Program-made: the position numbers and the translations under genes | Virus record (IMG/VR): IMGVR_UViG_3300017780_003104 | Span: 147,725-211,724 of that record | From: a virus | Taxonomy: Duplodnaviria > Caudoviricetes | DNA: 64,000 nucleotides | Strand: one strand, 5' to 3' | In this document: positions 1-64,000 of the stretch, piece by piece | Numbering within the stretch: the first letter of the stretch is position 1 | How the letters are laid out: each line of letters opens with the position of its first letter | The notes under the pieces: generated by a model | Told to the model about the DNA's origin: nothing | What the model saw: the letters and a program-made list of their open reading frames with translations, nothing else | Database searches by the model: none

Positions 1-106
1 TTCAATCGTTTGGAACAACGCGCATTGAAATACTTTAAGGATATTGATCCTGCTAAGGTTAAGCTTTGCCCATCCAATATCGAAAGTCCTTATCTTGAAA
101 ATTAAT

Positions 107-355
107 ATGAAATATCTAATTATACTGGTAATCGGAATCGTTTCACTATCATGCACTGATGCTGAACGTTCAAAGATTGGTGGATATGGTGATAAGTTTA
201 AGGTAGAAATGTATTCCGGTGGTCAAAAGGTTCGTGAATGGACTTCCAGTGGAAAAGTATTATCAGAAAATGGTTCTGATGGTTACTATTTTAATGATAA
301 TGAAACCGGAAAACTCATTGAAGTTAGTGGTGATGTAGTTATCACTAAACTGTAA
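107..355 (+). CDS. small lipoprotein
   Basis: ATG at 107; hydrophobic signal ending in lipobox SLS-C. Confidence 0.6.
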   Translation: MKYLIILVIGIVSLSCTDAERSKIGGYGDKFKVEMYSGGQKVREWTSSGKVLSENGSDGYYFNDNETGKLIEVSGDVVITKL

Positions 356-380
356 ACAAAACATCTTTTACATTATAAAT

Positions 381-697
381 ATCCGGTGTTCGAATCATCG
401 GTCTTGGAAGGCCCGCCTACCTAACAGGGCTGATAGCTTAATGGAAACTAAAAGCGTTATAATGTGAAAACTCAGTGGATAGGTTGTAACATCCCACTTT
501 TTAAGTAGAAAACAGAAGTGTAAGCTGTAAATGATTCCACAAATATTCTAGATGATAAGTTGTGGATGTGTTCTCACCTATTGGCTCATAACTGATAGAA
601 CTAGTGGGGTTGGAGTAACGACCAACTACTTAATCTTGTATAGAGAGTAAGAATCTTTTTCATGCGGAGTTTTCGGTCCCGTTCTTATAACCGATAC
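381..697 (+). ncRNA. candidate structured ncRNA upstream of Thg1
   Basis: ORF-free 350-nt gap; TATAAA at 374-379; T-arm-like cggtg-TTCGAAT-catcg; tRNA-5'-like gggctgatagcttaatgg; atcggt(397-402)/accgat(690-695); several hairpins. Confidence 0.4.
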
Positions 698-708
698 ATT
701 TTAATATT

Positions 709-1506
709 ATGAATAACAAAGACGGACTAGGAGACAGAATAAAAAATTACGAAAGTATTTCAGAGCATTACTTTCTACCAAAGACTCCGATTATTATTCG
801 CGTTGATGGTAAAAGTTTTCATACGTGGACTAAAGGTTGTCAAAGACCTTTCGATCAAACGCTGATCACTTGTATGTTTGAGTCTGCTAAAGAAGTAGCT
901 AAACAAATGCAAGGTTGTAAAGCTTTGTATGCTCAATCGGATGAAGTAACATTTGTTCTTACTGATGATACTACTCTTGATTCACAACAATGGTTTGGCG
1001 GTAGACAGAACAAGATTGAAAGTGTTACTGCTGCAATGATGACAGCATACTTTAATAAGAATTGGTTACATTCTGTTCCTAGACATATGGTTGATTATGA
1101 TTTTCACGTAGATTACACCCCCGCTATCTTTGATGCCCGTGCTTTTCAATGTCCTAAAGATGATGTTGCTAATGTCTTTCTATGGAGAGTAAAGGATTGG
1201 GAACGTAATAGTCTCAATATGTATTGTGAACAGTTCTTCTCTCATAAGGAACTGCAAGGTCAAGGTCGTGCTGATAGACATGAAATGCTTCATAAGATTG
1301 GACATAATTGGGCTACTGAATGCACCGATCAACAAAAGAATGGTTCGTGGTATTCTCCGGGAAAACCTGATAAGTTCAACCTCACTAATTACTATGATAT
1401 CGATGATTATATCTTTCGTGACGGTATTGCTTATGTAATGTCAAAGAAGATGCAATCAGAGGATTTAAGTTGGATGAGTAAAATGATTGTAAAGAGAATG
1501 GGTTAA
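709..1506 (+). CDS. thg1: tRNA-His guanylyltransferase (Thg1/TLP family 3'-5' polymerase)
   Basis: IRVDGKSFH, YAQSDEVT, WFGGRQNKIES and FDARAF motifs. Confidence 0.92.
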   Translation: MNNKDGLGDRIKNYESISEHYFLPKTPIIIRVDGKSFHTWTKGCQRPFDQTLITCMFESAKEVAKQMQGCKALYAQSDEVTFVLTDDTTLDSQQWFGGRQNKIESVTAAMMTAYFNKNWLHSVPRHMVDYDFHVDYTPAIFDARAFQCPKDDVANVFLWRVKDWERNSLNMYCEQFFSHKELQGQGRADRHEMLHKIGHNWATECTDQQKNGSWYSPGKPDKFNLTNYYDIDDYIFRDGIAYVMSKKMQSEDLSWMSKMIVKRMG

Positions 1507-1535
1507 TGAATCATTAATCAAAATATAATAGCGAT

Positions 1536-1823
1536 ATGATGACAATAAAATTGGATACAAGTATTTTAGATAAATTTCTCGAATACTTCGAAAACGATAA
1601 TAAGTTCATCGAATGTAACTTCAATTTTCAAATCTCTGGGAAAGATGATGGTGAGGATTTCATGTTGAATGATTCCGCGTCATTTATTAAAGATAGTAAT
1701 GGGAACCTTCAGGTTTCTTATAATGGGCAACTATACAACCTACAGTTTTGGCTTGATGGTTGGGATTATGACGATGCTAATATTGACGCTATCTATATCA
1801 CAACTATAACTAAAAGATATTAA
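1536..1823 (+). CDS. hypothetical protein
   Basis: ORF track; in gene-dense context. Confidence 0.6.
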   Translation: MMTIKLDTSILDKFLEYFENDNKFIECNFNFQISGKDDGEDFMLNDSASFIKDSNGNLQVSYNGQLYNLQFWLDGWDYDDANIDAIYITTITKRY

Positions 1824-1847
1824 TTAAAATCAAAATACCATACTGGT

Positions 1848-2048
1848 ATGGAACACGACGAATTTATCAGTCAGTTGAAAGAAAAGTTCTACAATAAGAA
1901 TACTTGGCTTAAACCATCATATGCTTTACAAGATGCAGTTCTCGATACAATCAAATCATTTCTTCTGAAAAAGAATCTCGTTATTATATCTAGATCTGAT
2001 CTTTCTAAATTGGAAAATAAGGCAGCTAATATTCCTGAAAATTATTGA
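1848..2048 (+). CDS. hypothetical protein
   Basis: ATG 6 nt after promoter motif variant. Confidence 0.65.
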   Translation: MEHDEFISQLKEKFYNKNTWLKPSYALQDAVLDTIKSFLLKKNLVIISRSDLSKLENKAANIPENY

Positions 2049-2049
2049 T

Positions 2050-2226
2050 ATGAAAGTAACTGTTAAAAACTGTATCAAACGTCTCGAAAAAGAGAAAGAC
2101 CTTCTCGCTAAGAGACGAGATTCTATTAGAGAATATCTTGATGAACTTCAAGAACTTGATGATAATTGTAATAGTGCAATTGAAGATATTGAATGTGCTA
2201 TTGATAAACTAAGTGAACTTGTATGA
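2050..2226 (+). CDS. small coiled-coil protein (58 aa, not in ORF track)
   Basis: ATG..TGA read manually: MKVTVKNCIKRLEKEK...; TGA overlaps next ATG. Confidence 0.6.
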   Translation: MKVTVKNCIKRLEKEKDLLAKRRDSIREYLDELQELDDNCNSAIEDIECAIDKLSELV

Positions 2227-2879
2227 AAATTACTAAGAAAAAGGTAACTACTGTTACTGAGACTATTACCTATAACATTCATCCGAATGTTAGAATTATG
2301 GATGTTATTGTTAATGGTAAAGCTAGTCCAAGACAAATATTTAAGCATGGTAAGATCGTTAAAGATGGTGATTATACGGTTGATTTTTGGCCTATCTATG
2401 ATCCTGATTTAACATATCTTGAAGAAACTAATCCATTTTGGCGTCACAATAAAACAAAAGATTCTAAATGGTTTGAAGGTAATCCTCTTCCAGATGATGT
2501 GAATGATATTGATGTATCCAAGATCGTCTTTACAAGTGGTTATGATCATTCCTTTTGGACTGTAGACTTGGAACCAATTCCTGTAGTGTTTTATGGAGAC
2601 TATATTGATGCTGGTATTCGGTCGGGTAGGTTTGACCTTAAAAAATTACACAAACATCTTTCAAAACATAAACAAGTCAAAACCATTTCGGAAATAGAAA
2701 TGATCCCATGGTATAATAATGATGGTTCAGAGACATATTTCACTATAACAGTATTACCAACAGTTAAACAGTTAAAGGAATTGAAAAAAAATAAACAACG
2801 AAGAGGAGAGTTTTTCTACAAACCTTGGAATGAAACTGATTACTTGGGAGTGAAGAAGTTCTACATCGGAAAAGATTAA
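2223..2879 (+). CDS. hypothetical protein
   Basis: 218-aa ORF. Confidence 0.7.
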   Translation: MKITKKKVTTVTETITYNIHPNVRIMDVIVNGKASPRQIFKHGKIVKDGDYTVDFWPIYDPDLTYLEETNPFWRHNKTKDSKWFEGNPLPDDVNDIDVSKIVFTSGYDHSFWTVDLEPIPVVFYGDYIDAGIRSGRFDLKKLHKHLSKHKQVKTISEIEMIPWYNNDGSETYFTITVLPTVKQLKELKKNKQRRGEFFYKPWNETDYLGVKKFYIGKD

Positions 2880-2949
2880 TTAAAACCGAAATATAATTGC
2901 GACATCGAAAGTCGCTTGACAAATCAAAAAACTAAACTAAGATAAACAC

Positions 2950-4605
2950 ATGTTTGAGAATAAAAGAAACGCAGAAGTCGTGACTGTTAAATCAGTTACT
3001 CGTAAGGAAGTTAACGCATTCCTAAACAATGCTAAAGCAGAATCATCCAAGACTCGTTCTGGTAACGGGGCATTGAAATTCAGTTCAAGTGGTGATTCGT
3101 TTACCGATCAGTTTACTAAGGCTGGTAAGTATAAGGAACCTCGTAAGTTCTCTCAAATCGCACAAGATTGTGAAATGTTGTGGGGTGAAGACCCTCTCAA
3201 GTGTGTGAAGTTCGCATTGTTTCTTCGTACTATTCCTCGCGTAGTTAATCTTCCTGATGGAAGTAAGACTGAACTTCCTCAAAAGGGAACCGAGTTGAAG
3301 CATGAAGCAATTATGCGTATGCTTTGGTTGAGTGATAAGTCTCCTCAAGCATTCTGGAATAACATTCTATTGTTTGTTTCTCTTGGATCTTGGCACGATG
3401 TTTTCACTATGCTTCAATATGATCTTAGCTACAACGGTTGGAATAATCGTAAGCTTGATTGGGATAAGTTTGGTGAGTTGATTCTTGCTGGTCTTAACAA
3501 TAAGAACACCTGTGATCTTATTAAGAAGTATCTTCCTCAAATCAAGTCTCGTAGTCAAGCTACGACTATTGATGCTCAATCCAACAATGCTATTGCTAAG
3601 TGGATTTGCTCTCTAGTCTTTGGTAACAAGGAAAGCGCATCTTCATACAAGGCTTATCGTAAGATCAAGACTAGTGGAACCGCGCATGATTGGCAAAAGC
3701 TTATCTCCCAAAAGAGAATGAGTGAATTGGATTTCAATAAAATTCATGGTCGTGCTCTATCAATTCTTGTTAAGAGTAAGTTCTTAAAGAACCAAGGACT
3801 TAGCGATAAGTATGCATCTTGGATTACTGCACCTACCACCAAGGAAGTTAAGTATACTGGATTCGTCCATGAACTCTTCGAAGGTAACTGGAAGAACGAT
3901 AAGAACAACGAAGCAACTATCAATAAGCAATTCGATACTCTTGTTCAAAAGGCAAGAACTAATGAAGTTACTGATTTGATTGTCGTTCGTGATACTTCTG
4001 GATCGATGTCTTCAATTTGTCCCGGCACTAAGTCTTCATGTCTTGATGTTGGAAAGGCAATCGCTCTATACTTTAGTGAATTCCTTCAAGGAACCTTTGC
4101 GGGTCATTGGATTGAATTCAACTCTGATGCTAAACTTCAAAAATGGGTTGGTCAAACTCCCGTTGATAAGTGGAAGAATGATAAGTCAAGCTTTTATGGT
4201 GGAACTAACTTTCAAAGTGTTGTTAATCTTCTCGCTAAGATGAAGAAAGAGGGAACACCTGAAAGTGATTTCCCTAGCGGTATCCTTTGCATTTCCGATG
4301 CAGAATTCAATCCTACTTCATTAGGTAAAACTAATGTTGAGACTGCGTTGACTACTCTTCGTAATGCTGGATTCTCCAAGGCTTATGTTGATAACTTTGT
4401 GATTATTCTTTGGAACCTTCAAAATAGTTATTATGGTAAAGGGTCTGGTGAAAAGTTTGAGACTGGTAAAGAAGTAAACAACGTTTACTATCTGGGTGGG
4501 TATAGTGCCTCCGCAGTTAGTTTCCTTTCAGCTAAGATCAAGACAACCTATGATCTAATCAACGAGTGTCTTAATCAGGAAGTTTTGAATATGGTTGAGA
4601 TTTAA
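2950..4605 (+). CDS. DUF2828-like TROVE/Ro60-related protein with C-terminal vWA domain
   Basis: N-terminal SGNGALKFSSSGD...WGEDPLKCVKFALFLR; vWA MIDAS VRDTSGSMS, GGTNF, CISDAEF, ILWNL; 551 aa, Ro60-like size. Confidence 0.75.
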   Translation: MFENKRNAEVVTVKSVTRKEVNAFLNNAKAESSKTRSGNGALKFSSSGDSFTDQFTKAGKYKEPRKFSQIAQDCEMLWGEDPLKCVKFALFLRTIPRVVNLPDGSKTELPQKGTELKHEAIMRMLWLSDKSPQAFWNNILLFVSLGSWHDVFTMLQYDLSYNGWNNRKLDWDKFGELILAGLNNKNTCDLIKKYLPQIKSRSQATTIDAQSNNAIAKWICSLVFGNKESASSYKAYRKIKTSGTAHDWQKLISQKRMSELDFNKIHGRALSILVKSKFLKNQGLSDKYASWITAPTTKEVKYTGFVHELFEGNWKNDKNNEATINKQFDTLVQKARTNEVTDLIVVRDTSGSMSSICPGTKSSCLDVGKAIALYFSEFLQGTFAGHWIEFNSDAKLQKWVGQTPVDKWKNDKSSFYGGTNFQSVVNLLAKMKKEGTPESDFPSGILCISDAEFNPTSLGKTNVETALTTLRNAGFSKAYVDNFVIILWNLQNSYYGKGSGEKFETGKEVNNVYYLGGYSASAVSFLSAKIKTTYDLINECLNQEVLNMVEI

Positions 4606-4750
4606 ATATCTTAAACTTTCTATCTAAAAAGAGAGTGGAGTCTTTGTAAATAAAGTTTCCGATGCGACCAACTTTATCTAGAATCAATAGACAAGCCGAC
4701 TGATTTGGAAAAATTTACAATGACAATAATAACAGCAAAATTAGAAGAGG

Positions 4751-4779
4751 TTGACAAATCTAAATTTCATGATTAAATA
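4751..4779 (+). promoter_or_regulatory. sigma70-like promoter upstream of RNA array
   Basis: TTGACA at 4751-4756 followed by AT-rich -10 region (TGATTAAATA). Confidence 0.5.
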
Positions 4780-5189
4780 AAGATCCGATGAGGTTTCGGT
4801 AGCTTCCTATGGCGAACAAATAAAACTACCAATAAGATTGCTTCAGCAAATATATTTTTATTTAAGGAAAAACAAAAGCAATCTGATAAGAGGACAAACT
4901 ACAAATACAAAAAATCAAACGTCCTCTGATAAGAATAAGTAACAGCAAAAACAATAAAAAATAAAAGCAAATATGCTAAACGATGAAAGTCGTCCGGGTA
5001 TCCTCACCATATTAGAGGTTGTAATATGGAGCTTAGAAGGGAGTCAATCTTAACTTATTCTGATAAAGTCATAAACTGCAAATAAAAATACTATTATGCA
5101 AAATAGCCTGTCGGTGGGTCCGAGGTAACTAAAACGGTTCGATTCCGTATCTATGACTTGCATAAAATCTCTTCAGCAAATAACGGAAC

Positions 5190-5272
5190 GTAAAACTCCC
5201 ATACGTGTGGTTCAAATCCCGCTGCTCACACTTTATTAAAAAGTGGGTATAGCCAAGTGGTAAGGCAGGAGT
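5190..5272 (+). ncRNA. circularly permuted tRNA-like module (YrlA-like), unit 5
   Basis: 3' half (actcc, T-arm TTCAAAT, tgctcac) precedes 5' half (gtgggta, D-arm gccaagtggtaaggc, ggagt). Confidence 0.85.
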
Positions 5273-5324
5273 CCAAAAACAATGAGATTTAATAGAAATA
5301 CTCCAGCAAATAACGCAACAAGGA

Positions 5325-5403
5325 ACCGTGTGTCGAACGTTCGATTCGTTCTCTCCCACCATATAAGTAAAATGGGAGGTAGCTCAGTTGGTAGAGCAAC
5401 GGT
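5325..5403 (+). ncRNA. circularly permuted tRNA-like module (Phe-like body), unit 6
   Basis: accgt-gtgtc-gaacg TTCGATT cgttc-tctccca-CCA, linker, then tgggagg-ta-gctcagttggtagagc-a-acggt. Confidence 0.88.
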
Positions 5404-5738
5404 AAGCAAAAAACATAGTATTTCGATAGGATTATATTCAGCAAATATACTACTCAACTGTTAATTGAAAAAAGTAAAAGTAATCCGATAAGAATTTCAG
5501 CAGCATAATATCGTAACTATAACGACTCTAAGGTAGCTTAGGTTTGGGAAACCAATACGGCGATGGTAGATAGGTAAACTAAGTTCTTTATAGAATATGT
5601 AAACCCTACGGGACGAACGATTGAATATTTATATATTCTTTAATGTGTCAGTGAAAGATGAAATTCTGATAAAATTAGCAACAGCAAACCAAACAAAAAT
5701 TTGACTTTTAATCAAACAATAAAATGCTAATTTGATAC

Positions 5739-6017
5739 ATGGAAATATTTTATATCATAACACTATCATTCATATTGAATGTATTATGGTCAATGATGGG
5801 TAGAGCTAGAAATAGAAACAACCTCATTTATCATGGTGTATTAGTATTTCTATCAAATCTATTATGGATTCTTTTTATGAAAAAGTTAATGACTTCCGAT
5901 ACGGAATCTTTAATATATGGAAGTATTGGTGGGACTATTGGTGCCATTTGTGGACAACCATTATCAATGTTTATTGAACGTGTGTTGAATGCTAAGAGTG
6001 ATGATCACATAGAATAA
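5739..6017 (+). CDS. small membrane protein
   Basis: 3 hydrophobic segments. Confidence 0.6.
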   Translation: MEIFYIITLSFILNVLWSMMGRARNRNNLIYHGVLVFLSNLLWILFMKKLMTSDTESLIYGSIGGTIGAICGQPLSMFIERVLNAKSDDHIE

Positions 6018-6018
6018 T

Positions 6019-6318
6019 ATGGAAGACTACTGGACAAAAAATAATCTAATCAAACCCGCATCAAGGATCGTATGTGCTGCTAATAGGCATAAAGAATCTG
6101 GTAGGATTGTCTGTGGTGCTCGTCATTGGGATAATGTAATGCGTTCACAAAAACTTGAATCAGAAACCTTTAATAATTGGGATCAAGGATTCATCAATCA
6201 ATTTGGTGAATGGTTGAATAGAGAAGAAGCGTGGGTAATTGCCGAAGAGCAGGGACAGATTAGAAATCTTTGTTACGACAAACAGACGGGTTACTTATTC
6301 AGCGAAAATTTATACTAA
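6019..6318 (+). CDS. conserved phage hypothetical protein
   Basis: IVCAA..IVCGARH..QGFINQFG..REEA..LFSENLY pattern common in large phages. Confidence 0.7.
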   Translation: MEDYWTKNNLIKPASRIVCAANRHKESGRIVCGARHWDNVMRSQKLESETFNNWDQGFINQFGEWLNREEAWVIAEEQGQIRNLCYDKQTGYLFSENLY

Positions 6319-6655
6319 GATGGAAGAATATTATGTATTTATAACACCCGACAATGTAATATGGGGGGTGGGACTTTCTAAGAAAGAAACAGTAGAGGAT
6401 GCTCTTAAAAATATTAATGATTATCCCGATTGGGATTCTAAGCCAAAGAGTGGTAAGATTGTGAGAGCTACATATGAACTAGCATGGGAAATCTGGGATA
6501 ATGGATTCAATGAAGATGTGTGGGACTTAGAGAAGAATGGTGAAATGTGGTTAGCTATATTAAAGGATAATAATCCAGATGATCATTATACTCAACTTAC
6601 TATAAAGGAAACAAAACTAAAATACAATTAATTAAAACCGAACTATAATAACAAT

Positions 6656-7120
6656 ATGAAGAACATGAACATCGCAACCGCATTGAAAGAGAAAAATCGA
6701 ATCACGGGACGCATTAGTGTATTGCAAGCACAAGTCTATAAGTTTAATACCTATACTAAAGGAGTTGATCAAGACTTCAATTCGAATGATCTTTTAGTAA
6801 AACTACAAGAAGAGTGGGCATTCCTAATTGATCTTAAGACTAAGATCACAAAGGCCAATGTTGGTATTACTGACAAGTTGGTGCGACTCACAGAATCCAA
6901 GGCTGAACTTTCCTTCTGGAATAGCTTTAGGAATACTGGATCAAGTGAGACTAAGAGTAATGAACGCAAGTATATTGACGGTGAGTGGGCATATGTTGAG
7001 GTTGCAACCGTCAATACCATCAATAGTAAAACCGTTCAAGAGAACGTTGATCGTGTTCAAAAGCAAATTGAAGATCTCCAAGATGAGATTGACAATTATA
7101 ACGGGACCACAAAGATTTAA
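6656..7120 (+). CDS. DIP1984/DUF6847-like helical-bundle protein
   Basis: NIATALKEKNR..LIDLKTKITKAN..LQDEIDNYN pattern; promoter 6 nt upstream. Confidence 0.6.
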   Translation: MKNMNIATALKEKNRITGRISVLQAQVYKFNTYTKGVDQDFNSNDLLVKLQEEWAFLIDLKTKITKANVGITDKLVRLTESKAELSFWNSFRNTGSSETKSNERKYIDGEWAYVEVATVNTINSKTVQENVDRVQKQIEDLQDEIDNYNGTTKI

Positions 7121-7126
7121 ACAATT

Positions 7127-7410
7127 TGGATAGTCCGATCTGTAGTAAGTGAAAGAGGGCGCGACCCCCTCAATTGGGGCTTAGTCAGTCGTAGGATGAC
7201 AACCTACCTATCCATAATAATTTCCGGGAGTAAGTAAGGACATTCAACATTTAGTGATTTCACTAAAACACCGAACTTTGATAATGTTACTGATAATATT
7301 TCCTATTTTCGAATAGGAATAAAACTTAAGGTTTAAAACTTAGTAGTTTAAAATTCAAACATTAAAGTTTAAAATTTAGTTATGTTGAATAGAAGCTATT
7401 GAAACCGGAA
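7127..7410 (+). ncRNA. candidate structured ncRNA with heptamer tandem repeat
   Basis: tggatag/ctatcca, ttccgg/ccggaa, attcaacat/atgttgaat, UUCG hairpin ttcctatt-ttcg-aataggaa; 8 x ~7-nt repeats at 7322-7378. Confidence 0.65.
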
Positions 7411-7448
7411 TCCATTTTTTATAATAAACTTAAAATACTGATAAATTT

Positions 7449-7958
7449 ATGAAAACTACAACTTTTAATTGGGATGATGATACTATTGATTCCCGTGATA
7501 TTATTGAACGACATGAGGAACTACAAGAAGAATTCGATTCTCTTGTAGAAGCCTTGGAAGAGGCAGAATCAGACTTCAGATTTGTGAATGATAGTGATGA
7601 ATCATCACTATATGAATATCAAGATGCTGAGAATACCATTAGCTTGGCTCAAGATGCTATTGAAGATTTCAATCTATCAGATAATAGGGAGGAACTCGAT
7701 TTATTGAATAAAGTGATCGCTCAAGGTGAGGATTCTCCTGATTGGCATCATGGCGAAACTCTTATTCATGAATCGTACTTCACAGAATACATTAAGAATT
7801 TGATCGTTGATTGTTATGATTTCCCATCCGAATTAACTGATGGGAAATGGCCGTTTAACCACCTAAATTTCGACTTTGAAGGAGCGGCAGAAGAAGCTAA
7901 AGTGGATTATTCTACTATTGAAGCTGGTGGAGAAACTTATTATATTAGAAGCGTTTGA
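7449..7958 (+). CDS. acidic conserved phage protein
   Basis: 169 aa, D/E-rich; TLIHESYFTEY..WPFNHL pattern. Confidence 0.7.
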   Translation: MKTTTFNWDDDTIDSRDIIERHEELQEEFDSLVEALEEAESDFRFVNDSDESSLYEYQDAENTISLAQDAIEDFNLSDNREELDLLNKVIAQGEDSPDWHHGETLIHESYFTEYIKNLIVDCYDFPSELTDGKWPFNHLNFDFEGAAEEAKVDYSTIEAGGETYYIRSV

Positions 7959-8022
7959 CTAGGTAGAAAACATTCCGAAGAGATTAAACAAAAAATGAGA
8001 GAAGCTAGACAAAGAATTTCTA

Positions 8023-8334
8023 ATGATGATTAATTATAAGACATTAACAGTTCAAGAACTAAAAAAGGATTACTCTGAAAGACATGGATTTATTTTCCAA
8101 GGTCCAAATAGATCATCTGATAAAGCTATTGAACATCTTTGTAATACATTGATTCAACATAATATCACTAAGGAATATCCAGAATTTGTTGTTAGATTGG
8201 ATGATCTTAATTTAGTCTTTGTATATCAAGACGATTTCGATGCTCCTCCATTTTTCCATAAGGCTGATATTGCAACTCAAATGGGTATCTGTAAAATAGA
8301 ATCCTTATCAATCTTCTTAAAAAAACAACCCTAA
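8023..8334 (+). CDS. hypothetical protein
   Basis: ORF track. Confidence 0.6.
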   Translation: MMINYKTLTVQELKKDYSERHGFIFQGPNRSSDKAIEHLCNTLIQHNITKEYPEFVVRLDDLNLVFVYQDDFDAPPFFHKADIATQMGICKIESLSIFLKKQP

Positions 8335-8591
8335 AATAATATGTATGAACTAATTAATCCCATGACTTATGGGCAAGCGGCAGATGTCCTCAATAGATGT
8401 GATGAAGATGATATTCCAATCTATATTGTATTGACAGACTTGAATAAAAACATTACCAAATTTCCAATTGATAACTTCCAAATGTTTAAGGAAGTTACTG
8501 GACATGACATTAATGAGATGTTTCCCTTTAGCTTTTCCAAAGATGATGATGCCGTATATATCGGTAATTAAAACCGAAATACACTTTGGGT

Positions 8592-9296
8592 ATGACAAGA
8601 CAAAGACTTCTCACAGCGTATAATCCGAAGATTGCTAAGAATGAAAAGTATGGATGGAAGTCATTTGGCTTACATCTTGCACCTCACAAACTTGGTGGTA
8701 AGAACATCTGTTGTAATGCTAGTGCTGGTTGTATCAAGGCTTGCTTGAATACAGCGGGACAAGGTGTATATAATAGGGTTCAACAATCTCGCATTAAGAA
8801 GACTGAGTTCTTCCATTCAAACCGTGAAGAGTTCCTCCGCAATCTTTATAGGGAAATCAATGCCAAAGTAAATACTGCGGCTAAGACTAATGAGAAAGTT
8901 AGCTTTCGTCTTAACCTTACTTCCGATGTTGCATGGGAAACTGTTAAGCTTGATGGTAAGAACTTCATGGAACATTTCCCAACAGTTCAATGGTATGATT
9001 ACACTCCTAATCTAAAGAGAGTTCTTAACTTTCTTACTGGTAAGTTTCCAAAGAACTATCACCTCACGTTCTCTCGTAAAGAAGATAACCAATCTGATGT
9101 AGAGATCGCTATGGGTTGCGGTGCAAACGTGGCAGTAGTCTTTGATGAGAAACTTCCTAAGACTTGGATGGGTAAGAAAGTCATTGATGCTACTAAGCAT
9201 GACCTTCGCTTTCTTGATAAGAAAAATACCATTGCTGGTCTTATCGCTCTTGGTAAAGCCCGTAGAGATACCAGTGGATTCGTAGTGAAAGCATAA
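8592..9296 (+). CDS. GP88-like protein
   Basis: LAPH..C..AS.GC..ACL, RLNLTSD, WYDYT, NYHLTFS, HDLRFLD; ATG at 8592 is 6 nt after promoter. Confidence 0.8.
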   Translation: MTRQRLLTAYNPKIAKNEKYGWKSFGLHLAPHKLGGKNICCNASAGCIKACLNTAGQGVYNRVQQSRIKKTEFFHSNREEFLRNLYREINAKVNTAAKTNEKVSFRLNLTSDVAWETVKLDGKNFMEHFPTVQWYDYTPNLKRVLNFLTGKFPKNYHLTFSRKEDNQSDVEIAMGCGANVAVVFDEKLPKTWMGKKVIDATKHDLRFLDKKNTIAGLIALGKARRDTSGFVVKA

Positions 9297-9752
9297 TATG
9301 ATAACTAGTATATTTGAAACAATACATCCTTGGCTAATGACAGATCATTGTCTTAGGGAAATGGATGGAGAAGAACACCAATGTTGTAATGATCACACTG
9401 GTTGTATATGGAATGATGGTCATAACACTTGTATGTTTGATATCCCGTCTATTAAACGATATGACTCTCCCCTTCTAAAGATTAAAACCAAAATACAATA
9501 GCAACATGATTAAGAAAGAAAAGAGTGGCATTAAAAAGCTGATCCACAACACCAAATGTCTTTTGATTAAAGACTATGAGGCAAAGTTGGAATCCTCTCG
9601 GCTTACTAGGAAGATGATCTTAGAATCTACTCGCGGATCTATTAACCATTTCTATAACATGGATGGTGTTCAGATTCGTGGATACTATAAGCGTTCTACT
9701 CGTTTTAATAATGTTCTTCCTACCCATCCTCTACTTGTAAGATACAAATAAT

Positions 9753-9995
9753 ATGAAACGTGGTCTTACTCTACTGGAAGTTGTAATTGGATGTGTAATC
9801 ACATTAATTATTGCAACTCTCATGTTTTCTATAGTATCTAATATATTATCTAGCGAGCATCCTGACACTGATTTTGATTATACCTATATCAATCCACAAC
9901 TCGAAACCGCAAAGCAACAAAGGAAAATGGTGGAAGAACTCAAACGTCAAAATGATTTGATGGAAGAACGTATGCACCGATTGGAACAGAAGTAA
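9753..9995 (+). CDS. type IV prepilin-like N-terminal cleavage/methylation protein
   Basis: MKRG|LTLLEVVIG plus hydrophobic helix (class III signal peptide). Confidence 0.75.
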   Translation: MKRGLTLLEVVIGCVITLIIATLMFSIVSNILSSEHPDTDFDYTYINPQLETAKQQRKMVEELKRQNDLMEERMHRLEQK

Positions 9996-10203
9996 TATGA
10001 AATACACTAAAGAACAAATCTCTAGCTATGTCTTGGGTTGGCTTAGTGCTGGTAATGAGACTCATGATTTCAATGATGTCTTTGCTGCTATCAAGAATGC
10101 GGCTTTAATGGTAGATGATGCCCAAGATGGTATTGAGTCTTATGTTGAGAGGTTCCAATTGTATAATCAAAGGGACTAATTAAAACCGAAATATAATAAA
10201 GCC

Positions 10204-10602
10204 ATGTTGGAATCCAAAGATAAAAGATTAACTCGAAATATTAACCTTGCCAATAAAGAAGTTGAACTGTTTGTTGGATACTGTGACATACTTCTTAAGA
10301 AGAAGTTGAACCATACATCTTTGGGTGTTACAGATGCTGATGGTAACAAATTTTGGGATGTAAACTTCGATGGTGTTGGAATTATAGCCAATGAAGACTT
10401 TAATGAGTTTGAAGTTGGGCATGAAGTTTATTATCCCGGTAATTACTATGAACCAGAGTCTTCAGACTATGCGGAAGATGGTAAGTATTCGACATTAAGA
10501 GAAGCACTATGGGCAGTTCTTACTATCTGGTTGAAGTATGATTATAATAACTTTTTAGAATCACAATGGGCGGAAGAATGTGCAGGAGAATTAGAAGAAT
10601 AA
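10204..10602 (+). CDS. hypothetical protein
   Basis: ATG 6 nt after promoter. Confidence 0.7.
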   Translation: MLESKDKRLTRNINLANKEVELFVGYCDILLKKKLNHTSLGVTDADGNKFWDVNFDGVGIIANEDFNEFEVGHEVYYPGNYYEPESSDYAEDGKYSTLREALWAVLTIWLKYDYNNFLESQWAEECAGELEE

Positions 10603-10609
10603 TAATTAT

Positions 10610-10975
10610 ATGGGATACTATACACTAATAACAATTGTCGTTTGTCATTTCGTTTTTGACTTTTTCTTGCAAACATCAGAGATGGCTAAAAATAAAAGCT
10701 CATCTAATGAGGCTTTATCTAGTCATGTTATGGTTTATTCCGCTGGACTTTCCTTAATGGTAATGTTAAATTTTCCATTGATTCATGAATGGGGATTCTT
10801 ATTCATTATCATTAATGCTATTGCACACTTTGTCACTGATTGGGTAACAAGTAGGGCATCATCCGCTCTATATAAAGAAGAACGTTATCATGAATTCTTT
10901 ACAGTAATTGGAGTGGATCAAATGGTTCACTATATCACACTATTCGGAACTTTCATCTGGTTAACAAACATATGA
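10610..10975 (+). CDS. DUF3307-family membrane protein
   Basis: HFVFDFFLQ..MAKNK, HV..Y, HFVTD, DQMVH. Confidence 0.8.
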   Translation: MGYYTLITIVVCHFVFDFFLQTSEMAKNKSSSNEALSSHVMVYSAGLSLMVMLNFPLIHEWGFLFIIINAIAHFVTDWVTSRASSALYKEERYHEFFTVIGVDQMVHYITLFGTFIWLTNI

Positions 10976-11173
10976 TATTTAATATCACCAAAACTGTTAA
11001 ATGTAGGATTTGTGGAAAGAAGGGTAAGACCACTTCTAAGGCATCAGTGGTAAGATCTCAGCTAAATAATAACATTATTACAATGTGGCAACATGATGGT
11101 AGTAAAGCTGGATGGGAATGTAATGATGGGTTTGGTTGTAAGAAGTTAATTAAAACCAAACTATAATCTGGGT

Positions 11174-11497
11174 ATGGCTGCTACTTATACAATCATTACA
11201 GAATTTGAAATGGATACTTTATTCAAGTCTGAGAAGAATTGGAATAAAGTAATTGAAGGTGGTGAATATGTTTACACCTTTGTTCCTAAGAAGAATCCAG
11301 ATACACTTGTTAAAGTGTTTTCATCTGTAACTCCTAATGGAGTATCAAGGAAATGTGGTGGTGATGCAATTAGGATTTGTGCTATCAATACAAAGACTAA
11401 TAAAGGTATCCTTAAAACTGGTCGTGTTAATAGAACTGCTGGTTGGGATGACCGTGTAAAGAATAAGGTGTTGGAAACAATTAACAAGATTTGGTAA
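11174..11497 (+). CDS. hypothetical protein
   Basis: ATG 6 nt after promoter. Confidence 0.7.
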   Translation: MAATYTIITEFEMDTLFKSEKNWNKVIEGGEYVYTFVPKKNPDTLVKVFSSVTPNGVSRKCGGDAIRICAINTKTNKGILKTGRVNRTAGWDDRVKNKVLETINKIW

Positions 11498-11799
11498 TAT
11501 GAAAAAGAGATACATTCGGTTCTGGCATGGGTTTAGCCCTAATGATAAATTAGTTCAAAAGATTGCCACCTTTTGCCATCTGGAATTACATGACGGTAAG
11601 GAGTTTTATGCATATGATGGATCATTAGATGATTTCGAAAAGCTATATAATAGTAAGTTCATCGTCTTTGATGATTACATTGCAGTAACTCAACGCAATA
11701 CATTTGGACAACGTTAAAGTCCTAATTAAAATCGAAATATAATTACGAAATGATTACTCCATATCTAGTAATGTAACATTTCTATTATAAATAACTTTT

Positions 11800-11824
11800 G
11801 GGTCTTTCGTTCAACGGATAGGAC
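11800..11824 (+). pseudogene. orphan 5' fragment of a tRNA (acceptor 5' strand + D-arm)
   Basis: gggtctttcgttcaacggataggac then abruptly AT-rich. Confidence 0.5.
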
Positions 11825-11838
11825 TTTATTATATTAAT

Positions 11839-11913
11839 GGCATCGTAGCTCAATGGAAGAGCAACACCCTTCTAAGGTGTGGGTTGAAAGTTCGAGTCTT
11901 TCCGGTGTCACCA
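11839..11913 (+). tRNA. tRNA-Arg(TCT)
   Basis: acacc-CTTCTAA-ggtgt; CCA encoded. Confidence 0.92.
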
Positions 11914-12525
11914 TCTATATGAAACTGGAAACACTTATACTTCAAACATTAGCTAAAGTTCGTGACCATGAGCTTAATGTAATGGAAGCATTTGATATTC
12001 TTAGTAAAAGACTCAGTGATGAGTTTGATGAAATACATGATAAGTGGTTAGAAGAAATAGAAAACTTTGATTAATATTATGGCATTAGGTAAACCAGAAC
12101 AAATAGAACATGCTTGGGATAGAACTAAGCGTGGTGGTGAAAAACGTAAATCTGCTTATCGTAAAGCTAATAAGAAAAATAATATTCGTGGAGAAAGACG
12201 TAGAGCTAATGCTGATCTAGAATATCATCCTGAGTATCGAAAATATGAAGGATGGGAGTATTAATTAAAACCGAAATATAATAGTCGTATGAACTGGAAA
12301 CCAATTAAAGATGTTCCAACTGAAGGTTATCTAAAAGAATTACTGTTGTATACACCTAAAAGTGACAAGTATAGAGTTGGATACGCATTTCCAATTGATG
12401 AAGAGTGTAATCGTTCGCGCATTATGTTTATCGTAGGGTTAGACTTTCTTCAAACATATGATGAACCTACACATTTTGCCAATCTTACAGAGCCTGTATA
12501 ATTAAAACCGAACTACAATCCGGGT

Positions 12526-12924
12526 ATGATGCATGCAAGTTATTTAGAGGCGATTTTTAATCGTAAAGCACAAGATGAAGCTATTCGTAATATGAAGGCT
12601 CTTATCAAGGATATTGAATATGATGGATTTGTAGTAACCGGAGTTTCTGGTATTACTATGGGTGCTATCATGGCAAGATCATGTCGAAAGAAATTGATTA
12701 TTATTCGTAAAAGTAATAATACCCATTCTGGGCATTCTGTTGAAAATTTTGATTCCGGTTCATATATCTTTCTCGATGATTTGATTGCATCGGGACTTAC
12801 GTTTAAAAGAGTGAAAAGAGAACTAAGGGACGCACAGCAACGATTTAGTTGGATTGGTAAAAAGGCACCCAAAATCATTGGCAAGTTGCTATATTGTGAT
12901 GATGCAACCTATAAAAAACTTTGA
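12526..12924 (+). CDS. phosphoribosyltransferase-fold protein
   Basis: TGVSGITMG, IIRK, YIFLDDLIASGLT (PRPP-binding loop). Confidence 0.85.
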   Translation: MMHASYLEAIFNRKAQDEAIRNMKALIKDIEYDGFVVTGVSGITMGAIMARSCRKKLIIIRKSNNTHSGHSVENFDSGSYIFLDDLIASGLTFKRVKRELRDAQQRFSWIGKKAPKIIGKLLYCDDATYKKL

Positions 12925-13424
12925 TTAAAACCGAAATATAATTTGGGTATGAAACGACTTGTAAATGGAACTTATTTTTCCCCTATTGTCACAATAGATG
13001 GGAAGAAAATCATTAATGTATCAAGATATGGGAATCCTTTTGGTTGTATGTGGACTTGGAAAAATACCAAGACTGAACAACATCCTTGGCACGTAAAAAC
13101 TTTAAATGGAAAACACGCTTGCTTTTGGCCGAATGAAGGTTATAAGTTTGCCGCAATGGATTGGATTGAACATCAATAATTATATGTGGAAAAGTGAACG
13201 AAAATCTGTAATATGTTTGAAGAAATACAAGATAGTATTGATCGTGATATACTACTAAACGAAATTTATGTTTTTGTAGCAATGAAACATCGAGCATGTG
13301 ATCCATGGAGAGAAGCCTTAGATGAATGGCAATCCAAGGTTGAACGTTTAACTGGATGGGATACTTACACAGAAATCGAAAACCATAAGAAATCTATAAA
13401 TTAAAACCGAACTATAATAACGAC

Positions 13425-13943
13425 ATGACAACGACTAATAAACAATTGGATGCAGCATCTGTCCGTGATAAGATTCTTAATGCTAAGGGTAGCTTTGTTA
13501 AGGCTGCTTGGAAGTCTAACCCTAAACCTAAAGCAGAATTTAAAAACATTCTTCTTGAAAAGAATACCGTTGCGGTTGTTCAAGCGGGTGTAAACTTTGC
13601 CAATCTTTCATCTGTTAAAGATGCTATTGCTGCTGGTGAACGTGGTGAAGTTCAAGAACTTCCTTGGGGTAAGTGGTATGAAGACAAGCTCACTGGTAAG
13701 AGTTGGTTCCCTCATGTTATTGAACATAAGGATGAACTTTACCTTCGCCTTTATCCTAGTCAGGGTAATAACCATAAGACCACTAGTGTATTCTATGCTG
13801 ATGGTAAAGAAGTCACTAAGGATGAGTTTGCTGCATATCTTACGAATAGTGATGCTAAGAAGCTACTGGAACCTGAAAAGGATTTGCTCTGCTTTACTAT
13901 CAAGTTGAATAATCTTCTTGATCTTCCGCAAGACGTTGACTAA
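13425..13943 (+). CDS. conserved phage hypothetical protein
   Basis: 172 aa; ATG 6 nt after promoter. Confidence 0.7.
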   Translation: MTTTNKQLDAASVRDKILNAKGSFVKAAWKSNPKPKAEFKNILLEKNTVAVVQAGVNFANLSSVKDAIAAGERGEVQELPWGKWYEDKLTGKSWFPHVIEHKDELYLRLYPSQGNNHKTTSVFYADGKEVTKDEFAAYLTNSDAKKLLEPEKDLLCFTIKLNNLLDLPQDVD

Positions 13944-14214
13944 TCAATTTATAATTAAATGGACTTTTTAAAATGTATTGGTGGAATATTGGGTGGTGGA
14001 ATCATGCTTACCACCATGATTATCATAGGAAAGCAAATGGTTGATCCAAAAAGTGATCCTATTTATAAACTAGGTGTTCTCGACACCAAACGAGAAGCAT
14101 TCAATCATGGATTCATGACAAAAGAAGTTAATGAAAAAGATGAAGTGATCTATCGTTGGTTAGAGGCTCATAAATACAACGAACAATAAATTAAAACCAA
14201 ACTATACTACTGAT

Positions 14215-14616
14215 ATGAGGATTAAAACAACTACAAAATCTGACCGAATTGAACTTTTAACCATCCTACTTAAGATGGGTTATAAATGGCATGGTGATGA
14301 TAATTTTAAAACATCTGGTGATATTGAATCCCGATATCCTAGTAGCAATTGGCCTTGTGTTGATATTGGTGGAGATGATAATGAAGCTGATTACATGAGT
14401 GGTTGTCCTAATACCAGATCCACTTGTGAGTATCCTCAAGATGTCCTTAGTATTCTTAAACTATTGGCTACTGGTGATATTGTCATCGAAGTTCCAAATA
14501 TTGGAGACTACACAGCTAAGGTTCATAAAGATAAAATCGTGGTTGGTTGTCAGACTGTTTCATTTAAAGCATTTGAAGAACTGGTGAAAGCTTTCAATAA
14601 GCAAAATGGAAATTAA
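14215..14616 (+). CDS. hypothetical protein with C-terminal VGCQ module
   Basis: YTAKVHKDKIVVGCQ resembles the C-terminus of ORF 26996-27562. Confidence 0.7.
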   Translation: MRIKTTTKSDRIELLTILLKMGYKWHGDDNFKTSGDIESRYPSSNWPCVDIGGDDNEADYMSGCPNTRSTCEYPQDVLSILKLLATGDIVIEVPNIGDYTAKVHKDKIVVGCQTVSFKAFEELVKAFNKQNGN

Positions 14617-14897
14617 TTAAAACCGAAATACAATAACGATATGAAAACAATTACTGTAAGTCAAGAGTTCTTCGATGCTGCTATGTCATTAGCTTCTTAT
14701 ATTCACGAAACCGAGTATGATAATTATACAGAGTTTTTGGAGGATGGTAATAATTCCGAAGATCATGTTTACTATCAAGCATCTATCATTAATAGTGATG
14801 GTGATGATAGTGAAACTATTCTAGAACTGATTGAAGTAGACTTCAACAAAACACTAGATCGAACCATTAATTAAAACCGAAATATACTGAAACTGTT

Positions 14898-15164
14898 ATG
14901 AAAACTGAAAATAAGCAAAAACAAATCGTGGTCAATGTCTCTGAGGAATCAAAGACTAAGATCAATTCACTTAAGGAAAAGTTCAAGGCTTCTGATAAGG
15001 AGTTCATTGAAGCGGTCCTCATTCTATTGGAAACTGTCTCTGATGAAAAATTTCAAGAAGCAGTAGAAAAGATCACAGTTACTAAGCAAATTGCTAAGGT
15101 GAAAGCTCGTATTGCTAAACTTGAAGCGAAAATCGCTGAAGAAACTGAAAGTCTCGCTGAATAA
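14898..15164 (+). CDS. coiled-coil hypothetical protein
   Basis: promoter motif 9 nt upstream. Confidence 0.65.
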   Translation: MKTENKQKQIVVNVSEESKTKINSLKEKFKASDKEFIEAVLILLETVSDEKFQEAVEKITVTKQIAKVKARIAKLEAKIAEETESLAE

Positions 15165-15207
15165 TAGCAACATTTAACCCATAGTTATCAATATAGTTTT
15201 TCATTTT

Positions 15208-15975
15208 TCATTTTCTATATTGATAATTATGGGTGATTGCTTGGCTTGAGCCTTTCATTATATTGTCAATCGCCCATAAAGGTTGGAGATTGGTATAATG
15301 GAAACATTTCATCTGATTCTCCTCTATTGTTAAATCAAATGCCGCACAAGGAATTATATGATCAATATGCCACTCGCCGTAATTGTTCCATGTCATTCCT
15401 TCTGTGAATGATTTTTCAAGCCAACCCATCAAGAATTCAATTGAACAACCCACTAATACTAGAGTAGAATTTGATTTATATAAGACTGCTGCTCTAAGTC
15501 TGCTTCTTAGATTGTTCGCCAATCTTCTATGTGTGCGTTGGGTAGATTTACTGGTAGTATACATGTCAATATCCTTGTAGTGACGGGAACACAATGAATG
15601 GTTGGTTAGAATATCTTTATTTTCTGATAAACAATATAAAAGTCCGTCAATTGATATTGTCTTCCTCTTCATACCACAATATCTCATTTTATTAAACTCT
15701 ACAATAATTCTTGGGTTAGACACTACTCCTATCTGTAAAAGAAATCCATTAACAGAAACACACTCATATTCAACATTTGTATCCAAACAATAAACGTGGA
15801 ATATTTTATCTTTATGTTCCAGCTTAATAAATCTATTAAGGGAATGGATAGTTCTTCTTCTAAATTCGTTAAACGTTTTAACATTGTTGTGATTGTGTAA
15901 TCCATAAGATTTTAAGAATGCTGGAGTCTTATTGACTTCAACCAACTGTTTAGTAAATGTATCATATATAACCAT
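15208..15975 (-). mobile_element. HNH-type homing endonuclease
   Basis: WNNYGEWHIDHIIPC..CFHYTNLQPLWA.DN..KG; inserted antisense to flanking genes. Confidence 0.8.
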
Positions 15976-16256
15976 ATAAATATTTAGTCAAAACGACGAC
16001 AACAAAAAAACAAACAAATAACAAATAAAAAAACAATGAATCGTAACACAAAACGCGCTCGAAAAGGTTCACCTAAAGATGGTATTGCTCCAGTGAGTAA
16101 TCAAATTGAAATTACTATTGGCACTGGTGCTGGTAGGCAATTTGGTGCTCGTAATTATGAGAGTATTTTCACTGGAAGTGTGTGCAATACATCTCGCCCA
16201 GCAGGAAAACGTAAGTGGGTTGGTGCGGCTAAGGCTAGCGGCGGAAGTAATAATCA

Positions 16257-16598
16257 ATGAGATATTTCAGATATATAACTGATCTACCATTTTGGGTAGG
16301 ACTGCCAATATTTTTAACTGGTAGCTTGCTCGTATCATTTGGTTTATTCCTTTATATATTCGGAGTAATTATGTGTCTGTTTGGTTGCTGGACATTCTCT
16401 AAGAATCTTAAAGAAGATCCTTATGCCAGTAGTGGTCAAGCCATTGTATGCTTACCGCTGATGGCGATTGTCTTGTGGGTTTCCACTAACCAATTCATGG
16501 ATACATATATTATTGTAACTTTTGGCACACTATATGTTATGCGAACTGCTATCGCATTATATTTAGGATTTTGGGGATTCCAAGGATTTAGAAAATGA
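16257..16598 (+). CDS. membrane protein
   Basis: 3-4 hydrophobic helices. Confidence 0.6.
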   Translation: MRYFRYITDLPFWVGLPIFLTGSLLVSFGLFLYIFGVIMCLFGCWTFSKNLKEDPYASSGQAIVCLPLMAIVLWVSTNQFMDTYIIVTFGTLYVMRTAIALYLGFWGFQGFRK

Positions 16599-16992
16599 GT
16601 AATTATAGACTACCAAAAATTCCAGTTCGACCAAAGAAAACCGAAAGGGAATATGCAATTGAACTAGCTACAAGTCTCCACTCTAAACAATGTAGGTGGA
16701 ACCATACTGATGGTTGTAGTTGGCATTATAGCAATTGGGATAATCCTTGTGGACCTAGAAAGTCATATCTCGAAAAGGCATACAAACTTCTATCTAAGAA
16801 TGATATTCATACTATCAATTCCGTATTATCAAATATATGAAAAGTAAATCAGCTGTTGTTATTTGGAATGCTATAGTATCTTTAGTTCCTATAGTATTAC
16901 CATTGATTGTTCAACATAAAGACTTAATTATCAAAACTGCTAAGAAGGTAAAAGTTGGATGATATTAATTAAAACCAAACTACAATAATACC

Positions 16993-17280
16993 ATGAGAAA
17001 GATTAGTGAAGAAGCTGCCGATGCTCTTATCTTTGGATATAAGTATAAGAAGTCTAATACCGAAGTAGTGGTGATTGGCAATTCTACCTATCTCAAACTT
17101 CATGGCAATACAATTGCTCGTAAGATTGGTGGTGAGCTTACTATTACGATGGCGGGATGGTTTACTAACTTAACAAAGGAAAGGCTTAATGCTCTTCCTG
17201 TGGGAGTGCGAATCAATTCCTCAAATGGTCAATATTATCTTAATGGAACTCCTTGGGATGGTGAATGGATTAAAATTTAA
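16993..17280 (+). CDS. conserved phage hypothetical protein
   Basis: LHGNTIA..AGWFTNLTKERLNAL; ATG 6 nt after promoter. Confidence 0.7.
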   Translation: MRKISEEAADALIFGYKYKKSNTEVVVIGNSTYLKLHGNTIARKIGGELTITMAGWFTNLTKERLNALPVGVRINSSNGQYYLNGTPWDGEWIKI

Positions 17281-18192
17281 TTACAATCAACCAGTTAGGA
17301 GATGTAGGTAATGAAGACATATAAGATTGAATCTTTTAGCGTTGGTGGATCGTCAGGATCTTATTGGGAAACATATTATTCCACTGGTAAGAATATAAAA
17401 GAAGCAAAAGCTAATCTTGTTAAAAAGGTTGGATGCACTAAAGACTATTTTGATGATCGAGAATATAACAAAATCACAATGATTAAAACCGAAGTATAAT
17501 TTGATTATGAAAGAGAAGATCGAAGAAATTATCCTAGCATATCAGAATGATATTACAGAATATATGCAATCTTGTATTAGTTTAAATAATTATCAATTTG
17601 ATATTGATTATAAATTGAATGAAATGAAACTAGAAATCCTTGAATTGTTAGAGGATGAAGATTGTTTGAATTATATCGATTATCTAAACTAATATGAATA
17701 TGTCACCAATGATGCATAATAACCTTCGATTCTATACACTTAGAATGAATGAATCGACTGAAATGGCCGAACAAATGGCTCTTGACTTTGAGGATAAACT
17801 TGATAAACTTGATAAGTATGATCAAATGGAAGTTGCAAGAGTCATTGATATGAATGGATGGGAAAGCGCATTTGAATTAGTTGATAGTTTGAGTAATTAA
17901 TAATATGAAAATTAAGAAAAAAACATTTAAAGAGCTTGAAGCAGGTGATTGGTTTGTTGTTGACTATATCGACTCTAAACTTATAGTTTTTTCTATAGAT
18001 TATGAAGATGGAATCATGATGGTTACTTCTCCTTGGTATCTAGCGAATGATTATATACGTTGGGAACTCAAGGGTGATGATACTTTTAATGTTATCGGAA
18101 CAAGTAAAAGGAACATTTGGTATAAACTATTTTTTAATTGTTCTTTAATTTGTCCTTGGAAAAGGGTTGATTTGGTATAAGTATAATACAAT

Positions 18193-18275
18193 GGGAGTGT
18201 GGAGAAATTGGTAAACTCAAGGGATTTAAAATCCCTCGCGCAAGCTTGTGGGTTCGAGTCCCACCACTCCTACCA
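18193..18275 (+). tRNA. tRNA-Leu(TAA)
   Basis: aggga-TTTAAAA-tccct, long variable arm, CCA. Confidence 0.92.
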
Positions 18276-18291
18276 TTAATTAAAATATAAT

Positions 18292-18699
18292 ATGAATACA
18301 GATAAACTACAAGAACAATTACTTGAATATATCAAAATCTCAGTGGAGAAAATTGGAGACTTTACAGCCAATGAAATTCCCCCATTTGTTAATGAATATA
18401 TTACTTGGAAGTTCTATGAAAATCTACTACCGATTGGAATGTACGCTTTAGTTATGTTGATTATATCGGTAGTAGTTTACAAACTTATTATACCACTTTA
18501 TAGGTGGGCAAATACTACATCCAAATTAAAAGATGATGGTGTTTATTTTGTGACTCCAGCACTTGCCACTTTTGTATTATTGATAATTACATTATTTGCA
18601 TTTCCATATAATAGTATTAAAAATTGTATCCAAATTAAAGTTGCACCTAAAGTATTTTTAATTGAACAGGCATCTAAACTTATAACTAATAAGGATTGA
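18292..18699 (+). CDS. membrane protein
   Basis: two TM segments. Confidence 0.6.
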   Translation: MNTDKLQEQLLEYIKISVEKIGDFTANEIPPFVNEYITWKFYENLLPIGMYALVMLIISVVVYKLIIPLYRWANTTSKLKDDGVYFVTPALATFVLLIITLFAFPYNSIKNCIQIKVAPKVFLIEQASKLITNKD

Positions 18700-18915
18700 T
18701 TAAAACCGAACTACAATCTGGGTATGCCACCGAATTATAAAGCGAAGTTGTTAAAGATTATCTTTAATGCTGAAAGTGTTGCACACCTACAAGGGTATGA
18801 ACGTGAGATTCTACCAGCAACTGATTTAATCAAAGAAATGATTGACATTCTAGCTAAACATGATTTGCTTAATGAAATCGAGTTTAAAGAATTTGTAGAG
18901 TTTATTTAATATAAC

Positions 18916-19009
18916 ATGAGTGTGACCCGAATTGGTTAAGGGCGCGGTTTCATAAACCGTTATGAGGTTGATAGCCTCTTTGAGAGTTCGAGTCTCTCCA
19001 CTCATACCA
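18916..19009 (+). tRNA. tRNA with CAT anticodon (probably Ile2) and long variable arm
   Basis: gcggt-TTCATAA-accgt; ~20-nt variable arm; A73+CCA; 94 nt. Confidence 0.85.
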
Positions 19010-19559
19010 TTATATTATTTGGATTATGTAATTCAAAGTGACAATTACTACATAACAACTCACACTTTTTCCACTCGTCTAAAATAGACTCCCAATTAGT
19101 ATTAGATAGTAGTCTAGAATCTAGAGTGAATACTTTATTCTTAGGATCTTTATGATGAAACTGTAAAGCTGAGTAATTCTTACAGTATCCACAACTATTA
19201 CATGAACCACCACTCATTTCTATCAATTTGAGTTTTCTTTCTTTGGATAGTTTTCTCTGCCTTTCATTAGTATTAGCATTCAAAACATCTTTATTTTCCG
19301 CATAATATAATGCGGTTTTACATTTATTATCACAATATCTAGTATTGTATCCTAGTAGTTCTTTTGAACAATGTCTACAATATAAACCAGTTGGTTGATT
19401 CATAACACCATTTGGATTCCTTTTAGGGTTATGTTTTGTATTCATCCCAAACTTTCTAAGCCAGTGTCTTACATTAGTCTGACTACAATTCAATTCCTTT
19501 GATATCTGGTGAGTCGATAATTCAAGTTCTACTAATCTTTCTAATTCATTCTTATCCAT
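19002..19559 (-). mobile_element. HNH homing endonuclease
   Basis: CNSCGY..LQFHHKDP..KCELLCSNCHFELH; N-terminal HTH; stop overlaps tRNA 3' end. Confidence 0.85.
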
Positions 19560-19832
19560 ATAATATATTTAGCTCATTGGGTGAATAATTCAATAGTAAA
19601 CTTTGAAATAATTAAAACCGAACTATACTTTCAATATGGCAGATGATGAACATAAAGATCCTGAGTATAATCCATACCTGTATTGTATATGGGTTGTAGA
19701 TAAAAACGTTAGAAGTCTTTGGGCGTTGTTTCATCATGGATTGAATGCAGAAGCTAAATGTAGGCAATTAAATGAAGACTTTGGCCCTAGAATCTCATTT
19801 AGTGTGAGTGGTCTTGAAGCAGGAGATAAACC

Positions 19833-20477
19833 ATGATTAAAGTAATTTCACAATACGTTCCCAAATCTCCCTTTACTGTTTGTGTATCATCTGGTGTTGA
19901 TAGTATTGTTGCAGCCCATTGGTTGAAACATAACTATCATAAAGAGTTTAACATCATTCATTTTAATCACTGGTATCAAGCTATCAATGATGTAATGGAA
20001 GAAAGCGTTTCAAGATTCTCAGATGATTATAATATTGAATGTCTTTACTCCTATCGCCCCCCGTGGATCACTGATAATAGTGAGAACGGATTAAGGGAAT
20101 GGAGATTGAGTGAAATGCGAAAAATTGGTGGTAAGTATGTAACTGCTCACCATCTTGATGATTGTGTTGAGAACTATTTAATGAATTGTTTTCATGGAAC
20201 ACCTGAGTATAAACCAATTCAAGAGTTCACTCAGTTTAATGGATTCTCTATTTATCATCCATTCCTTACAACTACTAAGGAAGACTTCATTAGATATGCT
20301 ATTAAAAATGATCTAATGAAATATGTAGTCGAAGATCCCACAAACAAAGAAGTAACACAAAAACGTAACTGGATTAGAAACGTTATTGTGCCTGAATTGG
20401 ATGCTTGGGAAATGGGATTGCAGACAATCGTTAAGAAGAAATTTTACAACAATTTAATTAAAACCGAACTACAATAA
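19833..20477 (+). CDS. tilS: tRNA(Ile)-lysidine synthetase-like (PP-loop, N-terminal domain only)
   Basis: VSSGVDS PP-loop, HFNH, TAHHLDDCVENYL, HPFL, EDPTN..RNWIR. Confidence 0.85.
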   Translation: MIKVISQYVPKSPFTVCVSSGVDSIVAAHWLKHNYHKEFNIIHFNHWYQAINDVMEESVSRFSDDYNIECLYSYRPPWITDNSENGLREWRLSEMRKIGGKYVTAHHLDDCVENYLMNCFHGTPEYKPIQEFTQFNGFSIYHPFLTTTKEDFIRYAIKNDLMKYVVEDPTNKEVTQKRNWIRNVIVPELDAWEMGLQTIVKKKFYNNLIKTELQ

Positions 20478-20481
20478 AGTC

Positions 20482-20778
20482 ATGAAGATCACACCATATG
20501 AAAATGCAGTAAAAGTTAAACGAGTTGTAATTGATACAGTAATTGAAAGGGGGGTTACTCTTGATTTAAATGAAAAGGAAGCTGCATATCTATATCATAT
20601 GCTTGGATGTTTGAAGCCCCAAGCTATGTTTCATGCCATTAGGGATTCTATATCTTATTATTATCCAAGTAAGAAGGATCTTCTAATTGATTTAGATAAT
20701 TCTAAAGTCAATGCTGTGTTGGTGAATCCTATTCACAATGCACTTAAAAACTTTCTTAACCTTACAAAAGAGCGGTGA
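20482..20778 (+). CDS. hypothetical protein
   Basis: ATG 6 nt after promoter. Confidence 0.65.
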   Translation: MKITPYENAVKVKRVVIDTVIERGVTLDLNEKEAAYLYHMLGCLKPQAMFHAIRDSISYYYPSKKDLLIDLDNSKVNAVLVNPIHNALKNFLNLTKER

Positions 20779-21251
20779 AACTAAAATTGATTCATGGTGA
20801 TGGAGAGATTAAAAGAATCTCTCGTCAAGTAAAAGAGGGATTTAAGATTCTGGATGGAATTAATTTAGTTAATACTAAATCAAATGTTCGCATCATTGAT
20901 AAGATGTATGACCTTGGATTCTATGATGAACTTTCATCTGGTATTGCTTTCATTGGTGACACTCAAGTAATTAAATGTGGACTTCTTACTAGACGCCCAC
21001 CACCTCTTAAGTATAGAGTTCCTACTTTGATATATGCTTATGATAATATCACACCCACTCAATGGGAATGGGAAACAGTTATATTGATTCAGCCAAAGGT
21101 TGATAATGATTACGATGACGATGATGTAGTTAAATCGATGAAAGTCTTTAGTAGACTTTCCGGTTGTGATTCTCATCAAGGTAATATTGGAATGTATAAA
21201 GGTGAGTTTAAACTATTTGATTGGTAATTAAAACCGAACTACAATCCAAAC

Positions 21252-21608
21252 ATGGAACAGATTTCAAACATTGATATTCTAATTATTAGACAATGTAAAA
21301 CTAATAAACTTTCAATCAATAATCTCAAAAAGCTTGTGTGTAGGAGACACGCATTATCATATAGTTATGTGACTAATAGTGATCTTATCTATGTTTTAAC
21401 TAATATTGTGTTGGACTATAAGTTGATTAGAGATATGTATGAATTCATTGCTGTGGATTTAAATCCCAATAATTGGAGGAACAAGATAATGAAAGTTGAA
21501 CTTAGTTATGAAGATAATTTAATTGAAGAACTCATCTCTAAGATTAGATGCGCTCCTGTTGTAAAATTCCCACGTTACATTACACCTCTTTCACACCGCA
21601 ACAAGTAA
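21252..21608 (+). CDS. hypothetical protein
   Basis: ATG 6 nt after promoter. Confidence 0.65.
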   Translation: MEQISNIDILIIRQCKTNKLSINNLKKLVCRRHALSYSYVTNSDLIYVLTNIVLDYKLIRDMYEFIAVDLNPNNWRNKIMKVELSYEDNLIEELISKIRCAPVVKFPRYITPLSHRNK

Positions 21609-21639
21609 AGATTAATTAAAACCGAACTACAATCTGGGT

Positions 21640-22230
21640 ATGACGATGCAACAACGTATTCTTGATAAGGTTGAGGAATCATTTAAGAAAGCTGAGTCTT
21701 TCTATGGTAGGACGTTTGATCGTCCTAAGAACATTATCTTTCAACGCACTGGAACTAATGCTGGTCATTGTTGTTATGGTAGGAGTGAGTTAATGTTTCA
21801 AATTGCTATTGCTGAAAAGGCTGGTGATTCTTATATTGCTAGGACTCCTGCTCATGAAGTAGCACATTGGATTGAGAAAGAAGTCTATGGGTATCAATAT
21901 AAGCCTAGTGGTCGCCGCGATGTTCATGGTAAGAAGTGGCAATACATTATGGTTTATGTTATGAAGCAAGATTCTTCTCGTTGTCATAGCTTTGATACAT
22001 CGGAAGTGAAAGGTAAGAGAGGAGTCTTTGCTTACTGCTGTTCTAGTGGTCATAGCCTTAATCTTTCCTCAGTAGTCCACAATAGGATTGTTAGTGAGAG
22101 GAAAAGTTATCGTTGCAAGTGTGGTGGCAAGTTGGCATTGAAAGTTGATGTTGATATCAACTCAAAGCAACTTGAAATTGAACGTATCAAACAACAAATC
22201 AAAGAACTTCAAAGTAAATTAGATGTCTGA
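21640..22230 (+). CDS. SprT-like zinc metalloprotease
   Basis: HEVAH, HGKKWQ, Zn-ribbon YCC..H / YRCKCG. Confidence 0.85.
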   Translation: MTMQQRILDKVEESFKKAESFYGRTFDRPKNIIFQRTGTNAGHCCYGRSELMFQIAIAEKAGDSYIARTPAHEVAHWIEKEVYGYQYKPSGRRDVHGKKWQYIMVYVMKQDSSRCHSFDTSEVKGKRGVFAYCCSSGHSLNLSSVVHNRIVSERKSYRCKCGGKLALKVDVDINSKQLEIERIKQQIKELQSKLDV

Positions 22231-22910
22231 AAAATAGAAGTTAATTAAAACCGAACTAGAATCATAGTATGCGACACATTAAAACATTATCAAGAAACTC
22301 CACCCAAAACGGGTTTTTCCGTATTATAGATTCAAACTACAGAATATGTATTGAATTTGTTGGTGCTTTAGTTGGGAGTCTAGTGGAAGATAATCTCTCT
22401 GTTAAACTTATACTAGCAACAAAGAATCCTAAACAAAAAGGATTCAAAAAGGTCTTATATAACTCAATGATTGCTAATGGTAGGAGTGGAATGAACATTA
22501 TGGATGGACAACCGTATGAGACTATAGATAGACAATGCAGTGTTCTTAAAAGTCTTGGAATTAAAGTCGGGGATACGTATTGGATAAAGGGTGAATTAAA
22601 ACCGAACTAGAATCATAGTATGCTATCCAAACTCGCTAATCTATTTAAGAAAGAAACATGGGAAGTTCTTAAAGAAGAAAAAGCAACAATATCATCTTGG
22701 AAATATGGTGTAAGATGGGCGCAGTATGATTGTATAGTTGTTCACGAAAAATCAAATAAAGGAAACACCAGACACTTTATGGTAGAACTTGAGGGATTAT
22801 TTAAAGGTATTAAATATCCTTATGATTATGTGAATAAGCATCCATTAGTATCTGTGTTAGATATTCCAAAATGTCCCAAATATTAATTAAAACCGAACTA
22901 TAATATCAAT

Positions 22911-23495
22911 ATGACAAGGACAGAAGTAGTAAAGAAATATCCAATTGGTTCTAAGTTTAAAGTAATTAAAACTGGTGAAATTGTAGTAGTAGGTAGTTAT
23001 GGAACTGGACTTACGGGTGTTCTAATCAAAAAACATTATAACGATTTTACGGGATTTAATACATATGAAATTGAACCAGTAGAACCTGAAAAGAGTGGTC
23101 TTAGGATGTATTTTTTTGTTATGTATAATCTTTCTGGTATTCAGAAAGGTATTCAAGCGGGTCACGCTGCTATTGAGTATTATCTAAAATATGGTAATAT
23201 TACCAAATATCAAGAATTTGCTGAACACCATAAAACATTTATCCTATTGGATGGTGGTGGTTCCAATGATATGACTGAACGATCATCAGAACTTGAAAAT
23301 TTTGGAGTTGATTATGCTACATTTTATGAACCTGATCTTAATGACTCTTTGAGTGCCATTGCATTCATTGTTCCAGAAGAGATTTATGGTATGGATCAAG
23401 CATTCATCGATCATGCTATAATTGATTCATCCTTTATGACTGAGGATATTAAGTTTGCCAGATACCTTAAAGGATTCCGCCTTGCGAGTAATTAA
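22911..23495 (+). CDS. protein with C-terminal peptidyl-tRNA hydrolase II-like domain
   Basis: IQKGIQAGHAA, FILLDGG, FYEPDLND.LSAIAF. Confidence 0.65.
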   Translation: MTRTEVVKKYPIGSKFKVIKTGEIVVVGSYGTGLTGVLIKKHYNDFTGFNTYEIEPVEPEKSGLRMYFFVMYNLSGIQKGIQAGHAAIEYYLKYGNITKYQEFAEHHKTFILLDGGGSNDMTERSSELENFGVDYATFYEPDLNDSLSAIAFIVPEEIYGMDQAFIDHAIIDSSFMTEDIKFARYLKGFRLASN

Positions 23496-25415
23496 AACCG
23501 GAGTATAGTTATGGCATGGAAACGCTAGTCGAATTTGAAACTGAGACTTTCTTAGAAGAAGATGATGTATGGGATGCACTCTTCGTAAGAGTTAATAGTG
23601 GAAAATGGATGATGGCTATGCCTAACTTCAAGACAGAAGATAGGCAGGAAATTATAAATATTATTTCAAATGATCCAAGAAATTGGTAATAATGTCATAA
23701 TTAATGATACGTTTGTATTCTATAAAACCTTTATAGAAACCTATAGGGGATTAACTGTCATTGAAGCAAGACGCAAACTGAAAAAGTATTATACTCATTC
23801 CATGCAAGATACTATCATAAAATATCTGAAAGAAAAGGATGTAATTAAAACCGAACTACAATAATAACATGAAAGCATTCAAAGCACCGCAAAAGAGTCT
23901 TCAATCAAGCTGGGTCCAAATTGCATTTAGCAAACCAAAGGCTGGTTCAATCATTAAGAAATCATTGGGTCGTAATGCTCAAAGTATTTCAAAGCATCGT
24001 GGAGATATGTTCTCCAATTCCTCAATGAAACATTCTAACCTTTATTAATATGAAATTTATTGATTCAAATGATACTCCTTCTCTACAATTTAAAGATGTT
24101 CCTACCCACAGGCTATTCATTGATTGTTCTGGGGAACTCCTAATTAAACTAGATATGCTTACCGCATGTAGGATTGCTACATGCGATGGACTAATTAATG
24201 CTAAAATTTTCACCCCATGTGAATCTTGGGGTATTAAAGAGATTCTCCCTTACGATAAAGTAGAGTTCTAATTAATTAAAACCGATATACAATAGGGGTA
24301 TGAAGAAGCCTACATTTAGTATTAGTAATTGCACTCCAGAAGGTAGAGTATTTATTATCTATCCTGATCTTAATTATATGGTGTGGGAAGCTACTAGTGA
24401 AATTGGTCCTATTAGTATTCCTCTCAAGAATGGTCAAGATGATTGGATGGATCTCATGTCTTGTTTAAAGAATGGCGAATCCTTTAAACGTTTCCTCGCA
24501 GTCTGAGTTAATTAAAACCAAAATAAGATAATAGCATGAAAGAGAAACTTAGTAAGTGTGTTACGATGCAAGATTCCCACGAAGTTCTTTCGGAATGGGA
24601 TACAATCGACCTTGATAGTTTTGTAAATGCCTTAAACAAAGTTAAGGAATATGTTGATATTACTATGAGGGATGAGTTCTTGCTTAATCAAGCTGCGGGT
24701 ATTCTAATCAATCGTGGTTATGGCTACTAAAAGGAAACTTAACTTATACCTATCGGAACTTTATACAGTGGGGACAGCGATCTTAATGGAAGATCCTAAC
24801 CTTCGCTGGGGGCAATGCCTGATGATTGCCCTTAATGAAATTGATCCAGATATGTATATGAAGATCACGGGGACTGAGTATGATCCCTTTTATCTTAATG
24901 AAAAAGTGGAAGGGTTCGTGGAACATTTAATTAAAACCGGAGTAAAATAATATCATGATAATCGCTGATACACCTGAGAAAGTTAATGCATTTAGACTTC
25001 TTGCCCTAAAGGGTGCATTGAAGTTGGAAACTCTTGGTATGAAAAGTCGTGGATATTCTGCGTATAAGATTGTTAAAGAGGAATTCGGTTTCAAAGGTGA
25101 TAAGAAAAAGGTCTATGACCTTTATGTTCAACACCTTAAAGATGTGGGTATTCTAATCACTGCTTAATATGAATCCAGAACACTTAAAGCATCGTGCTTG
25201 TTTCCAAGATAAGTCAAGGGGTACATTGTATTTCCTACTTAAGATTGATCATCCTGTAATGGAGTCTTGGATTCTAGTGAGTGAATTTAATCATCATTGG
25301 ATTTCACCTCAATCAACTCCTATTGATGCTTTTGGGGGTGTGGGATGGTATGATACATTTGAATTCGTTAAAATCTGCGAGTAACCTTTAATTAAAACCA
25401 AAGTAAGATACTTAC

Positions 25416-26933
25416 ATGACTCCAAGCAAACAGCAACTTGAGATTTACAATTGGGTGGATAAAGGTGAGGGAAATCTTATCATTAAAGCCCGTGCTGGTA
25501 GTGGCAAGACTACTACTGCCGTCAATGCCATTCAATTCATGAAAGGTTCGGTCCTTGCAATGGCTTTCAATACTAAGGCTTCTTATCAATTGAAAGATAA
25601 GCTTAGTAACATGGGTTGCCCTAACGCTACTGCTTCAACTGTTCATTCCGCTGGTAAGAATCTTATTTATAAGGCTCTTGGGTGGCATAAAGTTGATGGT
25701 TCCAAGGTCTTTTGGATTACCGATAAGTATTGTAAGACTGAGGAACTTAGCTTCACTCGTAACTTCATTACTAAACTGGTGGGTTTTGCCAAGCAGAATG
25801 CCTTTGGTGTTACTGGTCAAACTCCTATTGATGACACTCAAGCATGGATGGACATCGTTACCCATCATGATATCGATATGAATTTCGAGACTGATCTTCA
25901 TACGGTTATTGAAATCGCCAAAGAAGTTCTTATTGATAGTAATCGTGATACCAAGGTCATTGACTTTGACGATATGCAGTATCTCCCATTGGTTTATGGT
26001 ATCATTGGTAATCAGTATGATTGGGTTATCATTGATGAAGCACAAGATACCAATATCTGCCGCAAACTACTCCTTAAAACTCTTCTCAAGCCTTCTGGTC
26101 GCCTTGTAGCCATTGGAGACGAGGGACAAGCTATTTATGGTTTTACCGGGGCTGAGAACGATTCCTTGAATCTCATTAAGGATATGTTCAACTGTTCGGA
26201 ACTTCCTCTCTCTACTTGTTATCGTTGTGGTAAGACTATCATTGCTGAAGCTCAAAAGTTCTTCCATGACATTGAAGCATGGGATGAAAGTCCAGAGGGT
26301 TCTATTACTTCCATCAAGTATGAAGAGTTTGTGAATACTGCTCTCAGTATGAAGTTTGGTCGTGGAGATGGTATTATCTGCCGAAATAATGCCCCTAACG
26401 TTGCCCTTGCCTTTGCCTTGATTAAACAAGGTATTGGTTGCCGCATTGAGGGTAGGGATATCGGTAATGATCTTAAGAAACTTGTAAAGAAGTGGAAGAA
26501 GGTTACTAACCTTGATGACTTCGCTGTAAAGCTTAATGAGTTCTTTCAACGTGAGTTTGAAAAGGCTAACTATGCCAAGCTTGCCTTGCTGGAAGATAAG
26601 ATGGATACAATGATCATCTTGATTGAACGTTGCAAGAGTCTTGGTCAAAATGATATGAAGTCTCTGGAAGATCTTATCACTTCCATGTTCACTGATTCTA
26701 CTGATAAGAATCTTCCCGACATTATTACTCTTAGTTCTATTCATAAGGCTAAGGGATTGGAATGGAATAGGGTTTTCTGGGTAGGAGACGCACAATTCTC
26801 CCCTAGTAAGTATGCGGTTCAAGCATGGCAAGTTGAGCAAGAGAACAATCTACGTTATGTTGCTTGCACTAGGGCAATGACAGAACTTATCCATATCACG
26901 GATTGCCCTAGCCGTAGGAACCAAGAGGATTAA
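25416..26933 (+). CDS. UvrD/Rep-family SF1 helicase
   Basis: ARAGSGKTT, IDEAQD, GDEGQAIYGFTGA, HKAKGLEW, YVACTRA. Confidence 0.92.
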   Translation: MTPSKQQLEIYNWVDKGEGNLIIKARAGSGKTTTAVNAIQFMKGSVLAMAFNTKASYQLKDKLSNMGCPNATASTVHSAGKNLIYKALGWHKVDGSKVFWITDKYCKTEELSFTRNFITKLVGFAKQNAFGVTGQTPIDDTQAWMDIVTHHDIDMNFETDLHTVIEIAKEVLIDSNRDTKVIDFDDMQYLPLVYGIIGNQYDWVIIDEAQDTNICRKLLLKTLLKPSGRLVAIGDEGQAIYGFTGAENDSLNLIKDMFNCSELPLSTCYRCGKTIIAEAQKFFHDIEAWDESPEGSITSIKYEEFVNTALSMKFGRGDGIICRNNAPNVALAFALIKQGIGCRIEGRDIGNDLKKLVKKWKKVTNLDDFAVKLNEFFQREFEKANYAKLALLEDKMDTMIILIERCKSLGQNDMKSLEDLITSMFTDSTDKNLPDIITLSSIHKAKGLEWNRVFWVGDAQFSPSKYAVQAWQVEQENNLRYVACTRAMTELIHITDCPSRRNQED

Positions 26934-26941
26934 TCATACAA

Positions 26942-26968
26942 CGTCCTGAGCATGACATGAAAAGGCTC
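26942..26968 (+). other. compact pseudoknot-like motif, copy 1
   Basis: cgtcctgagcatgacatgaaaaggctc: gtc/gac stem plus gagc/gctc. Confidence 0.5.
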
Positions 26969-26995
26969 TCAATTTAACAAACAAAAAACAATAAT

Positions 26996-27562
26996 ATGAC
27001 ATTTAAAAAAGGTGATAAGATTCGTCGCAAGGTAGAGTATCTTCAAGTAAATGATTGGAAGCATGGACGATCTATCTTAATTGTAAATAATGATCAATAT
27101 CATGATGGCACAGTTTATTTTACTGTCAATGGGCATGACTCATTGAATTCAATTTATAGTGAATACTTTGAACTTGCCAAAGAAATGACTATCGAGGATC
27201 AAATCACTTTCGCCAATACTCTTATTGGTAAGAAGAGCCTAAAGTCTATTCATACAAGTATATATCTCGATTGGATTCCAGTAGGTATTCGTATCTATAC
27301 TGGTAATTGTAACTATGAAGATAGTAGTGGTTCTGTCATGGAGTATATGAAAACTCATGATGTCTGTGTAGCCTTAATAGATGAAAACAATTATAAGAGT
27401 TATCCAGTCGCACTCATTGAACCACCAGTAGAGTCTGTAACGGTAAAACTTAATGATGTATATACCGTAGAAGTTACTAAGAATAGTATCACCGTGGGTT
27501 GTCAAACATTTCCTGTCAGTATCCTAGAGGATCTTATTAAAGCACACAAACAACTATCATGA
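26996..27562 (+). CDS. hypothetical protein with C-terminal VGCQ module
   Basis: YTVEVTKNSITVGCQ. Confidence 0.7.
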   Translation: MTFKKGDKIRRKVEYLQVNDWKHGRSILIVNNDQYHDGTVYFTVNGHDSLNSIYSEYFELAKEMTIEDQITFANTLIGKKSLKSIHTSIYLDWIPVGIRIYTGNCNYEDSSGSVMEYMKTHDVCVALIDENNYKSYPVALIEPPVESVTVKLNDVYTVEVTKNSITVGCQTFPVSILEDLIKAHKQLS

Positions 27563-27798
27563 TTATTCCAATTGCATCTTCAGCCCTACGAGATTCCCGA
27601 AAGAATAAGGAGGCTAATACAAAAATGATTACAAGTGTGGCTATTAATGATGCTATTAAGCTCGGATTATGTCATACTGTCATTAATCTTGATAAAGATA
27701 TCCGTGGTAATCTTGCTTTAGATCTGATAAAATTCGGGTATAAAGTTACAGAATATAATACTTATCTTGCTGTGTCATGGAACTAATAGTAAAGTATA

Positions 27799-28372
27799 TG
27801 GACATAATGACACAGTAGTATGTGACATAATGACACAGTAGGTATAAAGTGTAGGAGATAGAGAGATATTGATTAAAACCGTGATAAGATACGTTTATGA
27901 AGATTCCTGTAAAAACATATAAGATTGTAGAAGTCGAAGAAGTTATTACTAACCTTGTTGATGTTCCAGAGATTATTAATCGTCATTTTCATACTAATAC
28001 CTTTCAACAAGTAATTGATTATCTATTGACACTTGAATTTGTAGAAAGTTCAACTTACTTTAGGGATTTTAAATCCTTCATATCACCAGAGCAAGGTGGA
28101 GATAATACAGTTAATCTCCATAGTATTAAGACTCTTATTGATGATCCTACTAATTCTAAGATAGTCATTCAAGTTACTTGGGATTGGTATAAGAATAATA
28201 TGACAGATAACGCAATTATCATTTTTAGGAAACCTATACAGGAGTAGGGATAAAAGTAGTTTTCCCCTAGAGAAAATTCGAAAATATAATCAACTAAAAA
28301 CTACAATTAAGTTAGTCTGATAAAAGTAACATACTGTGACATAATGACCTAGTAAGTGTGTCATTATGTCAC
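27799..28372. promoter_or_regulatory. two pairs of pseudo-palindromic operator-like sites GTGWCATWATGWCAC
   Basis: centres at 27806/27829 and 28343/28365, each pair just upstream of a phage promoter. Confidence 0.6.
27897..28247 (+). CDS. hypothetical protein
   Basis: ATG 6 nt after promoter. Confidence 0.65.
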   Translation: MKIPVKTYKIVEVEEVITNLVDVPEIINRHFHTNTFQQVIDYLLTLEFVESSTYFRDFKSFISPEQGGDNTVNLHSIKTLIDDPTNSKIVIQVTWDWYKNNMTDNAIIIFRKPIQE

Positions 28373-28823
28373 AGTAATTAAAACCAAAGTAAGATAATAG
28401 CATGACAACGATTCACAATTCGAGTGATATTAAAGTGGGGAAACTCTATAAGACTCTCGAACCTAGATACAATAAGACCGTTCTCTACCTTGGATGTATC
28501 AATGGTGATACCCATGAGAAGTTCTTGGTGGTTGTTGTGTTTGATGAGGACGATTACTACATTGGTAGAACTGTTATCAGAAACAGTAACTATTGGAACT
28601 TGGGATTCGAGGAACAGGATTGATTAAAACCAAACTAAGATACTGGTATGACCACATTCAAAGTAACATTATATCAAGAGACTTACACTGAAGTAATCAT
28701 TGAAGCAAGTTCTTTAGAAGAAGCGCAAGAACTGGTAATGGCTGGAGAGTTTAATGAAGAAGATATTCATGATGTCTCAGTCAAGGAAAGTTGTATCATT
28801 TAAAACCAAAATAAAATAATACT

Positions 28824-29021
28824 ATGTTTGACCCCAACGATGACCATAACTTGAATGCTAATGATGAGAATGAACATTGGTATGAGAATGATTATATTGA
28901 ATCATCCGAAGATGATGAAGAAGAATGGGATGAATATGAAGACCCGTTTGAGGATCATGATGAAGATGATGAGTTAGATGAAGATGATGACTTATCAGAA
29001 GAAGGCTGGGAACTCGATTGA
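28824..29021 (+). CDS. very acidic small protein
   Basis: predominantly D/E; ATG 6 nt after promoter. Confidence 0.6.
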   Translation: MFDPNDDHNLNANDENEHWYENDYIESSEDDEEEWDEYEDPFEDHDEDDELDEDDDLSEEGWELD

Positions 29022-29368
29022 TTAAAACCAACGTAAGATAGTAGCATGAAAAGATACAGCTGGATTGTTCAAAACAAAAGGACCGGGGCCGTTGTTACCT
29101 ATAACAGTTCTTATGGTCCATGTAATAAGGATTGTGTTAATACTTCTCCAGCTGTTATTGAGTGGGCCAATGGAGATCCTATTAGTATCTTCCCTTGTGA
29201 ACAGTAGTTCTATTACTCAACGTAATAGTTATTTCATTATCCATATCATAACTTTGTCAAATTGATAAAAAAGTCAATCTGACAAAGTTACGATAGTGTG
29301 ATATAAAACATACAGTGTAGTAGATTCTCTAGTAGTATTGATTAAAACCAACATAAGATAGTAGCACG

Positions 29369-29590
29369 ATGAAACCGCTTACCATTGCAAAGAATAATAA
29401 GGAGACACTTTTGGATGCAGCAAAACGCGCTTCCAATCAGGCGACTCTTAACAATAGAATTGTTACCTTTCAAGATGGTAACTATTCCATACTGGTTTAT
29501 CCCTACGATATTCTTAATAACATTATCCGTGGTATTAAGGCTATGGCATTGATGGCTGAGATTGCAGCACTTGAAGCTCAATTGTCTTAA
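29369..29590 (+). CDS. hypothetical protein
   Basis: promoter upstream. Confidence 0.6.
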   Translation: MKPLTIAKNNKETLLDAAKRASNQATLNNRIVTFQDGNYSILVYPYDILNNIIRGIKAMALMAEIAALEAQLS

Positions 29591-29598
29591 CACTTTGC

Positions 29599-29627
29599 CG
29601 TCCTGAGCATCGACATTAAAAGGCTCA
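29599..29627 (+). other. compact pseudoknot-like motif, copy 2
   Basis: cgtcctgagcatcgacattaaaaggctca: gtc/gac plus tgagc/gctca. Confidence 0.5.
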
Positions 29628-30109
29628 GTGGTATTATGATCGCTTACACACATAAGTATAGTAGGTTTCACCCACTAAATATCATAGTGGGTGAAAGGAT
29701 TAAGACCATTAAGGTGTGGATACACTTTATAGCATTTGTATTAGGGATTTCTGAACTACTTAAAAAAGTTGATGAGGAAATCCGCAAGAGTTCTATTGAT
29801 TAAAACCAAAGTAAGATTCGCGTGGGTGCGTGTGAGTGTTATAAGTGACACTCCCGGAGGGAAGAGTTAGAAGTTTGATTAAAACCAACGTAAGATGTAG
29901 GAGCATGATAATCAAATCCGCAATGTCCATTACCGTTAGTATTGATGCCGATGAAACCTTGATCGACGCCCTAGCAGAAATGTATGGGTTTTGATTAAAA
30001 CCCAAGTAAGATAGAAACGTCCCCAGTAGCTTTACCCTGATGCTACTGGGGACGGAATGAAAGTAAGGGAGTTTGAAGTTCAATTAAAACCAAAGTAAGA
30101 TCCAATCGT

Positions 30110-30478
30110 ATGCAAAAACAAAACATGATCGCAGTGTCCATCGAAGCCAAGTCGTTTGTCCAATCGCTTACTGCCGCTTTTGGCGGGCCAAGCAAGACGA
30201 AAGACTTTCTTGCCCTCAGTGAACGAGAAGCCGTGGACGCCCTTGTGGAGTTCGCACAAGCAAACCGCATCACAGTGACGCAAGAGGTCAATGACGAGGG
30301 GGAAGAGTATGAATTGGAGCATGACGGGCTTGCTCTTGAGATCTCCCGCACGATTGCCCTTCGTGCCGCCACGGTTCGCGCAAACACCGCGACCGCAAAG
30401 CTCGCGGAAAAAGAGCAAGAGTTGGAGGAGATGAAAGCCTTGCTTGCTAAGTATCAGGCGGCGGCATCGGTGGAATGA
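30110..30478 (+). CDS. hypothetical protein (GC-rich relative to window)
   Basis: 122 aa after last + strand promoter copy. Confidence 0.75.
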   Translation: MQKQNMIAVSIEAKSFVQSLTAAFGGPSKTKDFLALSEREAVDALVEFAQANRITVTQEVNDEGEEYELEHDGLALEISRTIALRAATVRANTATAKLAEKEQELEEMKALLAKYQAAASVE

Positions 30479-30544
30479 CCACCTAGCAGGGAGTGGTTAG
30501 AGGTCTAACGACTGACTAACCACTCCCTAACTACTCTCTAACCA

Positions 30545-30587
30545 CCCCTTCTGTTAGGAATTGCCCTAATAGAAGGGGATTTTTTTT
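30545..30587 (+). terminator. intrinsic terminator
   Basis: ccccttct..agaagggg long hairpin plus T8. Confidence 0.85.
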
Positions 30588-30762
30588 GCCCCCTAGCCCC
30601 CCATGGAAAAATTCTTAACAGTTTTTCAACAGTTTCCCCAATATAAAAATATTTTTATTATATTCCCCAACATTTTCCCCACGCGACCCCCCTATAAAAA
30701 ATATTTTTTACATATTTTGCAACAGTTTCCCTATATGATTCAAATATATTAAATAATTATAT

Positions 30763-30953
30763 ATGCGAAACTTTGCAACATACATGGAGATGGCGTATCC
30801 GTCACCCCTTTCATTTCCCAATTTGAGAACATAGGTTCATATGCTGTGAAAGTGAAATACGCCACGGAACATCTCCAACGAATCGCGGCTGGTTCGTCTA
30901 GGGTTATCTTCAAGATAGATTACGAGAAAGTGCTTAAGGTTGCTAAGAATTAG
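30763..30953 (+). pseudogene. frameshifted, truncated remnant of a kinase-like phage gene
   Basis: MRNFATYMEMAYPS.. then shifted frame ..HLQRIAAGSSRVIFKIDYEKVLKVAKN*. Confidence 0.5.
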
Positions 30954-31393
30954 TCATCTCTTGTGGGAGAGTTGAGTCCATAGAACTCAGATATGAATTC
31001 CAGAAATTTCTTTTGTGATTGTGTTAGTTGTCTATCTTTTCTCCCCATCTCATATACAACAGAGGGATTGTTTATCACAACACGAACCCAACCCATTTCG
31101 AACATACAAGTATAAGTATAAGGTAATCTTTCGTGACCTTTGACGCCTTTATCGAGTAGATATTTTAAAGTTTTATGTGCGATTTGATCGATACCGCTAG
31201 CATGTCCAAATGGTTTTACTTGTAAGAAATTACCACTCCTATCCACCCAAAATCCATAAGGAGCATCATCGGGTAAATCTCGAACGGATGTTGACATACC
31301 CAACACTTCGCGTGGGATAGTATCCACGATATGCTCCACCAAGGTATATATCTTCATGTAGGTTTCAAATAGCTTGTCAAATATCATATACAT
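30950..31393 (-). CDS. hypothetical protein
   Basis: PYGFWVDRSGNF..H..GWVRV pattern. Confidence 0.65.
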   Translation of the reverse strand: MYMIFDKLFETYMKIYTLVEHIVDTIPREVLGMSTSVRDLPDDAPYGFWVDRSGNFLQVKPFGHASGIDQIAHKTLKYLLDKGVKGHERLPYTYTCMFEMGWVRVVINNPSVVYEMGRKDRQLTQSQKKFLEFISEFYGLNSPTRDD

Positions 31394-31419
31394 ATTTATT
31401 GAAATAGATAAATAATTGC

Positions 31420-33495
31420 ATGTATGTATCCCGTCATAATATAGGAAATCTTTACAGCAACATGATCTTGAAAGAGATGGATGAGCGTGTTGTCGATTAT
31501 CTTAATGAGAATTTGGATGAGTTACCGTTCGGTAACATATTCGGGGACGATCTTAGGATTTATCTACCCATCCACAAGGATCAAACCGCCAGAGATATTT
31601 TGAATACTCTGAAACGCATTAAAGATTACGAGGGATTGGACTTGCAGAAGGGGGAAGTTGTTCGTAAAATCAAACTTGATCCTAGACATGGTGGTGGTGA
31701 TGAGAAGGAGCAGAGAATGAATATAGGTTCCGCTATTTCCAAATTGAAGATATCCCTAGAAGAAAAGAAAAAGTATTTGGATTGGTTGGCACGTTATAAA
31801 GATAATATACAGGAATCTTTAGGAGAGCAAAAATATGGCATTATTATCACCAGAGCACCAATTGACGTTCTTAGAATGTCAGATCACGATAATATTCAAT
31901 CGTGTCATAGTGCCACTGGTTCATATTTTCAGTGTGCTGTTCAGGAAGCTATTAATGGTGGTGTGATTGCATATGTTGTAAATAATAATGAATTGTCCGA
32001 TGAGTTTGATGCTGGTAGAGGATTACAGGATGATGAACTGTTTTATGACGAGGATAGAAATAATTTAGGATTGCAACCCATATCACGTTTAAGAATTCGA
32101 AGACTGGCGGATAATGAAGGTATAGAGTTCGGTATTCCAGATACACGAATATATGGTGATACCACGATTCCGGGACTATATGAAACGGTTAAAGCCTTTC
32201 TACATGAAAAACAACCTGTTGATTTAGATGATTTCGGAAAACACGAATGGGAAAAAAGGGGAGGAACCTATTACGATAATCACATGGATGACTTGATAAA
32301 GAAATACTATGATATTGTGGGTGGTGACTGGAATTATCCCCACAACGCATCCGATAGGTCGGCAGAATCCCATAGAAATTACGAAATAAAAACACTAACC
32401 CAAAACTTAGAAGAGGAGTGTGAGGAGATAACGGATAGATATAATAATAGAATGACGTTTACAACAGTTGGATGCGATGTTCAAATTGATGATGACGTTT
32501 ATATCTTGGCGTGGGGAATATCAGAATTTGATGTTGGTAATTGGGGATTTCCAGAATTGCATGATATCAACTTTGCCATAGAATCCGACAGAGATGATAT
32601 GAAAAAGGCTCTACAAGGGGATTATGATGATGATATGATTTGGTCAGGACTTTTAAATTGGATTGAGAGGAAATCGGGTCTGGAACTTCAAGGTTTTGAG
32701 TTTTATAATGGTTCGATAAAATTATTCTATTATTCCGAGGATATATTCTTTCAATCGGGAGAGTATGACACCTTCTGTGATGAAGTGGAGTATTACGATA
32801 TAGAGCTAAGGAGGCAATTCGAAACACCCAATGATTGGATAGAAGTTTTTGTGGAATGTAACATCTTGAAAGATGAAACAAATGAAGGAGCACTCAATAA
32901 ATTAATTTCTAATATTCCAGATGATGATTTAGTGTATAGTAATACTTCGGATGATAGAAATGTCGAGTTCTCCTTGTTGTTGGATTCTCTCAAAGAAGAA
33001 TCTTTCGAAAAGTATACCGATCCAGATAGCATCTATAATACTATCCCATTTATTAAAGACAATGCCTATATTGGGGATTTGTTTGGGAAAATGTTGGACA
33101 ACTATATAGGCCAATATGATAAAGTTCGTCCAAGTAATACCCATCAACAAGAATTTAAATATTTCGTGGAAGCTTATTATCAGGTTAGGTTGATGGGAAA
33201 CAACAACATAACAAAATATGACATAACACGTATCTCAGTGGAATTCGATCCTGTGGTGTATCAGGGGAATACTTCTGATGGAAGTAGAACCATTTATATG
33301 AATCTAAAATTTGACGTTGAATCATTCAACGAGGAAAATGTTGACCTGATTATATTTCTATATAAGAACTTGGACGACTTACGGAATATGGCAACTCTGG
33401 CATATTTATCTGAGAATAGACACATCGTAACAGGAAGTCCCAGATACAAGAACCAATTCAATTCATTATTGAAGGTCTATGGCAAATTAATGTGA
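31420..33495 (+). CDS. large uncharacterised protein (paralogue of 59597-61555)
   Basis: ITRAPIDVLRMSD..SCHS..IAYVV..PISRLRI. Confidence 0.75.
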   Translation: MYVSRHNIGNLYSNMILKEMDERVVDYLNENLDELPFGNIFGDDLRIYLPIHKDQTARDILNTLKRIKDYEGLDLQKGEVVRKIKLDPRHGGGDEKEQRMNIGSAISKLKISLEEKKKYLDWLARYKDNIQESLGEQKYGIIITRAPIDVLRMSDHDNIQSCHSATGSYFQCAVQEAINGGVIAYVVNNNELSDEFDAGRGLQDDELFYDEDRNNLGLQPISRLRIRRLADNEGIEFGIPDTRIYGDTTIPGLYETVKAFLHEKQPVDLDDFGKHEWEKRGGTYYDNHMDDLIKKYYDIVGGDWNYPHNASDRSAESHRNYEIKTLTQNLEEECEEITDRYNNRMTFTTVGCDVQIDDDVYILAWGISEFDVGNWGFPELHDINFAIESDRDDMKKALQGDYDDDMIWSGLLNWIERKSGLELQGFEFYNGSIKLFYYSEDIFFQSGEYDTFCDEVEYYDIELRRQFETPNDWIEVFVECNILKDETNEGALNKLISNIPDDDLVYSNTSDDRNVEFSLLLDSLKEESFEKYTDPDSIYNTIPFIKDNAYIGDLFGKMLDNYIGQYDKVRPSNTHQQEFKYFVEAYYQVRLMGNNNITKYDITRISVEFDPVVYQGNTSDGSRTIYMNLKFDVESFNEENVDLIIFLYKNLDDLRNMATLAYLSENRHIVTGSPRYKNQFNSLLKVYGKLM

Positions 33496-33500
33496 TTATA

Positions 33501-33899
33501 TTAAACACTCTCAGATAAAATTTTCCAGTTGGTCATGTGCATTTCCTTAGCTATTACATCGTCATCTTGATATACTATAGCATAATGATTTTCTACCATA
33601 TATTTTGATAATGTTGTCTCATTTAGTGAGAAGTCTCCCAATACTCTACCAAATTTATCACGATCTATTACAGTTGTGATGATTTGAGTAGATCCTATAG
33701 GTATCAATTTCTCTACAATACTTTTAGATAATAACCCCCATCTTTTCTCTATAAGGTCTTTAGTTCTCGTTTCCGGTGCATCGATTCCATTTACACGAAT
33801 AGATATGTCATGAAGCCACGCCCTAAATCCTAGATCTATATCAACCACCACAGTATCACCATCTTTAATATCAGTTATTATACATTTATACGTATACAT
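33501..33899 (-). CDS. staphylococcal nuclease (SNase/thermonuclease) homologue
   Basis: DGDTV, IRVNGIDAPE, DKFGRVLG. Confidence 0.88.
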   Translation of the reverse strand: MYTYKCIITDIKDGDTVVVDIDLGFRAWLHDISIRVNGIDAPETRTKDLIEKRWGLLSKSIVEKLIPIGSTQIITTVIDRDKFGRVLGDFSLNETTLSKYMVENHYAIVYQDDDVIAKEMHMTNWKILSESV

Positions 33900-33913
33900 T
33901 GATATTATTTAAC

Positions 33914-34210
33914 TTATAATCTCTCAAGATTCACCTTACGATTTACAAGTTCAACCAAAACATCTCCATGACAAGGATTTGGTTTACACCAACACCCTAA
34001 GACTTTTCCTTGAAGTTCTGGTAATTTTTTCAATAGTTCATCATTATTTAAAATATACTCTTTATATTTCTCGATAGATTCTTTACGAGTATTGACTTTA
34101 TATTTCGCTGTGGTGCTATCCTTACTACTATAAGGATTTCCCCATATAGTAGTTCTATCAATTTTTACATCATACGATTCTTTGTTCATATGAACAACTC
34201 TAGTTTCCAT
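33914..34210 (-). CDS. DUF4326-family protein
   Basis: IDRTTIWGNPY..LQGKVLGCWCKPNPCHGDVL. Confidence 0.88.
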   Translation of the reverse strand: METRVVHMNKESYDVKIDRTTIWGNPYSSKDSTTAKYKVNTRKESIEKYKEYILNNDELLKKLPELQGKVLGCWCKPNPCHGDVLVELVNRKVNLERL

Positions 34211-34258
34211 ACTATAATTATATTACATCATGGGTCGATGTCAATATCATGACCGTAT

Positions 34259-35281
34259 CTATCGAACTTGCATCAGTTGGAATATACGTTGTTTATGATA
34301 TGGGTGTAATGTTGAGAAGTATTGTAGCAAAGCAGCCCACGTTTCGTCAGGATCACTCAACCCATAAGCACCAGTGAATTGAATTAACTTTGATAGTTTT
34401 TCACGAACATCCGGTTTCTTAACTAGCCCAGATTGGATAGTGTGTTTGATGTCGTTCCCAAACAATCTAGACATATCTAGATTGGAAATAGAAGACTTAA
34501 CATAATCATAATTTTGGGTTTCAATACCTTTTTCAAAAATATTAGATATCTGAGCGGATATATCATTTATTGTTTTTGCATCTATAACTATAGATAAATT
34601 CCCCAGTTTATCTATATAATTACGTAATGTCTTATTAATAATAGTTTTGTAATCTATATTTTGATTAGGTGATTGAACGATAGTAGAAAACATAGACATT
34701 AATATATCTGTAAATTTATTAAAGACTTTATTTGGATCTTCTTTGAAGTAATCGTATGGTAATTTATCGACATTCGAATGCACAAGTGCTTCATGGTATT
34801 GTGTGATTGCATTCCTGAAAGCCTTTCCATTATTAAACATCCATATATGTCCCCATTCGTGGACTATAGTTTCGGTTAATTTTGGAATATATTTCTCTGG
34901 ATTTTTGCCAAGTCCCTTCACGAATAAATAATTAAGACCTATGGATTTTAATTGTTTATAATCCTTCTGTGCTGTTGGATTCCCATGAGCAAGCCCAGCA
35001 ACAAATGATCCTGCTGCTCGATTCCCTGCTGCTATGTCCATATCTTTGAATACTACATTTGTATGCATCGACGGAAACCCCATCTTCTGAATTTGCGTTC
35101 TAGCGTCAGAAAAACAATCTCTAATTGTGTCTTGATAATAGTCGAACCCTAGATTATAATCCTTTGGGACCGACTTATCCAGAAATAGAGAAAACATCGG
35201 AAGATCCATTTTGTGGATTAATTTTTGGGACTTTCTAAATTTCCCACCTTCTGTAAGGATATATTCTTTAAACGATAACAT
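34259..35281 (-). CDS. putative zinc metallopeptidase-motif protein
   Basis: IVHEWGH and distal DETWA; N-terminus MLSFKEYILTE. Confidence 0.6.
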   Translation of the reverse strand: MLSFKEYILTEGGKFRKSQKLIHKMDLPMFSLFLDKSVPKDYNLGFDYYQDTIRDCFSDARTQIQKMGFPSMHTNVVFKDMDIAAGNRAAGSFVAGLAHGNPTAQKDYKQLKSIGLNYLFVKGLGKNPEKYIPKLTETIVHEWGHIWMFNNGKAFRNAITQYHEALVHSNVDKLPYDYFKEDPNKVFNKFTDILMSMFSTIVQSPNQNIDYKTIINKTLRNYIDKLGNLSIVIDAKTINDISAQISNIFEKGIETQNYDYVKSSISNLDMSRLFGNDIKHTIQSGLVKKPDVREKLSKLIQFTGAYGLSDPDETWAALLQYFSTLHPYHKQRIFQLMQVR

Positions 35282-35331
35282 ATGTTAAATAGTATATCTT
35301 TATTTATCAAACTTATTAAATATTAACAACA

Positions 35332-36819
35332 ATGAAAACATTCTCTAAATTCTTCAAGGAAAGCATCAACTACAATATGGATGACTTTTCGGATAAATGG
35401 AAAAATGCTATCTCATCTTCAGAAGAATTAAGAGTTGGTCTAGAATTGATGACCAAAATTATCTCATTGTTTCCAACGGGTGAGATATATATTGTTGGTG
35501 GTGTCCCTAGAGATTTACTTATGGGTAATGAAATAGATGATGTGGACATGGCGACCAACATACCATTCGAAGATTTATCAAAACATTTTGAATTGAGGAA
35601 TATATCCAAAAATGATTCACAACCCGTTTATACTATTCTGTATAATAATTATGCATTCGACTTAGCTAAGTTTAGAGAGGATACCCAAAGTGAGATGGGT
35701 AGACAAAGTAATGTATCGACTGAGGTTGATAGTTTTGAGACTGATACAAAACGTAGGGATATAACAATCAACAGTTTTGGCTTAGATCATAAAGGTAGAA
35801 TAGTTGACTATCAAGGAGGTTTACAGGACTTGCAGAACAAAGTGATTCGGGCCGTTGGTAATGCCAAGGAGCGATTCAAAGAGGATGCTACTAGAATCCT
35901 CCGAGTATTTCGTTTTGCTGCTAAGATGGATTTTGATATTGAAGAAGAAACACTACAAGCCGCAAAAGAATTGAAGCATCTTCTACAAAATCCTAATTTA
36001 ATTTCCCAAGAGAGTATTTCTCAAGAGATGTTTAAGGCAGCTAAATCTGGAAGAACACTATCTAATTTCCTACAAAAGTTGCAGGATGCTGGTATATTAC
36101 AAGATATACTACCAGAGTTTTTAGAGATGGAAGAAATGACCCACAATCCAATACATCATCCTGAAGGTGGTAGTAAAGTATTAGGACATATTCACGAATG
36201 TCTGAAGGTATCACCATACTCAGATCCAGTTATAAACTTAGCAGTGTTATTCCACGATTTTGGAAAAGCCACAACCAGAGGTGATAAAAATGGACAGTCC
36301 ACATATTATGGGCATGAAGCGGCGGGAGTTCCTATTGTTGAAAATATATTCAAACGATTGAGATTCTCTAAGCTTGGACCAAATGATAAGAAGAATATCT
36401 TAGCAGCAGTTGCGAGACATATGATGGTTCACAATTTAGATAACTTAAATCTTAAAACGTTGAGGAAGCTTATCCACGACCCATCATGGGAAACGGTAAA
36501 GGCTGTATCTTATTGTGACGAGGCATCTCGCGGTCCCGGTCTATTCGATAAACAAAAGTTCTTAGATAAGATCGAACTGGCAGAAAGTAAACTGAACACG
36601 ATTCCCGGTGGTGCAGATGCGCTTAAAAAGCAAGTATCCGCAATCGTGAATGGTAACATGTTAATGCAGTGGTTTCCACAACTCCAAAAGGACAAAACTC
36701 AGATTGGATTGTATTTACCCAAGCTACAAGATTGGGTCGCTGATATGTTACTCAACAATCAAGAAGTAACACAACAAATGGTTCATAAGAAAGTTAAACA
36801 AATGATTCCTAAATCTTAA
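35332..36819 (+). CDS. cca: CCA-adding tRNA nucleotidyltransferase with HD domain
   Basis: VGGVPRD, DVDMAT, RRDITINS, FKEDATRILRVFRFAAK, HHPEG, FHDFGK. Confidence 0.92.
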   Translation: MKTFSKFFKESINYNMDDFSDKWKNAISSSEELRVGLELMTKIISLFPTGEIYIVGGVPRDLLMGNEIDDVDMATNIPFEDLSKHFELRNISKNDSQPVYTILYNNYAFDLAKFREDTQSEMGRQSNVSTEVDSFETDTKRRDITINSFGLDHKGRIVDYQGGLQDLQNKVIRAVGNAKERFKEDATRILRVFRFAAKMDFDIEEETLQAAKELKHLLQNPNLISQESISQEMFKAAKSGRTLSNFLQKLQDAGILQDILPEFLEMEEMTHNPIHHPEGGSKVLGHIHECLKVSPYSDPVINLAVLFHDFGKATTRGDKNGQSTYYGHEAAGVPIVENIFKRLRFSKLGPNDKKNILAAVARHMMVHNLDNLNLKTLRKLIHDPSWETVKAVSYCDEASRGPGLFDKQKFLDKIELAESKLNTIPGGADALKKQVSAIVNGNMLMQWFPQLQKDKTQIGLYLPKLQDWVADMLLNNQEVTQQMVHKKVKQMIPKS

Positions 36820-37515
36820 AGATTGAATCCAGAAGACGATCTTCTGGTGTTTGTTTAAACACTTCTAAATTTTTAGGGATGTTTAAAATAGAATATGTCG
36901 ATTTCTGATAATTTTCACTGCCCCATGCGGTTTCGTGAGGGTTTGATATATCATCGACATATTCCCACACATTTAAGTCATTCCATAGAATGATTTGTTT
37001 AATCCCGGCCATGGATATGTATATGTAAAATATCCAATATGTGGTCAGCGAACCAACATATTGCAGATGAGTAAAAGGCTAATGATACCGCATGTCCAAG
37101 TGTGGATGTCCCAGAAAGAATCGCTTGTATATAACCAACGTGAAAGCCTATGCATAGTGAACATGATAATAATTTATTGAAGAATTTTATTTTTTTAAGT
37201 GGTGTTCTAACTATGTCCAATATTTCTCCATATTTTATTATGAAACAACATCCAATTAGAACGAAGCTTTGGAATATTAAATCAGCCAAGTATCAATTTC
37301 TCCCCGTCTAAAGTTCTTACACCATCCGAAACAAGTTTAGCTTCCTCTTTAGTAATCTCAACTTCTTTCCCGAAATCATCAGTGATTCTAACCATCCCAT
37401 TTCCAAGATCAGTTATAACTGGGCATCCTTTTTTACCACAACATAATCGTACGGTATTATCTGTTTCTCGTTTAATCATAGCTTCTATATTTAGCATTAA
37501 AGTATGAATATATTG

Positions 37516-38370
37516 TTACTTATTTATATATTTTTTACAAACGTTTCCGGGAATTTGTTGTCTAAATTGTAACCATCCTCTAAAATTGCCTGATATTCTA
37601 TCTAAGTTTTTAGATGGGGTTGCTTGATGCTCGAACGGGCTAGCATGGGCGGGTTTTGAATGAACCAATCTCTCGTAAATTCTCAAAGCTTTCTCGACTG
37701 ATTCATCTGATTTCCTATAGGACACTTGAGCACATAATGATGCGGATAATTTTATAGCATCTGTTAATGATATATCTAGTTCATGAAACGGAACAAATTC
37801 AGAATCTGGCATAATATTATATCCATCAACATATGGTAAATGCCACTCTCCAAGATTGAGTATATTTGGTTTGTTATTTGAGTATAGATCCCACATAATT
37901 CTAGCTAATTCGTGAATTTCTGGTTGGGCATCTGGGTGATTTCTCAAGTAGAAGAAATTATCCCAATCGGTCGAAGACGCAACTACCTTTATATGACTCC
38001 AAGGTTCTAATATTCTATTAGCTATTTGCTTGTGGACCTTAGTTCTCCCAAGAATCCATGCAAAAATACATACAATTTTGCCAGTCACATTCCATATAAA
38101 TTTAGCAGATTTTAAAGGAAACCCACGAAGATCTTCCTTAGCTTGCATACCACTTTGATTTTTACCCCAAGATACAGGTTCTGCTGGATTATTCCAAACT
38201 AATTTGATCATAGTTTGGAGTGGTATAGCTCTAGAACTGGCAGCATTTCTAGATAGCATCCGATGTGTCATAAACTCGCTGTGAATAAATCTCGGATACT
38301 CCAATTCAAAAGTTGTCAATCTTTTCCCATGCTTTGAAACACTATCTTTAATTATTTTTGCAGTAATCAT
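37516..38370 (-). CDS. thyX: flavin-dependent thymidylate synthase
   Basis: EFMTHRMLSRNAASSRAIP, HASPFEH. Confidence 0.88.
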   Translation of the reverse strand: MITAKIIKDSVSKHGKRLTTFELEYPRFIHSEFMTHRMLSRNAASSRAIPLQTMIKLVWNNPAEPVSWGKNQSGMQAKEDLRGFPLKSAKFIWNVTGKIVCIFAWILGRTKVHKQIANRILEPWSHIKVVASSTDWDNFFYLRNHPDAQPEIHELARIMWDLYSNNKPNILNLGEWHLPYVDGYNIMPDSEFVPFHELDISLTDAIKLSASLCAQVSYRKSDESVEKALRIYERLVHSKPAHASPFEHQATPSKNLDRISGNFRGWLQFRQQIPGNVCKKYINK

Positions 38371-38401
38371 TATTCTTATATTATATCAAAACTCTCCAAA
38401 G

Positions 38402-38782
38402 TCAAACACCTTTTTCGTAAATGTTTCCAATTTTCACGACACGACAAACATCACCGAATTTTTTAGTATTATCTAAAAAATGTTCGGATAAACAATCCCA
38501 GTCATCAAGCATCCATCTACCAAACGAATATTTTATTTCATACTCATCTGCCATGATGTTTGGATGATGAAAATACAACTTTACTATATCTCCTTCGAAA
38601 AGTTCTTGCCCATATAAATCATGCAGTTCCGTGGACCTCAACACCTTATATGAATTTTCGGGTGCTTCAAGAAGACCACCATCCATTATATCTTCGAAAT
38701 ATAATTTTCCGTATGGGTTTATATACCAGTTGCTACCATCTAAGTATCTACCTAATTTAGTTAACCATATTTTAAATTTCAT
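38402..38782 (-). CDS. YopX-family protein
   Basis: MKFKIW..STELHDLYGQELFEGDIV..KIGNIYE. Confidence 0.8.
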   Translation of the reverse strand: MKFKIWLTKLGRYLDGSNWYINPYGKLYFEDIMDGGLLEAPENSYKVLRSTELHDLYGQELFEGDIVKLYFHHPNIMADEYEIKYSFGRWMLDDWDCLSEHFLDNTKKFGDVCRVVKIGNIYEKGV

Positions 38783-39150
38783 ATTTTAATCTTTCCAACA
38801 ACTTCTACCTTAACGGTTGTAATTCCTCGTTTAACAAATCCTAATTTCTTAGCAACACCAATAGTTAAATCTATTATTCGTCCTCTTTTATATGGACCAC
38901 GATCAGTAATCTTTACAACTTCACTTTTTCCATTTTCTAGATTGGTAACTTTCACTAAAGTTCCAAATGGAAGAGTTTTATGGGCTGCTGTATTAGCATT
39001 ATTTTCAAGTTTATGACCACTTGCAGTGCGGATACCGCCATTACATTTAGTGGAATAGTGGGATGCTTTCCCAACTTCCATGGCATTTACTGTAGAAATT
39101 GGATATACTTGCGCGATTATAAACAAAATGGGGATAATTAATATTCTCAT
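38779..39150 (-). CDS. rlpA: RlpA-like (DPBB) lytic transglycosylase
   Basis: GKASHY, TAAHKTLPFGTLVKVTN, DRGPY, RIIDL. Confidence 0.9.
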   Translation of the reverse strand: MRILIIPILFIIAQVYPISTVNAMEVGKASHYSTKCNGGIRTASGHKLENNANTAAHKTLPFGTLVKVTNLENGKSEVVKITDRGPYKRGRIIDLTIGVAKKLGFVKRGITTVKVEVVGKIKI

Positions 39151-39219
39151 TGGCCTATTTAATCATAATTTCGATATTTGTCAACTGTATTGGGTAAATA
39201 TTAACACACTTACTACACA

Positions 39220-39564
39220 ATGATAGCAGATAAAAAAGATGAATATGAGGTAAAAACGGAAATTGCGGGATGGTCATTAAAACTATCTGGATTTGTGATG
39301 TCTATTGCTATAGTATTATCTTCTTGGTTCTTAAATCAAGCATGGGACAGGATAAATTTAATCGAACATACAGTTAAAGTATTAGAACTATCTGATGCTA
39401 AACATGATAGTAGCACCATCTCATCTTATGATTTCGGCAAATATAAGGAAGCTCTAGATCATAAATCATATGAATTAGATCGTAGAATCACTAGACTTGA
39501 AGAATCATTACCCGTAATTAAAGATACTCTATTGGAGATTAAAAATACAATTAGATTAAAATGA
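39220..39564 (+). CDS. membrane-anchored coiled-coil protein (lysis cassette)
   Basis: single N-terminal TM plus coiled coil. Confidence 0.55.
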   Translation: MIADKKDEYEVKTEIAGWSLKLSGFVMSIAIVLSSWFLNQAWDRINLIEHTVKVLELSDAKHDSSTISSYDFGKYKEALDHKSYELDRRITRLEESLPVIKDTLLEIKNTIRLK

Positions 39565-40283
39565 ATAAGAGAAAATATACTCTTCGTAATAGAAGATTGT
39601 CGATAATATCGGTATTAATACCATGCTGTTTATTATTTGGGTGCGCTAAAGATATAACACCTTCACTAATAATTCAAACACCCCCAAAGACAGAAAGCGC
39701 AATCCCCCATTTCAAGAAGGTTGAAAACGGAATAGATAGGAGTATCCAATCAAATACTAAAATTGATAGTAAGATAAAAGAGCAGAAGGGCGCACTTCTA
39801 GATCAAAAAATAGTAATCGAAGAAACGATAACTAAAATTGAGAGATTGGTCGAACAAGTTACTGCACATAAGACAATCCAAGAAATAGATGCCATCGATA
39901 TTTTAAATTCTATTAAAACTATTCACACTAGAAATCTTTTCTTAGAAACCCAAAACAATGAATTGACTCAAATTTTATCAGAACAAGAAGGAATTCTAAA
40001 AATGACCAAGGAGGATGCATCCATAACCTATAGAAAATTAATAGATAAAGAAGAAGAAGTTAATAGATTGCGAGAATTGAATAAATTAATAGCAAATAAT
40101 TTAGTTGCTAAAGATAATGACATTAGAACTTTACAAAATTCTCTCCAAAAGGAGAAGATTAATTCAGCAAGAGCGAATGTTTATAGAAATTGGGTATATG
40201 GATTAGCTGGAAGTTTTATTGCGTGGTTAATTATCAAAAATATACTTATGGTATATTTTCCTCTGGCAAGATTTAGAATTTAA
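39561..40283 (+). CDS. putative spanin-like lipoprotein with C-terminal TM
   Basis: lipobox LFG-C, long coiled coil, C-terminal hydrophobic helix. Confidence 0.5.
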   Translation: MNKRKYTLRNRRLSIISVLIPCCLLFGCAKDITPSLIIQTPPKTESAIPHFKKVENGIDRSIQSNTKIDSKIKEQKGALLDQKIVIEETITKIERLVEQVTAHKTIQEIDAIDILNSIKTIHTRNLFLETQNNELTQILSEQEGILKMTKEDASITYRKLIDKEEEVNRLRELNKLIANNLVAKDNDIRTLQNSLQKEKINSARANVYRNWVYGLAGSFIAWLIIKNILMVYFPLARFRI

Positions 40284-40295
40284 CTAAATAGTAAT

Positions 40296-40652
40296 ATGGA
40301 TACAAATAACACACCACCAGATAATAATACTGGAGTTAAAAGAGATTGGTTAATTGCGGGCGGTTCGGCTGCTGGATTTTTCGCACTATTGAAAGGTGCT
40401 GGTTGGGTTGATGATAAATTCGATTTCGCTGCAATATTTAATGTGATAGATATCACACTTATAGCAGCCAAGGTTGCATTCGCTTCAGCTTTAGCTTGGA
40501 CTGTTAAGAAATTTATTTTTAGAAATACACTAGGTAAAGATTTTGGAGAAACTTTCGACACTGGCTGGGATAAAATCTCAAGTGATGAAAAAGTAAGGTG
40601 GATATTAATAATGTTTATTGTTATATTCTCCACAGTTATGTTCAACTTCTAA
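40296..40652 (+). CDS. putative holin
   Basis: 3 TM segments, immediately upstream of endolysin. Confidence 0.55.
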   Translation: MDTNNTPPDNNTGVKRDWLIAGGSAAGFFALLKGAGWVDDKFDFAAIFNVIDITLIAAKVAFASALAWTVKKFIFRNTLGKDFGETFDTGWDKISSDEKVRWILIMFIVIFSTVMFNF

Positions 40653-41362
40653 TGAAGAAATTTATAATATTTCTGTTATTAACATTAACTGTTAATGCTG
40701 GTCCAAATGATATAATATCAGATGGTTTAAGTTTGCAGATTTCTCAGAAATCTGTAGATCATATTATATATTATGAAGTTGGCGGTAGATCGTATTATAA
40801 TTCCAATTATACTAGACCGATGGTACCAGCTTGGAGGACAACTGCGAGTGGTGTCACTGTAGGGTTTGGGTTTGATTTAGGATACAACACCCCATCTCAA
40901 ATTCAAAAAGCATTTGATGGCATATTATCACCATCTGAAATCAAAGCTATGCAAGAAGTATCCGGTTTAAAAGGTAGAGATGCATATTACAATGGATTGG
41001 CAAAAGTTAAATATATAATTAAATTATCTTATGAGCAATCAGAAGAGGTATTTAAACGTGATAGTTTGCCAAGATTCACCAAACAAACAGCTGATGCATT
41101 TAATCTCACACCAACTAGATTATCCCCACACTCTAATGGGGCATTGACATCATTAGTGTTTAATCGTGGACCATCACTGGCTAATACAGACTCTAGAAAA
41201 GAAATGAGATGGATAAAGTATAATATATCAATCGGTCAAGAATCTAAAGTTCCATCTGATATAAAATCCATGAAACGTCTTTGGAGTTATACAAAACTCA
41301 AAGGATTACATCTTAGACGAGATGCCGAAGCTTCATTATTTTCTGATGGATTGTCTAAGTGA
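40652..41362 (+). CDS. lysozyme-fold (pesticin/T4L-like) endolysin with signal peptide
   Basis: ATG at 40652 MKKFIIFLLL; SGVTVGFGFDLG, ALTSLVFNRG, GLHLRRDAEA. Confidence 0.8.
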   Translation: MKKFIIFLLLTLTVNAGPNDIISDGLSLQISQKSVDHIIYYEVGGRSYYNSNYTRPMVPAWRTTASGVTVGFGFDLGYNTPSQIQKAFDGILSPSEIKAMQEVSGLKGRDAYYNGLAKVKYIIKLSYEQSEEVFKRDSLPRFTKQTADAFNLTPTRLSPHSNGALTSLVFNRGPSLANTDSRKEMRWIKYNISIGQESKVPSDIKSMKRLWSYTKLKGLHLRRDAEASLFSDGLSK

Positions 41363-41680
41363 CTTTCCCCTCACAAGTTCTCTAATTTCAGTTTTAACTA
41401 AAATACCACGCTTGTCCCATATTTCGACAAGTTTTGAAATATCAGGAATGTGATATGATTCAAATATACATTCCACTAATGATCCAATAGAAGCACCATC
41501 ATCGTTATATCTCAACTCATAACAATCAACACATGTTTTATATGATGATCCTTGATTGTCCCAAACACCGGAACAATAATGATATCTTTCTTTATATAAA
41601 ATAGTCCCACGACATTCACAACATTTGTGGGGTTTTCTAGACACTCTCCATTTTTCACAGTAAGCTTGTGGGTATTCCAT
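41336..41680 (-). CDS. zinc-finger phage protein
   Basis: RKPHKCCEC..YKTCVDC. Confidence 0.65.
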   Translation of the reverse strand: MEYPQAYCEKWRVSRKPHKCCECRGTILYKERYHYCSGVWDNQGSSYKTCVDCYELRYNDDGASIGSLVECIFESYHIPDISKLVEIWDKRGILVKTEIRELVRGKSLRQSIRK

Positions 41681-41715
41681 GAGTCTAGAATAGACTGATT
41701 TTTGAATTTGTCAAG

Positions 41716-41786
41716 AGTCCCGTGAGGTAATCGAAACCCCAACTGCGAATTTGCAATCCGCCGCCTTACCATTTGACCAACGAGAC
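41716..41786 (-). tRNA. tRNA-Cys(GCA)
   Basis: gcgga-TTGCAAA-ttcgc. Confidence 0.9.
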
Positions 41787-41792
41787 TTTATG

Positions 41793-41864
41793 CAGGTCCA
41801 CTACGAATCGAACGCAGATTTTCTGGTTTGGAATCAGAAGTATTAACCGTTATACGATGGACCT
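41793..41864 (-). tRNA. tRNA-Trp(CCA)
   Basis: loop TTCCAAA, G73. Confidence 0.85.
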
Positions 41865-41876
41865 ATTTTATTTATG

Positions 41877-41961
41877 CGGAAGATGTTAGGATCGAACTAA
41901 CGCCACCTTTCGGTGGGACTCTGTTTAGCAAACAGGCAGATTACCACTCTCTCAATCTTCC
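41877..41961 (-). tRNA. tRNA-Ser(GCT)
   Basis: loop TTGCTAA, long variable arm. Confidence 0.9.
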
Positions 41962-42402
41962 TTAATTCATTTCCCACACACCGGATTCATTTTTCATATA
42001 GTATCCCTCGGCATGAGATATATTTAAAGTTTTATATGGTATTCCTATATCACCAGTTTTTTGATACATCTTCCCATCTTTAATCACAACACCTTCAACT
42101 GCACCGAAAGGATTCGGAAATAATACATTTGGAACCATTTCTATATCCCCCAACTTATATCTAACTTGTGGTATGAAAAACTTAAAAAATCCATTATCAA
42201 TAATACCAGCTTTTAACCATTCAAATAATAAAGTTTCATATTCTTCCAACTTTAAGGAAACGTATTCCTTTTTATCTTCTGGGGTTTCTTCTATATGTTG
42301 ACTGGAGAAATCTACAACAGGTTTCCAATATTCAATTGCTTCTTCTTTGGTTCTGATAATTTTATTATCTCCAGTGTAATCACTAATAGGTCTTTGGTAT
42401 TC
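41962..42402 (-). CDS. hypothetical protein
   Basis: MNKEYQRP.. downstream of tRNA-Val; start approximate. Confidence 0.55.
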   Translation of the reverse strand, partial: EYQRPISDYTGDNKIIRTKEEAIEYWKPVVDFSSQHIEETPEDKKEYVSLKLEEYETLLFEWLKAGIIDNGFFKFFIPQVRYKLGDIEMVPNVLFPNPFGAVEGVVIKDGKMYQKTGDIGIPYKTLNISHAEGYYMKNESGVWEMN

Positions 42403-42420
42403 TTTATTCATAATTTTATT

Positions 42421-42495
42421 TGGTGGGAATGGAGAATTTTGCAATCTCAACCTTCTGAATGTAAATCAGTTGCTCCACTTTTGAGCTACACTCCC
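42421..42495 (-). tRNA. tRNA-Val(TAC), non-canonical T-loop
   Basis: ctga-TTTACAT-tcag; T-loop TGCAAAA; CCA. Confidence 0.85.
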
Positions 42496-43193
42496 TTAAA
42501 TTTTGTCCAATATCCTCTGGATGGTTTTGATATATTATGCTCTCTACAAAAATTCTTAACTGCTGTATCAGATACCCCCAACTGCTTAGATATCTTTGTA
42601 GTCGGGATTTTCCATATCAAATTTTCCATTTCTTCTTTAGAAGGCCATTTAATTTTATGTTTATCGTCACATAATTTACAATTAATAGAATCTTTTAGTT
42701 TTATATTACCACAACTACAGTAGTATGTTGGTTTTCTAATTTTTCTATTTCTTCCCGAATACGTTTCGGTTTGACTATGACAATTTGGACATAATAATCT
42801 TAAATTTGTTTTTCTATGATCTAAATTATTGCCGTTTGTATGATCTAAATGTAAGGTTATTGGTATACCATTCCAATCCGATATTTTACAAATTTCACAT
42901 ACGTATTCTCTCTCTAATAATAATCTTTCCTTTGCTGTTTTTCTATCTGTATATTTTCCACACTCTACAAAAATCTCATCATCACACCTCTTCGGTTTAT
43001 ATTCTTTAAATTGTTCTTTATTACTCTCGAATTTCTCTACATCTAACGATTTCATTCTATCTAGTAGACGACTGGAAAGATATCCACCATTGGATTTGTA
43101 ACCTATGGCAAATATTATCTGCGTTAATGATGATTTTGTGTCGAGTAAATTTTGAAGACTTACATCTGAGATTGTTTGTAAATTTTGAGTCAT
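42486..43193 (-). mobile_element. HNH homing endonuclease
   Basis: CEIC..LHLDHTNGNN..NLRLLCPNCHSQT; C-terminal HTH; last codons overlap tRNA-Val. Confidence 0.9.
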
Positions 43194-43230
43194 ACTATTA
43201 TTTAGTATAACGGTGATATTTTATTCAGTA

Positions 43231-43272
43231 TTCGATTCAAATCTAAGGCACTACCATTATGCAATTCTCCCA
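43231..43272 (-). pseudogene. 5' half of a tRNA-Gln(TTG)-like gene
   Basis: tgggagaattgcataatggtagtgccttagatttgaatc, no T-arm; just upstream of HNH. Confidence 0.6.
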
Positions 43273-43762
43273 TTATTTTAACCTAACCCTTTTATTCCAC
43301 CGGAAGAAATTCCTTTCTCATACCAATCCTTTGCAGCACCAGAGTAGTAACTTATTTTACCACAAGCATCACACTTGATTCTATGTAAATCCATATCATT
43401 TTCCCAAGATACCCAATTTTTTTCATACTCATCTTCGTCCTCTCCAGTGTAAGGATTGTTATATGTGACAACATTCCATTCCCACTCTCCATGTTCACAT
43501 TCGTCATCGTTCATATATCAGATGCTTGTCTTTGTTTTTTATACAGTTGAGATTGAAAGTCTGCTTCTTCGTGTCCCATTTTACCATCAGACACACCCAT
43601 AACTTCCCAACCATCTTGCCAAGAACCATCGTCAAGTTTAATCTTAATAAACTTTCCAACGTTTGCAAATGATTCGGGAATCCATGCCATGTGATTAGAA
43701 TCAATTCTTTTCAATGCACATTGTCTATAATTCGTATTTTTCTTTTTCATAATTTTAAATTC

Positions 43763-43849
43763 TGGCGGGTGGTGAAGGTAACGCTCCCTCTCCGCTCATC
43801 ACGGAGGCCAAGTTTTCAAGACTTGTTTGTGACTTTCACACCACCACCC
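43763..43849 (-). tRNA. tRNA-Ser(TGA), atypical D- and T-loops
   Basis: caagt-CTTGAAA-acttg; variable arm; T-loop AGCGTTA; tiny D-loop; G73+CCA. Confidence 0.8.
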
Positions 43850-43863
43850 ATTTATTTTATATG

Positions 43864-43936
43864 TAGAGGGAGAGGTATTCGAAACCTCTCTGGAAAGATC
43901 AAAACTTTCAGTGCTAGACCATTACACTACCCCTCA
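43864..43936 (-). tRNA. tRNA-Gln(TTG)
   Basis: gaaag-TTTTGAT-ctttc. Confidence 0.88.
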
Positions 43937-44552
43937 ATTTATTTCACTATAATATGTTGTTCTACTACATTTTACTTCTTTTTCCCTTCCACACCACCAA
44001 CAACCAGTTCCAAGTCCATGACACTTACTAGTATTCCTAATAAATTTAACTGGAACATTATGAATCACACAACACCACTTAGGTAATATATGTCGTTCTG
44101 ATGCGGCTTGTGGATTGTTCATATGGAAGAAATTATCCCAATCAGACTTAAATTGTTTCATCTACTACTATTTTACATGGATCATTTGGATGGTCTTCGT
44201 AAAGATGAACCAATTGATTAACAGCTATAAAGTCAGTATCTATATATGCATCATGTAAATGCTTAAAAGCTTCTAATAATTCTTTCTTATCTTTCTCAGT
44301 TTTAGCTATTACTTTAAACTTTACCCAAGGAAATTTGGGATCATTCATGTCCCTACTTTGTCTACTGTATCTTTTCATTCTATAACTCCTTCTTCTTTTA
44401 ATGCCTGTCGCAATCTGGCACCGGACTCCCTCGCTCTTTTAGCTATCTCATTGTAATCTTCAATTTCATCCTTTGGAACATAAACCCTTACAGGATCACC
44501 ATTCATATCTCTCAAACATTCCAAATCTGTATACATATATTCTTTCATAATG

Positions 44553-44625
44553 CGGAACGTAGGGTATTTGAAACCCTCCTAACGGATTGACAATCCGATG
44601 TGCTAGACCACTACACTAACATTCC
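44553..44625 (-). tRNA. tRNA-Asp(GTC)
   Basis: loop TTGTCAA. Confidence 0.9.
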
Positions 44626-44881
44626 TTTTAATTTTTCATCTATTTCCAACTCACCATCTTCAATCATATCCAAAGCTAATTGATATTGGATTTCAATCTC
44701 CACACCGACTTGCAACCAAAAATCTTCGGTCATATAATCTTTTCGATAGAGATAAAAATCAACAAGATTATACCAAAAATCCGCTAATTCAGTTCCTTCG
44801 TATGGACCAATTTCTTCTAATACTTCTGATTTTTCTCTTGTTGTCATGCTTTATTATATCTCGATTTTAATAAATGTCAAG

Positions 44882-44953
44882 TCCACCCTGTTGCGTTCGA
44901 ATCAACTTAGTCCCGTCTTCAGCGGGTTGCATTACCATATATGCTAAGGGTGG
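44882..44953 (-). tRNA. tRNA-Phe(GAA)
   Basis: cccg-CTGAAGA-cggg. Confidence 0.85.
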
Positions 44954-44958
44954 TTATG

Positions 44959-45031
44959 TAGCTGGATTCGGATTCGAACCGAAACTGATATCGTTCTAAG
45001 CGATATGACTCTACCGTTGGTCTACCCAGCC
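44959..45031 (-). tRNA. tRNA-Leu(TAG) with short variable loop
   Basis: tatcg-CTTAGAA-cgata; 5-nt variable loop. Confidence 0.85.
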
Positions 45032-45265
45032 TTTATATTAATATCCCATTCTCTTTGCAGAAGTTAATAGTTTACCTAATATCTCTCGATCTATTTCTTC
45101 TTGAATATCTATACACATCATCGACATCAAATCACTTTCACAATCGTATGTCCACTTAGCTTTTAATTTACGAGGCTTACAATCAATGTAAGTTGATTTG
45201 ATTGGAATAAATGGTAAACCAATAAACCCAACTAAGCTTCCTATAAATCCTCTTCTTTTCATATG

Positions 45266-45338
45266 TGGAGGTATGGGGACTCGAACCCCAAACATTTGCC
45301 TTGCAAAGACAACGCTCTACCAATTGAGCTATACCCCC
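45266..45338 (-). tRNA. tRNA-Ala(TGC)
   Basis: loop TTTGCAA; G3.U70. Confidence 0.92.
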
Positions 45339-45348
45339 TTTAATTTTG

Positions 45349-45421
45349 TGGGAAATGGGGGAATCGAACCCACCGTCTCACGGGCCGTAACCGAGTGTTC
45401 TATCCATTATACTAATCTCCC
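45349..45421 (-). tRNA. tRNA-Arg(ACG)
   Basis: loop TTACGGC. Confidence 0.85.
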
Positions 45422-45425
45422 TATG

Positions 45426-45497
45426 TTGTCCCGGATGGATTCGAACCATCGATCTCTCACTTATCAGGCGAGTGCATTACCGCTTTGCTACAGGACA
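45426..45497 (-). tRNA. tRNA-Ile(GAT)
   Basis: ctcgc-CTGATAA-gtgag. Confidence 0.9.
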
Positions 45498-45583
45498 ATT
45501 AATCCATCTTCTATTTCCCAATGACAATTAGCAACAATAATATAAATGTTGTTATTATGTAATCAAGATATATCATAAATATG

Positions 45584-45654
45584 AGCCGACACCCAGAATC
45601 GAACTGAGATTCCCAAATTACAAATTTGGCACTTTACCGTTAAGTTATGAAGGC
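45584..45654 (-). tRNA. tRNA-Thr(TGT), mismatched acceptor stem
   Basis: ccaaa-TTTGTAA-tttgg; two acceptor mismatches. Confidence 0.75.
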
Positions 45655-45682
45655 TGGGTTATAAGTTATGAAGGCTGGGTTA
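45641..45682. repeat. 21-bp tandem duplication
   Basis: taagttatgaaggctgggtta x2, overlapping the tRNA-Thr 5' end. Confidence 0.9.
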
Positions 45683-46123
45683 TAAATTATCTCGTTGTTT
45701 TCTAATGTTTTCTAATTTTCTTAAAAGATTATTTTCTTGAGTTTTAAGTGATTTTGATCTCTTTAATTTCTCCATTATTATGCCATCTTCTTTAGCTTTC
45801 TTGGAAAGCTCCAACCACTCGTTATACTGTTTTAATCTTTTTTGATAATCCTTTTCAAAAGCGTCCAATTCTTTTTGTGTTCGTGGAACCTCCAAAATGA
45901 TTTCACATTTTGGATCTCCATAATCTTCCACCAGATATAATACGGTATCTTCTGGTTTACCATTATGATCATTGACCCATTCCAATATATCTGATAATGT
46001 GGTGGTATTATAATTAAACACATCCATAGAATATCTATTATGAGTTCCTATAGAATACCTGATTGGTGAAGGGTACTTCACCAATTTACCCCTACTGAAT
46101 TTTATTGGATATAGTGTTTCCAT
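45680..46123 (-). CDS. hypothetical protein
   Basis: 147-aa ORF. Confidence 0.6.
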   Translation of the reverse strand: METLYPIKFSRGKLVKYPSPIRYSIGTHNRYSMDVFNYNTTTLSDILEWVNDHNGKPEDTVLYLVEDYGDPKCEIILEVPRTQKELDAFEKDYQKRLKQYNEWLELSKKAKEDGIIMEKLKRSKSLKTQENNLLRKLENIRKQRDNL

Positions 46124-46124
46124 A

Positions 46125-46583
46125 TTAAAAATATCTATTTACAGTGTTGGTGAAAATTTTAGAAAGTTGGGGAGATATTCCGAATCGTCCTTCATTATGC
46201 TCAATTGATTTATGAATGTTACCATTCTTGTTTCTTTTTGTTGCCGCTGCCCAATCCGATAACATTTCAACCAAATCCAATAGATCCATATCTTCAATTC
46301 CATTCGGCCAATGTTCAGGATGGTGAGTATTTTTAGCATAGTGATGATCTATGGCGGGTTTAACTTCTAGAAGAAGTTTAGAATATTCATCAGTCCCATA
46401 TTCAGTCTTAGCCAACTTTGGTGTGTTCTGTGCAAATACACTTCTTTCTGGTTCTTCAAATTTGGATGCATCGTGAACTTGCGCTCTTTCATCCAAGTTA
46501 TGTATTAGTTTCCACATATTGGATCGGACTTCATTAATATGTTTTAATGTTTCCGCATGGTGTAGTATCAGTTCTTCATTCAT
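46125..46583 (-). CDS. DUF5662-family HD-like protein
   Basis: HDASKF, HHYAKNTHHPEHW, VEMLSDW.AA. Confidence 0.8.
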   Translation of the reverse strand: MNEELILHHAETLKHINEVRSNMWKLIHNLDERAQVHDASKFEEPERSVFAQNTPKLAKTEYGTDEYSKLLLEVKPAIDHHYAKNTHHPEHWPNGIEDMDLLDLVEMLSDWAAATKRNKNGNIHKSIEHNEGRFGISPQLSKIFTNTVNRYF

Positions 46584-46608
46584 AGTTTATCTTTTCGTTT
46601 TCTAATTT

Positions 46609-46682
46609 TGGTACGGGATATCAGAATCGAACTGATGTGTTCTGAGTGGAAGTCAGACATTTTACCATTAAATTAATCCCGC
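46609..46682 (-). tRNA. tRNA-Gly(TCC)
   Basis: tctga-CTTCCAC-tcaga; CCA. Confidence 0.92.
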
Positions 46683-47231
46683 GTTATATCAACCAAGAAG
46701 GGTCATTGTACATTAGCCCCAACCATTCCACATTATGTATAACCCTTTCCAAATTTGATTACACGTATTTGATTGATATGTTTTATTCTATACTATGTGC
46801 GCCCATAGTCAAGCTAAGAATCGAGCCTTTTCCCTCACGGGCATGGATTGCGTTCATACTGCGATACTGTTATAGGATTCACGAAGTTACCTTCAACCAC
46901 CCCCCACCCATTAGAAGGGGACACGAACATGTTTATATTATATAAAAGTTTTGATTGTCGGTGATTGTGGTTTCGGTATTATAGTGAATTTGATTTCCAT
47001 ATCAATATCACAATCAACAGGTAGATAAAACCCATTATATGATGTCATTCGAATATCGAATTCAACATCGCCATCTCTTACGAAGAAATCTTCTTTGGTT
47101 TCAGGTCTACTCACATTATATTGTCTTTCTCCGAAATAAGTTCCCAAAGAAGGTATTTCCCTATTACACTGTGTTACTACTACTTTCATATGTTTGTATT
47201 TTGCAAGTTATTTAAAATTGTCAAGAAAATA

Positions 47232-47305
47232 TCCGCGAGGCAGAAATCGAATCTGCGTATATGGAGTCACAATCCATGTCTTTTTCCAATTAAAGATACT
47301 CTCGG
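47232..47305 (-). tRNA. tRNA-His(GTG), no encoded G-1, A73
   Basis: atgga-TTGTGAC-tccat; base at -1 is A. Confidence 0.88.
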
Positions 47306-47308
47306 TTT

Positions 47309-47383
47309 TGGTGGGTTGGGGGAGATTCGAACTCCCGACTTAGTGATTAAAAGTCACTCATTCTACCACTGAATTACCAACCC
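47309..47383 (-). tRNA. tRNA-Lys(TTT)
   Basis: agtga-CTTTTAA-tcact; CCA. Confidence 0.93.
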
Positions 47384-47991
47384 ATAACACCTTCCGAATT
47401 ACGCTTCATAAAACAGTATTAAATTTATGATCACTTAATTTAATACCTACAATTTAGAGAGGCGCGGAAGGTTGAATCATTATAGTTCGGTTTTAATCAT
47501 AAGGAATGTCTTTATAATGGTTATTGTAAAGTTCCTCATTAATTAACACCATGATACCTTTAGCCATTCTTATGTATTCATCTTGAGCAACTGAATACGG
47601 ATCACTATAATTTCTCTTTCGTTGCAGATTATTCCACATACGTTCCATCTGTTCATTCCATTCAGGTTCTTCTTCATGGAACATATAAAGTGTCTTTGCG
47701 ACATGTAGTATATTATCATTCATATGCGTATTGTAGTTCGGTTTTAATTACTTTTTATCAAAATCCCAAGTTATGTGAATACAACTTTCTTCATAATTAT
47801 AGAAATAATTAAAAGTTGTATCTGCATATTTTCCAAAAATAATTTCTGTTCCTTTTTTATTATATCTTCCACGAGAAATCAAAACATCACCAGACTTGAG
47901 ATCTGTTATTCTATTACTTTTCTCCATGAAGTCCATAAACCTGTCATAATCATCACCTATCATATGTGCATTATAGTTCGGTTTTAATTAA

Positions 47992-48167
47992 TGGCCTATT
48001 TGGTAGGGATCTAACCTACATTTTCCTTTACGGGTGGCACTTATCGACATACCAATCTTCAATATCATACCACAATTTTGTAATCGGGTTTCATATCTAG
48101 GTGTCGTTTCATGTTATTCCACTGGTGCTAAAATCACCAACGTTTTTTCTGTTAATACTACGAATAG
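47992..48167 (-). ncRNA. 176-nt tRNA-like RNA ending in GCCA
   Basis: acceptor ctattcg/caaatag, T-arm gtagg-TTAGATC-cctac, stem tggtg-ATTTTAG-cacca, ~100-nt insert. Confidence 0.7.
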
Positions 48168-48171
48168 TTTA

Positions 48172-48251
48172 TGGTCTGGTCGGTAGGATTTGAACCTACG
48201 TTGTTCCAACTTCCAAAGTTGGCGTGTTAAACCATGCTCCACCACGACCAG
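48172..48251 (-). tRNA. tRNA-Pro(TGG)
   Basis: ccaac-TTTGGAA-gttgg; CCA. Confidence 0.92.
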
Positions 48252-48265
48252 TTAAATTAATCATG

Positions 48266-48355
48266 CACCACAGGTAGGGCTTGAACCTACATAACCCGAT
48301 AAAGGGTATACGTCGAATTAACAGTTCGATCTCTTGCCAATTAGAGTACCGTGGT
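48266..48355 (-). tRNA. tRNA-Asn(GTT) with long variable arm
   Basis: tcgaa-CTGTTAA-ttcga; ~22-nt variable arm. Confidence 0.85.
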
Positions 48356-48435
48356 TTTGTGCGCGTTTTATTTTTATTCTCTTTGGACTTATCACGCTTT
48401 TGTTATCCAAATCAGTTGGGTGCTACCCAACATCG

Positions 48436-48508
48436 TGCCTCGTATGGGAATTGCACCCATGTAAAAAGAGATTTAGAGTCTCTCGCCTAACTACTCGGCC
48501 AACGAAGC
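48436..48508 (-). tRNA. amber suppressor tRNA (CTA anticodon)
   Basis: agaga-CTCTAAA-tctct; full cloverleaf; T-loop TGCAATT. Confidence 0.85.
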
Positions 48509-48546
48509 TTTAGCTATCCCGAAGGATAACTCGGTTTTAATTAATG

Positions 48547-48954
48547 TCAAGCACTAACTTCAACCACATTGAACCATTGTTCGACTTCTTCATCAAAAGT
48601 CTTACCATAACCTAGTCCACCAAATTTCGTAGCCAACCTCTTTACCTCTTTTTTAATTTGGTCCATCTTGTAGATATCAGTATATGTCTTGGATTCAATA
48701 ACTTTGTAAGGAACTCCCCTTAGAAATCCATAAGCAAGTTGTGCTGCTCTCGCCGAATTTCTCACCTCTACAGTTCTATGAGATCTTAATTGTCTCCAAT
48801 CAGAAGAATTCTTATCTGGAATATCCTTCCAGCAATTATTCACATGATCATACCTTGTGGGTATAGGCATTATCTTCTGTTTGGATTTGATCTTAGTCTC
48901 TTCAAGTCGAATATATTTCGCCTCTTGAGCTAGTTCCTTTACTCTTACACGCAA
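48547..48954 (-). CDS. conserved phage hypothetical protein
   Basis: LAQEAKYIR..HRTVEVR..RAAQLAYGFLRG.PY. Confidence 0.7.
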   Translation of the reverse strand: MRVRVKELAQEAKYIRLEETKIKSKQKIMPIPTRYDHVNNCWKDIPDKNSSDWRQLRSHRTVEVRNSARAAQLAYGFLRGVPYKVIESKTYTDIYKMDQIKKEVKRLATKFGGLGYGKTFDEEVEQWFNVVEVSA

Positions 48955-49247
48955 TCCACGAAGGAATGCACCGTCTTTACATGCGCCTGTTGTGGCAGAC
49001 GCTACCTATGTGTTTTTCATAACAACAATCTTATTTATTCTTTTGGAAAAGCTATTTCAGCTTCACTCATTAGAATTTCGCAAAAATCATGAACTTCACT
49101 CTTACTCATGAAGTATAAACGATTATTCCCACTTATGATATGTAAATGTAAAGTGGGTTTTTGTGTCGCAGAACATTTATGATAGTCCACTTCAAAATCC
49201 TCATTGTCTTCGTTTGTATATATTACACTCTTTTTCATAATTTTATT

Positions 49248-49333
49248 TGGTGCGAATGGAAGGATTCGAACCTTCGTACTCTTACGAGAGCAGATTTACA
49301 GTCTGCCGCCTTTAACCACTCGGCCACACTCGC
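49248..49333 (-). tRNA. tRNA-Tyr(GTA)
   Basis: gcaga-CTGTAAA-tctgc; CCA. Confidence 0.93.
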
Positions 49334-49348
49334 TAATTTAATAAGCCA

Positions 49349-49675
49349 TTATCGATTATCCCCCGATCCACTTATCATATTTCTTTCTTTCCTAGAAGCT
49401 AATTTATCCAAGTTCATTTGTAGAACTTCTTCCATTGTATATCCAAGATCCCTACAAAGGGCAGCAATATACCATGCAACATCACCAATCTCTTTAGCTA
49501 GTTCTAATTTAATCTCATCACTAAATTCGCTATTCTTATCTCTAAGAACTTTCTTAACCTTATCTGCTACTTCTCCTGCTTCACCACAAAGTCCTAGAGT
49601 TGGATAAATTATATTAGATCCTGCTCCATAGATTGCGGTTTCAACTGCTTTATTTTGGTATTCGTTTATTGTCAT
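49349..49675 (-). CDS. MazG-like nucleotide pyrophosphohydrolase
   Basis: LGLCGEAGEVADKVKK..KEIGDVAWY..NLDKLASR. Confidence 0.9.
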   Translation of the reverse strand: MTINEYQNKAVETAIYGAGSNIIYPTLGLCGEAGEVADKVKKVLRDKNSEFSDEIKLELAKEIGDVAWYIAALCRDLGYTMEEVLQMNLDKLASRKERNMISGSGDNR

Positions 49676-50005
49676 ATTTTTAATCTTTTGTGAAGGGTAA
49701 ATATTCCCCGTTCCACGCTTTAATTTTAAAGTCTTTAATTAGATGATTGAACTCTTTAACTAACTCTTCTATGGGAGTATCATTCAGTTCTTCACAATCA
49801 TTTTTCATCATCGTCATTATCTCTACAGCCATTTCTTCCTTTGTCAACTCTGGACCTTTAAATGGGTTAGTATCAGGACTACGATATGTTAAATCGTCTA
49901 GCAATTCTAAATTAAAGGATGTTATTTTTTCACCATCTTTAAAGATAGCGAGTCTACACCCAAAAGTTATCGGGTCTGGTATTATTTTAATTTCAATCAT
50001 AATTT

Positions 50006-50079
50006 TGGTGCGGTCAAAGGTAATCGAAACCTTTATGATTCATTTTACGGACAAATCATAATCCCATCGTTAACGAGCA
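50006..50079 (-). pseudogene. degenerate tRNA-like element with T-arm and CCA
   Basis: aaggt-TTCGATT-acctt-tgaccgc-a-CCA; poor acceptor pairing; no clear anticodon. Confidence 0.5.
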
Positions 50080-50083
50080 TATG

Positions 50084-50156
50084 TAGGAATAGTCAGAGTC
50101 GAACTGACGATTTTCGGCGTATGATGCCGCTGCCTTAACCACTTAGCTATACTCCA
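50084..50156 (-). tRNA. tRNA-Met/Ile(CAT)
   Basis: loop ATCATAC; 1:72 mismatch. Confidence 0.8.
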
Positions 50157-50219
50157 GTTATGGCCGAACTCTATATCATCCTTTTATAATCTTAAAGTAA
50201 GATAGCCATTTTATTTCTG

Positions 50220-50294
50220 TTGCAGGAGTGGGATTCAAACCCACATTCTACTGGTTATGAGCCAGTGGTCTTATCAATCGACAGTCACCCCGCG
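50220..50294 (-). tRNA. tRNA-fMet-like (CAT)
   Basis: CGCGGGG start, C1.A72; actgg-CTCATAA-ccagt. Confidence 0.82.
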
Positions 50295-50359
50295 CTTAAA
50301 TTTGGCCTGCGCCTATATAAATATAGGTATGAAAACAAGTTCATATTAAGCAGATTATG

Positions 50360-50432
50360 TCGCAAACCTTGGAGTTGCACCAAGCTCACCCGCCTTAAGC
50401 GACAGGTATGGTCCATCGACCAATTGTTTGCA
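50360..50432 (-). tRNA. atypical tRNA (CTT or TTA anticodon, extended anticodon stem)
   Basis: tgcaaac/gtttgcg; D tggtc-gatg-gacca; acctgtc-gcttaa-ggcgggt; T cttgg-TGCAACT-ccaag. Confidence 0.55.
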
Positions 50433-50438
50433 TATTTA

Positions 50439-51314
50439 TTATGATTTTATTCTTGTTTTAGGATCTATATTAAATGATAGACAACGTTTTCTAACAGCAT
50501 TATCTGAAACTCCAAATATCTCACCAGCCCTTATAAAGGAGAGTCTATCATGACAGATAAGTTTTGTCAACTCTGTTTCTGTCGGATCGAACTTTTTAAA
50601 TTTCTGATTGGTTAATTTCGAGGCGCATGATACACATCTGATACTATTTGAAGTTATTATTTTATTACAATCCAAACACTTAGATTTATCCTTAATTTTT
50701 CTATTACCCATACAAAATGTTTCGGTTTGACTGTGGCAATTCGGACATAGAAATCTCAAATTATCAATTTTATTATTATTACAGTTACCGTCAATGTGGT
50801 CTAAATGAAGAGTTAATGGTGAATTATTCCAAAGTCTGCCATGTTTACATATATCACAGTTATCATTCGGTATCAAATTAAACTTTATCAAAAGTTTTTT
50901 ATCAGGTTTTACTAATTCACCGCTTTCTAATTTTTCTAAGTAAGTATCTTTGGTATGTCTAGTCAAGTCCTTACCTTTGTTGGAACTTATACCTAATTGT
51001 ATATGCGAATAATCAATTTCCTCTTCATTTAATCTTTTCTTTAAGGGTTTATATAGAGCAGAATTTAAATGCTCAACATATCCTAATTTCCTTAATATTT
51101 CCGCTAAGGATTCGGAGTTCTTAGTTATGTCTGTCAACTCTTCCTTTGTTATTTTCCAAACTATTGATTTTCTTTTTGACTTAGCTGAGTTAGTTTTTAA
51201 CTCAAATTTCTTCAACCAATAAACCACAGATGAATTGGATAAATTTAATTCTTTCCCAATTTGGGATTGAGTATAATTCTTATCAATCAACGATATTAGT
51301 ATTTCTTTTGTCAT
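50439..51314 (-). mobile_element. HNH homing endonuclease (paralogue of 42486-43193)
   Basis: LHLDHIDGN..NLRFLCPNCHSQT; ATG at 51314. Confidence 0.9.
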
Positions 51315-51373
51315 ATAGTTATTTAGCTGACAAGTATCAGTTTGCAACTATTTATCCTATCTTTATACTATAG

Positions 51374-51459
51374 CAATGCCGACGCGACTCGAACGCGCAC
51401 TGTTCTTGCGAACTCCTGAGTGAAAGTCAGGTAGGGTTAACCAATTTTCTTACGGCATC
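51374..51459 (-). tRNA. tRNA-Glu(TTC) with long variable arm
   Basis: cctga-CTTTCAC-tcagg; variable arm gttc-gcaa-gaac. Confidence 0.85.
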
Positions 51460-51595
51460 GTTTACCGGATCATTATATTCCGGTTTTAATTAATACATTT
51501 GTCAATCACACTCCATGTGAACGCACTGGTAGCTGACTAAGTGCTGCTTGGGTGTTTCAGGCACTCCCTCGTCTTAAGCCTCCAATCCTATTAAT

Positions 51596-51630
51596 AAAAA
51601 AGCCCCTTATTTTATTAAGGGGCCGTTTTT
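51596..51630. terminator. intrinsic terminator (bidirectional-looking)
   Basis: A-run, gcccctta/taaggggc hairpin, T-run. Confidence 0.75.
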
Positions 51631-51742
51631 AAATTTATATAAATAATTACAAAACAACCCATCAACAATCCATCGGATTGTTCCCGCGATATTCGCTAAA
51701 TTGTTTTGTAATCATTGTATGCCCTTTTATTTAGTATTTGTT

Positions 51743-52396
51743 TTAAACTTTTTTAGTTTCATTTAAAACTTTTTTATCTTCCTCAGAAAATGCAGCGCAG
51801 GAAGCATATTGTAAATCGGTCTTAGCTGATCGCATTGCTGACATTTTGGTTCCTAAAAGGGTGAAAGTATCTAATGAATTCGCTGTGGAATATACAGAAC
51901 TATTTGCTGCATTAATACCCCAAGACTTAGCTTCATTAACTGACTTCAGATCAGCACCTAGAAATTGAAACTGCCATTTCCAAACATTGGTATGTTCATC
52001 AATAAGTTTCTTAATTGCATCTTTGGTGAATTCCTTAGATGAATTCTCTTCACCATCAGTCTGAATAAGCATAATGACTTTAGCTGGACGATCTACTTCT
52101 TTCATTTTCGCAAACTTCTCTCCAACCGAAACGATAGTCTTGCCAATTGCATCGAGTAGTGCCGTTCCACCGCGAGGGTTAACCTTCAATTTTTCATCAA
52201 CATTTTGAATGTCGGTAAAGTCTTCAACTAGATCGTATTCTGTATCAAATGCAGCGACAGTGAAAGTGCAATCGCCGGGGGCTGCTTTATTTTCCTTAAT
52301 AATTTGCTCGTAACCACCAACAACGTCGTTCCAGCAAGTAGCCATACTTCCGCTTCGGTCGATCACCATACTAATATGTGTATATTCTTTATTCAT
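51743..52396 (-). CDS. vWA-domain protein
   Basis: ISMVIDRSGSM, PRGGTALLDAIG, IQTDGEENSS; ATG at 52396. Confidence 0.88.
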   Translation of the reverse strand: MNKEYTHISMVIDRSGSMATCWNDVVGGYEQIIKENKAAPGDCTFTVAAFDTEYDLVEDFTDIQNVDEKLKVNPRGGTALLDAIGKTIVSVGEKFAKMKEVDRPAKVIMLIQTDGEENSSKEFTKDAIKKLIDEHTNVWKWQFQFLGADLKSVNEAKSWGINAANSSVYSTANSLDTFTLLGTKMSAMRSAKTDLQYASCAAFSEEDKKVLNETKKV

Positions 52397-52436
52397 TACT
52401 CCCAAATTTATCACATTGAATTGGGTTGTCAATGAA

Positions 52437-52631
52437 TTAAAAATCTTTTTCCATTTTTTTGAGTTTCGAGTAATACTCTGGATCTTCCGCAAGATGGTGC
52501 TTGGCAATTGTTTCAGCTATCTTTGGATTGGTGGTGTGCTCTTTCTCCACTGAGATTCCCATTTTAAGTTGTTTGGGATCATAATCAATCTTTGAATTGA
52601 CCTTTTTGAAAAATTTCTCAAATGAGTCCAT
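52437..52631 (-). CDS. small conserved protein (GISVEKEH..HHLAEDPEYY motif)
   Basis: motif recognised from large phage genomes. Confidence 0.6.
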   Translation of the reverse strand: MDSFEKFFKKVNSKIDYDPKQLKMGISVEKEHTTNPKIAETIAKHHLAEDPEYYSKLKKMEKDF

Positions 52632-53371
52632 AATTAATTAAGATATTTTTTATATAAATCTTCAAAGATAGCGGAATGCTCTCTCACCTCTATGTATCGT
52701 TTCTTGGTTAGAATCTTTATTAGATTTAACAATCCAACCATGAGATGTCTCTTTAACTGTGACTAATTCTTTTTTAATGGCATCTTTTAAAAGTTCCCTT
52801 ACAGCTTTTTCATCCCCGTGTCCACTTTTACCCTCATAAATTATATTAGTATAATCCGATAAATCAAATTTGGAAAAGTTATTAGGTTCTTTCGCTTCTT
52901 CTATTACGGGATCAGTCCCCATATTTTCATATAAACTTTGTAATGTTTTTCTCATAATCCTTTTATTTTATTTTTTAATTGGCCGAGTGCAAATACACCA
53001 GATTGATCTAATGTACTCACTGAATCTAAAGTCTCCAGTGCCTCTCCAATCATCTGCAATACAGTATTTTTACTAATCATTTGATCTTCTTCCTGTTCAT
53101 AAGGATTTTGTCCACTAGCCATACTTAATGATGCCATATTAGCTGGAGAATCAGCACTACCGAAGGTTCCCTTCATCATAAGACTATCATGGGTTTCCCT
53201 TGGTGCCATCCGGGAGCGACCATCTCCGGGTAAATTAGGGCTACTTGGACCCCACCCCTCAGTGTATAAATTTCCTAGTTCCTGTATCCACATATTACTA
53301 TTTAATCTAGTCGTAAAAGTTTCTATTTATCACATTGGATAGTTTTACATTAGCTGTGGAATATTGGGATT

Positions 53372-55771
53372 ATGAGAATAAATAATCCAACGAAACCGAT
53401 TGACATTCACTCTTTAAATGGTTTACTGAGTGACGGTCAAGACGACAATTTACAACATATGAGCATTAAAGCATTATCCGATTACACATTCTATTCTCGT
53501 TATGCGAGATACAACAAAGACAAAAAAAGAAGAGAAACATGGGAGGAAGCGGTAGGTAGGGTATTTGTGATGCATAGAACAAAATATGCAAAGCAAATCG
53601 AGGAGAATCCAGAATTGGATCAGTTATTACAGTTCGCACAATCGATGCAAAACAAGAAAAGAGTTCTAGCAGCCCAAAGAACTTTACAATTTGCAGGAGA
53701 ACCAATCTTCAAACACGAATTAAAAGTTTATAACTGCCTATTCACCCATATTGATCGGGAACGAGTATTCCAAGAAATCATGTATTCTCTCCTATGTGGA
53801 TGCGGTGTAGGATTCTCGGTTCAAAAACAACATGTAAAACTGTTGGGTAGAATTGATAGACTTGCAAAAGATTCTATTAAAACATATAAGATTGAAGATT
53901 CTATTGAAGGATGGGCAGATGCCGTGGGGGTTCTGATGGAGTCTTATTTCAGAAAATCTGAATGGTTTGGATCATTTCATGGATGTGAAATAGAATTTGA
54001 TTTTTCAGAAATAAGACCCGAAGGTTCTCTAATTGCTGGACAATTTAAAGCACCGGGACATAAAGGCTTACAATCATCCTTAGAAAAGATTAAGAAAGTT
54101 ATTGAAACCAGATTAAATTCACCTGATTTTAGATCTGGTGAGTTTGCGAATAAACTTAGACCTATCGATGCATATGATATCATCATGCATATTTCAGATG
54201 CGGTATTATCTGGTGGTGTTCGTAGATCCGCAACACTTTGTCTATTCTCTCACGATGACGATGAAATGTTAAATGCTAAGATTGGAGATTGGTTTATATC
54301 TAATCCACAACGAGGACGTTCCAATAATAGTGCTGCTCTCCTAAAGGGGCATGTAACTAGAGAAGAATTTGCGAAACTCATGAAGTCTACTAAAGAATTC
54401 GGAGAACCGGGATTTATTTGGATGGACGATTTGGATATTGGATATAATCCATGTGTTGAAATTGGTATGTATCCCAAGACCAGAGATGGTCGTAGTGGCT
54501 TTCAGGGCTGCAATCTCACGGAGATAAATGGTAAATGGTGCGACACTAAGGAAAACTTCTTAAAGGCTTGTGAAGCGTCTGCTATCATTGGAACCCTACA
54601 AGCAGGATATACAGACTTTAAATATTTAAGTAAAGAGACTACAGAGATTTTTGCAGAAGAAGCATTGTTGGGATGTTCTATTACTGGTATGATGGACAAT
54701 CCAGATATTCTCTTCGATGAAGAAATTCAACGCGAAGGTATTAAATTTATCATCGACACTAATACTAAAGTAGCTAAGATGTTAGGTATCAATCCAGCTG
54801 CAAGAGCGGGCTGTGTTAAACCAGCTGGATCTACTTCATGTGTCCTTGGAACTGCATCTGGTATTCATCCACATCATGCTAAACGTTATTTGCGTAGAGT
54901 TCAGGCTAATAAGAGCGAATTCTGTTTGCAAGAAACTGAGAAAAGAAATCCAGCAGCAGTTGAAGAATCAGTATGGTCAACAAATAAAACAGATAAAGTT
55001 ATATCATTCTTATGTGAAGTTCCACCGGGAGCTATTGTTAAGAATCAGTTAAAGGCAGTCGAACTTTTAGAAAAGGTGAGAACAACCCAAAAGAATTGGG
55101 TTGAGTATGGGACTGTTATTGAACGCTGCGTTAATCCAAAGACACGACACAATGTTTCAAATACCATTACAGTAAAATCTGACGAATGGGATGATGTTGA
55201 AGATTTCATTTTCGACAACCAAAAATGGTTTGCTGGTATTTCATTATTATCAGCATCGGGAGATTTGGATTATGCTCAAGCACCATTTGCAACTGTATTA
55301 ACTCCAAATGAGCTTGTTAAAGAATATGGTGACTCGTCAGTATTCGCATCAGGTCTGATTGTGGATGGTTTGGCAGCATTTGATAGTAACTTATGGAGAG
55401 CATGTGACACCGTTCTTGGATATGGTGAAGACTTATATTCGGAAGGTATGACAAAACCCGAATATCCATCCAGAAAAAATAATAAAGAATTGGCTGAATA
55501 TTTCCTATCTAGAGATACCTACGATGAATGGTTCGCTAAAGTCGATTGGGTTCGTAGAGTTAAACAATTTTCAGATAGATATTTTGATGGGGATCTTAAA
55601 CGCTCCACTTATTGCCTCAAGCATGTATCCTTATGGAAAACATGGTGTGATCTTAAGCGTGAATACGTTGAATTAGATTGGACTCAAATCACGGAAGATC
55701 ATGAGAGTCATGTCAATGCAGATACAATGGGAGCGCAAGCTTGCAGTGGTGGTAGCTGCGAAATTCTATGA
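53372..55771 (+). CDS. nrdJ: ribonucleotide reductase large subunit, probably class II (B12-dependent)
   Basis: GCGVGFS, GVRRSA, NPCVEI, CNLTEIN, KPAGS, C-terminal CSGGSCE; single Tyr where class I has YY. Confidence 0.8.
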   Translation: MRINNPTKPIDIHSLNGLLSDGQDDNLQHMSIKALSDYTFYSRYARYNKDKKRRETWEEAVGRVFVMHRTKYAKQIEENPELDQLLQFAQSMQNKKRVLAAQRTLQFAGEPIFKHELKVYNCLFTHIDRERVFQEIMYSLLCGCGVGFSVQKQHVKLLGRIDRLAKDSIKTYKIEDSIEGWADAVGVLMESYFRKSEWFGSFHGCEIEFDFSEIRPEGSLIAGQFKAPGHKGLQSSLEKIKKVIETRLNSPDFRSGEFANKLRPIDAYDIIMHISDAVLSGGVRRSATLCLFSHDDDEMLNAKIGDWFISNPQRGRSNNSAALLKGHVTREEFAKLMKSTKEFGEPGFIWMDDLDIGYNPCVEIGMYPKTRDGRSGFQGCNLTEINGKWCDTKENFLKACEASAIIGTLQAGYTDFKYLSKETTEIFAEEALLGCSITGMMDNPDILFDEEIQREGIKFIIDTNTKVAKMLGINPAARAGCVKPAGSTSCVLGTASGIHPHHAKRYLRRVQANKSEFCLQETEKRNPAAVEESVWSTNKTDKVISFLCEVPPGAIVKNQLKAVELLEKVRTTQKNWVEYGTVIERCVNPKTRHNVSNTITVKSDEWDDVEDFIFDNQKWFAGISLLSASGDLDYAQAPFATVLTPNELVKEYGDSSVFASGLIVDGLAAFDSNLWRACDTVLGYGEDLYSEGMTKPEYPSRKNNKELAEYFLSRDTYDEWFAKVDWVRRVKQFSDRYFDGDLKRSTYCLKHVSLWKTWCDLKREYVELDWTQITEDHESHVNADTMGAQACSGGSCEIL

Positions 55772-55956
55772 TAGATAAATGTATATGTCATAATAAAACA
55801 TTTTCTAAAATTTTAGAAGAAATGAAAGAACTTAGGATTACGTCATTAACAGAGGTTAAGCAGCACTTAAAAATATGTAATAAGTGCTGCTTATGTAATC
55901 CATATATAATAGAAATGTCTAAAACTGGACAAACAAAATTTAATAATATTTTATGA
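55768..55956 (+). CDS. BFD-like [2Fe-2S]-binding protein
   Basis: KCICH..ICNKCCLCNPYI. Confidence 0.65.
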   Translation: MIDKCICHNKTFSKILEEMKELRITSLTEVKQHLKICNKCCLCNPYIIEMSKTGQTKFNNIL

Positions 55957-56594
55957 TGAACTGGAAAAAACAAAACAAGTATAAAATGGATGTTGATGAT
56001 GATTCAATGCCGCAATTAGGCCCATTTATAATAAACACAGAACAGATGCAATCATCTGCGTCAATTAGAATGATGGATAATAAGATCTTCTTTTATGATG
56101 ATATAACCAATGATACTGTATTGGAGCTTAATCGATTATTGATTGAGACTGATATCAAACTTCAAAACACTAAGAATGTTCTTGGTGATTGTTTTGATCC
56201 GATTATTCATTTACATATTAAAACAGATGGTGGTGAAATACATTCAGCTATCTCAACATTGGATCTTATTCCAACTTTAAAATCAAAAGTATACACTTAT
56301 ATAGATGGGTGTGTCGCATCTGCTGGGACACTAATCAGTGTAGTGGGTAATAAACGCTTTATGGGTAAACATGCATACTTATTAATCCATCAACTATCCG
56401 GTGATATGTATGGTAAATTTTGCGAAATGGAAGATCAGATGGAGAACTCAACTAATCTAATGAAGTTCATTAAAGGTATATATAAACAATATACCAAGAT
56501 ACCAATGAAACAATTGGATGAACTCCTTAAAAGAGATTTGTGGCTAACTGCTGATCAATGTCTACTGTATGGTATTATCGATGAAATAAGATAA
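55953..56594 (+). CDS. ClpP-like protease subunit
   Basis: HIKTDGG, DGCVASAGTLI, LLIHQLS, RDLWLTADQCL.YGIIDE. Confidence 0.85.
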   Translation: MMNWKKQNKYKMDVDDDSMPQLGPFIINTEQMQSSASIRMMDNKIFFYDDITNDTVLELNRLLIETDIKLQNTKNVLGDCFDPIIHLHIKTDGGEIHSAISTLDLIPTLKSKVYTYIDGCVASAGTLISVVGNKRFMGKHAYLLIHQLSGDMYGKFCEMEDQMENSTNLMKFIKGIYKQYTKIPMKQLDELLKRDLWLTADQCLLYGIIDEIR

Positions 56595-56598
56595 TACC

Positions 56599-58254
56599 TT
56601 ATTCTGGTGGTTCTGGTGGGAATTCTACCTCCTCGACTCGTCTATGCACCTGTGGTAGAGATTGAGCGAGTGAGGTATACCCATTCATACCCTCGTCATG
56701 GGCAAATTTTCTAGTATCTGTATTCGCTGCGGTTAATCTCATTGGAATACCATTGTGGTGATGACTATGTGGATATGACACTATTATATCCTCTCTCGCT
56801 ATAGCATATACTGGATAAAAACTACCACCAATTTGGGCTTCACCTATTAATAATTGCCGATCAAGATCAGTTGCAAATCTAGAACCAACGATGGTATCTT
56901 CTGTTTCGTGAACTTCTATTGGTGCTGTTATGTGCTGACAGTATAGCTCACCTTCAACGTAAAGACCGCCACTAATAGTAGTATTACCATTGACACCCAA
57001 ACCACCTTCAATGTATACCTGACGATTGGTTCTTATAGTTATACATTTCATTGATTGAATATCAATATAATCCTCGGATGCTATTGTAATTCCATGATTA
57101 GCATTTAAATTTATTTGCTTACTTCCAACTTTAAATGATGTTGAACCAAGTTCCATGGTCCCTGTGGTTTTTAAATTAACTCCACCCGATCCTATTATTC
57201 TAGTGTATCGATTACCAATCACTTTATCATCATTTCCACATGGGAAAATAGAAGAGTTATCAATTTCTTCAACATGTGAAACATAATCATGGTTTAAAAA
57301 TACACCAACATCTGATATCAACATCTCTGATGGATGACTTCTACCTTTATCATCAATTCTAATGGATGGGTAATCGTTAAAAGCGGCACCTACTTGTTCA
57401 TATTTATGTCGTTTAGTGAACGAAGTTTCATCTCCACCGACTCCCATTATTTCTTCAATTGGATTTAGGGTATCTTGTAGTTCTACTATCTTATCACCAA
57501 CTTGAAGTCCTTCTGTATTTTCAGCCCATCCACCTTTCTCAGTCGAACATGATAATTCTCCACCAAATTCCTTAATAGCTGGTGAATCAGATCCATCAGA
57601 TCCAGCAGATTTTTCGAGAAGTTCTTTTGTTAACTTTCTACTATCAGCAGGAGTAGTAGTGTTTACACCCGCACCATCATAATCAACGACATATTTATAT
57701 GTCACTACATCATCTCTATCGTGTAGACGAACTGAGATTTTTTTAATTGGGGGTTCTTCTGATTGGAGATCATACCCCTCAAATTTATTCTCGACGGAGA
57801 ATATTTTATTATTAGATAATACTGGATTTTTTTTTCTATTTCCACCCAATGGTGTGCTTGGACCATTGGGTGCAGCCTCTATTCCACCTCTGAATATTTT
57901 AAATTTACTATTTATATCCGCTATGGGTTTATATGCCTGTTTCCAATCTTCGAACGCTTGTATTTCTTGTTCTTTTGCGAAACCCTTTAAGTTGTAAGTA
58001 TTCTCTCCAGTCCTTAAGGTTAGATTTCGGTTTACATATATGGACCTATCTCTACCAATAGTTTCAAAGAAATCATTTGAGACTTTAGTTTGCTTATTAT
58101 TTGTAGCTAATTCTGAATTTACAGTATTGGTTAAACTGATATTAGACCCACTTCTCTGGGAAATTTGTATTTTTTCCTTTTCGGTTGTATTTGTAATATT
58201 AATACTACCACCTCTTTGATTTAAAATAAATCTATTTCTATATATAAGTCCCAT
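56599..58254 (-). CDS. baseplate spike (gp5 C-terminal-like) protein
   Basis: beta-helix-like G/N/T/S repeats; ends with HSHHH metal-binding tip motif. Confidence 0.65.
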   Translation of the reverse strand: MGLIYRNRFILNQRGGSINITNTTEKEKIQISQRSGSNISLTNTVNSELATNNKQTKVSNDFFETIGRDRSIYVNRNLTLRTGENTYNLKGFAKEQEIQAFEDWKQAYKPIADINSKFKIFRGGIEAAPNGPSTPLGGNRKKNPVLSNNKIFSVENKFEGYDLQSEEPPIKKISVRLHDRDDVVTYKYVVDYDGAGVNTTTPADSRKLTKELLEKSAGSDGSDSPAIKEFGGELSCSTEKGGWAENTEGLQVGDKIVELQDTLNPIEEIMGVGGDETSFTKRHKYEQVGAAFNDYPSIRIDDKGRSHPSEMLISDVGVFLNHDYVSHVEEIDNSSIFPCGNDDKVIGNRYTRIIGSGGVNLKTTGTMELGSTSFKVGSKQINLNANHGITIASEDYIDIQSMKCITIRTNRQVYIEGGLGVNGNTTISGGLYVEGELYCQHITAPIEVHETEDTIVGSRFATDLDRQLLIGEAQIGGSFYPVYAIAREDIIVSYPHSHHHNGIPMRLTAANTDTRKFAHDEGMNGYTSLAQSLPQVHRRVEEVEFPPEPPE

Positions 58255-58262
58255 ATTTTTTT

Positions 58263-59012
58263 TTAATTTTCGAAATTGTTTGGTTGATATATACTTACAT
58301 TTTTATCCCCAGATGTCGAATCTATTGCAGCAATACTTCTAAAGTCCTGCATGACTCCAAAATAAATAGGGAAATTTAAATCCCCTTCATAGTGAAAAAC
58401 CCAAACCTTTGAACCAACTTCTGGAACTCCTATAATACCTTTAGTATTATTTGAATGTTTATTTGGCCTATATGCATATGAATAAGGATTACAGACACCT
58501 AAAAAATCTGGTCTAAACTCGAATTCTTCATCTTTAACTGGAACTGCGAATGCATCGAAAATCGTGGTGATATCGTAATCATATAGAAATGCTGGTGCAA
58601 ATGATCCAGTATTCTCATCTGGCGGTGAACTATCATTCTTACTGAATCCATCCTTATAATTACAATCAGATATTGTAGCGATCTTACCATCCTTATAATA
58701 TCTAAAATTGGTAGACTCCCCCATTATTGGGTAACATGGTTCCGCCCATGGTATTGTATTACATATCTCTTCAAATATTTTCGTATCCTCCCAAGTCCCA
58801 TCACCACTATTGGCATTGGTTCCCGGTGTCTTTAACACAAAATGTTTGTGATCTTCTAACCACTCATCATACGGTTGATTAGTTATTTCTGGTATGTATA
58901 TCTTAACTCTATTGAGTTTATCTGGATCATTATTTTTTACAACAATTCCACGATAGAAAGAATTATCAACTCTACTATATTCATTTCCCGATCCTGAGCC
59001 TCTTACAAACAT
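58263..59012 (-). CDS. gp5/VgrG OB-fold baseplate hub protein
   Basis: YRGIVVKNNDP.KLNRVKIYIP, WAEPC, VPEVGSKVWVF..GDLNFP. Confidence 0.8.
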   Translation of the reverse strand: MFVRGSGSGNEYSRVDNSFYRGIVVKNNDPDKLNRVKIYIPEITNQPYDEWLEDHKHFVLKTPGTNANSGDGTWEDTKIFEEICNTIPWAEPCYPIMGESTNFRYYKDGKIATISDCNYKDGFSKNDSSPPDENTGSFAPAFLYDYDITTIFDAFAVPVKDEEFEFRPDFLGVCNPYSYAYRPNKHSNNTKGIIGVPEVGSKVWVFHYEGDLNFPIYFGVMQDFRSIAAIDSTSGDKNVSIYQPNNFEN

Positions 59013-59109
59013 CTATTATTATTTAACAACCAATAGTCGATATAATGCTGATCGCATAAAACTGAAGCTATAATTACCTACAATATATTGTGGGTAATAA
59101 TTGTCAAAT

Positions 59110-59143
59110 AAAAACACATCAGAAAATTACTCCTGATGTGTTT
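59110..59143 (-). terminator. intrinsic terminator
   Basis: aaacacatcag/ctgatgtgttt with A-run. Confidence 0.7.
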
Positions 59144-59174
59144 AAATATTTAAAAATGGACGAAAAGTGTCTAT

Positions 59175-59555
59175 TTATGCATATCCTAGATTTCTCAATC
59201 TACGCTTATTTGGATCTATAACGTCAACAGAACCGACACTCATGGCAGATGTAGGTGCAACTGCTAAGGCTGAATTATGAGTATATAAAGTATATGTGTT
59301 AAGATTATTAGATGGAACTTTAACTAGAGCCATTGTAGCACCTTGATACGCTGTGTCGATTCTGAATAGAGAACCTTCAATTGTAACATTAGTCAATGTA
59401 GAATTTAAAGATGTGACTGAATTAAATGTGATTCCTTCATCTAAGGTAGATAGACTTAAAATGTTTACACCACTACCAGAAAGGGAGGTTCCAATAAGAT
59501 TTGGAGATCCTGTTTTTTGAGAGGAAAGTAAAATTGTGTTGAATGAGTAAGGCAT
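59175..59555 (-). CDS. hypothetical S/T-rich (possibly structural) protein
   Basis: ORF track. Confidence 0.5.
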   Translation of the reverse strand: MPYSFNTILLSSQKTGSPNLIGTSLSGSGVNILSLSTLDEGITFNSVTSLNSTLTNVTIEGSLFRIDTAYQGATMALVKVPSNNLNTYTLYTHNSALAVAPTSAMSVGSVDVIDPNKRRLRNLGYA

Positions 59556-59596
59556 GTTATTATTTAGTTATTTCGATTAAATTATTAAATATAACT

Positions 59597-61555
59597 ATGA
59601 GGTTTGAAGAAATATTACAGCATTACGTAATTGAAGAGGCTATATCTTTAAAAAATGCTAAAAAGAAAATGCTTTCTAAAAAGTATTCGGGGGCATATAA
59701 TGAGAGTTTAGATGAAGTATTTGGAAGTAAGAATAGAATAATTTCAAGAATTAATATCGATTATAGTAATTTAAATAGTCCCCTAATGAGAAGAATTGAT
59801 GACCTTTTGGATGATGAGGGTTATACGGTCGGTGATATGTCATCATATATCAAGGGATTTGCATATAAAACAACGGGTAGAGATGAGTATGGATTCTCGA
59901 TAACTGATAGTAAAAATCCGGTAAAAATTGGAAAACTTCTTCAGAGATATGAAGCAGATGGGCAGATTGAAGTTACCGATAGAAAAGATGGAAAGAAAAC
60001 TACTAAGTGGATTACTGGAAAACCATTATTACACGAATTTAAAAATGACCCGATTCGTTCATCCAATGGTGAATTCTTGGTGGTTATATCAAGACACCCG
60101 TATGATATAGCGGGAGCATCCACAGATAGAAGTTGGACATCATGTATGGATTTAGGATTACCACGAATAAATTATCCCAAAACTAAACAGAATGAAGGTA
60201 TAAATAGAAAATATATTCCAAAGGATATTGATGAAGGAACTTTGGTGGCTTATGTAGTTCCAATGGATGAACTATATGAAGGTCCGAATGGGGAGGAAAA
60301 AGTAAAATTACAAAAACCATTATCTAGAATTTTGTTAAAACCTCATAATTCAGATGTTGGAAAGGTTTATACCGTGGGGGAAAGATATGGGGCATCGTAT
60401 CCAGAGTTTTACCAAAAGGTGAAAGAGTGGACATCTAAGACTCTAAATAATAAGTTAAAAGGTGGAGAAAAGATTTATAAAAATCCAGCACTATACAATG
60501 ATGGAGATACCCCAGTCGATTTTGAATTTAATACTGGTAATGCAGTAGCCGATGAGGTTATGACCGACTTGTTAAATCACAACAACGAAAAGGAAGTTGG
60601 AAATCAGATAACATTTGAAACTACTAACAATGGACATGTGACAGGTATAACAATGAAAATTGTTATAGAGTTTGGGAAAGATATGGTTAGATCATTTGAT
60701 TATTTGGTTGATATGTATTCGGTGGATAATAGTATTAAGTCAGAGTATGAGAAAAGAATAGGAACTGCAATATTTCAAAATTTAAGGGGTAGAAGTGGAA
60801 GAGGATTTAATGATGGTTCTCCGAGAATTACTGTAATTTCTTTAGGTGATGGAATTGAAATAGAAGTCGAATGTAATATTCAAGTGTCTCATGAAGAAGA
60901 CAAATATATAGACGATGATGTTATTTGGAATAATACTTATTATCCAATGGAGTGGTTAAAGAATTTTGATTATAGACAATTGAAAAGAGAGTTATATAAA
61001 ATATGTTCCACTTATGATTGGAAATCTCATGACGAGGGAGTAACGAATAGCATTAATGAGGCACTAGGATTTTATAAGGATGTTCTTGAAAATTTTCCTA
61101 AATTTTATCCAAAGGGTAATATTTCGTTTCAGTCATTGGAAGTTATAAGTCCTCTAGAAGTATTGAAGTTGGATGAAACCACTATAAAAAATGCACATAA
61201 CTTTTTATATCACACTGTGAGAGCATTCGAAACCCTGTCAAATCATATGTCATTGGTTGAAAGGAAGCAAAATTATTCCTTTGATAGGGATGATAGATAT
61301 GTTAATGCAAAACACGAAATCTTTTATGAATGGTTTAAGAGAACATTTAATGTGGATTTAGTAAACTATAAAGATGAAACTGAAAGATTGTGGAAAATTA
61401 CTAATGTATTTGATTTGGTTAAAAAATTAAGAGAATCTGGTGATCCATTGAATATAGAAAAAAGTGAATTGTTGATGGATATCAGAGAAGAACAGAATAA
61501 AATTATTAATTATATTCGCAGATTTATAGGATATATGGGTGAGATTAAGATTTAA
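59597..61555 (+). CDS. large uncharacterised protein (paralogue of 31420-33495)
   Basis: ATG at 59597; ISRHPYDIAGAST..SCM..LVAYVV..PLSRILL. Confidence 0.75.
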   Translation: MRFEEILQHYVIEEAISLKNAKKKMLSKKYSGAYNESLDEVFGSKNRIISRINIDYSNLNSPLMRRIDDLLDDEGYTVGDMSSYIKGFAYKTTGRDEYGFSITDSKNPVKIGKLLQRYEADGQIEVTDRKDGKKTTKWITGKPLLHEFKNDPIRSSNGEFLVVISRHPYDIAGASTDRSWTSCMDLGLPRINYPKTKQNEGINRKYIPKDIDEGTLVAYVVPMDELYEGPNGEEKVKLQKPLSRILLKPHNSDVGKVYTVGERYGASYPEFYQKVKEWTSKTLNNKLKGGEKIYKNPALYNDGDTPVDFEFNTGNAVADEVMTDLLNHNNEKEVGNQITFETTNNGHVTGITMKIVIEFGKDMVRSFDYLVDMYSVDNSIKSEYEKRIGTAIFQNLRGRSGRGFNDGSPRITVISLGDGIEIEVECNIQVSHEEDKYIDDDVIWNNTYYPMEWLKNFDYRQLKRELYKICSTYDWKSHDEGVTNSINEALGFYKDVLENFPKFYPKGNISFQSLEVISPLEVLKLDETTIKNAHNFLYHTVRAFETLSNHMSLVERKQNYSFDRDDRYVNAKHEIFYEWFKRTFNVDLVNYKDETERLWKITNVFDLVKKLRESGDPLNIEKSELLMDIREEQNKIINYIRRFIGYMGEIKI

Positions 61556-63128
61556 TCCACTTATAAAGTTTAGAACCACAATCCCAAGTTCTGTAAAACT
61601 TCTCTCGTCTCATAATTTCTTCCTCGGTTAAATTCTTATCGTATGATGGAAATCTAGTCAACATATGTTTTTGATATTGCAATCTATTATATCTTTCCTT
61701 GAAATATTTCGTATAGAAATAATTTGGTGGTGTATCTTTTAGATATTTCATACCGATAGCTTCGTAAACACCTCCACTATTCCAGCGTTTATCACAATAA
61801 GAATAAACCTCTAATGGGTTGACAGTCTTTGTGAAATGCTTGAATAATTTACCTGCACCTCCAATGATTTTAAAATTACTAATTGTACAGTATCTTCCAA
61901 GTTCATACACATTATCCTTTCTAGTTTTTCCCGTGGCATATCTGTTTTCGTTGAATGTCATAACTGCAACTAATCGATTTTTGTATGTCAGTCCATATCT
62001 ATGAGTTCCCCAGATACTACCTTGAATGTGATATTTGTTTAAGAATTTTTGACAGTCATCTTTAGAAACTTCCACAATTTTACACTTACGAGCATATATA
62101 CTTTTTTGAACTTTTCCAACAGCGTTCTTAATTCTTTGCAAGACTAACTTTTTCTTTTCATAGAACTCATCATCAAATAGTGTGATTAATCTAATTCCTA
62201 AAGATTCACATTCATTATGTTTAGATATGTGGTCTACTTTATTATAAGATGGGTTTGATGTAGAGTGCCAGTATAATCCAGATACTTCAATTCCCAGATT
62301 CAAAGTTGGAATATACACATCCAATTCTTTACCAGATGGTAGAATTTTCTTCCAATTATACTCGAACGGTATGCCAAGACTATCTAAATAATCCCTAACC
62401 ACTAGCTCATGTTTAGTTCCCACTGGAGAACAGTGGTCACATATCGGAGATGAGCCATTATCACATGATGATTTGAATTCTTTTTTACATTTATTACATA
62501 ACCACTTATATTGTATATATCCTTTAACTCCCACATATTCATCAATGTCGAATAATGGTTTACAATGTTTATATCTGAATGGTAATGAATTAAAAAACTT
62601 AATCCTATGAGATTCTTGAATCTTTTCTTTAGTCTCATCAGACTGGACTCGTCCAATTACTGATTGTTTATATTCATCTGTTTTAGTATAGTTGGTCACT
62701 CCATACTTTTCCAAATTTGTTTTTATAATCTTATCCTTCCCATATTGACTAGCCAATACATTGACATGTCCATATTTTTCCAAACATGTTTCCCTTTTGG
62801 TTTTCTGTATTTTATCATTATTATCCCACTTACATTTATTAGAACAGTATTGGAGAAATTGTTTTGTTGTGGTGTTGAATCGTGTTTTCTTTCCACAAGG
62901 ACATGTTGGATTTTCTAGGATATCATTCATGAAACAATAGGTCGCCAGTGAATATGGTTCGTGTAAATCTGTTGATATTTTTTGATAAATTCTTTTATAA
63001 CTATCCACTCCAATCAACTGTTTTAACAGATTTGGTCTTAGGTGTCTATAACTACCTTTATATTTTTCATCTGCAACCTTCTGAATCTTTTGTTTTATTT
63101 CCGAATCATTCATAATTATATTTACCAT
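61545..63128 (-). mobile_element. homing endonuclease (Hef-like, PD-(D/E)xK) with N-terminal repeats
   Basis: CLEKYG repeats; ELDVYIP..IEVSGLYWHS; IYARKC; next to capsid gene. Confidence 0.7.
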
Positions 63129-63162
63129 CTGCGCCTAATATGTCAACCAATTAGATAAAGAT

Positions 63163-63198
63163 AAAAAAATGAGAGGATCTTCGGTTCCTCTCATTTTT
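63163..63198 (-). terminator. terminator downstream of major capsid gene
   Basis: aaaaatgagagga-tcttcggt-tcctctcattttt. Confidence 0.85.
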
Positions 63199-63248
63199 GT
63201 TTGAATTATTAGCTTCTACTCAGTTGTAACTAGTTCACTTCTAACGAG

Positions 63249-64000
63249 TTAGAGGTAGACCGAGACACTTCCGGGTGTGAAGGCAACACCAAGTCCCTTG
63301 ACGATTATTAAATGATAATAAAGATTGGCACCGAATATGTTGTTAACAATACCGTAACGGGTCATTAGACCAACGCGAGGAGTAAAGTTAATCGGATCAA
63401 TGGCACGTTGTACCATGATTGGGATATAAGGGCAATAGATAATACCAGTATCATAGTATTCAGAACCCTTATAACCCATCAACGCATACTCAACAGGCTC
63501 AGTACGTGGGTACTGTGTGCCAGTGTAATAATTTGGTTGATAGTTAGTATTCTGAACTTCAGTTCTTGTATCACGATAGACGGTGAAGCGAGATCCACAA
63601 GTTCCTACCTTTGCGATACCAACACCAGCTGTCGAGACAGTGCCATTGATTTCGTAAACCTTGAAATCAGGAAGCATTTCGAGAATGCTGCAAACGCGAG
63701 GAGTGGCGATAATGAAATTAGCGGCACCTCTACGGTTACGAGCAGCCATACGGCCAGCTTCGATGATAAGTTTTTGGTAGAAAGTTAGATTACGTTCAGC
63801 GGTCCAACGACCATCTGCACTAACAGGACTCCAGAAGGAGTAACCTGCCCCATAACCTGCATTAAACGCTGATTGGATCATACGCATAACAACTTCACGG
63901 TCGATTTCGGCTTGAATTTCGTAAGACATTGCATTAGTAAGCTCGCCATCGATGTCGATGCCTTGCATATTTTTAATATCTTGTTCAAGTTCGATACTCC
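63249..64000 (-). CDS. gp23: major capsid protein, T4 gp23 family (C-terminal part; truncated by window)
   Basis: EIQAEIDREVV, RRGAANFII, GYKGSEYYDTGIIYCPYIP, FTPRVGLMTRYG. Confidence 0.93.
   Translation of the reverse strand, partial: SIELEQDIKNMQGIDIDGELTNAMSYEIQAEIDREVVMRMIQSAFNAGYGAGYSFWSPVSADGRWTAERNLTFYQKLIIEAGRMAARNRRGAANFIIATPRVCSILEMLPDFKVYEINGTVSTAGVGIAKVGTCGSRFTVYRDTRTEVQNTNYQPNYYTGTQYPRTEPVEYALMGYKGSEYYDTGIIYCPYIPIMVQRAIDPINFTPRVGLMTRYGIVNNIFGANLYYHLIIVKGLGVAFTPGSVSVYL

Follow-up and report, generated by a model that had tools for sequence, protein, structure and literature searches.

Nine tandem units sharing one RNA handle as candidate Y-RNA-like partners of a phage Ro60-like protein

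Directly downstream of a gene for a Ro60-like protein, a phage genome carries nine tandem units that are structured RNA modules, each with a variable, covarying closing helix and a short fixed motif. We consider it probable that this array supplies Y-RNA-like partner RNAs of the protein encoded just upstream. Array and protein together are most likely a relative of the Ro/Y-RNA particles, apparently an uncatalogued one. RNAs with this handle and proteins of the DUF2828/DUF7788 family co-occur, on one strand, in many phage groups. The window analysed, i.e. the whole stretch of 64,000 nt, belongs to a genome of 211.7 kb. The features discussed below are given in window coordinates; scores marked R1 refer to a covariance model built from 66 seed units.

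709-1506, + strand: Thg1-like gene (tRNA-His guanylyltransferase family; Pfam Thg1 1.6e-31, PHROG 4717)
2950-4605, + strand: gene for the Ro60-like protein, 551 aa, DUF2828/DUF7788 family, TROVE-like helical ring with C-terminal vWA domain
4751-4779, + strand: promoter-like site TTGACA-N17-TAAATA, a consensus match between gene and array
4835-4884, + strand: u1, minimal handle RNA of 50 nt with a 9-bp stem, CAGCAAA at 4844-4850 and a small AU hairpin
4889-4927, + strand: u2, shortened handle RNA of 39 nt with a 7-bp stem and the motif CTACAAA
4932-5061, + strand: u3, 130 nt, handle with a conserved structured cargo of three hairpins
5066-5159, + strand: u4, 94 nt, handle (CTGCAAA) with two hairpins and a T-arm-like hairpin, ACGG-UUCGAUU-CCGU
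5165-5290, + strand: u5, 126 nt, circularly permuted tRNA-like cargo of T-arm, closed acceptor hairpin and D-arm
5295-5424, + strand: u6, 130 nt, YrlA-like permuted tRNA mimic with anticodon-like stem, T-arm, loop-closed acceptor and D-arm
5429-5486, + strand: u7, minimal handle RNA of 58 nt (R1 57.8 bits)
5491-5667, + strand: u8, 177 nt, handle (CAGCATA) with a large structured cargo, a GAAA-tetraloop hairpin and GACGAACG at 5612
5672-5733, + strand: u9, minimal handle RNA of 62 nt (R1 57.8 bits)

Layout and grammar of the array

The nine units lie end to end at 4835-5737 (+), separated by linkers of 4-5 nt, and range in length from 39 to 177 nt. A first-pass annotation, made from the letters alone, had described nine such units of helix, motif and linker, and all their positions were reproduced. 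The closing helices are perfect Watson-Crick helices of 6-9 bp in 9/9 units, each with its own sequence, as had been claimed; the arms listed for them do pair, and most helices run 1-2 bp further than listed. At an offset of 0-4 nt from the 5′ strand, all nine units carry the motif, which reads CAGCAAA in six of them, CTACAAA in u2, CTGCAAA in u4 and CAGCATA in u8. The 64-kb window contains 15 CAGCAAA sites, seven of which fall within 4733-5688 (+). The closing helix is followed by GATA in seven cases and by GCATA and AATA in one case each. Such a GATA-type linker had been noted before and is indeed present, but the conserved junction is actually longer (CUGAUAAG) and continues into the next stem, whose start is A-G/A-A/G. 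The handle common to the units consists of the end-joining helix of 6-9 bp, the single-stranded (U)(U)ACAGCAA(A/U) after it, and C-U-G-A-U-A-A past the 3′ strand; the space from the motif to the 3′ strand is taken by an exchangeable cargo. ORF 2950-4605 ends 230 nt upstream of the array. The next ORF begins at 5739, directly past u9, and no terminator was found between the end of u9 (5733) and this ORF.

Units were counted as a chain when each had a helix of at least 6 bp with the motif no more than 5 nt away, and when successive units were no more than 14 nt apart. In the shuffled-sequence control that the first-pass annotation had named as a possible refutation, chains reached at most three units (20 dinucleotide shuffles of the window) against nine in the array. 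The longest chain was two both in 200 shuffles of the array region and on the minus strand of the window. The nine-unit grammar thus far exceeds chance.

Three other identities were rejected. A CRISPR array would consist of near-identical repeats of 23-50 nt, which were not found, and the neighbouring ORFs gave no cas-like matches; the array is not of the CRISPR type, the shared parts being only a motif of 6-7 nt and a junction of 4-8 nt while the helices all differ. A self-cleaving ribozyme of the hammerhead or another type was considered for the CUGAUAAG junction, but the G that is essential in CUGAUGA is missing there, and Rfam finds no ribozyme. A retron-like msr/msd arrangement, suggested by closing repeats and a conserved G, was dropped because there is no reverse transcriptase among the neighbours.

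Cargos of the nine units

Two of the nine units are permuted tRNA mimics (u5 and u6), one carries a T-arm module (u4), two contain folds of no known kind (u3 and u8), and four are minimal. The long cargos are mostly tRNA-derived; across the handle family, the T-loop motif is found in 41 of 58 long units. Rfam returned no family at threshold for any array unit, the closest being YrlA and, repeatedly, the Dictyostelium Class I RNA. Permissive Rfam scans of the u3, u4, u5 and u8 cargos identified nothing, the cargos of u3 and u8 giving no Rfam match at all.

Among the minimal units, u1 scored 52.8 bits with R1 and 30.2 bits with Rfam Dicty_Class_I_RNA (threshold 41.5). Unit u2 was not matched by R1; its counterparts in two related loci are 57 nt long and have CAGCAAA (L003, 5976-6032; L093, 4330-4386), and from this comparison of sequences u2 is probably a decayed short copy of the 57-nt unit of its relatives.

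Compensatory changes support several of the longer folds. Orthologues of u3 (L093, L003 and L096) are 85-98% identical to it and show four compensatory pairs; a CCUC/GAGG pseudoknot in its cargo is possible. For u4, six of 15 consensus pairs have compensatory changes among six orthologues, including one in the cultured Leptolyngbya phage Lbo-JY46, and for u8 the same is true of eight of 43 consensus pairs (orthologues in L093 and L003). The tRNA-like arrangement of u5 was read straight off the sequence, and its single-sequence fold was no better than that of shuffles; the T-arm and D-arm of this type are common to eight units from six loci, where they covary. The Rfam YrlA model gave u6 a score of 33 bits (E 6e-5), where 69 would be needed for gathering, the aligned part being the tRNA-like core (model positions 23-85), and the minimum-energy fold of u6 is a cloverleaf with closed acceptor. 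Exactly this unit is missing in the closest relatives (L093-L095).

Functional permuted tRNA genes, whose processed products would have an open acceptor end with 3′ CCA and an anticodon loop of 7 nt, were considered for u5 and u6 and rejected: in both, an 11-nt loop closes the acceptor, and the anticodon position leads on into the handle. Neither unit was called by ARAGORN or by the Rfam tRNA model. The first-pass annotation had passed over the tRNA-derived nature of the cargos, as well as the adjacent Ro60-like gene.

The adjacent gene and the spread of the handle

The Ro60-like gene next to the array is the key to the array's identity. At the sequence level, the protein matched Pfam DUF7788 (5e-10) and PHROG 850 'RNA-binding protein' (3e-30); Pfam returned DUF7788 only, with no match to TROVE, and a phmmer search against the PDB gave nothing below E 0.79. 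The AF2 model (pLDDT 90.7) was most similar to X. laevis Ro60 (VIA-align Z 18.8, rmsd 4.5 Å, 429 residues). The ten best PDB matches were all Ro60, Rsr or phage phiLo Ro60 (Z 18.8-13.7, ~390-430 residues), with the Ro60 alignments covering residues ~28-530 of the phage protein, and entries with a vWA domain only came next (Z ~10). Structure matches among the Swiss-Prot entries of AFDB were Ro60 from four species. As in Ro60/TROVE proteins, HEAT-like helices form a ring in the model, and a vWA domain that contains a MIDAS (D348-x-S350-x-S352) caps this ring; D348, S350 and S352, together with several Arg and Lys residues, are invariant across 55 homologues. The array-adjacent protein is thus predicted to have the full Ro60 fold, and is an orthologue by modelled structure only.

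The protein family is represented in at least 456 deposited phage genomes and in ~1,700 metagenomic protein clusters. At the DNA level the locus had no match in deposited phages, and a literature search for DUF2828/DUF7788 found nothing relevant. Sites of the TTGACA-N17-TAAATA type occur three times in the 64 kb (0.17 expected), and the same promoter-like element separates homologous gene and array in nine related loci (L003, L004, L005 and L093-L098). The Thg1-like gene is an upstream neighbour also in L093, L096, L097 and L100; possibly, its product is a functional partner.

Homologues of the Ro60-like gene are accompanied by the handle grammar, without exception on their own strand, in over 50 metagenomic phage loci. 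Cultured carriers include phages of Leptolyngbya, Enterococcus, Listeria, Escherichia, Klebsiella, Bacillus and Campylobacter, and handles lie beside the gene in seven of eight cultured phage lineages checked; Yersinia phage fHe-Yen9-04 gave no handle match within 3 kb of the gene. Among 88 homologue loci, chains of at least three units numbered 27 on the gene's strand and none on the other. The first-pass annotation had proposed a covariance-model search of other phages, and R1 recovered 61 matches from a set of 65 held-out loci; they come from 31 of these loci, and each is on the + strand, that of the gene. Over the whole 211.7-kb genome, it matched the array only. Most loci with a ~32% identical protein had no R1 match. 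Given these loci, fHe-Yen9-04 and the 31 of 65 loci matched, the pairing of handle and gene is frequent but may not be universal. R1 is blind to long-cargo units and to the decayed u2, so its counts are lower bounds.

The covariation first claimed for the nine helices extends to the wider family. All helix cells are paired in the 66 seed units, which is so by construction because a perfect helix was required of the seeds, and likewise in 44 held-out units (308/308 cells). Double changes number 98 in the held-out units and 27 in shuffles; in slid controls, 31-53% of the cells are paired. Independent evidence for the handle family comes from the search of held-out loci and from the strand bias. 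The family escapes Rfam as well as tRNA and repeat finders; a model such as R1 would annotate it.

These data bear on two further explanations. In the first, which we judge unlikely, the handle serves RNA processing or stability: its stem and the conserved junction would guide an RNase of the host or phage, so that small tRNA-like RNAs are released from a polycistronic transcript and protected, the Ro60-like gene being a mere, if frequent, neighbour within the tRNA/RNA-repair gene block. Short AU-rich single-stranded linkers next to stems do separate the units of the array, and an AU-rich single-stranded linker beside a stem is the usual context for RNase E/Y-type cuts. Arrays also occur amid tRNA genes in Felix O1-type, Klebsiella and Bacillus phages, and since Ro60-like genes too are found in tRNA-rich neighbourhoods, proximity of gene and array may by itself reflect shared regulation. 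In addition, ACAGCAA differs from the known Ro60 site (PMC4201824). However, an invariant single-stranded motif of 6 nt inside the released RNA is needless for a processing signal, and the true tRNA genes of this genome and of related loci lack the handle (R1 found none in the window's two tRNA blocks). Moreover, four of nine units are almost nothing but handle, so that the handle seems to be a product in its own right. The handle also tracks the DUF2828 gene even into loci without tRNA genes.

In the second, the array consists of DNA-level inverted-repeat cassettes acting as recombination or mobility sites (integron- or MITE-like), with no RNA function; this we regard as highly improbable. 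It would fit the varying number of units among close relatives (4, 7, 8, 9, 11 and ~12) and the strain contigs that end precisely at unit borders. However, the inverted repeats differ in every unit, so that the arms hold no common recombinase site; the strand bias relative to the gene is strict; the cargos fold tRNA-like on the + strand, with compensatory changes; and Pfam and PHROG searches of the neighbouring ORFs found no integrase or transposase. Recombination between repeated handles is a simpler account of cassette turnover.

Relation to known RNA families and to transcripts

In bacteria and mycobacteriophages, YrlA RNAs are encoded on the strand of the Ro60 gene and no more than 4 kb away from it (PMC4201824). 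The present array likewise follows its fold-based Ro60 orthologue on the same strand, well inside this distance (230 nt). As in Rsr-YrlA/YrlB systems (Chen et al. 2014, PMC4201824; RF02553), where the RNA genes lie within a few kb of a Ro60-fold gene, the 5′ and 3′ ends of each RNA pair as a stem and a short conserved motif is located near the 5′ end; bacterial Y RNAs can also be tandem. The tRNA mimicry of the YrlA effector (T-arm, D-arm and loop-closed acceptor) recurs in full in u5 and u6 and as the T-arm only in u4, i.e. in 2-3 of nine units, the other six being without it. Unlike Rsr, the protein belongs to DUF2828/DUF7788 and does not match Pfam TROVE. Unlike in YrlA, the motif is a single-stranded ACAGCAA and not GNCGAA in a bulged helix, and the family reaches nine or more units, many of which have no tRNA-like part. 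The end stem is present, but the YrlA Ro60 site within it (GNCGAAN0-1G / GGUCCGA) is absent; GNCGAA-type strings are confined to two cargos, at 5332 in u6 and at 5612 in u8. This lack of the canonical Ro60-binding signature (bulged helix with GNCGAA/CGAA) counts against Y-RNA-like partner RNAs.

A parallel in phages is the Ro60 of Thermus phage phiLo, which binds two adjacent Y-like RNAs (Yrl1 and Yrl2) and host PNPase (PMC12135203; PDB 9KOP, 9L5Y). There, as here, a phage Ro60-fold protein has adjacent RNAs, and the phiLo structure matched our protein with Z 15-16. RNA binding and PNPase assembly, established by experiment for phiLo Ro60, provide a model for the possible function of the array. 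In contrast to the present case, phiLo Ro60 is a canonical TROVE protein with two RNAs, both containing CGAA, and has neither an ACAGCAA handle nor a long array.

If the units are Y-RNA-like partners of the Ro60-like protein, the array would yield up to nine small non-coding RNAs that function as Y RNAs. A single precursor would be transcribed from the TTGACA-N17-TAAATA site at 4751-4779, and a host endoribonuclease may cut it in or near the AU-rich linkers. The handle would dock on the helical ring of the protein, in the manner of the Y RNA stem and Ro60, and the displayed cargo could attract or divert factors whose targets are tRNAs or other structured RNAs. Candidates are (i) exoribonucleases such as PNPase; (ii) tRNA repair enzymes, including the neighbouring Thg1-like protein; and (iii) host tRNA-cleaving defences. 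The units would be cassettes, gained and lost at the conserved junctions.

To our knowledge, Ro60/Y-RNA particles, a classic case of RNA surveillance, have so far comprised a single family of proteins, TROVE, and a single signature in the RNA. The present system would add a structurally equivalent, sequence-unrelated protein family with its own RNA family, in which the handle is different, an array can number a dozen units, and the cargos are interchangeable and derive mostly from tRNA. Should protein and RNA indeed pair physically, this would assign a function to DUF2828/DUF7788 and account for long "empty" intergenic regions in widely used phages such as Felix O1, P100/A511 and the Enterococcus and Campylobacter therapy phages. 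It would also offer a design rule of handle plus cargo that can be put to the test, and a specific hypothesis on the Dictyostelium Class I RNAs.

We know of no explanation for the function of these Class I RNAs in the 20 years of their study. Shared ancestry of the phage units with them (RF01414), with the same type of binder, i.e. a DUF2828/DUF7788 Ro paralogue, seems to us improbable. RF01414 is the only Rfam family that matched units repeatedly and the best Rfam match of the minimal units: scores reached 30.2 and 16.4 bits here, 39.3, 30.7, 26.2 and 19.2 bits in Lbo-JY46, and 34.1, 26.1 and 20.5 bits in locus L021. Both share a G-started, variable and covarying 6-bp stem, (CC)UUACAGCAA right after the 5′ strand, a variable AU-rich body and a C-U-G end; Class I RNAs (Kjellin et al. 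2021, PMC7919456) also resemble the units in their AAG...CUG flanks and in a length of ~60 nt. The near-invariant C6, C9, A10 and A11 of Class I (PMC7919456) are the invariant positions of the phage motif as well. When positions of the 11-nt Class I motif CCUUACAGCAA, in which U3 is near-invariant too, were scored in 134 units of the handle family, C6 and C9 were conserved in 100%, A10 in 99%, A11 in 86% and U3 in 46%; in this window the end-joining stem is present and the UUA part of the motif is mostly missing. DUF7788 proteins of the same fold occur in cellular, apparently eukaryotic AFDB entries, and ESM Atlas matches for the protein family were viral clusters only.

Against common ancestry, no unit in 19 loci reached the RF01414 gathering score of 41.5 bits (maximum 39.3, in Lbo-JY46). 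Class I genes are dispersed single genes driven by a DUSE ~60 nt upstream and, according to the authors, unique to Dictyostelia (PMC7919456), whereas the phage units form a tandem array with one bacterial-type promoter-like site; Class I RNAs are eukaryotic and have no tRNA-like cargos. The one protein shown to bind Class I RNA directly is the RRM protein Rnp1A (PMC7919456); Class I RNAs have no known link to a Ro-like protein, and a DUF2828 protein in Dictyostelium could not be established. Furthermore, convergence could yield a 6-nt motif and a short stem. An ancient second Ro/Y-RNP branch marked by the ACAGCAA handle and spanning phages, some bacteria and eukaryotes, with Class I RNAs as eukaryotic members that bind a DUF2828/DUF7788 paralogue, is likewise improbable in our estimation; the phage system would then be a modular platform for the display of exchangeable tRNA-like cargos, which act as decoys for host enzymes that target tRNA or recruit them.

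Returning to partner RNAs of the Ro60-like protein, transcripts were sought in metatranscriptomes. Sequence of this phage appeared in one of them only, as low-depth contigs at 4460-4682, 5083-5345 and 9297-9457 (within 20 kb). The contig 5083-5345 is the single one in the array and spans two linkers, which speaks neither for nor against cleavage at the GATA linkers, proposed as likely processing sites in the first-pass annotation. These contigs could be carried-over DNA, and the signal is too weak for a claim of transcription. Matches at 5369-5402 were rejected as phage transcripts and are D-arms of cellular tRNAs. In Listeria phage CKA15, abundant non-coding RNAs lie near the Rsr-like gene CKA15_055 and are speculated by the authors to be Y RNAs (PMC12282133). 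CKA15_055, from the P100-like phages, belongs to the same protein family as ours; unlike here, the RNA family, its motif and its structure were not defined in that paper. The most highly transcribed non-coding region of CKA15 (26,236-26,727), the only abundant one with coordinates given (PMC12282133), contains no handle and is located ~0.7-1.2 kb upstream of handle units. In Listeria phage WIL-1, a relative of CKA15, three handle units lie 75 nt upstream of the gene.

The array and its cargos

The first-pass annotation had described nine back-to-back units at 4835-5737 (+), and this was borne out both by reading the sequence from 4300 to 6300 and by a mechanical scan. Each unit is closed by a perfect helix of 6-9 bp whose sequence is unique to it; the 5′ strand is followed at 0-4 nt by a CAGCAAA-type motif, and the 3′ strand by a GATA-type linker of 4-5 nt. 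The 64-kb window has 15 CAGCAAA sites, and seven of them fall within the kilobase of the array. Counting consecutive helix-plus-motif units spaced by no more than 14 nt as a chain, the array forms a chain of nine, and chains on the opposite strand comprised at most two units. Shuffled AT-rich controls, proposed earlier as a check, did not reproduce such regularity: the longest chain had at most three units when the window was dinucleotide-shuffled 20 times and at most two in 200 shuffles of the region, so that the array stands. The consensus of 134 family units reads U-G-A-U-A, a stem beginning A-G/A-A/G, the motif (U)(U)A-C-A-G-C-A-A-(A)-(U), and G-A-U-A-A following the stem; both C's of the motif and the A that directly follows the second one are invariant or nearly so. 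We call the closing stem plus ACAGCAA motif the handle, and the exchangeable insert between motif and 3′ strand the cargo.

Cargos of the nine units
Units 1, 7, 9: minimal, 50-62 nt
Unit 2: 39 nt, motif CTACAAA; relatives have the intact unit of 57 nt, of which this is a shortened copy
Units 3, 8: conserved structured cargos with compensatory pairs (no match in an Rfam search)
Unit 4: two hairpins and a T-arm, conserved in six loci (Leptolyngbya phage Lbo-JY46 among them) and showing compensatory changes
Units 5, 6: circularly permuted tRNA mimics

Units 5 and 6 run in the order handle, anticodon-like 3′ strand, T-arm, loop-closed acceptor, D-arm, anticodon-like 5′ strand, handle, and the predicted fold of unit 6 agrees with this layout. 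Both T-arm and D-arm are common to, and covary in, eight permuted tRNA-like units from six loci. A T-loop motif occurs in 41 of the 58 family units longer than 80 nt. Canonical Rsr-binding-type strings (GNCGAAN0-1G) were also noted inside the cargos of unit 8 (5612-5619; conserved in locus L003, around another homologue of the adjoining gene) and unit 6 (5332-5339), i.e. two compared with about 0.2 expected by chance in 903 nt.

The adjoining Ro60-like gene

The virus record (211.7 kb, freshwater) has direct terminal repeats, and the window is its last 64 kb. The array starts 230 nt downstream of the gene for P0001.

709-1506: Thg1-like gene, conserved upstream neighbor of the P0001 gene
2950-4605 (+): P0001, 551 aa
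4751-4779: TTGACA-N17-TAAATA promoter-like site, between P0001 gene and array

DUF7788 was the sole Pfam match of P0001 (DUF2828 is also present in homologues), PHROGs labels it "RNA-binding protein", and a sequence search against the PDB returned no match. Its AlphaFold model, with 55 homologues as input (pLDDT 90.7), matched Xenopus laevis Ro60 over the whole length (Z 18.8; rmsd 4.5 Å over 429 residues), followed by human Ro60, phage phiLo Ro60, and Deinococcus Rsr; vWA-only matches ranked lower (Z about 10), and Swiss-Prot models concurred with the Ro60 match. The vWA MIDAS residues D348, S350, and S352 are invariant, as are several arginines or lysines of the helical region. Judged by its model, P0001 is a predicted Ro60-fold protein from a separate sequence family.

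The order NAPRTase, nucleoside deoxyribosyltransferase, Thg1-like gene, small ORFs, Ro60-like gene, RNA array is conserved between the window and four related loci (L093, L096, L097, L100). A CCA-adding enzyme and three proteins of the RNA-ligase family are likewise encoded in the genome; RtcB was not found among its genes. Nine related loci have the TTGACA-N17-TAAATA element at the corresponding place between gene and array, and the window holds three sites of this type versus 0.17 expected. With spacers of 16-18 nt, the only others are 39156-39184 (-) and 63119-63146 (-), which from their sequence may likewise be strong promoters of this class. The distance from the P0001 gene stop to the promoter-like site is about 146 nt (4606-4750), compared with about 14 nt in the closest relatives; this stretch contains ACAGCAAA at 4732-4739, bordered by AAATTTA/TAAATTT, which may be what is left of a unit.

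The window carries more than 20 tRNA genes. One ARAGORN call in the main tRNA block (48435-48508, -) has a CTA anticodon and is labeled Pyl, i.e. amber-suppressor type, although the window's ORFs read well under table 11. Unusually long calls for Met (94 nt, 18916-19009, +), Asn (91 nt, 48265-48355, -), and Glu (87 nt, 51373-51459, -) may carry introns or extra arms.

Handle units in other phages

Units beside homologues of the P0001 gene were first seen by eye in Lbo-JY46 (five units 3′ of the gene); inspection also revealed three upstream of it in Enterococcus phage EFDG1, of which two have a permuted tRNA-like core. Across 88 homologue loci, 27 chains of at least three units lie on the gene's strand and none on the other. 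A covariance-model search, as had been suggested, was run on phage loci with R1, a model built from an alignment (A2) of 66 short units. In 65 loci held out from model building (466 kb, both strands searched), R1 gave 61 matches (E ≤ 0.01) spread over 31 loci, all on the gene's strand; in the phage's entire genome it matched the array only. The claimed helix covariation held as well: in 44 held-out matches 308 of 308 cells pair (33-53% in slid controls), with 98 double changes versus 27 in shuffles. It is these held-out figures that carry weight, because the perfect pairing of the A2 seed is partly by construction. Handles adjoin the gene in Listeria WIL-1, Escherichia AYO145A (Felix O1 type), Klebsiella KP2025, Bacillus Izhevsk, and Campylobacter Los1; a search within 3 kb of it gave none in Yersinia fHe-Yen9-04. 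A Hatchet ribozyme match (68.6 bits) and two phage tmRNA matches, all above threshold, were also recorded (L024:1427-1512, L025:5806-6208, L035:300-633), the tmRNA matches at most 2-3 kb away from a DUF2828 gene and its array.

Dictyostelium Class I RNA (RF01414) was the sole Rfam family matching units repeatedly, but below threshold (30.2 bits here and at most 39.3 elsewhere, versus 41.5). The phage units resemble it in the stem-plus-UUACAGCAA layout and keep most of its near-invariant positions (PMC7919456), whereas gene organization and host differ; that the two descend from a common ancestor or bind the same partner seems improbable. The units fall outside YrlA on both Ro-binding motif and Rfam score (33 bits for unit 6, threshold 69).

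Possible role and turnover of the units

Among other grounds, since a phage Ro60 with partner RNAs has been shown biochemically (PMC12135203), we consider the units to be probably partner RNAs of P0001. The array would be transcribed from the conserved promoter-like site and cleaved in the AU-rich linkers, whose GATA the first-pass annotation took for a likely processing site, with the handle as docking site on P0001 and the cargo as displayed module; the choice of cargo targets is one we infer. The transcriptome signal consisted of only two low-depth contigs, one spanning two linkers. In the main alternative, the handle would serve only for RNA processing or stability, with the Ro-like gene as a neighbor often met beside it, which appears unlikely: the invariant single-stranded motif sits inside the released RNA, some units consist of the handle alone, and true tRNA genes are without it.

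Literature searches returned no description of an ACAGCAA-handle RNA family or of DUF2828 function. The authors on Listeria phage CKA15 detected its Rsr-like protein in virions and speculate that abundant RNAs near the Rsr-like gene are Y RNAs (PMC12282133); the one RNA region located there (26,236-26,727) maps upstream of handle units. The counterpart of this most highly transcribed region in WIL-1 (L102:1426-2010) comprises a strong sigma-A-type promoter and, after it, a stretch of non-coding sequence about 490 nt long. As the ACAGCAA handle is absent from that stretch, we regard it as a separate abundant phage RNA.

Relatives with 78-95% identical protein carry 4, 7, 8, 11, or about 12 units per array, the closest (95%) is without exactly unit 6, and the points where strain contigs from other samples diverge coincide exactly with unit borders. 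The units therefore behave as cassettes, most simply via recombination between repeated handles. In one lineage a homing-endonuclease gene precedes the array, which lies 1.6 kb farther downstream. Homing-endonuclease-like genes (LAGLIDADG, GIY-YIG) were noted in two relatives (L100:3529-4314, -; L097:5536-6066, -), inserted beside the Ro60-like gene or between gene and array.

Follow-up and report, generated by a model that had tools for sequence, protein, structure and literature searches.

The window analysed here is a stretch of 64,000 nucleotides from a phage genome (Caudoviricetes) of 211.7 kb and 34% GC, which carries terminal repeats and three ORFs with RNA-ligase domains. It contains a gene for a protein of 551 amino acids and, beginning about 230 nt past the stop codon of that gene, an array of short units (Table 1); positions 4606-5738, downstream of the gene, hold no credible ORF. 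A Thg1-like gene lies upstream in a syntenic position, both here and in relatives, and the Thg1 family acts in the repair of tRNA 5' ends. RtcB was not found in the phage genome. The Thg1-like gene and the RNA-ligase-domain ORFs form a genomic context that would be consistent with tRNA repair, and TROVE proteins of jumbo phages have been mentioned in connection with RNA repair (PMC7824862).

Table 1. Positions of the array, its units and related features within the window.
Feature	Positions	Strand	Description or basis
Gene for Ro60-like (TROVE-ring + vWA) protein, 551 aa	2950..4605	+	Presumed partner of the array RNAs
Promoter-like TTGACA-N17-TAAATA	4751..4779	+	Putative; reading of the sequence
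Units 1-6	4835..5424	+	Parser output
Unit 7 (58 nt)	5429..5486	+	Closing stem GGAUUAU/GUAAUCC, CAGCAAA, A-rich spacers, Asn-like hairpin
Asn(GUU)-like hairpin of unit 7	5454..5468	+	4 bp and loop C-U-G-U-U-A-A; stem TCAA 5454-5457, loop CTGTTAA 5458-5464, stem TTGA 5465-5468
Unit 8, long cargo, between units 7 and 9	5491..5667	+	Parser output
Unit 9 (62 nt)	5672..5733	+	Closing stem AAAUUAGCA/UGCUAAUUU, CAGCAAA, A-rich spacers, Lys-like hairpin
Lys(UUU)-like hairpin of unit 9	5700..5716	+	5 bp and loop C-U-U-U-U-A-A; stem TTTGA 5700-5704, loop CTTTTAA 5705-5711, stem TCAAA 5712-5716
Phage tRNA-Lys(UUU)	47309..47383	-	ARAGORN
Phage tRNA-Asn(GUU)	48265..48355	-	ARAGORN

The 551-aa protein has more than 1700 homologues. 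It matches DUF7788 only in Pfam, where TROVE is not matched, and phrog_850, annotated as 'RNA-binding protein', in PHROG (3e-30); a blastn search of positions 2950-6400 against a phage collection gave no match. Its link to Ro60 required a fold search, since phmmer against the sequences of the PDB returned noise only (E about 0.8). With an AlphaFold2 model (pLDDT 79.8) as the query, the top 13 Foldseek matches in the PDB were all Ro60/TROVE structures, among them Ro60 of a Thermus phage, Xenopus and human Ro60, and Rsr of Deinococcus, in full-length alignments with E-values from 9e-8 to 2e-3 and TM-scores of about 0.4-0.55. These TM-scores are moderate, and we therefore call the protein Ro60-like rather than an orthologue of Ro60.

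A parser splits the array into nine abutting units that obey one common grammar. Each is closed by a stem of 7-9 bp, with CAGCAAA placed 0-3 nt past its 5' strand, followed by a spacer, a variable cargo, an A-rich spacer, the 3' strand of the stem and a linker of 4-5 nt, mostly GAUA. The closing stems vary in sequence from unit to unit, and the conserved element is CAGCAAA rather than the stem of the Rfam YrlA model (RF02553). This model finds unit 6 (positions 5327-5401) with 33 bits and an E-value of 6e-5, below its gathering score of 69, and gives no match in units 7 and 9. Units 5 and 6 parse as permuted mimics of a tRNA elbow, and in unit 2 (4889-4927) a third hairpin unit has decayed, intact copies of which occur in two relatives (loci L155 and L001) as UCAA-ACGUUAA-UUGA. 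Because of the Ro60-like fold of the neighbouring protein, the YrlA match and the remaining context, we read the array as a probable set of Y-RNA-like partner RNAs for the Ro60-like protein. Elsewhere in the 211.7-kb genome no credible handle units were found, the other matches to the motif being coding sequence without a GAUA trailer.

The promoter-like arrangement ahead of the array also precedes the arrays of loci L001 and L003, and a consensus promoter scan did not list the site in the window. One metatranscriptome run (X19) yielded contigs at positions 4460-4682 and 5083-5345 only, neither extending to units 7-9, and these contigs may stem from carry-over of DNA. A reading of units 5-7 and 9 as parts of split or trans-spliced tRNAs was rejected because the elbow units are closed by handle stems of their own and complementary joining sequences are absent. 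As a separate observation, the loop of unit 7 could kiss, through CUGUU, with AACAG in some of the handles, a contact of only 5 nt with no conservation evident.

The anticodon-like features reside in units 7 and 9. An earlier note, made from the letters of the window alone, had pointed to an Asn-like hairpin in the former and a Lys-like hairpin in the latter, both set in unstructured A-rich spacers. Both hairpins read as described, and the structure that RNAfold predicts for either unit consists of the closing stem and the hairpin and nothing more. A tRNA anticodon stem has 5 bp; the stem of unit 7 stops at 4 bp, where a C.A mismatch follows, and that of unit 9 comprises 5 bp. Each loop has 7 nt with U33 and a purine at position 37, which is the form of a tRNA anticodon loop; the acceptor, D and T arms of a cloverleaf are absent, and ARAGORN reports no tRNA gene within 5429-5733. 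We confirm the hairpins of units 7 and 9 as real look-alikes of anticodon arms, displayed as the cargo of their units.

Within the window, the expectation by chance can be gauged in two ways. Firstly, when folded as single sequences the isolated hairpins reach -0.3 and -0.5 kcal/mol, no better than shuffles (z close to 0); thermodynamics thus neither favours the hairpins nor rules them out, their stability being marginal. Secondly, dinucleotide shuffles of the array contain on average 0.16 hairpins of at least 4 bp with a CU...AA loop, and the probability of two or more is 0.0075. The hairpin criterion is not fully specific, because a third match to it, AATT-CTGATAA-AATT at 5662-5676, is merely the junction of units 8 and 9 and derives from the linker. 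Taken by itself, the chance test on this window lends modest, at best moderate, support.

It is the comparative evidence, rather than the window itself, that makes the case for an anticodon-arm-like class strong. Relatives of the 551-aa protein (38-95% identity) were gathered from about 155 loci in freshwater, marine, sludge, soil and gut samples, and in 86 of these the parser found 302 distinct chained units on the coding strand, as opposed to 2 on the reverse strand. The largest count, 19 units parsed in one locus of 8.7 kb, includes false positives in coding regions, and the arrays that were inspected hold at most 11. Just over half of the units (154/302) have a cargo of 50 nt or less, and in 49 of these 154 short-cargo units the best hairpin has a 7-nt loop, compared with 11.8 +/- 3.3 in shuffles. 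The same 154 units contain 34 hairpins with a CU...AA loop, where shuffles gave 0.77 +/- 0.84 (maximum 5 of 500), and 29 with a CU..UAA loop, where they gave 0.17 +/- 0.41. When motifs are taken without regard to pairing, exactly 4 or 5 pairs flank 29 of 35 CU..UAA motifs, where 0.5 would be expected, and these stems comprise 4 bp (n=15) or 5 bp (n=14) and are never longer. When 18 Lys-, Thr- and Arg-like units are aligned, each of the five stem pairs is seen changed on both sides, with a covariation score of 0.70; shuffles reach 0.18, and sliding the pairing leaves at most 0.11. The paired percentage in this alignment is inflated because its rows were picked for pairing. Distinct units come from 68 loci, at least 31 of which have an anticodon-like unit.

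The 44 hairpins with a 7-nt loop starting in CU follow a clear rule. Position 36 is U in 77% of them (background U 31%), and A occupies positions 37 and 38 in 89% and 84%, respectively (background A 47%). Positions 34 and 35 hold U, G or C in varying combinations and almost never A, though the cargo is 47% A. Among triplets with U36, UUU (10) is followed by GUU and UGU (6 each), CUU and UCU (2 each), and then CGU, GAU and GCU; the few loops with A36 carry UGA, GCA or GUA. All eight U36 triplets are bacterial anticodons that read ANN codons, for Lys, Asn, Thr, Arg, Ile and Ser, and six of them (UUU, GUU, UGU, UCU, GAU and GCU) are found on the phage's own tRNAs. The earlier note had made its reading depend on 7-nt YU-NNN-AA loops being conserved in homologues, and C-U-NNN-A-A is indeed kept, on covarying stems of 4-5 bp; the swapping of anticodon identity between homologous arrays, for which it had proposed to look, also occurs, across UUU, GUU, UGU, CUU, UCU, CGU, GAU and GCU.

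Individual units can be followed among relatives to differing depths. Loci L155-L157, the nearest relatives at 95% protein identity, have an identical unit 7, and their hairpin of unit 9 is unchanged inside a closing stem with a compensatory change from C-G to U-A. The cargo of unit 7 can be recognised at protein identities as low as 68%, in five further loci (L158, L159, L076, L078 and L081), always with the loop CUGUUAA, on stems of UCAA, UUCAA or UUCA; in the orthologue at L002 a 9-nt loop, AUUGAUAAA, replaces the 7-nt loop. Unit 9 itself was not found past the relatives with 95% identity, and other arrays bear Lys-like units with different stems. The stems of Lys-like units in relatives are mostly UCAAA/UUUGA, AUGU/ACAU and similar, rather than the GA...UC of the two real tRNA-Lys arms used for reference, that of E. 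coli and the phage's own. Some relatives add an outer helix of 3 bp, AAC/GUU, which is paired in 74% of cells and absent from units 7 and 9. The third hairpin family, to which unit 2 belongs, drifts through ACGUUAA, AUGUUAA, AUGUCAA and UUGUUAU, so that C32 and U33 are not strict there and not every member can be a strict copy of an anticodon loop.

The loop pattern fits two published recognition logics, those of the bacterial t6A synthase and of AriB. [quoted passage not shown] The site in the anticodon arm is insufficient for cleavage, since contacts in the D loop matter (PMC12409363). Unit 9 presents U36-A-A-U39 together with C40|A41 (U-A-A-U-C-A) and unit 7 a partial match (U-A-A-U-U-G); neither unit has a D arm, and the D-loop U16-U17 and distal contacts of AriB are accordingly missing from both. 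What PrrC recognises in tRNA-Lys is chiefly the anticodon stem-loop (PMC1484252). The t6A synthase TsaBD is strict for 36-UAA-38, with which the loops of units 7 and 9 both end, is indifferent to positions 34-35, and reads the D stem too (PMC13276492).

We propose that the closing stem, CAGCAAA and the GAUA linker form a common handle, presumably bound by the Ro60-like protein encoded upstream. The array would be transcribed and then processed into its units, and each small Y-RNA-like unit would show at its tip a free copy of an anticodon arm, that of Asn(GUU) in unit 7 and of Lys(UUU) in unit 9. The two units belong to a recurrent class of cargo with C32-U33...U36-A37-A38 as its invariant part, a signature shared by the loops of ANN-decoding tRNAs, and by molecular mimicry the ribonucleoprotein could offer its look-alike loops to loop-recognising proteins in competition with real tRNAs. 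ANN codons are heavily used in a phage of 34% GC, and the tRNAs reading them would thus be both a natural target and a natural thing to imitate. The best candidates for the partner are PrrC- or AriB-type nucleases of the host, which attack the anticodon arms of exactly these tRNAs and would cripple such a phage by doing so. The structural part of this reading, in which units 7 and 9 are handle RNAs bearing anticodon look-alikes, is highly probable. The whole, in which these handle RNAs sit on a Ro60-like particle and rival tRNAs, most plausibly for host anticodon-arm nucleases, is favoured here tentatively, at somewhat short of an even chance. In its favour are the specific grammar of the units, the enrichment, covariation and loop pattern of the anticodon-like class, the unmistakable elbow mimics in the same arrays, the published recognition by AriB, PrrC and TsaBD, the Ro60-like fold and the context of tRNA repair. 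Counting against it are the marginal stability of the hairpins, the 4 pairs of unit 7, the 9-nt loop at L002, the drift of the third hairpin family, the restriction of the tRNA likeness to the loop in relatives, and the dependence of AriB and TsaBD on contacts in the D arm.

A broader version of the same idea takes in the other cargos. Here the particle would be a 'dissected tRNA', a Ro60-like ring holding handle RNAs that carry separate tRNA parts and together act as a multi-target decoy against tRNA-cleaving immune nucleases, with the cargo exchanged one unit at a time in step with changing defences. The parts concerned would be the anticodon arms of ANN decoders, D-arm-like hairpins with GG loops, T-arm-like hairpins and whole elbows, and the nucleases would be PARIS/AriB-like and PrrC/RloC-like enzymes as well as the collateral activity of Cas13. 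We regard this version as possible and rather doubtful.

The loop may instead be aimed at an enzyme that modifies or charges tRNAs, such as TsaBD/TsaC or LysRS, AsnRS and ThrRS, which would be tethered or titrated, or which would modify the RNA itself. The freedom of positions 34-35, the fixed U36-A37-A38 and the pyrimidine at 32 correspond exactly to the published logic of TsaBD. There is also precedent in the thrS operator of E. coli, where an isolated hairpin in the mRNA mimics an anticodon arm and captures ThrRS; that operator is a cis element in an mRNA leader, whereas the array units are presumed to be free small RNAs, arrayed and with a Ro60-type handle. Y RNAs of the YrlA type, moreover, are known substrates of tRNA-modifying enzymes (PMC4201824). 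However, TsaBD also makes contacts in the D stem, which bare hairpins such as those of units 7 and 9 do not offer; the phage gains no obvious benefit from titrating an essential modification enzyme, and genes for t6A synthesis or for synthetases were not found beside the array. We judge an enzyme of this kind an unlikely partner.

Comparably unlikely is an explanation by generic pyrimidine-rich tips, whose likeness to anticodon loops would be a by-product of A/U-rich sequence and which would bind a module for single-stranded RNA, the S1/KH domains of PNPase for instance, along the lines of the Ro60-Y RNA-PNPase complex of Deinococcus, or would just space the handles. Y RNAs are indeed known as tethers of PNPase (PMC4201824). 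The cargo is 78% A+U, the hairpins are weak, and the linker-derived CUGAUAA hairpin passes the criteria by accident; a second large class of short-cargo units, with GG-containing loops (42 versus 10.7 expected), is without anticodon likeness. Yet shuffles that preserve composition yield 0.2-0.8 hairpins where 29-34 are observed, and neither the near absence of A at positions 34-35 nor the frequency of C32, found in 51% of loops versus a background of 13.5%, follows composition. The stems, too, end at 4-5 bp, and every U36 triplet is a bacterial anticodon, with six of them borne by the phage's own tRNAs.

The comparison with real tRNAs bears on the boldest suggestion of the earlier note, that unit 9 copies the tRNA-Lys arm of the host as a bait and that the phage's tRNA-Lys has diverged to escape the nuclease. 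The loops of units 7 and 9 equal those of the phage's tRNA-Asn and tRNA-Lys. The observations behind the suggestion stand: TTGACTTTTAATCAA is an exact 15-mer of the tRNA-Lys anticodon arm of E. coli lysT, which the hairpin of unit 9 matches at 15 of 17 bases, and the phage stem AGTGA/TCACT does differ from that of unit 9, at two outer pairs. Escape variants of tRNA-Lys, tRNA-Thr and tRNA-Asn, moreover, exist in T5 (PMC12409363). The step from these observations to a resistant phage copy is not supported, however, for the phage tRNA-Lys keeps U39, C40 and A41 along with the whole loop, and its arm, AGUGA-CUUUUAA-UCACU, has the loop and three loop-proximal pairs in common with unit 9 as the 13-mer UGACUUUUAAUCA. 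Nor does the 15-mer point to a particular host. Among tRNA-Lys(UUU) genes it turns up in those from Bacteroidota, Firmicutes, Enterobacterales, Elusimicrobiota and Acidobacteriota (carriers: Saprospiraceae, Clostridium, Citrobacter, Elusimicrobiota and Bryobacterales). Of 10 matches that were checked, 4 lie outside tRNA genes. Being spread over many phyla, the 15-mer is uninformative on the host and represents a generic bacterial tRNA-Lys arm. With these features, and with Lys-like stems across the family that do not resemble tRNA-Lys, a host-specific bait paired with an escaped phage tRNA is quite improbable.

The contrast of bait and resistant copy is thus countered by the shared 13-mer, the widespread 15-mer, the stems unlike tRNA-Lys in relatives and the insufficiency of the arm site for AriB; what is mimicked is the loop, and no feature of the sequence marks the phage tRNA-Lys as an escape variant.

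Several known systems resemble the array in part. Sponge RNAs of the CsrB/RsmZ type titrate a protein by means of many hairpins with a short loop motif; there, one RNA presents identical GGA loops to a single protein, whereas the array consists of separate handle-bounded units with differing cargos. Closer to hand are the YrlA-type Y RNAs (RF02553; Chen et al. 2014, PMC4201824), which like the array are small non-coding RNAs beside a Ro60-type gene and, like its units, combine a terminal stem with a tip that mimics tRNA, the stem serving as a protein handle in YrlA and presumably in the array. YrlA, however, mimics the T arm, acceptor and D arm without an anticodon loop, whereas units 7 and 9 mimic the anticodon arm only; they are half the size of YrlA, the handle motif of the array is CAGCAAA with the GAUA linker, and its protein, unlike the Ro60/Rsr of YrlA systems, matches Pfam DUF7788 rather than TROVE. 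In the Yrn1 RNA of Deinococcus radiodurans (Chen et al. 2014), a stem-loop can be drawn as an anticodon-like arm of 5 bp; its loop has 6 nt, with no anticodon-loop signature reported, in contrast to the 7-nt C-U-NNN-A-A loops of the arrays, which recur across many phages. The tRNAs of T5 are phage-encoded RNAs with the three anticodons that dominate the anticodon-like class of the arrays (UUU, GUU and UGU), but each is a complete and functional tRNA standing in for one of the host that has been cleaved, whereas the array units are bare arms on a handle and cannot be charged or decode.

The presence of tRNA-like Y RNAs beside Ro60 genes, phages included, is thus already known (PMC4201824). In the literature we found no description of the CAGCAAA/GAUA handle, of long arrays of units or of isolated anticodon arms as cargo, and nothing on the DUF2828/DUF7788 Ro60-like family or on phage decoys in the form of anticodon stem-loops. 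A class of tRNA-part mimics beside a Ro60-like protein is, apparently, both widespread and undescribed.

Anticodon arms of tRNAs are a main target of bacterial immunity, being attacked by PrrC, RloC, PARIS, Cas13a, and retron and OLD-type nucleases, and the known answers of phages are replacement tRNAs and RNA repair. If the favoured reading is true, an RNA decoy consisting of the anticodon loop only, on a Ro60-type handle, would constitute a third strategy, and would give the Ro60/Y RNA particles of phages, perhaps also those of bacteria, a concrete job, which they have lacked ever since the description of tRNA-like Y RNAs in 2014. The 'dissected tRNA' version, if true, would add to the known kinds of anti-defence a new one based on RNA, and would be the first function assigned to phage RNPs of the Ro60/Y type. 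The family itself supplies dozens of natural loop variants, with freedom at positions 34-35 and a fixed 36-UAA-38, and with so clear a loop rule the partner is directly testable; the units of the array are short, modular and simple to synthesise.

Short cargos (≤50 nt) in the arrays of loci encoding relatives of the Ro60-like protein include a second large class, hairpins with GG in the loop, such as AUUGGUA, UUUUGGU, UUGGUAA, and UUAGGAU (42 units against 10.7 ± 2.8 in shuffles). These resemble the 7-nt D loops of the phage's own tRNAs (AGUGGUA, AAUGGAA) or, alternatively, GGA loops of the CsrA type. T-loop-like short cargos number three against 0.1 expected; a short unit in L159, found in L160 too, carries UUCG-UUCAAAU-CGAA, a look-alike of a free-standing T arm.

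The related loci also offer a third GUU-type loop. Unit 2 of the window is a decayed hairpin unit, with CTACAAA in place of the CAGCAAA motif and approximately 17 nt of cargo lost relative to the intact form in L155 and L001. The intact cargo, UCAA-ACGUUAA-UUGA, displays GUU yet has A32 and C33. Many Lys- and Thr-like units share a 3-bp outer helix, AAC/GUU (columns 9-11 with 34-36 of A2, our alignment of anticodon-like hairpin units; 74% of cells paired), with 1 nt (5' side) and 3-4 nt (3' side) lying between it and the anticodon-like stem. Unit 9 of the window, bearing the Lys(UUU)-like hairpin, is without this helix.

The junction of units 8 and 9 serves as a warning against motif-only scans. 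There, AATT-CTGATAA-AATT passes the hairpin criteria used for the anticodon-like cargos, yet this stretch consists only of the last bases of unit 8, the GAUA linker, and the first bases of unit 9. The ends of the handle, or closing stem, are conserved as AGA...UCU, and for this reason UCU-GAUA-A resembles an Ile(GAU) loop. The unit 8 cargo itself is kept in L155 and L001 and partially conserved in L076.

The number of array units differs among close relatives, unit 6 being absent from L155-L157. Contigs from one DNA sequencing run (X3) skip two stretches of the array, the second of which, if real, would delete unit 7; with joint sides of just 21-22 nt, these contigs are weak evidence.

Locations of array, gene, and tRNA features (window positions unless a locus or G000:C1, the whole phage genome, is named)
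Feature	Location	Detail
Unit 2	4889-4927	
Unit 2, intact counterparts	L155:4330-4386; L001:5976-6032	
Unit 8	5491-5667	151-nt cargo
Unit 8, L001 counterpart	L001:6691-6876	
Junction hairpin	5662-5676	
Stretches skipped in X3	4923-5077; 5399-5511	
Outer helix AAC/GUU, example units	L107:429-468; L017:7102-7144	
GG-loop class, example loci	L011:5659; L094:4634; L025:6168; L015:5449	
T-arm look-alike unit	L159:4475-4530	
Thg1-like gene	709-1506	syntenic with Ro60-like gene in L155, L158, L159
Three RNA-ligase-domain (PF09414) ORFs	G000:C1 119173-121954 and 137431-137880	elsewhere in genome
tRNA-like sequence	43765-43849	- strand
tRNA-Asn(GUU)	48265-48355	- strand; 91 nt
CUA-anticodon tRNA	48435-48508	- strand

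The Thg1-like gene and the three RNA-ligase-domain ORFs, in a phage genome containing no RtcB, suggest a theme of tRNA repair. The window also contains a tRNA-like sequence not called by ARAGORN. Its acceptor is GGGUGGUG...CACCACCC, with GCCA after it; it has a long extra arm and the anticodon arm CAAGU-CUUGAAA-ACUUG (UGA) but lacks a canonical T loop. The phage tRNA-Asn(GUU) possesses a long variable arm, unusual for Asn, and adjoins an amber-reading tRNA labelled Pyl by ARAGORN.

Follow-up and report, generated by a model that had tools for sequence, protein, structure and literature searches.

Why does a freshwater phage carry, in a non-coding array beside the gene of a Ro60-shaped protein, a small RNA unit that repeats a piece of the ribosomal large subunit, and what could such a unit be for? 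The DNA analysed here (the window, 64,000 nucleotides) forms the end of a virus record of 211,724 bp that has direct terminal repeats and whose source is fresh water. The unit in question, unit 8, is a structured RNA of about 180 nt (5491–5667) and the eighth in the array. The features of the window on which the following description relies are these:

2950..4605 (+): gene of a Ro60-shaped protein of 551 aa, a HEAT-repeat ring and a vWA domain, the latter bearing the MIDAS motif DTSGS
4606..5738 (+): non-coding array of stem-closed RNA units, with no credible ORF and with CAGCAAA-type and CYGAUAAGA-type motifs
4751..4780 (+): promoter-like TTGACA-N18-TAAATA, read directly from the sequence, preceding the first full unit
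5491..5498 (+): 5' strand of the closing stem P0, AGAAUUUC, which pairs with 5660–5667 and is followed by the CAGCAGC motif (5498–5504)
5511..5525 (+): H69-like hairpin UCGU-AACUAUA-ACGA, equivalent to 23S 1908–1922
5512..5537 (+): segment resembling 23S, with 23/26 positions as in E. coli 23S 1909–1934
5523..5527 (+): 5' strand of helix P1, CGACU, 5 nt ahead of CUAAGG
5528..5536 (+): CUAAGGUAG, which corresponds to 23S 1925–1933 and is better conserved than any other strand of the module
5544..5555 (+): hairpin P2, UUGG-GAAA-CCAA, in the place that H71 has in 23S
5556..5649 (+): remaining core of the family-A cargo, made up of UACGGCGAUGG, the P3 domain (5567–5608), CGGGACGAACGAU, the P4 hairpin (5623–5638) and UUUAAUGUGUC
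5650..5654 (+): remnant of the P1 3' strand, AGUGA, in which AGU pairs with ACU 5525–5527
5660..5674 (+): 3' strand of P0, GAAAUUCU (5660–5667), and the trailer UGAUAAAA

The 23S-like segment aligns with E. coli rrlH without gaps, and its three mismatches amount to a single GUC to ACU change at 1922–1924. It is the sole match to the 23S 26-mer in the window when up to three mismatches are allowed, and no match appears in 100 dinucleotide-preserving shuffles. The copy stands alone: there is no LSU rRNA match anywhere in the 212-kb phage record, the Rfam LSU search of unit 8 finds nothing up to an E-value of 10, the core motif of the segment is single-copy in the phage genome, and the remainder of unit 8 resembles 23S at the level of shuffled sequence. 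With no LSU model match and no colinear rRNA past the short string, unit 8 is neither a 23S rRNA gene nor a fragment of one. An earlier note on this DNA, made from the letters alone, had described a near-copy of the 23S H69 region free of flanking rRNA, and both descriptions hold. The note had also placed the H70 site of MazF-mt6 beside the mimic; UUCCU (23S 1939–1943) follows GGUAG in no member of the family described below.

Several further readings of the segment were tried and rejected. Alignments beyond CUAAGGUAG, to 23S 1935–2100 and to whole 23S, are at shuffle level, and a resemblance of UGUAAACCCUACGGGACGAACG to 23S 2035–2064 was dropped on the same ground. Base pairing of CUAAGGUAG with rRNA finds no complement in the E. 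coli rrn operon. The hairpin does not qualify as an anticodon arm, its loop AACUAUA lacking U33, and in a comparison with the 11-nt GAAA-tetraloop receptor (CCUAAG/UAUGG) the second strand is not in register.

The array that holds unit 8 begins 1 nt past the Ro60-like gene and extends for about 1.1 kb as a tandem of about nine units. Each unit has its own closing stem, a CAGCAAA-type motif past the 5' strand and a CYGAUAAGA-type trailer past the 3' strand, and this layout is common to about 80 related loci. TTGACA and TAAATA hexamers are also found just past the Ro60-like gene in L001, L003, L004 and L007. The sister unit at 5327–5401 gives a partial Rfam match to YrlA in its tRNA-like core (33 bits, E = 5e-5), below the curated cut-off. 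Weak Rfam matches to Dictyostelium Class I RNA at 4836–4885 and 5430–5487 (30 and 16 bits, respectively) arise because the units resemble that RNA in layout, with a CAGCAA box after a short closing stem; this likeness is probably a coincidence. Across 5290–5425, a 95%-identical relative (L085, a contig of run X5) skips 134 nt and is without exactly one array unit, so that arrays differ from one another through whole units gained or lost. Contigs of an RNA-library run from a sample holding the phage, where DNA carry-over is possible, cover 4460–4682 and 5083–5345, with none on unit 8, and a search with unit 8 alone lists no RNA data set; these results speak neither for nor against expression of the unit. 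Downstream of the array, about 35 nt at 6626–6662 match many places and contigs in metagenome runs, with two further copies in a 21.6-kb relative contig. This looks like a short repeated element of the phage genome, perhaps a promoter or regulatory box.

The earlier note had proposed looking for the same insert in homologous arrays, and it is indeed found there. About 100 loci were gathered by protein-guided and pattern-guided searches; most arrays are without the module, which is present in about 10 of the roughly 80 arrays examined, in ten distinct versions from two divergent phage groups. In family A (the window, L084, L007, L011, L001 and L099) the Ro60-like proteins are 78–95% identical, and in family B (L028, L032, L034 and L092) the identity is about 55% where a Ro60-like gene is present. 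The match of each version to E. coli 23S is given below, together with the 5' and 3' strands of helix P1, which is described further on:

Window, L084 and L007: 23/26 over 23S 1909–1934
L011: 25/26 over 23S 1909–1934; P1 CGGUU/AGCCG
L001: 20/24 over 23S 1912–1933, with a 2-nt insertion; P1 CGGCA/UGCCG
L099: 16/18 over 23S 1916–1933; P1 UGAUC/GAUCA
L028: 16/18 over 23S 1916–1933; P1 UGGCC/GGCCG
L032: 24/30 over 23S 1911–1938, with a 2-nt insertion and UAACU kept; P1 UGGCC/GGCUA
L034: 22/25 over 23S 1909–1933, with a 2-nt deletion and CGUAA kept; P1 UGGUC/GACCG
L092: 20/22 over 23S 1916–1937, with GCGAA kept; P1 UGGUU/AGCCG

Jointly, the ten versions span 23S 1909–1938, and all of them sit at the same 23S coordinates. 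The letters that are invariant across nine aligned phage sequences, AUAA.G...CUAAGGU.G, are those of E. coli 23S, and in CUAAGGUAG eight of nine letters are invariant across the same phage sequences and E. coli 23S, with U replacing A in one member. Which parts of the H69 loop and 5' strand are kept differs among members of both families, so that the whole 1909–1938 segment looks ancestral. The simplest reading of these sequences is that the ancestor of the module had the entire segment, which would have been either captured from a 23S gene or kept near 23S by selection.

Two further pattern scans of viral contigs, a genome scan and a metagenome scan returned only the ten versions and chance matches in coding sequence; three matches in bacterial genomes are of the latter kind. 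Twelve contig look-ups of the closest protein relatives added L084 and L099, and the other DNA that they returned consists of module-less arrays. When the approximately 100 loci were compared by BLAST with the E. coli rrn operon for other rRNA-like cargo, only chance 12–13-mers were found. One of these, ACUCCUACGGGA (16S 338–349) in L007, was rejected as rRNA-like cargo, and so were three 12-mers in L019, which are located in tRNA genes. The 284-nt version at L092 7752–8035 (= L094) lies among tRNA-like sequences and has the handle motifs CUGCAA and UGUAAUC; no Ro60-like gene is present within the 5–7 kb fetched on either side of it.

Unit 8 matches no Rfam family. P0 has changed on both sides, to AUUCCA/UGGAAU in L007 and to GAGUCUA/UAGACUC in L001. 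Among the ten members P2 is formed by seven different 4-bp stems, all capped by an unchanged GAAA loop. The RNAalifold consensus of family A contains 44 pairs, 21 of which show both-sided changes, spread across P0, P2, the P3 domain and P4. The family-A core is not 23S-like: its helices covary, and its strands UACGGCGAUGG, CGGGACGAACGAU and UUUAAUGUGUC are invariant. Covarying helices thus surround the 23S-like segment, which argues for selection on RNA. Of the further hairpins reported in the earlier note, UUGG-GAAA-CCAA (5544–5555) and GAAUAU/AUAUUC (5623–5638) are real and covary. A cUACGg tetraloop, also reported there, is not conserved and is replaced in relatives by AGAUACGGG or UUAUACGGG; nor is the CCCUACGGG element conserved as a tetraloop hairpin, since UACGGGACGAACG is an invariant strand whose 5' neighbours show no covariation.

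The segment itself takes part in a helix, P1, that closes the cargo. The 5' strand of P1 corresponds to the 3' strand of the H69 stem, extended by two nucleotides, and its complement, which follows GUGUC or its counterpart, lies near the 3' end of the cargo. P1 has 5 bp in 7/10 members. Over all ten members 44/50 cells are paired, a count reached in 0/5000 partner permutations, and folding of single sequences gives the helix independently for L034 and L099. A shortened 3' partner (AGUGA or AGUAA) leaves only 3 bp, ACU with AGU, in the window, L084 and L007.

The same strand can also form a local H69-like hairpin of 3–5 bp. In the window the hairpin consists of a 4-bp stem and a 7-nt loop, lies 0.4 kcal/mol above the minimum-energy fold and has pair probabilities of 0.42–0.54; by member, the modelled pair probabilities are about 0.5 in the window, 0.85 in L084, 0.36 in L007 and about 0.8 in L011. 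These four have the AACUAUA loop closed by a U-A pair, the six remaining members have other loops or none, and L092 and L099 are essentially without a local stem. The earlier note held that the G-to-A change in the segment is compensated by T5511 and that the H69 stem is thereby preserved, and each statement stands in part. The U5511/A5525 pair is possible, but the ACU/AGU remnant of P1 in the window offers A5525 a second partner, U5652. The 4-bp hairpin is possible too, but it is only about half populated in the window model, and it is not the conserved fold of the family because the CGGNN strand forms P1 in 7/10 members. The conserved family architecture is P1 enclosing CUAAGGUAG, P2 and further domains. 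According to the folding models, the H69 stem-loop is displayed only in the lineage of the window, where it would compete with P1 or replace it.

The order of elements in the module (stem strand, CUAAGGUAG, linker, small hairpin, CGAU strand) parallels that of 23S (H69 3' strand, 1925–1933, H70 strand, H71, ...ACGAAU), with only the first part of the parallel statistically supported. In L034 and L092 the 3' strand of P1 and its flanks (ACGGC-GACCG-UA) resemble 23S 1901–1912, a likeness that scores at noise level against whole 23S and is in part due to complementarity. If it held, P1 would be the true H69 stem with an opened loop; we take this as a lead only.

The presumed partner of the array RNAs is the 551-aa Ro60-like protein. 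Pfam recognizes only DUF7788 in it and does not match TROVE; its many homologues additionally bear DUF2828. The top PDB matches that Foldseek finds for its AlphaFold model (pLDDT of 71, built from 20 homologues) are 9kop and 9l5y, the TROVE domain and Ro60 dimer of Thermus phage phiLo, 1yvp, Xenopus Ro60, and 2nvo, Deinococcus Rsr (E-values of 6e-7 to 5e-4 over about 500 columns). As the best matches of the model are Ro60/TROVE structures, the protein is Ro60-shaped.

Other genes of the phage also concern RNA. A Thg1-like gene (tRNA-His guanylyltransferase family; 709–1506, +) is located two genes upstream of the Ro60-like gene, and the neighbourhood of NAPRTase, nucleoside deoxyribosyltransferase, Thg1 and the Ro60-like gene is found again in relatives. 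A gene for an Rnl1-type RNA ligase is located elsewhere in the same phage. The phage genome contains no RluD-, RlmH- or RtcB-like genes, no gene for a candidate target factor lies near the array, and a phage collection searched with the locus gave no match. The record has 22 tRNA genes. ARAGORN lists a tRNA-Pyl with the anticodon CUA at 48435–48508 (−), which Rfam also sees as a tRNA; it may be an amber suppressor, hinting at TAG readthrough or recoding. The 94-nt tRNA-Met that ARAGORN finds at 18916–19009 (+) is absent from the list of Rfam tRNA model matches at the curated threshold and may be an unusual or interrupted tRNA. Free-standing LAGLIDADG genes are present in L097/L098 (3529–4314, −), where the gene directly follows the Ro60-like gene and splits it from the remains of the array, in L107 (3237–4007, −), and in the phage itself (record 144661–145437, −), whose copy is 27% identical to that of L097/L098.

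With moderate confidence, we propose that unit 8 is a ribosomal-site mimic, an rRNA-like cargo carried on a Y-RNA-like handle, with its gene next to that of a Ro60-shaped protein. The unit would either be excised from the array transcript or act as part of it, and would bind the Ro60-like ring through the handle. The cargo is a conserved multi-helix RNA of about 150 nt whose 5' strand copies 23S around helix 69: the H69 loop, the 3' stem strand, the junction strand CUAAGGUAG leading toward H70/H71, and a GAAA hairpin in the place of H71. By analogy with YrlA-type Y RNAs, which present a tRNA mimic, the H69-region mimic would engage a host or phage factor for that part of the 50S subunit and hold or present it at the ring. 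Candidates could be RluD/RlmH, the recycling or splitting factors RRF and HflX, release or elongation factors, the decoding helix of the 30S subunit or a ribosome-directed defence nuclease. We infer descent from 23S or selection towards it, the transcription of unit 8, its binding by the Ro60-like protein, and the existence and identity of the mimicked factor. What is shown is the identity with 23S, the isolation of the match, its recurrence in ten phage lineages, the covariation of the helices around it and the Ro60-like fold of the neighbouring protein. The context also fits the proposal, with the Ro60/TROVE-like neighbour, the YrlA-like sister unit, the Thg1-like enzyme and the Rnl1-type ligase. 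Counting against it, most members use the CGG strand in P1, so that no H69 hairpin is displayed there; the cargo is unlike 23S outside the short segment; the module occurs in a minority of arrays; L092/L094 is without a Ro60-like gene in the 5–7 kb fetched on either side; no gene for a candidate target factor lies near the unit; and the phage is without RluD- or RlmH-like genes. A bolder extension, possible but tentative, is that jumbo phages carry a programmable set of translation-RNA decoys on a common handle for the Ro60-like ring, comprising a loop-opened H69 copy with the junction strand, tRNA bodies and anticodon arms, in which this unit would capture a host H69-region factor. Examples would be a defence nuclease aimed at ribosomes, a factor for subunit splitting or recycling, or RluD.

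Whether derived from 23S or convergent, the segment might by now be a mere structural block of a cargo with some other function, such as the binding of an exonuclease (PNPase, for example), a small ligand or another RNA, and its likeness to H69 would then play no part in recognition. We regard this as rather unlikely, although several observations fit it: the conserved fold puts the CGG strand in P1 and not in an H69 hairpin, the invariant joining strands of family A are unrelated to 23S and are what an aptamer or ribozyme core would show, and the Yrl RNAs of Thermus phage phiLo bind PNPase (PMC12135203). It accounts less well for the fact that the positions conserved across families are exactly those shared with 23S, and for the full H69 loop and 5' strand that the lineage of the window has kept or regained (25/26 in L011), which structure alone does not need; nor does any Rfam family match the unit. 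The pairing alternatives of the CGG strand could themselves be the function, if the strand alternated between the local H69-like hairpin and P1 as a two-state switch that alters display or processing. The two pairings are mutually exclusive, both are possible in L011, L034, L028 and L032, and in the window the two folds differ by just 0.4 kcal/mol. Such a switch seems improbable to us, however: in this small sample of ten sequences, covariation specific to the local hairpin is not seen outside the lineage of the window, and a local stem is all but absent from L092 and L099.

The segment could also matter as DNA. The interval 23S 1909–1934 is the well-known recognition region of I-CeuI, and a target or remnant of a homing endonuclease of this type, devoid of RNA function, could in principle lie in unit 8, all the more as a LAGLIDADG gene is located 7.6 kb from the unit in the phage genome and L097/L098 and L107 each have one inserted next to the Ro60-like gene. 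We consider this very unlikely. There is neither an intron nor an endonuclease gene at the site, the three mismatches fall at its centre, and the LAGLIDADG proteins of the phages are not particularly similar to I-CeuI, giving weak matches to I-HjeMI, I-AniI and PI-SceI. The segment lies within a unit of covarying helices and is conserved in distant arrays despite diverged surrounding DNA; a DNA-level remnant is not expected to be conserved in this way, and the possibility raised in the earlier note that the match is such a remnant, without conservation, is not borne out. Least credible, to the point of being negligible, is a chance likeness between an AT-rich structured RNA and a short conserved rRNA string. 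The match is only about 26 nt long, and the comparison of some 100 loci with the E. coli rRNA operon does yield many exact 12–13-mers. Nevertheless, no shuffle of the window matches, one relative reaches 25/26, and ten lineages align at identical 23S coordinates, the 23S letters that they keep complementing one another.

Y RNAs are regarded as tethers and gates for Ro60, and to our knowledge the sole natural mimicry described for them is that of tRNA. If the proposal of a ribosomal-site mimic is true, an RNA partner of Ro60 with a copy of a functional centre of the large subunit would extend Y-RNA mimicry to rRNA, and unit 8 would be the first rRNA-mimicking Y RNA. It would also point to a host factor that acts on helix 69 and that phages need to control, and the 180-nt RNA would be a simple bait for finding it. 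The association of Ro60 with adjacent Y RNAs, in phages as well, and the tRNA mimicry of YrlA are established (PMC4201824, PMC12135203, PMC7824862). A literature search returned tRNA-mimicking Y RNAs and phage Ro60–Yrl complexes, and no report of a Y-RNA-like RNA that copies rRNA.

The closest known relative in design is the YrlA-type Y RNA (RF02553; Chen et al. 2014, PMC4201824), likewise a non-coding RNA beside a Ro60-like gene and likewise modular, with an end-to-end stem and a domain copying a translation RNA. In YrlA the tRNA copy joins the handle via an opened loop; similarly, in most members here, the strands of P1, the H69-stem equivalent, are at the two ends of the cargo. The cargo, however, copies a part of 23S instead of tRNA. 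The stretch 5485–5680 has no match to the YrlA model up to an E-value of 10, and unit 8 has no tRNA-like domain. The handle motifs also differ, being CAGCAAA and CYGAUAAGA here and GNCGAAN0-1G in YrlA; CAGCAGC and CUGAUAAAA of unit 8 are only loosely like the Ro60-binding motif GNCGAAN0-1G / GGUCCGA (PMC4201824), and the closing stem covaries. Unlike in the YrlA systems, the protein belongs to the DUF2828/DUF7788 family without a Pfam TROVE match, and about nine RNA units follow one another in tandem. In Thermus phage phiLo (PMC12135203; 9KOP, 9L5Y), the Ro60 homologue phiRo60 is likewise encoded with adjacent Y-RNA-like genes, Yrl1 and Yrl2. PhiRo60 is the best structural match of the window protein, at a sequence identity of about 15%. 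There are two Yrl RNAs in phiLo and an array here, and no rRNA-like module has been reported there.

Mimicry of rRNA by a short RNA has a precedent in the autoregulatory leaders of ribosomal-protein operons (L1, L10, L20 and S8), which mimic rRNA and compete with the ribosome for a factor. There, too, a short RNA from outside the ribosome imitates a part of rRNA to which a protein binds. Those mimics, however, are located in the 5' leaders of the mRNAs that they control and bind the encoded protein, whereas unit 8 stands free in an array of phage small RNAs that has no gene for a ribosomal protein near it. With the H69-H70-H71 junction of 23S itself (E. coli 1906–1962) the module has in common 23–25 of the 26 letters of 1909–1934 and the succession of a hairpin or stem strand, CUAAGGUAG, a short linker, a small hairpin and a strand containing CGA(A)U. 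It differs in that the H69 equivalent has 3–5 weak pairs as opposed to six G+C-rich ones in 23S and finds its partner mostly in a distant 3' strand, in that the UUCCU strand of H70 is missing, and in that a 4-bp GAAA hairpin is the equivalent of H71. Seen against the ribosomal original, the family would be a natural example of a piece of rRNA remodelled to fold anew, with its stem partner moved to the far end of the cargo.
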